Shown here: positions 1 to 20,000 of the stretch, piece after piece | Position numbering within the stretch: position 1 is the first letter of the stretch | How the letters are laid out: each line of letters starts with the position of its first letter | IMG/VR virus record: IMGVR_UViG_3300018427_001843 | Origin: an uncultured virus (IMG/VR IMGVR_UViG_3300018427_001843) | Taxonomy: Duplodnaviria; Heunggongvirae; Uroviricota; Caudoviricetes | Reading direction: 5' to 3' (one strand) | DNA length: 20,000 nt | Notes under the pieces: model-generated | The model's database searches: none | What the model was told of the DNA's origin: nothing | The model's input: only the letters and a program-made list of their open reading frames with translations | Translations under genes and position numbers: made by a program

Positions 1-897
1 ATCTGGGTTCTTTCCAAGAATAAGCGTGCAGAACGTAAAGGCAAGATACAGCTCATTGATGCCTCGAACATTTATCACAAACTTAGAAAACCGCTTGGCA
101 TGAAGAAGAATGAATTCTCTGTCGAAGACCGTGCTGCTATTACCGAAATGTATGGCAACTTCAGCGAGACTGAGAACGTCAAGATATTCGACAACACTGA
201 GTTCATATACCGCGAGTACACGGTTATGCAGCCACTGCAGAGAAGCTATTCGATAACAGAGGACAGCATCCAGGCGATGCTTCAAGCGGGTGCTCTTTCG
301 GGTCTGTATGACGAGGCAAAGGTTGCAGAGCTTGAAGAGAAAGGCGTTGCTATCTCCGGCAAGGAGCAGTCGAAACTCGATAAGTACATCGAAAATAAGC
401 CGATTTACGAGGCTGTAATCGAGGCTCTGACAAACTCTATCTCTGACAGGAAATACCTCTCTGTAGGCGAATTTAAACCTGTTCTGGAGGATGTTCTGTC
501 AGGTATAGACGGCATCGACAAGTACGTTGCCAAGATCATCGATGGGCTTTCAGTCATGGATAAAACTGCTGAGATCCAGAGAGAGGTCAAAGGCAAGAAT
601 AAAGGCGAGATTATCTACGATAAGACCACTAAGGATACCGAAATCGTGAGATACGACGAAGACATAGAAGACTACATGGATCGTGAGGTACTTCCTCATG
701 TGCCTGATGCTATGTGGTTCTGGGAAGAGAATCTTGGGGCAAAGAAGCCGGTTATTAAAACAGGGGCAGAGATTATGTTTACAAAATACTTTTACAAATA
801 TCATGAGCCGGAAACAAGCGAAGCCCTTGCAAAGCGGTTCGCAGAACTTGAGGTGAAAGTTGATGATCGCATAAATAAATTATTTGGAAAGGCTTAA
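1..897 (+). CDS. hsdM: Type I restriction-modification methyltransferase subunit M, C-terminal part (5' end outside window)
   Basis: Frame 1 is open from base 1 (IWVLSKNKRAERKGKIQLIDAS...) to TAA 897. The C-terminal motifs REVLPHVPDA and GAEIMFTKYFY are typical of HsdM. It lies directly upstream of hsdS and hsdR. Confidence 0.93.
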   Translation: MWVLSKNKRAERKGKIQLIDASNIYHKLRKPLGMKKNEFSVEDRAAITEMYGNFSETENVKIFDNTEFIYREYTVMQPLQRSYSITEDSIQAMLQAGALSGLYDEAKVAELEEKGVAISGKEQSKLDKYIENKPIYEAVIEALTNSISDRKYLSVGEFKPVLEDVLSGIDGIDKYVAKIIDGLSVMDKTAEIQREVKGKNKGEIIYDKTTKDTEIVRYDEDIEDYMDREVLPHVPDAMWFWEENLGAKKPVIKTGAEIMFTKYFYKYHEPETSEALAKRFAELEVKVDDRINKLFGKA

Positions 898-899
898 TT

Positions 900-2147
900 A
901 TGAGAGAGATGAAGGATAGCGGTCATGCATGGATGGGAGATATTCCTGCTGACTGGGACACTAAAAGACTTCAATTCTGCTTAGAAGAGATAAAGGTTAA
1001 AAACAACCCGATACAGACAACGCAAGTCCTTTCACTAATGAAGGATGTAGGGGTTTTGCCATATGAAGAAAAAGGTGATGTTGGCAACAAATCCAAAGAA
1101 GATGTAAGTGAATATCATCTCGCATATCCTAATACGATCGTTCTTAATTGCATGAACATCCTTATCGGTTCGGTAGGAATATCGAAATATTTTGGGTGCG
1201 TAAGTCCTGTCTACTATGTTTTTAAAGAAACTGATGAATGTGATTTGCGATTTATCAATTACATATTCAATACGAGAGCGTTTCAGAAAGAACTTCGTAA
1301 ATATGCAAAGGGAATTCTTGAAATTAGATTAAGGGTTTCGGCAGATGATATTTTCAAAAGACGAATCCCTTTTCCTGATAAGCAAACGCAAATATTGATT
1401 GCAAACCACCTCGATGCTAAATGCGCCGAAATCGACGCGCTTACAACCGATATCCAGTCACAGATAGATACCCTTGAGCAGTATAAACGCTCAGTAATCA
1501 CAGAAGCTGTGACAAAGGGCCTTAATCCTGATGCCGAAATAAAGGATAGCGAAATCTTCTATATGGCACCATATAATACTTCGTGGCGATTATCGAAAAT
1601 CGGTTATGAATGCACCAAGCTAAGTAGACCATTCAACTCGGAAGACACGCCTCTTCTTTGCACGAATAAGGGCAAGGTTTCAATCCGTCCAGAGGAAATG
1701 GCAGGGAAAATGGTAAGTGAAGATAATGCTATGCAAGGCATACAAAAGGGTGACATTGCCATTCACGGAATGGATACCTGGCATGGAGCAATTGCTCTTT
1801 CAGAACATAACGGAAAGATAACACGTGTCGTACATGTTTGTGACAGCCCAAATGATAAGCGGTTCATTGTTTATTATTTACAACAGCTTGCATTTAATGG
1901 CGTATATAAATTAATTTCAAACGGCGTAAGAGGAAACACAAGTGATTTTCGTAGTTGGGATAAAGTCGCAGGCATATACATCGCATTACCCGATCGTGAT
2001 GAACAAAAGAGGATAGCTGATTACCTCGATGCCATGAGTAAAGAGGTGGAAGATATTATTTTTGAAAAGAAGAACCAGCTTGAGGTTCTTGATGAATATA
2101 AGAAGTCACTGATATACGAGTACGTAACCGGTAAGAAGGAGTTATAA
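900..2147 (+). CDS. hsdS: Type I restriction-modification specificity subunit S
   Basis: 415 aa. N-terminal MKDSGHAWMGDIPADW, two variable TRDs, two conserved helical spacers (QILIANHLDAKCAEID...KRSVITEAVTKG and EQKRIADYLD...KKSLIYEYVTGK). Confidence 0.95.
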   Translation: MREMKDSGHAWMGDIPADWDTKRLQFCLEEIKVKNNPIQTTQVLSLMKDVGVLPYEEKGDVGNKSKEDVSEYHLAYPNTIVLNCMNILIGSVGISKYFGCVSPVYYVFKETDECDLRFINYIFNTRAFQKELRKYAKGILEIRLRVSADDIFKRRIPFPDKQTQILIANHLDAKCAEIDALTTDIQSQIDTLEQYKRSVITEAVTKGLNPDAEIKDSEIFYMAPYNTSWRLSKIGYECTKLSRPFNSEDTPLLCTNKGKVSIRPEEMAGKMVSEDNAMQGIQKGDIAIHGMDTWHGAIALSEHNGKITRVVHVCDSPNDKRFIVYYLQQLAFNGVYKLISNGVRGNTSDFRSWDKVAGIYIALPDRDEQKRIADYLDAMSKEVEDIIFEKKNQLEVLDEYKKSLIYEYVTGKKEL

Positions 2148-5123
2148 ATGGTATTCACAAATGAAGTATTATCCGAAAAGGACTATCAGAAGTTCATTCT
2201 CGATAGGCTCAAAGACAACGGATATGAGATATGGCCTGCAAAGGACCATTATGACAGACTCTATGCCATAGATAGACCAGAACTGTTCAGATTTCTGAAC
2301 TCCACGCAGCCAGACAAGATGGTTGCACTGAATAAGGTTTACAAGGCCGATACAGAGAATGTCATTGCGGCCGCTATCAATGCCGAGGAGACAAAGGCTC
2401 GCGGAAGCAGGCTCGAAGTTCTGAAGCACGGCATAGATATCTCGAATATCCATCTGGATCTGCTGTACACGAAACCTGCAGTTCCATTTAATAAAGAGCT
2501 CACCGCTCTGTATGAGAAGAATATCTTCTCTGCTTCCGAGGAAGTATGGGCATCCGATGACGAGAGAATAGACATCGTCATCTACCTCAACGGACTGGCG
2601 ATCATGGCATTCGAGCTTAAGGCTAATACAGCCGGACAGAACTATCACGATGCCATAGAGCAGTTCCGCACCAAGAGAAACCCCAAGACAAGACTCTTCA
2701 GGTTTAAGGCAGGAGCTTTAGTATGCTTCGCTATGGACCTTGAAGAAGTATACATGACCACCAAGATTGACGAAGGAGCCACGAACTTCCTGCCTTTCAA
2801 TATGGGCAACGGCGAGGGCATCAACGCAGGTGCCGGCAATCCTATATTCAAGGATAAGTACAGTGTGTCATATATGTGGGAGAACATCCTTCAGAAAGAC
2901 TCTATTCTTGAGATCATAACGAAGTTCATGTTCATCCAGGTCAAGGAAAAGGATAACGCCAAGACAGGAAAGAAGAAGACAGAAGAAAACGTCATCTTCC
3001 CTCGTTATCATCAGCTTGATGTGCTTCGTAAGATCCTTGAAGATGTTGAATTTAATAAGTCTTCGCAGAACTATCTTCTGCAGCACTCTGCTGGCTCCGG
3101 AAAGACGAACGAGATCGCATGGCTATCATACAGACTTGCTTCTCTTCATGATGCCGATAACAAGGTCATATTCGACAATATCGTTATCTGCACTGACAGG
3201 GTCGTTGTAGATAGACAGCTCCAGCAGGCTGTTCTCTCTCTGGATTACAAGTCAGGCTTCATCAGAGTCATGGACGACAAGTGCAATTCCAATGACCTTG
3301 CGAAGGCTCTCACCGGTAATACGAAGATCATCGTTACAACGATCCAGAAGTTCCCGTATATTGTTGGTAACGTCAAGAATATGCAGGACAAGCACTTCGC
3401 TGTCATCATAGATGAGGCGCACTCCTCTACAGCCGGTAAGAACATGGCCTCCGTTACGTATGTTCTCAGCGATAATAATGTCGAAATGCGTAACGCAGAT
3501 ATGGAAGATGTCATCGTGAATGAGATCGCCCGCAGCGGTAAGCAGGAAAACGTATCGATGTTCGCATTCACTGCAACACCAAAGCCGACTACGCTTCAGC
3601 TTTTCGGCAAAACAAATGCTAAAGGACAGAAAGAAGCTTTCCACATCTACTCAATGAAGCAGGCTATAGAAGAGGGCTTCATACTTGATGTGCTTCAGAA
3701 CTACACGACATACGACACATTCTTTAGGCTAAATAAGGAAATTGAAGAAGACCCCGAGTATAAAACGAATGCAGCTAAGAAGGCTATTGCTCGCTTCGTA
3801 GAACTCCACGAAGTCAACATCGGACAGAGGATAGAGATTATCGTTGAGCATTTCAGGACTACTGTTATGAAAGAGCTTGGCGGGCAGGCCAAAGCTATGG
3901 TCATCACACCTTCGAGAGAAGCTGCTGTCAAGTACAGACAGGCATTCGAGGACTATGTTAAGAGAAAAGGCTACTCTGACATACACGCACTTGTAGCATT
4001 CTCCGGCAAGGTCTCTATTGACGGCGTTGAATATACCGAACCGGGCATGAATGGCTTCTCCGAGAAGGCTCTGCCTGCAGAGTTCGACAAGGACGAATAT
4101 CAGGTTCTTCTTGTAGCCGATAAGTATCAGACCGGCTTCGACCAGAAGAAGCTTTGCGCTATGTATGTACTCAAGTCACTTCACGGGGTATCGACAGTTC
4201 AGACTCTCTCAAGGCTGAACAGGATATGCCCGCCTTACGACAAGCACACATTCGTGCTCGACTTCGTGAACGACTATGACAGCATCATAAGAGATTTCTC
4301 GAAGTACTACACAACAACGCTGCTTTCGAACTCTGTATCGCCATCATCTGTTTACGATATCGAGGCGAAACTTGACGGTTACTACGTCATCGATCCTTCA
4401 GACATCGATGACTTCAATGATATCCTGTATAGCGAAAACATCGACGCAAAAGCAAGGAAGAAGATGGAGTATATGCTCCAGAAGACGAAGAAGACCATAG
4501 AAGACTACAGAAGCCCGGAAGAAGCGAATGAGATAGTTCTTACGATCAGGCACTTCATCAGATGCTACGAGTTCCTTATCCAGGCAACCTGCTTCGAGGA
4601 CAAAGAGCTCCACAAGAAGTACAACTTCGTCAGCTACCTTCAGTCATACCTGAAGCTCAACTCTTCTGGTGGAGGCTTTGACCTTAAAGGAAAGATCGAA
4701 GCATCGAACTTCACTCAGAAAAAAGAAGCAGAACACAAGAAAGCTAAGGTCAATCCGAACCCAATCACCAAGCTTCCGACAGCTGAGCAAATCGTCCTTA
4801 CGCCTCCTAAGAAAGAGCGCCTTTCAAGGATCATCGCAGAGATTAACAGCAGGACTGGAAAGACTTACGATGACGATGTCGCAGTCAAAGCTATGCTTCA
4901 GATTAGAGATATCATGATGAAGTCGGACGAACTCAAGGCAAGTGCCAGAAACAACACGGAGAAGGATTTCGAGTTCGCATATTTTGATAATATCGACGAT
5001 GCGCTCATTGAAGGTCTCAACCAGAATCAGGATTTCTTCACTCTTTTGCTTCAGAATGAGGAGATCAAGAAGGAAGTACTAGGCATCTTTACTGAGGAAA
5101 TATACAAGAGCTTAAGGGAGTAG
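2148..5123 (+). CDS. hsdR: Type I restriction endonuclease subunit R
   Basis: 991 aa. Nuclease motif IDIVIYLNGL...ELK, Walker A HSAGSGKT, DEAH box, FTATP, QTGFD and QTLSRLNR helicase motifs. Confidence 0.96.
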   Translation: MVFTNEVLSEKDYQKFILDRLKDNGYEIWPAKDHYDRLYAIDRPELFRFLNSTQPDKMVALNKVYKADTENVIAAAINAEETKARGSRLEVLKHGIDISNIHLDLLYTKPAVPFNKELTALYEKNIFSASEEVWASDDERIDIVIYLNGLAIMAFELKANTAGQNYHDAIEQFRTKRNPKTRLFRFKAGALVCFAMDLEEVYMTTKIDEGATNFLPFNMGNGEGINAGAGNPIFKDKYSVSYMWENILQKDSILEIITKFMFIQVKEKDNAKTGKKKTEENVIFPRYHQLDVLRKILEDVEFNKSSQNYLLQHSAGSGKTNEIAWLSYRLASLHDADNKVIFDNIVICTDRVVVDRQLQQAVLSLDYKSGFIRVMDDKCNSNDLAKALTGNTKIIVTTIQKFPYIVGNVKNMQDKHFAVIIDEAHSSTAGKNMASVTYVLSDNNVEMRNADMEDVIVNEIARSGKQENVSMFAFTATPKPTTLQLFGKTNAKGQKEAFHIYSMKQAIEEGFILDVLQNYTTYDTFFRLNKEIEEDPEYKTNAAKKAIARFVELHEVNIGQRIEIIVEHFRTTVMKELGGQAKAMVITPSREAAVKYRQAFEDYVKRKGYSDIHALVAFSGKVSIDGVEYTEPGMNGFSEKALPAEFDKDEYQVLLVADKYQTGFDQKKLCAMYVLKSLHGVSTVQTLSRLNRICPPYDKHTFVLDFVNDYDSIIRDFSKYYTTTLLSNSVSPSSVYDIEAKLDGYYVIDPSDIDDFNDILYSENIDAKARKKMEYMLQKTKKTIEDYRSPEEANEIVLTIRHFIRCYEFLIQATCFEDKELHKKYNFVSYLQSYLKLNSSGGGFDLKGKIEASNFTQKKEAEHKKAKVNPNPITKLPTAEQIVLTPPKKERLSRIIAEINSRTGKTYDDDVAVKAMLQIRDIMMKSDELKASARNNTEKDFEFAYFDNIDDALIEGLNQNQDFFTLLLQNEEIKKEVLGIFTEEIYKSLRE

Positions 5124-5133
5124 GAGGTGTAAC

Positions 5134-5298
5134 ATGCCAAGACCAAAGAAAGATAGTGTGAAGGTTAGCTACACCTTAGAGCGGGAAGTTGTTGATCTTC
5201 TCGACACCTTCTGTGAGAAAACTGGAAGAACTAAGACTAAAGTCGTTGAGATGGCAATAAAAGCATTTATCAAAGAACATCAAGAAAAGGATGGATAA
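5134..5298 (+). CDS. Small ribbon-helix-helix (CopG-like) DNA-binding protein, 54 aa
   Basis: Not in the ORF track. GGAGGT RBS, then MPRPKKDSVKVSYTLEREVVDLLDTFCEKTGRTKTKVVEMAIKAFIKEHQEKDG. The alternating beta strand, helix, G-x-T-K turn, helix pattern fits RHH. Confidence 0.8.
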   Translation: MPRPKKDSVKVSYTLEREVVDLLDTFCEKTGRTKTKVVEMAIKAFIKEHQEKDG

Positions 5299-5461
5299 AC
5301 AGACGCGTCAGAAGAAGTGAGAAGACTGGATGAAATCTATGATGCTCAGGGAAACCACTTAAATAAAGTAATGTGAGATACTGGAAAGAGCAAATATAAG
5401 AACCATTCTGAATCCATTAAGAGAAATTCGGATTAAGGTACAGATTCTTGAGCGAGTATAT

Positions 5462-5507
5462 AGCCATCCTTGCCATCGAGTGAGGGTGGCTCTTCTTGTG
5501 CTTTTTC
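5462..5507 (+). terminator. Probable intrinsic terminator after the RM/RHH operon
   Basis: AGCCATCCT...AGGGTGGCT inverted repeat followed by a pyrimidine/T-rich tract. Confidence 0.45.
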
Positions 5508-5560
5508 CCTTCCGTCGGCGGACAGCATCTTCCTCTGAGCCTACTCTTTTATTTTTCAAC

Positions 5561-5597
5561 ACTAAAGCACCAAAGCACTCTTCAAAACTAAAGCACC
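5561..5597. repeat. Short direct repeats AAAGCAC x3 (ACTAAAGCACC x2)
   Basis: ACTAAAGCACC at 5561-5571 and 5587-5597, plus AAAGCAC at 5572-5578. Confidence 0.7.
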
Positions 5598-5655
5598 GGT
5601 GGGTGGTGAATTAGCATTGAAAATTTACAATCAAATAACCCGTGCTAGGTTGACC

Positions 5656-5684
5656 TTGCTTTTCCGCCATCTATTACATATAAT
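5656..5684 (+). promoter_or_regulatory. Sigma-A type promoter, copy 1
   Basis: TTGCTT (5656-5661), 17 nt spacer, TATAAT (5679-5684). The same geometry recurs at 12507-12535. Confidence 0.85.
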
Positions 5685-5820
5685 ATAAATACGTTATTAA
5701 TGCTTTAACTATTATAAGCCGCGAGAGTATTCTCGGGGTTATTTTAGTTTTTGTGTTTATTAACGCAATACGTATTTATTTACAAGGAGGCGTGTCGATT
5801 TGGTTCGATGCGCTTTTTTG
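5676..5820 (+). repeat. Repeated structured leader, copy 1 (long hairpin plus terminator-like hairpin)
   Basis: Shares ACATATAATATAARTACGTTATTAATG and an identical 24-mer TTCTCGGGGTTATTTTAGTTTTTG with 12527-12660. ATAAATACGT (5685-5694) pairs with ACGTATTTAT (5770-5779). GCGTGTCGA/TCGATGCGC hairpin followed by T6 at 5790-5819. Confidence 0.85.
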
Positions 5821-5852
5821 CGTGAAGGAGGTATGAAAGGAGGTAATAAAAC

Positions 5853-6110
5853 ATGCCACAATTTCACGAAACGCAAGGAGGTAAGCCGATCATGTACGGA
5901 AAGCTTCCTGAGGCGCTGGATGCTGTCAAACGCTGCGCAAAAGCTCTGGAGCGAATCGCCGATTCTCTCGAAAAAAGAGTTGTGCAGGAGATAGTTCCTA
6001 TCGCAGCGGCAAGCCGCATGATAAGCGAAGGCTACCGTTGGGTAGACAAGTTCGAGGACAGAGGCGAACTCTTCGCGGTCTTTGAAAAGGAGGTGCTCCG
6101 TCGTGATTAA
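5853..6110 (+). CDS. Hypothetical protein, 85 aa
   Basis: AAAGGAGGT RBS; first gene after the leader; N-terminus MPQFHETQGGK followed by a helical ALERIADSLE segment. Confidence 0.8.
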   Translation: MPQFHETQGGKPIMYGKLPEALDAVKRCAKALERIADSLEKRVVQEIVPIAAASRMISEGYRWVDKFEDRGELFAVFEKEVLRRD

Positions 6111-6666
6111 GTACAGGGAAAACCTCAAAGAGCTTCTCGGACTCAATCTGCTGGATATCGGCTGGATCGCATCAGTAGATCCGGAAAAAGTCGAAGAATG
6201 CACGGATCCGAAGGTACTTGATCTTATCGAGGATCTTGCTCCGGACGGACTTCTCTCGTTGGCGGACGCAGAGAAGCATTCTCTGGAGAGCTATCTTGAG
6301 AAGGATGCGCTGCCATTCTTCGACGAATACGCTGTCGCCGAAACAATGGCAGACATAATCAGAGATGCGAAGCATTATCTGGTAATGGCGCATGGTTGCC
6401 GCTGGGACGGTGCGTCGGGTTATAAGATCGCCAATTCTGCCTGGGATGCTCTCAGCAGAAGCTATGACGTGACCATAATCCCGCATTCTGTTTCCCGAGG
6501 AGGCAAGACTCTCTGCTGCACTGAATACAGCCACGATGTTCCGATGGGAGGAAGAACTACTATCATCGCGCTCACTGACCGCGAGTATGAGTTTCTAAAC
6601 CACTGGGACACGTCGTTTGAAGCTGTTGAACGATTTGCCGCAGAGTGCGAGGCCCGCATGGGGTAA
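6103..6666 (+). CDS. Hypothetical protein (GTG start)
   Basis: AGGAGGT RBS before GTG 6103; overlaps the upstream stop; acidic composition like its neighbours. Confidence 0.8.
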   Translation: MIKYRENLKELLGLNLLDIGWIASVDPEKVEECTDPKVLDLIEDLAPDGLLSLADAEKHSLESYLEKDALPFFDEYAVAETMADIIRDAKHYLVMAHGCRWDGASGYKIANSAWDALSRSYDVTIIPHSVSRGGKTLCCTEYSHDVPMGGRTTIIALTDREYEFLNHWDTSFEAVERFAAECEARMG

Positions 6667-6684
6667 ATGACGAGGAGGTAATTT

Positions 6685-7167
6685 ATGGCTGAGAAATCGA
6701 TGGACTTCAAGAGGAAGCCTATCGGAGTCATCAAGTTCCATAAGGACGGGTGGAAGCGCGAGCTGAATCTCGTCTCATGGTACGGCAATCCATTCGAATA
6801 CGATATTCGAGACTGGAAACCCGGACACAAGAAGATGACCCGAGGAATTCACCTTGATCTCGATTCGATGAAAGCTTTCGTCAACGCCTATATGGAATGG
6901 CGAAAGGAAAACCGGGTCGAAAAGGGGACTCCGGTCAAGGAGATCAGAAGCGAATGCGGCGTACCTGTAGATGTGTATGCCGAAATCGCATCTCTCCCGA
7001 AAGAGACCAGAGACGGATTCAAATATCTCGTAAGGTCGGCATCCTGGAATGATCAGAAGGCTAAGGTGGATATCCGAGGCTGGAGAGGAAACAGGATGAA
7101 AACCGGAATTTCACTATCCCAGGAAGAGGCAGATGAGCTCTGCCGTCTTTTTCTGGAAACAGTCTAA
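6685..7167 (+). CDS. Tandem PC4/YdbC-like ssDNA-binding domain protein
   Basis: Two copies of the YdbC pattern: ELNLVSWYGNPFEYDIRDW...MTRGIHL and LVRSASWNDQKAKVDIRGW...MKTGISL. Confidence 0.8.
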   Translation: MAEKSMDFKRKPIGVIKFHKDGWKRELNLVSWYGNPFEYDIRDWKPGHKKMTRGIHLDLDSMKAFVNAYMEWRKENRVEKGTPVKEIRSECGVPVDVYAEIASLPKETRDGFKYLVRSASWNDQKAKVDIRGWRGNRMKTGISLSQEEADELCRLFLETV

Positions 7168-7225
7168 GCTAGAGGATACACAGGAAAATAGAACGATTCC
7201 GTGTGTCTGTGTAAAGGAGGAAAAT

Positions 7226-8386
7226 ATGAAAAACATAATCGCTAAAATTTCAGTGATGGCAATATGTGCTGCACTGATCGTCATGTACTGTGGTATCGTT
7301 CCAGCTTTTGCTGCGGACGCTGTTGAAGAATCTGAGGAAGTAACTGCTGAAATGGCTCCTGTAGACGTGTCGGATGAATCTGATTCCGAACTTGAACCGG
7401 AACCTGCGCCAGCAGAAGAAGCCGAAGAAGAGTCTGCAGATGAAAGTGTGTCTGAGGCTGAAATTTCCGATTCCGAGGAAGAAATTCTATCAGATGAAGA
7501 ATCAGCTGAAAGCAAGCCGGAAGAGGCTGTATGCGAGCCTGAGGCCGAATCAGAGGCATCTGACGATGCTTCGGATGATAGCAAAAGCACAGTTGATAAA
7601 TCTCTGTATCCTGAGATTAGTCAGCGTGTTATGGCTGGTGAAGGTTATGCGGATATCTCCGATCTTGGTATCTCCGCTGATCAGTCAGGCAGCCTGTCAG
7701 CCTATCTCGGTGCCTATGCCGACTCGGTAAGCTTCGCAACGAACGAAGGATGCATTACATATGTGTTCTTCAATGACATTGACGAAGAGGAGAATGCAGA
7801 AGCTGAAGCAGAAGCTGAAACAGAGGCGGAAGCTGAGGAATCTGAAGAGCACGAGGCAATAGAAATTGCCGATGAAGGCGACAGGATCATGAGCAGACTG
7901 TCTGAAACAGTCTGTAAGCGTCTTACGGACGGAAACGGATATGCCGATATTTCCGACCTGGGCGTTACTGAAAACCAGATCGATCTTCTGTCGGCCTGGC
8001 TGTCATCAACTTCAATATATGATTATGTATCATTCTTCAGCGATGGTGGTCATGTCATGTATGTGACAGTCGAGGATTCCGCAGACTACTGTGACGACTG
8101 CTTTGAGGATGAATCATTAGAGACCGCAGCTCCACGCCTGACGGGCTCGGATACAATCTATGCAGATGCAGAGGATCCCGTTGTCTATGCAGAGTGGACT
8201 GATGAAGACTCCGATGATTCGGAAGATGCCGAAGAAATAACGGATTCGGATGATGAAAACGCAGAAACGGATGAAGAGCTGCCGCTCGATGAGAACGAAC
8301 AGAGCCCGGAAGAGCCGGTTGGCGCTGTTATGGGATTTGCTCTTTGTATAGCTGCAGTACTGAGACATCTGTCGGGATGTCTATAA
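7226..8386 (+). CDS. Highly acidic exported protein with signal peptide, internal repeat and hydrophobic C-terminus
   Basis: AAAGGAGG RBS before ATG 7226. MKNIIAKISVMAICAALIVMYCGIVPAFA-AD signal peptide, E/D/S/A-rich linkers, two GYADISDLG repeats. Confidence 0.8.
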   Translation: MKNIIAKISVMAICAALIVMYCGIVPAFAADAVEESEEVTAEMAPVDVSDESDSELEPEPAPAEEAEEESADESVSEAEISDSEEEILSDEESAESKPEEAVCEPEAESEASDDASDDSKSTVDKSLYPEISQRVMAGEGYADISDLGISADQSGSLSAYLGAYADSVSFATNEGCITYVFFNDIDEEENAEAEAEAETEAEAEESEEHEAIEIADEGDRIMSRLSETVCKRLTDGNGYADISDLGVTENQIDLLSAWLSSTSIYDYVSFFSDGGHVMYVTVEDSADYCDDCFEDESLETAAPRLTGSDTIYADAEDPVVYAEWTDEDSDDSEDAEEITDSDDENAETDEELPLDENEQSPEEPVGAVMGFALCIAAVLRHLSGCL

Positions 8387-8439
8387 ATGACAGACGATAT
8401 ATAATTATTGTCAAGCAAGCGATGTCAATTGTTTTCATT

Positions 8440-8465
8440 GGGAGGGCCTTTGCCCTCCCTTTTTT
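8440..8465 (+). terminator. Intrinsic terminator-like hairpin
   Basis: GGGAGGGC-CTTT-GCCCTCCC followed by TTTTTT. Confidence 0.8.
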
Positions 8466-8485
8466 GGAAGTAAAAGGAGGAAAAA

Positions 8486-8731
8486 ATGGCAGAAACACTG
8501 CAAATAACAGACACAAGAACGAGCCCGTTTACGCTCTCAGACATCGGCTACAAAGATGGTGATCTGACAACGCTTAGGGCGCTCGCAAAGAATATGGCCA
8601 GTGTCAAGGATCTGCTTGGGGATGAATATATCCCTGTAAAGTGGATCAGAAAGTACGCAAGGGACTGGTGCCCCGATGCAATCGGCATATTCGACTATAT
8701 GATCGACTATTTTAAGGAGGAGGTAAAGTAA
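8486..8731 (+). CDS. Hypothetical protein, 81 aa
   Basis: AAAGGAGG RBS; TAATG stop/start coupling to the next gene. Confidence 0.8.
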   Translation: MAETLQITDTRTSPFTLSDIGYKDGDLTTLRALAKNMASVKDLLGDEYIPVKWIRKYARDWCPDAIGIFDYMIDYFKEEVK

Positions 8732-9336
8732 TGGGTTACGGATGCGTAATAAAGGCAGGTCTTCTTCTTGCAAAAGATGCAGAAAGCATGAAAGAGATCT
8801 TCGAACTCGTGAGCGATGTCGGAGCGGAAGCCGCTCAATACCCGGAAGGCTCTCTTGATCTTGAGATCATCGATAGCAGCTACGGAAATTATCACCAGGA
8901 GAACTACGAACCTCTGGTAGCCCTTTGCCGGGACGGCTCATATCTGGATTTCTTCGGTGATGATGACTGTGCATGGTCACTAGTCGTAAAAGACGGAAAG
9001 CTTCATGATATTGGAGGGTCCGTTGAATGGAGCCACGAGCTTCATGATGAACCGCCCAAAATAGTGATCCCGCTGGATAATGGCTATGAACTCGTTGCTG
9101 AAAGGAATTCTGACACGGATTACAAAGAGATCTTTGTATTCCTCAGAAAAGACGGCGTTGCAACGCAGGATCTTGCCATAATAGCGGAACAATACAGCTA
9201 CGACGAGGCCAGGGTAGTTCCGATCCACGGTGCATATTCGGTAAAGGTGTATTCCGAGCCGGACAACGAGGACTTCACATACGACTTTGGCATCGGAAGA
9301 TGGGAAGACCCTGAAGAGGAAGGAGGTGCAGAATGA
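8731..9336 (+). CDS. Acidic hypothetical protein, 201 aa
   Basis: GGAGGAGGT RBS; ATGA overlap with the next gene. Confidence 0.8.
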   Translation: MGYGCVIKAGLLLAKDAESMKEIFELVSDVGAEAAQYPEGSLDLEIIDSSYGNYHQENYEPLVALCRDGSYLDFFGDDDCAWSLVVKDGKLHDIGGSVEWSHELHDEPPKIVIPLDNGYELVAERNSDTDYKEIFVFLRKDGVATQDLAIIAEQYSYDEARVVPIHGAYSVKVYSEPDNEDFTYDFGIGRWEDPEEEGGAE

Positions 9337-9740
9337 GCATATTCTGGATAGGGAATGAACACGAAATGATCTCGCCTGACAGGCTTTTGCCTGAAATGTG
9401 GGAGGACAGGTATTTTCTGCCCGGCACACTTCACGGTGATGATGACTATGTCATCAGAGTCTATCTGAATGATGCTCACGGCGAAAACCCGGCGTGTAAT
9501 GATCATGACCAGTTTGAGGCGGAGTATATTGACCGCGACCTGATTCTGAAGGCAGCTGAAGAGGACCCTTCATATGGCGATATCTTCAATGAGGTAATCG
9601 CAGAGGGCCTTGAAAGCTTCGGGATCCCGAATGACGGCGATCACGATTTCAATGAGATTTTCAAGGCATGGGATGAAAGCGTCCCTCTTACAAACGAGGA
9701 ACTCGTATACTGGGCAGAAGGTCAACTACCCACCGCTTAA
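9333..9740 (+). CDS. Acidic hypothetical protein whose 3' end is interrupted by the tnpB element
   Basis: GGAGGT RBS. The last residues (QLPTA-stop) are read from the element end that begins at 9721. Confidence 0.75.
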   Translation: MSIFWIGNEHEMISPDRLLPEMWEDRYFLPGTLHGDDDYVIRVYLNDAHGENPACNDHDQFEAEYIDRDLILKAAEEDPSYGDIFNEVIAEGLESFGIPNDGDHDFNEIFKAWDESVPLTNEELVYWAEGQLPTA

Positions 9741-9900
9741 CTCGCTGACGCTTCGTTAGAAGCGGGGGCTTGTAAAGCGAGAGTAGTTGAGCAAGAGCAA
9801 GATGCATCTCACACTGCGGGATTTTCCCAGTCCCGCACATACTGGTCTGATGCACCAAGCTCAGGGAAACATTACCCGCCCGGCGAGGCGGAGACTAACA
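9721..9900 (+). ncRNA. Compact IscB/IsrB-type omegaRNA-like (HEARO-like) scaffold upstream of tnpB
   Basis: 5' end nearly identical to the iscB omegaRNA at 19153. TCAACTAC/GTAGTTGA stem, TGCATC/GATGCA stem, TGCGGGA/TCCCGCA hairpin whose loop TTTCCC can pair with GGGAAA at 9864-9869, and terminal CCGCC/GGCGG hairpin. Confidence 0.7.
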
Positions 9901-9936
9901 GTTATAACTTAATTCAGAAAGAAAGGAGGACGCGAA

Positions 9937-11025
9937 ATGCTGACCTATCGGTATAAGCTGTACAGATCGAAGAATGAAAAGTATCTCGAAGCATATAACG
10001 GGATAGCATGCGAGATATGGAACCATTGCATCGCACTTCACAGACGCTACTATCGTCTTTACGGCAAGCATCTTAATAAGTACGTATTGATGAAGCATAT
10101 GACAAAGCTGAAGAAGCTGCCGAAATACACGCACTGGAAGAAGCTGAACTCACAGGCGATACAGGATGTCGTCGAGCGCATCGACAGGTCGTACAAAGCG
10201 TTCTTCGAGCATGTGAAGCAGAAGAGAAGCGGCCGAAAGGCGCCGCCCCACTTTTGCAAGAGAAAGAACTACAGGTCGTTCACTCTCAAGCAGACCGGCT
10301 ACGCAATAGACGGAAATACCGTATATATCATGGGCAGAAGATATAAGTTCTTCAGATCCAGAGATATAGAAGGCAACATCAAAACAGTGACAGTGAAGAA
10401 GATGCCGACGGGGGACTGGTATCTGTGCGTCACAACAGACCACAAAGCGAAACGAGACTATGCGCGAACAGGTGAAGCTGTCGGCATGGACTTCGGGTTC
10501 AAAAGCTTTCTGGTCCTGAGTGACGGTACAAAGATAAACTCTCCCGAGTGGCTCAGACAGTCGCTGTCGGAGCTGAGGCGCCTGTCAAGGAACCTGTCTC
10601 TGAAGAAAGAAGGCTCCCGTAACTACGAGAAAGCAAAGCGCGCAAGAGCAAAGCTGTATGAACATATAGCCGCTCAGCGAAGAGACTTCTTCTTTCTTCT
10701 GGCGAACGAGCTGTGCAGGAAATACGATGTCATCGGCATCGAAGACCTGAACCTCAAAGGCATGCAGGCCCTCTGGGGCAGAAAGGAATCGGATCTTGCA
10801 TACGGTGAGTTCGTACAGATCCTCGAATACATGGCAGCCTCCTCCGGCAGGAAGGTCGTAAAGATCGATCGCTGGGCTCCTACCACGAAGACCTGCTCCG
10901 AATGCGGCTGCCGCGTCGATCTGTCGCTGAAAGACAGGCATTGGGTGTGTCCGCACTGCGGTGCCCATCACGACAGAGATGTCAACGCGGCAATAAATAT
11001 TAAAAATCTCGCCCTTGCGGCGTAG
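9937..11025 (+). CDS. tnpB: RNA-guided endonuclease TnpB
   Basis: 362 aa. N-terminal TYRYKLY HTH region, RuvC-I VGMDFG, RuvC-II IEDLNL, zinc ribbon CSECG/CPHCG, RuvC-III DRDVNAAINI. All three catalytic acidic residues are present. Confidence 0.96.
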   Translation: MLTYRYKLYRSKNEKYLEAYNGIACEIWNHCIALHRRYYRLYGKHLNKYVLMKHMTKLKKLPKYTHWKKLNSQAIQDVVERIDRSYKAFFEHVKQKRSGRKAPPHFCKRKNYRSFTLKQTGYAIDGNTVYIMGRRYKFFRSRDIEGNIKTVTVKKMPTGDWYLCVTTDHKAKRDYARTGEAVGMDFGFKSFLVLSDGTKINSPEWLRQSLSELRRLSRNLSLKKEGSRNYEKAKRARAKLYEHIAAQRRDFFFLLANELCRKYDVIGIEDLNLKGMQALWGRKESDLAYGEFVQILEYMAASSGRKVVKIDRWAPTTKTCSECGCRVDLSLKDRHWVCPHCGAHHDRDVNAAINIKNLALAA

Positions 11026-11171
11026 ATGATGATCATTGAGGAAGGACGTTTCCTCATGCCGGAGAGGAGTAAGACGCGTATGTATAAAAGTCATGGCGCA
11101 TCCTCTGTGACGGCAAGAATCCCACGTGCTTTAGCCGTGGGAGTACGTCAAATCGTGGAATTCTCTGCAAG
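11026..11171 (+). ncRNA. TnpB omegaRNA (reRNA) scaffold plus putative guide 11152-11171
   Basis: AGAGGA/TCCTCT stem, CCCACG/CGTGGG right-end hairpin, terminal TCAA at 11148-11151. The guide is inferred from the flank. The 5' boundary is approximate and may overlap the ORF. Confidence 0.75.
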
Positions 11172-11185
11172 TTAGTTAAGAAGGT

Positions 11186-11210
11186 TGGGGAGGGCATTAT
11201 GCTCTCCCCA
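11186..11210. terminator. Intergenic hairpin (no T tract on + strand)
   Basis: TGGGGAGGGC-ATTAT-GCTCTCCCCA. Confidence 0.45.
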
Positions 11211-11231
11211 GAAAATACAGGAGGTAATGAA

Positions 11232-11885
11232 ATGAAGATAATGGAAGTGATGGCTGAAACAGAGGGCAATTCCTGCAGCCATAGGGTCATCGATGCGCCG
11301 CACGGCGGAATCTGGCCTCTTTTCCGAAGCACTGTCATGAGCTACGGCGAGCGTTTCGCCGAAGCAGAAGACCTTGCCGTTGAAGCGTTTGCAAAGAAAG
11401 CTGAAGATAAACTTATAATGTTCGGCATCTTCGAAGCAAACGGCTTTACTGCAAGATATGGTAAAAGCGCGTTTGGAACCCCTTATGTGTCTCTCGAGTT
11501 CGACCCGGATGATTCGGATATCTTTATGAGGTGGAACATAACTTATATCGTTCTGCCGAAAGAATTCGATGAAAACAGCTCTTCAGCAAATGCAAGATCT
11601 GCAGGTCTCACATACAGAGCAGAAATACCGCAGAACGGAAACATATCCCTTCAGGTATGGAGCTCCGAAGCTGACTATTTCAGAGCTGTCAGGTTGAATC
11701 CTGAAGGATTTGAGATCGAGCTCATGAGATCAAATGGACAGAGAGAGTTTCAGGCATTCCCTGAGGATGGCGACAAAGTTAGGAATAACGCTGTCGCAAT
11801 GCTTGACGGGATTCTGGAACAGGCAGACGACGATCTTCTGATAAGCATCACAAAACGTCTGAAGACAAAGATAAACAGGAGGTGA
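11232..11885 (+). CDS. Hypothetical protein
   Basis: AGGAGGT RBS before ATG 11232, which is preferred over 11199. Confidence 0.75.
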   Translation: MKIMEVMAETEGNSCSHRVIDAPHGGIWPLFRSTVMSYGERFAEAEDLAVEAFAKKAEDKLIMFGIFEANGFTARYGKSAFGTPYVSLEFDPDDSDIFMRWNITYIVLPKEFDENSSSANARSAGLTYRAEIPQNGNISLQVWSSEADYFRAVRLNPEGFEIELMRSNGQREFQAFPEDGDKVRNNAVAMLDGILEQADDDLLISITKRLKTKINRR

Positions 11886-11888
11886 CTC

Positions 11889-12134
11889 ATGGCACAGAAA
11901 TACGCATATCTTGCCAAGCTTGATCGCTTCGGCTACGAGATAACCGCTATTGGCAGAACCGAAAAGGAGGCTGCCGATGCTGTAATCAAGTCGTATACGA
12001 ATGCCTACAAAAGCGAGCATGGCATCAGCCCTGGAAGGGACAAAATGCCGTACTCGGACAAATCATATCTCAGCCTTGCAAAGACGGAGCTCTATGTTGA
12101 AAAACTGGAACTTGGAAAGGCAATTTGGCTGTAA
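11889..12134 (+). CDS. Hypothetical protein, 81 aa
   Basis: AGGAGGTG RBS; tightly coupled to the upstream gene. Confidence 0.8.
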   Translation: MAQKYAYLAKLDRFGYEITAIGRTEKEAADAVIKSYTNAYKSEHGISPGRDKMPYSDKSYLSLAKTELYVEKLELGKAIWL

Positions 12135-12150
12135 TATTAGGAGGCAATTT

Positions 12151-12306
12151 ATGAAAGGTAAAAAAGAGGTCATTGGGGTGATCCCTAAGGAAACTGTGTT
12201 TCAGGCAGAAAAGCCCCGCTACACGGCAAGGTTCCGCACCGGTTTTTACAAGACCGAGAAGGACAGGCCGCGCAAGAGGTTCAAGGCCAGAGACGTTGAT
12301 TTCTAG
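12151..12306 (+). CDS. Small basic hypothetical protein, 51 aa
   Basis: AGGAGG RBS before ATG 12151 (MKGKKEVIGVIPKETVF...); K/R-rich. Confidence 0.7.
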   Translation: MKGKKEVIGVIPKETVFQAEKPRYTARFRTGFYKTEKDRPRKRFKARDVDF

Positions 12307-12326
12307 TAGCGCGTATGTATCATAGC

Positions 12327-12495
12327 TCACGCTGCGCGCAGGAGCTTGATACCCAGGACTTAAATCTCTCCAATGAAATATGGCGGATTCCGTTTATTCC
12401 AACGGCTTCCGCCTTTTTTAGTGAGTAGCGAAAGAACTAGCATGTAAACGGGTAGTGTTGCATTAGTATTGCAAATTATCACGCTGCGCGCAGGA
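12327..12495. repeat. 17-bp direct repeat TCACGCTGCGCGCAGGA with palindromic core
   Basis: Exact copies at 12327-12343 and 12479-12495. The core CTGCGCGCAG is a perfect palindrome. Confidence 0.85.
12382..12419 (+). terminator. Intrinsic terminator ending operon 1
   Basis: GGCGGA-TT-CCGTT / AACGG-CT-TCCGCC stem followed by TTTTTT. Confidence 0.8.
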
Positions 12496-12506
12496 ATCGT
12501 TTCTTC

Positions 12507-12535
12507 TTGCATCTTTTACTCACCAAACATATAAT
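12507..12535 (+). promoter_or_regulatory. Sigma-A type promoter, copy 2
   Basis: TTGCAT (12507-12512), 17 nt spacer, TATAAT (12530-12535). Confidence 0.85.
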
Positions 12536-12660
12536 ATAAGTACGTTATTAATGTTTAGACTATAAGCTCCGGGTATTTTTCTCGGGGTTATTTTAGTTTT
12601 TGCATTAATGCAAATCGTTATTTAAGGAGGCGTATCGACATTGTCGGTGCGCCTTAATTT
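12527..12660 (+). repeat. Repeated structured leader, copy 2
   Basis: Homologous to 5676-5820. ATTAATG/CATTAAT pairing and AGGCGTATCGAC/GTCGGTGCGCCT hairpin at 12628-12654. Confidence 0.85.
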
Positions 12661-12685
12661 ATTGAAAGGAGGATGGTTATAACCG

Positions 12686-13228
12686 ATGAATATCTATTTG
12701 ATCAACTGGGTCTGCTCTGAAGGCTTCTTCGACGGCTCCGAAACCGTAACGTTTCTTGGAACTGATCCGAAAGACGTGATACGGGACGCATACAAACAGT
12801 ATGCGTCAGAAGCTGCTGAAGCAAGCCGCTCCGGATCTCTTGATCCTGACTGCGATGTTCTGTCCGAAAGGGAATTCGAATCCATAATGGATACGGGCTT
12901 TGCGCTTGGCAAAAACAACCGTGGCAATTTCGCTTTGCTCCAGTTGTATGAATGCCATATGCAGTTCGAACCATTATGTCTTTCTCTCGGACCGGATATC
13001 ATCGATCGAAGCAGCTTCATTGCAAGCAAGCTCTGGTCCAGAGAGGACGTCTTAGGCGTTCTGTCAGAAAACGGATTTGAGGGAACCGAGGCTGAAATCG
13101 ATGCAGTAATCAACACCGGCATGCTGGATGGTCTGAATGACTGTACAGATAATGACTGGGAGATCATTGGAAGCGCTGTTCGTGAAGCAGCGCGAAGAGG
13201 AGACATTAGAGAAGGAGGTGCTGCATGA
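12686..13228 (+). CDS. Acidic hypothetical protein, 180 aa
   Basis: AAAGGAGG RBS; first gene after leader copy 2. Confidence 0.8.
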   Translation: MNIYLINWVCSEGFFDGSETVTFLGTDPKDVIRDAYKQYASEAAEASRSGSLDPDCDVLSEREFESIMDTGFALGKNNRGNFALLQLYECHMQFEPLCLSLGPDIIDRSSFIASKLWSREDVLGVLSENGFEGTEAEIDAVINTGMLDGLNDCTDNDWEIIGSAVREAARRGDIREGGAA

Positions 13229-13467
13229 GCAATTACCGCGTTGTGTACGAAGAAGTAATCGTTCACGAGTTCGAGATCGGCCCGTGCGAGGAAGGAGATA
13301 TCGTCGAAGAGTTCCATCGGGAACTTGATGGCGGTGGCCTTGATTTCTCGGATGGCACGATAGTAAGCGGACAGGTAATCAAGGCCTATGATGAAAACGG
13401 CAATCTTATTCCGATTGCCATGTCACATGCTGATCTGGAATCGGCATATTTTGCAGATAAGAAATAA
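13225..13467 (+). CDS. Acidic hypothetical protein, 80 aa
   Basis: AAGGAGGT RBS; ATGA overlap. Confidence 0.8.
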   Translation: MSNYRVVYEEVIVHEFEIGPCEEGDIVEEFHRELDGGGLDFSDGTIVSGQVIKAYDENGNLIPIAMSHADLESAYFADKK

Positions 13468-13477
13468 GGAGGTAGGC

Positions 13478-13654
13478 ATGAAGAACATTGTGATCGTTGT
13501 AGAAGAAGGAATCGTTCAGTCTGTTTATGCTGACTTTGGGGATGTGGATGTTGAAATCGTTGATTTTGACACAGAAGACCCGGACGAGCTGGAAGAAGTT
13601 CAGGACAGACTTGACGAAATCGAAAACGACAATTCGCTTACTGAAATCTACTAG
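13478..13654 (+). CDS. Very acidic small protein, 58 aa
   Basis: AAGGAGGT RBS before ATG 13478 (MKNIVIVVEEGIVQSVYAD...). Confidence 0.8.
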   Translation: MKNIVIVVEEGIVQSVYADFGDVDVEIVDFDTEDPDELEEVQDRLDEIENDNSLTEIY

Positions 13655-13670
13655 AAAGGAGGAGGCTGAA

Positions 13671-13961
13671 ATGAAATCATTTGAAATCATGTTCAGCGAT
13701 CTGAACGAAAGAGCGCAGAAGGAGTTTCTGGACATGCTCGGACTTAACAGCGCAGAAGAAGGCAACTGGGATATCGTCCCACTTGCCATATTCGAAACTG
13801 AAGACGACGAGCCGGAACCGGTACGCGAATCCGTAAATTTCCTTGATCTTGTCGAGATGTATATGGATCAGGGAATGGACGAAGACACTGCCTGCCGTTG
13901 TGCGTGTCGTGATACGAATCCGAACTATAGTGCGGATGACTATGATGGCTGTAGATACTGA
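13671..13961 (+). CDS. Very acidic hypothetical protein, 96 aa
   Basis: AGGAGGAGG RBS before ATG 13671 (MKSFEIMFSDLNERAQKEFL...). Confidence 0.8.
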   Translation: MKSFEIMFSDLNERAQKEFLDMLGLNSAEEGNWDIVPLAIFETEDDEPEPVRESVNFLDLVEMYMDQGMDEDTACRCACRDTNPNYSADDYDGCRY

Positions 13962-13989
13962 ACATGATACAGATTAGAAGGAGGTAATT

Positions 13990-14949
13990 ATGGACAAAGC
14001 AGATATAATCACGCGCCTGAGTGAAAACAACTCAACGCTGCTGTCTTTCCCTGACCGTGGCCCCTGGGGAGATAACTCCTACAGGGGGAACTGCAGCGGC
14101 TGGATACATGCTTTCCTTATCTGGAAGTATCATATCCAGAAAATGGCCGAACTGTTTGCCGGTTCAGGTACTGGTTCTGATGTGGCAAGAGACATGGGTA
14201 TCGACTATATCGGTGCGGACCTTAATCCAAATCCGACAAGGCCAAATATTCTTGTCTGCGACGCTATAAAGGACGAGGTTCCGGATGGATTCAGGGATGC
14301 TGATCTGACGTTTATGCACCCGCCCTATTCAGAACTTATTAAAATCCCTTACTGTGGAAAAGAATGGAACGATCCTACAGGCGGAGCCCTTGCAAAATCC
14401 GATCTCGGACAGATGCCGTGGGATGAGTTCATCGATGAGCTGAATAAAGTCTTGCTGAAATATTATTCGGCAATGAAAGGCGGCTCAAAGATGGCGGTCC
14501 TTATGGGCGATGTTCGAAGAAACGGACGCTGCTATTCCATGTTTGCAGACATAATTAAGCCCGGCGAGCTTGAACAGGTCATCATAAAGGCGCAGCATAA
14601 CTGCGTTTCAGATGGCCGCAAATATGCAAACGCCAACTTCGTACCTATAGTACATGAGACGCTTATGGTCATTAAAAAGGCGGACGAGCTTATGCTCTAT
14701 GCCTCAATGCCAAAAAGAGGAACGTGCGATATAAGGGACGCAAAAAATACTACATGGAAGGATGTCGTCCTTGCGGTCGTGCGTAAACGCCGGCAGTGTG
14801 GGGTTCAGGACCTTTATCAGGACCTTGAAAACCACAAGAAGGCCAAACGCAACCCACATTATAGGGACAAGATTCGTCAGACGCTCCAGCAGCTTCGGGA
14901 TGCAGGACTGGTAATTTCAGTTTCTCAGGGTGTTTGGTCAGTTGCTTAA
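13990..14949 (+). CDS. Orphan amino-DNA methyltransferase (N6A/N4C type) with C-terminal winged-helix-like domain
   Basis: SAM-binding ELFAGSGTG precedes catalytic HPPY. C-terminal WKDVV...KIRQTLQQLRDAGLV...GVW. Confidence 0.85.
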   Translation: MDKADIITRLSENNSTLLSFPDRGPWGDNSYRGNCSGWIHAFLIWKYHIQKMAELFAGSGTGSDVARDMGIDYIGADLNPNPTRPNILVCDAIKDEVPDGFRDADLTFMHPPYSELIKIPYCGKEWNDPTGGALAKSDLGQMPWDEFIDELNKVLLKYYSAMKGGSKMAVLMGDVRRNGRCYSMFADIIKPGELEQVIIKAQHNCVSDGRKYANANFVPIVHETLMVIKKADELMLYASMPKRGTCDIRDAKNTTWKDVVLAVVRKRRQCGVQDLYQDLENHKKAKRNPHYRDKIRQTLQQLRDAGLVISVSQGVWSVA

Positions 14950-14971
14950 GAAAAAAGAGAAGGAGGTAAAA

Positions 14972-15529
14972 ATGACATTGAATGAAAGGATCCAGATTTT
15001 TAACAGGATCATGGGAAATGCCTTTAATCCGGCAGATGTCGAGATCATGGGCATGAAACTGGCAGAAATGGGGTTCTTTACAGCCCCGGCTTCACTGAAG
15101 CACCACGGCAATCATGAGGGAGGCCTCTTTGAGCATTCCTATAAAGTGACCAAAGCGCTTCTTGATCTGACAGACAAGCTCGGCCTTCAGTGGGACGATC
15201 CCAGAAGTCCGTATGTTGTTGGCATGCTGCACGACCTGTGCAAGTGCGATGCATACATCCACATAGATGATGGGTTTGTATGGAACAGCGATCAGACACT
15301 GACAGGACATGGCGATAAATCCGTCATTCTGGCTCAGAAACTGATAGCACAGACGAAGGATGGCTTTCCGTTCCTCACTGAGGAAGAAATGCTCTGCATC
15401 AGATGGCACATGGGCGCCTTTGACGACAGATCAAACTGGAATGCTTACGACTGTGCGATCGCGCAGGAAAACAACGTGCTGTATACGCACATGGCGGATA
15501 TGATCGCAAGCCAGATCTGGGGATACTAA
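14972..15529 (+). CDS. HD-domain metal-dependent phosphohydrolase
   Basis: APAS-x-KHH...GGLFEHS, LHDLCK, GHG, IRWHMG and HMADM motifs; RBS before ATG 14972. Confidence 0.9.
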   Translation: MTLNERIQIFNRIMGNAFNPADVEIMGMKLAEMGFFTAPASLKHHGNHEGGLFEHSYKVTKALLDLTDKLGLQWDDPRSPYVVGMLHDLCKCDAYIHIDDGFVWNSDQTLTGHGDKSVILAQKLIAQTKDGFPFLTEEEMLCIRWHMGAFDDRSNWNAYDCAIAQENNVLYTHMADMIASQIWGY

Positions 15530-15596
15530 AGGACAAAACAATGTAATGCAAAAGGAGGGCGGTGACGCCCTCTATTTATTTAAGGAGGACAAAACA

Positions 15597-16514
15597 ATGA
15601 CAAACATAACGCAGATCAGAAACGAGCTTAAGCAGGAAGTTAGCGCAATGCTCCCTTCATACGAAATGAGGGACGCAGAAGTCGTCAAGTTCAATGACAG
15701 AAAACTCCTTGGTCTTACTGCGGTAAAACCGGGCGAAAACATGGGCCCAACGATTTGGGTCAATGATTTTGGCGATGCTATAGACGCAGGTGTAAGCCTC
15801 AGAGAAATCGCCAAATACGTTACGGAAGTGTTCAGGAATGTTCCTGCATCTCTTGAGTCTTTAAAAGCCGCTGCAGAGAATAACAGGATCGATCTTCCTT
15901 TTGAGAAGATCAGAGATAAAGTATTCCCTCGCATTGCGGATATAAGCAGAAATCAGGCTTTCCTGGACAACAAACCCTATCGGGAAGTAGGCTGTGGGCT
16001 TGCCTTAATGGCTGTTATAGATGTTGCTTCGGGGCCGGAAGGTAACTACGCGATTACCGTGACTAACGAATTGGCGTCCGATCAGGGCTATGACATCGAC
16101 CTGCTGCTGGATCAGGCTCTTGAAAACCTTAAGCCTTATATGATTCCGGTAAATGCGATGATTCATCCATTTAGTCCGGTGATCCCTAATTGTCTGGATG
16201 ATCCGAGGCTCTTCGATGCCGGCGATAAGCTGTTCTCTCTTTCGAACGAAGAGGCTATGTTCGGTGCAGCCGCACTTTTTGTTCCGGGCATGATGGACAG
16301 GCTCTATAAGATGATGGGCAGCTTTTATGTTCTTCCGTCATCTGTTCATGAGATGCTGATTCTTCCGGAGGTCTGCTGCGACGATCCGCTTTCTCTGAAA
16401 GAAATGATCAGAGAAGCCAATGCTAACCCTTCGGTCGTTTCAGAGGAAGATATCCTGTCAGATAAGCTTATGCATTATGACGGCAAGGAACTTAAGGAGG
16501 TTCAGAATGTATAG
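15597..16514 (+). CDS. DUF5688-like protein
   Basis: AAGGAGG RBS before ATG 15597. C-terminal LSN...FGAAAL, FYVLPSSVHEMLILP and LSDKLMHYD motifs recalled for this family. Confidence 0.75.
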   Translation: MTNITQIRNELKQEVSAMLPSYEMRDAEVVKFNDRKLLGLTAVKPGENMGPTIWVNDFGDAIDAGVSLREIAKYVTEVFRNVPASLESLKAAAENNRIDLPFEKIRDKVFPRIADISRNQAFLDNKPYREVGCGLALMAVIDVASGPEGNYAITVTNELASDQGYDIDLLLDQALENLKPYMIPVNAMIHPFSPVIPNCLDDPRLFDAGDKLFSLSNEEAMFGAAALFVPGMMDRLYKMMGSFYVLPSSVHEMLILPEVCCDDPLSLKEMIREANANPSVVSEEDILSDKLMHYDGKELKEVQNV

Positions 16515-16950
16515 GAATTACGGCGATAGAAATTTCTATGAGTACGGAGTGCTTGTAGATGATTCTGCAAGCGCCGGCAGCGTATTCGATATGCTTCTGT
16601 GCAGACCGTACGCATCACTGAAAAGGGTCGGCGAAGGCTTGCGCTGGTCGTCTTCGGACACAGAAGACATGTATCAGTTTGCGAGAGTTTCTGTAGATAT
16701 CAGCGATAGCTGGATCGACAAGGCCGCTGTAATGTCTTATGCAGGCATGTGTGAAGAGGACTTTGATCCTCTTCACTTTGCCATCGCCTGTACGGACTAC
16801 TACAGCTGGGATAATTTCGGAGCTGACTACTTCCGAGACTGGCAGCACATGACAAGGGCAGACGTACGCAGGGAGCTTGAGGGCTACCTGCAGCCTGTTG
16901 AGGAAATGGTCGATCTGTCTTGTTTCGACGATCCGTTTTCTGAAGATTAA
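16507..16950 (+). CDS. Acidic hypothetical protein
   Basis: AAGGAGGT RBS before ATG 16507 (MYRNYGDRNFYEYG...). Confidence 0.8.
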   Translation: MYRNYGDRNFYEYGVLVDDSASAGSVFDMLLCRPYASLKRVGEGLRWSSSDTEDMYQFARVSVDISDSWIDKAAVMSYAGMCEEDFDPLHFAIACTDYYSWDNFGADYFRDWQHMTRADVRRELEGYLQPVEEMVDLSCFDDPFSED

Positions 16951-16964
16951 GGAGGTAAAAGAGA

Positions 16965-17522
16965 ATGAGAAAATACTCATGGGGTTCGCAGTACAGAAAA
17001 AACTGTATTGCACTGACGGTCGATGAGTTCCGTGAACTCTTAGACACCATTTATAAAAGGCCTGTCAGCGTTGATTTTGATGCGGATGGTCTTTACATCG
17101 GCTTTCTGGAGGACGATGATACTGAACTCCCGATAGAGGATATTCATAAGAGGCTGGCAGAAAAGTTTGATGTGGGCGAGGTGACCTCGATTCACATCGA
17201 TGACTTTGAGCCTCCGCTGATATGGATAGTCTATAAGGATTCAAGAGTGTCATTCCTTGACGGTGAGAGCGGGCTGGCAAAGCTCTGTACAAGAGCAGTC
17301 AATTCGTACTCGTTCAACTATAAGGAATTCTGCAAGGCGATGGCTCTGGAGCACAAGACACTGCAGCAGTCATTCACAAGACTTTGCCTTGCCTGGATAA
17401 GGCATTGCGCTGAGCTTGAAGACTGGCAGATCGATGGCAGAAACGAGTTCAGCGTAAAGGTATGCAGGATAATCGCCAAAGCGCTCGATGAAGAGGGCAT
17501 AGGCGGAGTGCCGATGATATAA
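16965..17522 (+). CDS. Hypothetical protein, 185 aa
   Basis: AAGGAGGT RBS; co-oriented and closely packed. Confidence 0.8.
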   Translation: MRKYSWGSQYRKNCIALTVDEFRELLDTIYKRPVSVDFDADGLYIGFLEDDDTELPIEDIHKRLAEKFDVGEVTSIHIDDFEPPLIWIVYKDSRVSFLDGESGLAKLCTRAVNSYSFNYKEFCKAMALEHKTLQQSFTRLCLAWIRHCAELEDWQIDGRNEFSVKVCRIIAKALDEEGIGGVPMI

Positions 17523-17534
17523 GGGGGGTGCGAT

Positions 17535-17693
17535 ATGGTACACGTAGTATTCGAATACAAAGACTCGCTGTCAAAAGGCGAGTGGAGAAAGCAGGAATGC
17601 TTTGTCAGCAGTGTGGAGCAGTGCAAGAAGATCTACGGACTCGGCATTGATCCGGACTGCGAGTACAGGATCATCGAAGTAGAGGAGGTGTAA
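17535..17693 (+). CDS. Small hypothetical protein, 52 aa
   Basis: Not in the ORF track. AAGGGGGGTG RBS; MVHVVFEYKDSLSKGEWRKQECFVSSVEQCKKIYGLGIDPDCEYRIIEVEEV; fills the gap between two genes exactly. Confidence 0.8.
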   Translation: MVHVVFEYKDSLSKGEWRKQECFVSSVEQCKKIYGLGIDPDCEYRIIEVEEV

Positions 17694-17694
17694 T

Positions 17695-18144
17695 ATGGGA
17701 CAGTTTTCATGGCTTGACTGTATAAGCGGAGAGCAGGTTCTTGACGATGTCAGCAGAGACGTCTATCTCCTCATTCCGAAGGAGTTCGGGGGCGGACACA
17801 TAAAAGAGACCTGCTATGACGGATACGGCCGTTTCGGAGGCTATGATGTCTATGAGCTCGTAGCAGACTGGAACAAAAGCTTCATCTATACGGTCCTGAA
17901 TGAACTCAAACCATACTGGACGGCTTCTCTCGACGAGACGAATCTTCTGAACTTCGCAAAAGGCGAACCGATAGATACTGAAAAACGAATCATCGGCATC
18001 GATCTTGCGTGCTATGACGAAGATAATGCTCGTCTGAGATACCCGATCAAAATCACTCATGACCCGAATGCTGTATATGAACAGTGTTCGCCGTCACCAT
18101 CTGATCCGAATCAGGGATGGCCGTCGGATGATCGCTGGTTCTGA
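17695..18144 (+). CDS. Hypothetical protein, 149 aa
   Basis: GGAGGTG RBS; MGQFSW N-terminus and YDGYGRFGGYDVYEL motif. Confidence 0.82.
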   Translation: MGQFSWLDCISGEQVLDDVSRDVYLLIPKEFGGGHIKETCYDGYGRFGGYDVYELVADWNKSFIYTVLNELKPYWTASLDETNLLNFAKGEPIDTEKRIIGIDLACYDEDNARLRYPIKITHDPNAVYEQCSPSPSDPNQGWPSDDRWF

Positions 18145-18192
18145 CTTCGTTCGTAAAACAAAGGATGAGAAAAAAGAAAGGAGGTGATGCCT

Positions 18193-18321
18193 ATGAGTGG
18201 GAAACACTATAAGCGCGAAAAAAGCCGCTACTGTTCGTTCTTCCAGGACGTTCTTGTAGCGACTTGCGCAAGTTTGCTTGTCGAGGCCATCAGATATGTT
18301 ATCTGCTGGCTCTTTGACTAA
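18193..18321 (+). CDS. Putative type I toxin-like small membrane peptide, 42 aa
   Basis: Not in the ORF track. GAAAGGAGGTGATGCCT-ATG; MSGKHYKREKSRYCSFFQDVLVATCASLLVEAIRYVICWLFD has a basic N-terminus and one hydrophobic helix. Confidence 0.65.
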   Translation: MSGKHYKREKSRYCSFFQDVLVATCASLLVEAIRYVICWLFD

Positions 18322-18355
18322 GTGAGCTTTTGCTGTGGGGTGCTACTCCACCCCA
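18218..18355 (-). ncRNA. Putative antisense (antitoxin) RNA
   Basis: A minus-strand promoter sits immediately upstream. AAGCCGCTAC/GTAGCGACTT hairpin (18222-18265) next to an A run forms a minus-strand terminator. Boundaries are inferred. Confidence 0.55.
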
Positions 18356-18360
18356 CAGCG

Positions 18361-18390
18361 ATTATAGCATATCCCACTTCATAGGTGCAA
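18361..18390 (-). promoter_or_regulatory. Antisense sigma-A promoter with extended -10
   Basis: On the minus strand: TTGCAC (18390-18385), 18 nt spacer ending TGC, TATAAT (18366-18361). Confidence 0.7.
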
Positions 18391-18491
18391 TTATGGGGGC
18401 ATTTTGGGAATTTGCTCTGATCTTTCTGACAGCATTTGCTGTTACCAGGATCAGGCACAGAAACAAATAAAATGACTAAGGAGGTATACAA

Positions 18492-18918
18492 ATGAGTACT
18501 TATTCCTGGGTGATACATTATGTTTCCGGAATGACGTCCTGCGAACAGTGCGGCAGAAAGGAAGATAGCCTGCGCAGCAAAATGTGTGATGCGCATACAC
18601 GGACTCAATGAGTTCGGCAGTCCTGAACTGCAGATCGTAGTGGCTATGCCGCCCGAAGCAGCCGCCTGGATACTCAATTCTGTTGGTGAGATGATCAGAG
18701 ACGGTCTCGTTCTTGAAGACGGAATGTCGATCTCCGGACTTCTTGCCAATGACGCAGAGCTGAGAGTGTTCAAGACCACTGCTCATGACGGACAGCCGGT
18801 ATTCAGGCTGATAGTGCCGGACGAACGTTTTCAGTTCCCTCCGGAATCCAGACAGTATCCATTCTCAGCCCAGTATGAATCACCATATCTGAATCAGAAA
18901 GAAAGAAGGATGTCATGA
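18492..18918 (+). pseudogene. Frameshifted hypothetical gene (DUF4262-like C-terminal part)
   Basis: AAGGAGGT RBS and ATG 18492 give MSTYSW...CEQCG...MCDAHT, then stop at 18611. The coding sequence continues in another frame as HGLNEFGSPELQIVV. Adding 2 nt to CATACAC restores AHTHGL. Confidence 0.7.
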
Positions 18919-19172
18919 TAGAGACCTATGATGAGGTCGTGATCGATTTTACAGGATGGAGCGGGGGAAGCCCTTGCGGAGCTGTCGCATTCGTTAATAA
19001 CAAGGCTGTTACAAGCGAATATTGCGATGATGTCGATGACTTCAAGCATTTTCTTGATGCTCAGATCAGCAGACTTTTCGCTTCTACAGCCCTCTCTTTT
19101 AAGGTAAGGGCGTATGACATCGGTTATCTTGAAGAGCCGATTGCCAGAATCTGTCAACCACTCACCGCTTAG
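18915..19172 (+). CDS. Hypothetical protein interrupted at its 3' end by the iscB element
   Basis: ATGA overlap with the upstream gene. The last residues (QPLTA-stop) come from the element end at 19153. Confidence 0.65.
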   Translation: MIETYDEVVIDFTGWSGGSPCGAVAFVNNKAVTSEYCDDVDDFKHFLDAQISRLFASTALSFKVRAYDIGYLEEPIARICQPLTA

Positions 19173-19470
19173 AGCTTTCATCTCTTGAAGCGGGGGCTTG
19201 TGAAAACAAGTCAGTTGATTAGCCTAAGTGCTCAGGGCACTACGTTATCCGCGAATGGCCGCGACCAAACAGGTATGTCAGGATACTCCACAAGTTCTGA
19301 CCTCTACGGACATACGTTAAACATCGGTGAGGGTAGCCGAAGTGCGTATGTCATCAAACCGCGGAATAACATTGGCGATGTGGACACCGCCCTACGGGGC
19401 GAGGATCCGTACACACGCCTCTATAGAGAAACGGTGTGCGGAAGCCGTAAGGCAAAGCACGTTAGAGCAA
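19153..19470 (+). ncRNA. IscB omegaRNA (HEARO-type) scaffold; guide would be the ~20 nt upstream
   Basis: TCAAC/GTTGA stem, CTACGTT...AACATTGGCGA core, GTCAGGA/TTCTGAC hairpin whose loop TCCACA (19287-19292) is complementary to TGTGGA (19379-19384). The 3' boundary is approximate. Confidence 0.88.
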
Positions 19471-19494
19471 ACGAGAAAGAGAAAGGAGGAGCGC

Positions 19495-20000
19495 ATGACA
19501 ATCTTCGTCATCTCGGCAGAAGGCGAAAAGCTGATGCCGACGACAAACATCAGGAAGATAAGAAAGCTCCTCCGATCCGGAAGAGCAAAGATCGTAAAGT
19601 ATATGCCGTTCACCGTACAGCTTATGTACGAGAGCGGAAACGCTGTGCAGCCTATCGAATTTACGGAAGATACCGGCTATCAGTATATCGGAGTCTCTCT
19701 CAAGTCGGAGAAGCACGAATACGTAAGCGCCGAGTATACGCTTCTTAAAAACGAGAAGCAGCATCACGATGACCAGCGCCGCGAGGTGAGGCGTCCTCGG
19801 CGAAACAGGAAGCGCTACCGCAAGGCGCGCTTTGATAACAGGAGAAGACCTGAAGGCTGGCTCGCTCCGTCGCTCAGAAACAAGGCGGACCGCCACGTTG
19901 ACATCTTCAGGATGTACTATGCGGTATGCCCAATAACGAGCGTCTCGCTGGAGATGGGCCAGTTCGATACGGCGGTCCTTGATGCTGTAGAGCAGGGGAA
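19495..20000 (+). CDS. iscB: RNA-guided endonuclease IscB, N-terminal part (truncated by window end)
   Basis: Not in the ORF track. MTIFVISAEGEKLMPT (PLMP domain), PFTVQL, RuvC-I EDTGYQYIG, Arg-rich bridge helix RRPRRNRKRYRKARFDNR, WLAPSL, RuvC-II LEMGQFD. The HNH domain is not visible in the window. Confidence 0.93.
   Translation, partial: MTIFVISAEGEKLMPTTNIRKIRKLLRSGRAKIVKYMPFTVQLMYESGNAVQPIEFTEDTGYQYIGVSLKSEKHEYVSAEYTLLKNEKQHHDDQRREVRRPRRNRKRYRKARFDNRRRPEGWLAPSLRNKADRHVDIFRMYYAVCPITSVSLEMGQFDTAVLDAVEQG

Follow-up and report, generated by a model that had tools for sequence, protein, structure and literature searches.

A compact IscB-type omegaRNA scaffold fused to an intact tnpB gene in an uncultured virus: probable recombination product of two OMEGA elements

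Positions 9721-11151 of the window, the 20,000-nt stretch of uncultured-virus DNA analysed here, raise the question of how an IscB-type omegaRNA scaffold came to stand directly ahead of a tnpB gene that carries its own 3' scaffold. The first-pass annotation described the arrangement as a hybrid OMEGA element. The sense-orientation fusion of scaffold and intact tnpB is real, but a hybrid OMEGA element as a kind is not supported, the close homologs having ordinary left ends. We consider it probable (about 0.8) that the segment arose by recombination between two distinct OMEGA elements of the IS200/IS605 superfamily, the parents being joined at a shared RBS. The chimera, seen at one locus, has the look of a single fusion event rather than of a new kind of two-guide mobile element. 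The features are as follows.

9705..9720, + strand: left flank formed by the 3' end of host ORF 9333-9740, would-be 5' guide for the IscB-type omegaRNA
9721..9916, + strand: compact HEARO/IscB-type omegaRNA scaffold ('mini-HEARO'; Rfam match, fold z, pseudoknot covariation, flank joins in runs X9 and X14)
9917..9933, + strand: 17-nt RBS stretch identical in both parent elements, proposed crossover interval (overlap of the X9/X14 parent contigs, start of homology to G001 and G002)
9937..11025, + strand: tnpB, 362 aa, catalytically intact by sequence (PF01385, PF07282, catalytic and zinc residues)
10990..11151, + strand: TnpB-type omegaRNA scaffold and transposon right end (hairpin 11121-11141, TCAA terminus, homology end, compensatory pairs)
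11152..11167, + strand: right flank, would-be 3' guide for the TnpB omegaRNA (placed from the right end and from established TnpB biology; guide length assumed)
19153..20000, + strand: full-length HEARO 19153-19390 (on to the RBS) and iscB from 19495 (Rfam 123.3 bits, PF14239; iscB cut by the window end)

Two guide-RNA scaffolds around one tnpB gene

The presence of an IscB-type scaffold ahead of tnpB was confirmed with the Rfam HEARO model (RF02033), which cmscan matches in full (model positions 1-211) to 9721-9875 with 29.7 bits and an E value of 8.5e-4 in a 1.9-kb search. This is below the gathering score of 83, and thus short of the curated threshold, because the mini-HEARO, with a size of about 155-195 nt, has neither the model's 11-bp stem nor its second hairpin. 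The closing stem, the 5' hairpins and the loop-to-3'-tail pseudoknot of the HEARO model are all found. The closing stem (9722-9729/9783-9790) is recovered by the MFE fold, and the loop TTTCCC of the hairpin 9815-9837 is complementary to GGGAAA at 9864-9869. The iscB copy at 19153 has TCCACA/TGTGGA at the equivalent positions, and the Rfam consensus has uucgCc/gGcgaA; these differences in pairing are covariation. A terminal GC hairpin lies at 9876-9880/9887-9891, and the fold of the 216-nt leader upstream of tnpB beats 200 of 200 shuffles (z -3.3). The GT at 9721-9722 may be target-derived instead of belonging to the scaffold. Host ORF 9333-9740 now terminates within the mini-HEARO, and a guide could be produced from positions 9705-9720.

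The comparator at 19153-19390 matches RF02033 with 123.3 bits, above the gathering score, and is followed by an RRXRR/IscB ORF starting at 19495 (PF14239 at 2.7e-46), whose close homologs have 449 aa. The similar start reported for the two scaffolds is seen in the 5' domains (9721-9790 versus 19153-19218), where 55 of 76 aligned columns match; the remainder is only weakly alike (124 matches versus 112.6 +/- 3.3 in shuffles).

The description of tnpB as intact, with its own 3' scaffold and a TCAA right end, stands. The protein contains PF01385 (8.3e-22) and PF07282 (2.1e-25), matches ISDra2 TnpB structures (E 3.6e-49) and keeps D185, E269 and D348 together with C320/C323/C338/C341 in two CxxC motifs. 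Across five relatives, compensatory changes occur in 15 of the 34 predicted pairs of the 3' scaffold. Homology to L001, L002, L007, L003 and L127 stops exactly at TCAA (11151), the right end of the element, and in runs X9 and X14 the sequence up to 11151 is joined to several different flanks; the flank, and with it the guide, begins at 11152. Judged from its sequence, TnpB with its own omegaRNA looks able to function, and both flanks of the chimera may still yield guides, giving two guide RNAs.

IS608-like elements have TTAC/TCAA ends. As had been stated, no separate tnpB left end is present: the sole copy of the tnpB-type hairpin in the window is the right-end CCCAC...GTGGG hairpin at 11121-11141, and no left-end remnant was found upstream of tnpB. 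A transposable unit of the IS200/IS605 type has left and right subterminal hairpins on one strand; here there is this single one. Y1_Tnp had no match among the 30 window ORFs scanned (of 67 listed). A weak consensus scan found no sigma-70-like promoter on the + strand in 9000-11500, so tnpB would rely on upstream transcription through the scaffold, probably from the upstream host genes.

Parent elements and junction in metagenome contigs

Logan contigs of metagenome runs X5, X7, X9 and X14 were compared with the window; X5 and X7, whose contigs cross the junction, are runs not flagged as the source. Both putative parents occur separately. In X9 record 25 and in contigs of X5, X7 and X14 the mini-HEARO runs on into another ORF starting MTYVYVLS, of which about nine residues are seen and which is IscB-like (IscB or IsrB), and at least three other upstream flanks meet the mini-HEARO at 9719-9721 in X9 and X14. 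In X9 record 26 and X14 record 6 the same tnpB stands behind a canonical left end. X9 record 25 matches the window as far as 9933, the tnpB contigs match it from 9917, and DNA homology to G001 and G002 begins at about 9918.

Among the pieces listed, the fused junction occurs in X5 and X7 only, with the window's own flanks. These contigs bear on the explanation that an assembler merged contigs of an ISC and a tnpB element across the 17 nt that they have in common. The junction does lie within a repeat common to two multi-copy elements, and the X5 graph branches at 9873. X5 record 11 (9843-10913) and X7 record 19 (9882-10042), however, cross the junction with 0 differences and long flanks, and both outer boundaries are bridged as well, the left one by X5 record 10 and X7 record 18 and the right one by X5 record 15 and X7 record 22. 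Logan contigs are built on 31-letter words, as is the run index used for the metagenome runs, and a 17-nt repeat would be too short to collapse them. An assembly artefact is therefore extremely improbable.

The host side of the locus is variable. X14 record 1, a contig from a related host, joins 8800-9722 to 11152-11414 by 2032 other letters, which could be another insertion rather than host DNA. Host contigs of X9 and X14 lose their match to the window at 9720/9722, and the host ORF homologs P0002 and P0003 continue differently past ...WAE(G/D). The X9 host continuation departs from the type inferred for X14 and P0002, which makes the site a mosaic junction as well; the P0002 tail has no counterpart elsewhere in the window. 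The X9 continuation begins with ATGAA, which equals the GstIscB TAM in reverse complement; it was considered as an empty ISC site and down-weighted, since host variants diverge at that gene end.

The same contigs weigh on a nested origin, in which the tnpB element inserted into an ISC element between omegaRNA and iscB, the left end and the iscB remnant being lost later. IS200/IS605 elements frequently insert in other IS copies (Kapitonov et al. 2016, PMC4810608), yet the DNA from 11152 is host flank common to X14 record 1 and not iscB, the breakpoint falls at the 17-nt identity and not behind a TTAC-type target, and a left-end remnant is absent. We regard nested insertion as very improbable.

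It is also conceivable, though unlikely, that the chimera has been exapted, the orphan omegaRNA being kept for use in trans by IscB copies elsewhere in the cell or as a needed leader of tnpB. The scaffold is intact, its four listed differences from the X5, X7, X9 and X14 copies falling at a G-U-compatible stem position, in loops or in single-stranded parts; the promoter scan fits a leader role; and X5 also contains the mini-HEARO copy linked to the IscB-like ORF, with a higher depth figure (11.2 versus 5.2), although the depth of a contig is not a copy number. The fusion looks recent, given the 0 differences in the X5 and X7 contigs, so the intactness of the scaffold says little about selection.

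Relatives of the TnpB and origin by recombination

The closest TnpB relatives are L001 (84% aa identity) and L002/L007 (83%), followed by L003 (51%). The annotation proposed to test whether the scaffold is conserved upstream of close homologs; all of these loci carry a left-end hairpin equal to their own right-end hairpin and no HEARO, and the HEARO model matched 0 of the 21 relative loci scanned, 18 of them further ones. The left-end boundaries of the tnpB family and its TTAC/TTAT motif are based on three loci without empty sites. In L126 and L127 (49-53% identity) the gene lies directly downstream of an ORF with a TnpA-like C-terminus, read by eye. A metagenome scan delivered one close tnpB locus, L007, which is the same element as L002 by its identical flanks. 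In viral_contigs no relatives of the TnpB or of either flanking ORF were found, and region 9600-11300 gave one 66-nt match in the phage collection and four short matches in the plasmid collection, all uninformative.

The parent ISC element was not recovered from the genome sets, viral_contigs or IscB homologs searched. BLAST of the 216-nt leader matched 7 of the 401 genomes of the family of G001 (longest match at most 53 nt) and 2 of the 401 genomes of the order of G002 (longest at most 56 nt); the two sets overlap in part, and the matches span 19-56 nt. A 24-nt stretch of the mini-HEARO had no exact match in viral_contigs. The 14-nt HEARO core had 98 exact matches there, none of them HEARO-like among the 80 loci inspected, and these look like chance. 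One of the 80 has a GTCAA motif close by, in a setting without HEARO context. The N-terminus MTYVYVLS was not found among the 120 listed of 305 IscB homologs.

With these data, a genuine hybrid OMEGA transposon family, with the IscB-type scaffold as the standard left end of this TnpB clade and a fused element that gives two guides and transposes as a whole, is highly improbable. The structurally intact scaffold does directly adjoin an intact tnpB, and Kapitonov et al. 2016 (PMC4810608) argue that ISC/IS605 chimeras have arisen in evolution. The recurrence that such a family implies is nevertheless contradicted by the ordinary left ends and the lack of HEARO in the relatives, by the absence of a full-length mini-HEARO from the two partly overlapping sets of 401 genomes, by the separate parents in X9 and X14, by the junction being listed with the window's own flanks only, and by the right-end type of both termini.

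In the preferred reading of a recombination between two elements, the left part (9721-9916) would come from the omegaRNA end of an ISC element of IscB/IsrB type whose HEARO is compact by nature. This element appears multi-copy in related gut communities, and there the scaffold is followed by its own nuclease ORF. The right part, from 9934, would derive from a non-autonomous IS605-type tnpB element that elsewhere has its normal left-end hairpin. The ISC element would have inserted at 9720/9722, followed by a tnpB element that landed some 2 kb further downstream and faced the same way. Recombination between the RBS repeats, with the crossover in the 17 bases that both parents share at the Shine-Dalgarno sequence (9917-9933), would then have removed what lay in between: the iscB-type ORF with the 3' end of the ISC element, host DNA of about 2 kb, and the left end of the tnpB element. 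The origin by ORF replacement that had been suggested thus comes close, as the product resembles such a replacement.

In IscB elements the HEARO marks the right end of the transposon (Meers et al., 2023 preprint, 10.1101/2023.03.14.532601), and in partner families tnpB normally runs antisense to iscB (Kapitonov et al. 2016, PMC4810608). The chimera would therefore have two termini of right-end type in inverted orientation and no left end, and would not be a transposable unit. From the known strand specificity of TnpA, we infer that Y1 TnpA cannot move it. The upstream scaffold would be an orphaned omegaRNA gene of IscB type, with an additional role as the leader of tnpB.

Comparison with known systems and significance

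With ISC transposons the locus shares the 5'-GTCA terminus, the HEARO scaffold with closing stem and pseudoknot, an orientation equal to that of the upstream host gene, and the RBS at the RNA 3' end. The inferred target fits the Firmicutes pattern as well; ISC termini of 5'-GTCA and Firmicutes targets of GT|AA are given by Kapitonov et al. 2016 (PMC4810608). It differs in that tnpB and not iscB/isrB stands behind the scaffold, and in that the mini-HEARO is without the long stem and the second hairpin of RF02033. With non-autonomous IS605-type tnpB elements (IS1341/IS605B-like) it shares a tnpB with intact RuvC triad and zinc finger, a 3' omegaRNA that overlaps the ORF end, a subterminal right-end hairpin and the TCAA terminus, whereas the left end with its hairpin is replaced by the IscB-type RNA gene.

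Stand-alone (trans-acting) omegaRNA loci were reportedly found in Ktedonobacter racemifer by Altae-Tran and colleagues in 2021. Like these, the mini-HEARO is an omegaRNA gene without an adjacent gene for its nuclease and with a cognate element in the community; unlike them, the orphan in the window arose via fusion to tnpB, and its use in trans is putative. IStrons (Tourasse 2014, PMC4227781; Zedaveinyte 2023 preprint), in which a group I intron is fused upstream of IS605 tnpB, likewise have a structured RNA gene ahead of tnpB in a chimeric element; they are a recurrent mobile family with both ends, in contrast to the single-locus chimera without left end.

A speculative and improbable function is that of a two-guide homing cassette. 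The mini-omegaRNA (guide 9705-9720), acting in trans with the cognate IscB-type nuclease of other copies, and TnpB with its own omegaRNA (guide from 11152 onward) would cut both ends of the intact host segment of about 2 kb in sister or related mobile-element genomes, and recombinational repair would copy in the chimera and delete the segment. If true, an immobile relic could still be propagated through allele conversion, independently of a transposase.

A new class of element is not established by the chimera. It would be a specific example from nature in which the IscB-type and TnpB-type OMEGA branches recombined, at a short RBS sequence common to both and with loss of about 2 kb of host DNA. 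The naturally compact IscB-type scaffold, with two Rfam helices fewer and the pseudoknot kept, may be of interest for omegaRNA shortening in genome editing. As the product of such an event, the chimera would illustrate the reshuffling of nuclease genes and guide-RNA modules, and the origin of orphan omegaRNA genes.

The two halves of the fused locus

The interval 9721-11151 arose by a real and recent recombination between two OMEGA elements at a single locus and does not represent a hybrid element family. It consists of a short IscB-type scaffold (9721-9916, here mini-HEARO) followed by a tnpB gene with its own 3' omegaRNA, and it is compared with a full HEARO further along the window.

9937-11025, + strand: tnpB, 362 aa (PF01385, PF07282)
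19153-19390, + strand: full HEARO (Rfam RF02033, 123.3 bits)
19495 to the window end at 20000, + strand: iscB, cut by the window end (PF14239, 2.7e-46)

Above the Rfam gathering score (83 bits) the full HEARO, at 123.3 bits, is the sole RF02033 match in the window, and the ORF from 19495 downstream of it matches the RRXRR/IscB N-terminal domain (PF14239, 2.7e-46). Together they form a second, complete-looking ISC element (19153-20000). As with the chimera, its start coincides with the end of a small host ORF, here 18915-19172, and the scaffold contains the stop of that ORF; among the matches listed, the closest homologs of its iscB are 449 aa long and 95% identical across the 168 aa within the window.

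With a permissive threshold and a 1.9-kb search, the sequence before tnpB (9721-9875) matches HEARO end-to-end over model positions 1-211 with 29.7 bits (E 8.5e-4); a HEARO model thus does find the upstream RNA proposed in the first-pass annotation, though below the gathering score. The score is low because three model parts are absent: both strands of an 11-bp stem, the second internal hairpin (3 nt in place of 45 model positions) and part of a small hairpin loop. Kept are the closing stem 9722-9729/9783-9790, the 5' hairpins, the enclosing 4-bp stem, the central hairpin 9815-9837 and the 3' tail, so that the core described at first reading is borne out, including the complementarity of hairpin loop and tail (TTTCCC/GGGAAA). 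At the equivalent positions the iscB copy reads TCCACA/TGTGGA and the Rfam consensus uucgCc/gGcgaA; as the letters differ yet pair in all three versions, the pseudoknot covaries. The 216-nt leader before tnpB folds with -72.1 kcal/mol and beats 200 of 200 shuffles (z -3.3). The two window scaffolds are identical in 55 of 76 aligned columns of the closing-stem domain, with weak likeness beyond it (124 matches vs 112.6 +/- 3.3 in shuffles).

The tnpB product matches ISDra2 TnpB structures (E 3.6e-49) and retains D185, E269, D348 and two CxxC pairs, in agreement with the earlier description of a catalytically intact protein. Conservation of the 3' region extends, in five loci, to the TCAA ending at 11151, with compensatory changes in 15 of 34 predicted pairs. 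The TCAA right end first proposed is borne out, and the element is corrected to stop at 11151. TnpB and its own omegaRNA look functional.

Relatives of tnpB and the parent elements

The genome collection delivered six TnpB loci from 38 pattern matches; three cover the TnpB protein (L001, 84% identity; L002, 83%; L003, 51%), and L004-L006, matching only 25-33 residues, were dropped. The metagenome collection delivered four loci from 73 pattern matches, the sole close one being L007 (83%), which is the L002 element because its flanks are identical. In L001, L002/L007 and L003 the ATG is preceded, at about 65 nt, by a left-end hairpin of the same sequence type as their right-end hairpin (CCCAC...GTGGG). 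In the window this hairpin occurs once, at the right end (11121-11141), and no left-end copy was found, which confirms that a separate tnpB left end is missing. DNA homology of the window to the tnpB copies in two genomes (G001, G002) begins at query position 198, equal to window 9918.

HEARO gave no match at E <= 1 in L001-L003, nor in the 18 loci scanned among 26 from a search of 401 genomes of the family of G001 (left out were L125, a duplicate of L002, and L144-L150), giving 0 of 21 loci in total. With this result and with ordinary left ends in close relatives, the proposed family of hybrid OMEGA elements is not supported. TTAC or TTAT stands 6-10 nt before the conserved left-end sequence in three relatives and is tentatively regarded as the left-end boundary. 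Two relatives (L126, L127; 49-53% identity) lie directly downstream of an ORF with a TnpA-like C-terminus, as read by eye; if that ORF is TnpA, they would be autonomous IS605 elements. Sub-threshold matches to RAGATH-18 (RF03064, gathering score 44.9) adjoin the 3' side of distant tnpB relatives of about 33% identity (L142 2548-2595, 41.7 bits; L139 2634-2695, 29.6 bits); the motif may be the omegaRNA and right end of that distant clade.

Part of 9500-11400 is contained in 20 public metagenome runs. Four of these (X5, X7, X9, X14; all Logan contigs) were aligned on 8800-12200 at 90% likeness, and the figures from them hold among the matches listed. The fused junction is bridged by X5 record 11 (9843-10913, 0 differences) and X7 record 19 (9882-10042), and in both runs the two flanks of the chimera are the window's own (records 10, 15, 18, 22). 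X5 and X7, both feces metagenomes, date from the same year as three possible source runs, and all may belong to one campaign; their contigs speak against an assembly artefact at the junction, not for spread of the chimera.

Both parents occur separately. X9 record 25 (6797 nt) matches 9719-9933 with six differences, has another upstream flank and runs into an ORF beginning MTYVYVLS; in X5, X7 and X14 a mini-HEARO variant departs from the window at 9919 and runs into the same ORF. Its N-terminus, of which about nine residues are known, resembles those of listed IscB homologs (MTIFVI, MAVYVI and others). X14 records 2 and 3 have other flanks attached at 9720/9721; as its start is joined to several flanks, the scaffold begins a multi-copy element. 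In X9 record 26 and X14 record 6 tnpB, from 9917 on, is preceded by the L002/L007-type left-end sequence, and past 11151 other flanks follow in at least three contigs of X9 and at least two of X14, so that the canonical tnpB element is multi-copy too. Over 9917-9933, 17 nt around the Shine-Dalgarno sequence, both parent forms are identical to the window, which places the crossover there. Among the matches listed, the mini-HEARO differs across the four runs at 9836, 9842, 9873 and 9882-9884; these differences are structure-neutral (a G-U pair is kept at 9836, and the remaining changes affect loops or unpaired stretches), and the mini-scaffold is intact.

The host site and the origin of the chimera

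The surroundings look like a plasmid, conjugative element or phage accessory region, with the following contents.

1-5123: type I restriction-modification operon (N6_Mtase fragment, S subunit, 991-aa R subunit)
6685-7167: PC4-like ssDNA-binding protein, downstream of the restriction-modification operon
13990-14949: DNA methylase with DpnI_C HTH domain
15546-16514: DUF5688

Many small acidic ORFs without family lie downstream of the operon. Two intergenic, AT-rich copies of some 85 nt (5676-5760 and 12527-12609; families D4, D7) are 89-90% identical and 6.85 kb apart; they may be repeated promoters or regulatory sequences belonging to the host mobile element.

In X14 record 1 (9971 nt), 8800-9722 is matched with 29 differences and 11152-11414 with 12, and between the two stand 2032 other letters in place of the window's 1429 nt. 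Exactly where the window has the chimera, from one outer boundary to the other, a relative of the host element therefore carries a different stretch of about 2 kb. We infer that these letters are host DNA, the weakest link of the model.

The left flank of the chimera is the end of ORF 9333-9740, which now stops six codons into the scaffold and whose homologs diverge after ...VYWAE. P0002 (94% identity) continues with G-K and then M-R-Y-I-I-S..., a small acidic protein like the neighbours, and P0003 (93%) with D-E-R-A-T.... The whole family (9333-9740, P0002-P0007) is conserved to ...WAE(G), after which each homolog differs; besides being an IS insertion site, the gene end is thus a place of mosaic joining in related mobile elements. 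If X14 is P0002-type, the two extra matching bases GT suggest a host sequence ...GAAG GT AAA ATG...; the match through 9722 would then be explained, and the ISC insertion would fall at GT|AA (equivalently N|GTAA). GTAA is the reverse complement of TTAC, and GT|AA is the target given for Firmicutes ISC and IS605B elements in Table 1 of Kapitonov et al. (2016, PMC4810608).

In hand are the two parent elements, the 17-nt common stretch at the junction and the different 2-kb stretch in a related host; the chimera itself lacks both a tnpB left end and an IscB-type ORF. An ISC element would have inserted at 9720/9722, followed about 2 kb downstream by a tnpB element in the same orientation, and recombination between the direct RBS repeats would then have deleted all DNA between them.

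In 11 ISC/IS605B partner families described by Kapitonov et al. (2016, PMC4810608), tnpB is antisense to iscB. The window tnpB is in sense orientation relative to the scaffold, and taken with the literature on element ends the chimera therefore has two outward right-end-type termini and no left end. Y1 transposases are strand-specific, as established for IS608, and by this strand specificity the chimera should be neither excised nor inserted. A scan of 30 window ORFs revealed no Y1 transposase. No sigma-70-like site was found on the + strand in 9000-11500; expression probably depends on read-through from co-oriented host genes, as noted for IscB elements in the preprint of Meers et al. (2023, 10.1101/2023.03.14.532601).

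Standing among known systems

Taken singly, both parts are of a known and ordinary kind: one is the omegaRNA end of an ISC-type element, the other a tnpB element of IS605 type. For want of a left end, the fused arrangement belongs to neither transposon family. The chimera resembles the stand-alone omegaRNA loci reportedly described by Altae-Tran in 2021. It is formally like the IStrons, in so far as these are described as having structured RNA upstream of tnpB. No paper on a HEARO-type scaffold immediately before a tnpB in sense orientation turned up in a full-text literature search, which is weak evidence of absence; ancient IscA-TnpB chimeras are proposed by Kapitonov et al. (2016, PMC4810608). 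It is improbable that the two guides, of which IscB would use one in trans, direct cuts at both ends of the intact host allele and so promote its conversion to the chimera. As a recombinant, the chimera is an example of module shuffling at a common RBS, and its mini-HEARO is a naturally compact IscB-type scaffold.
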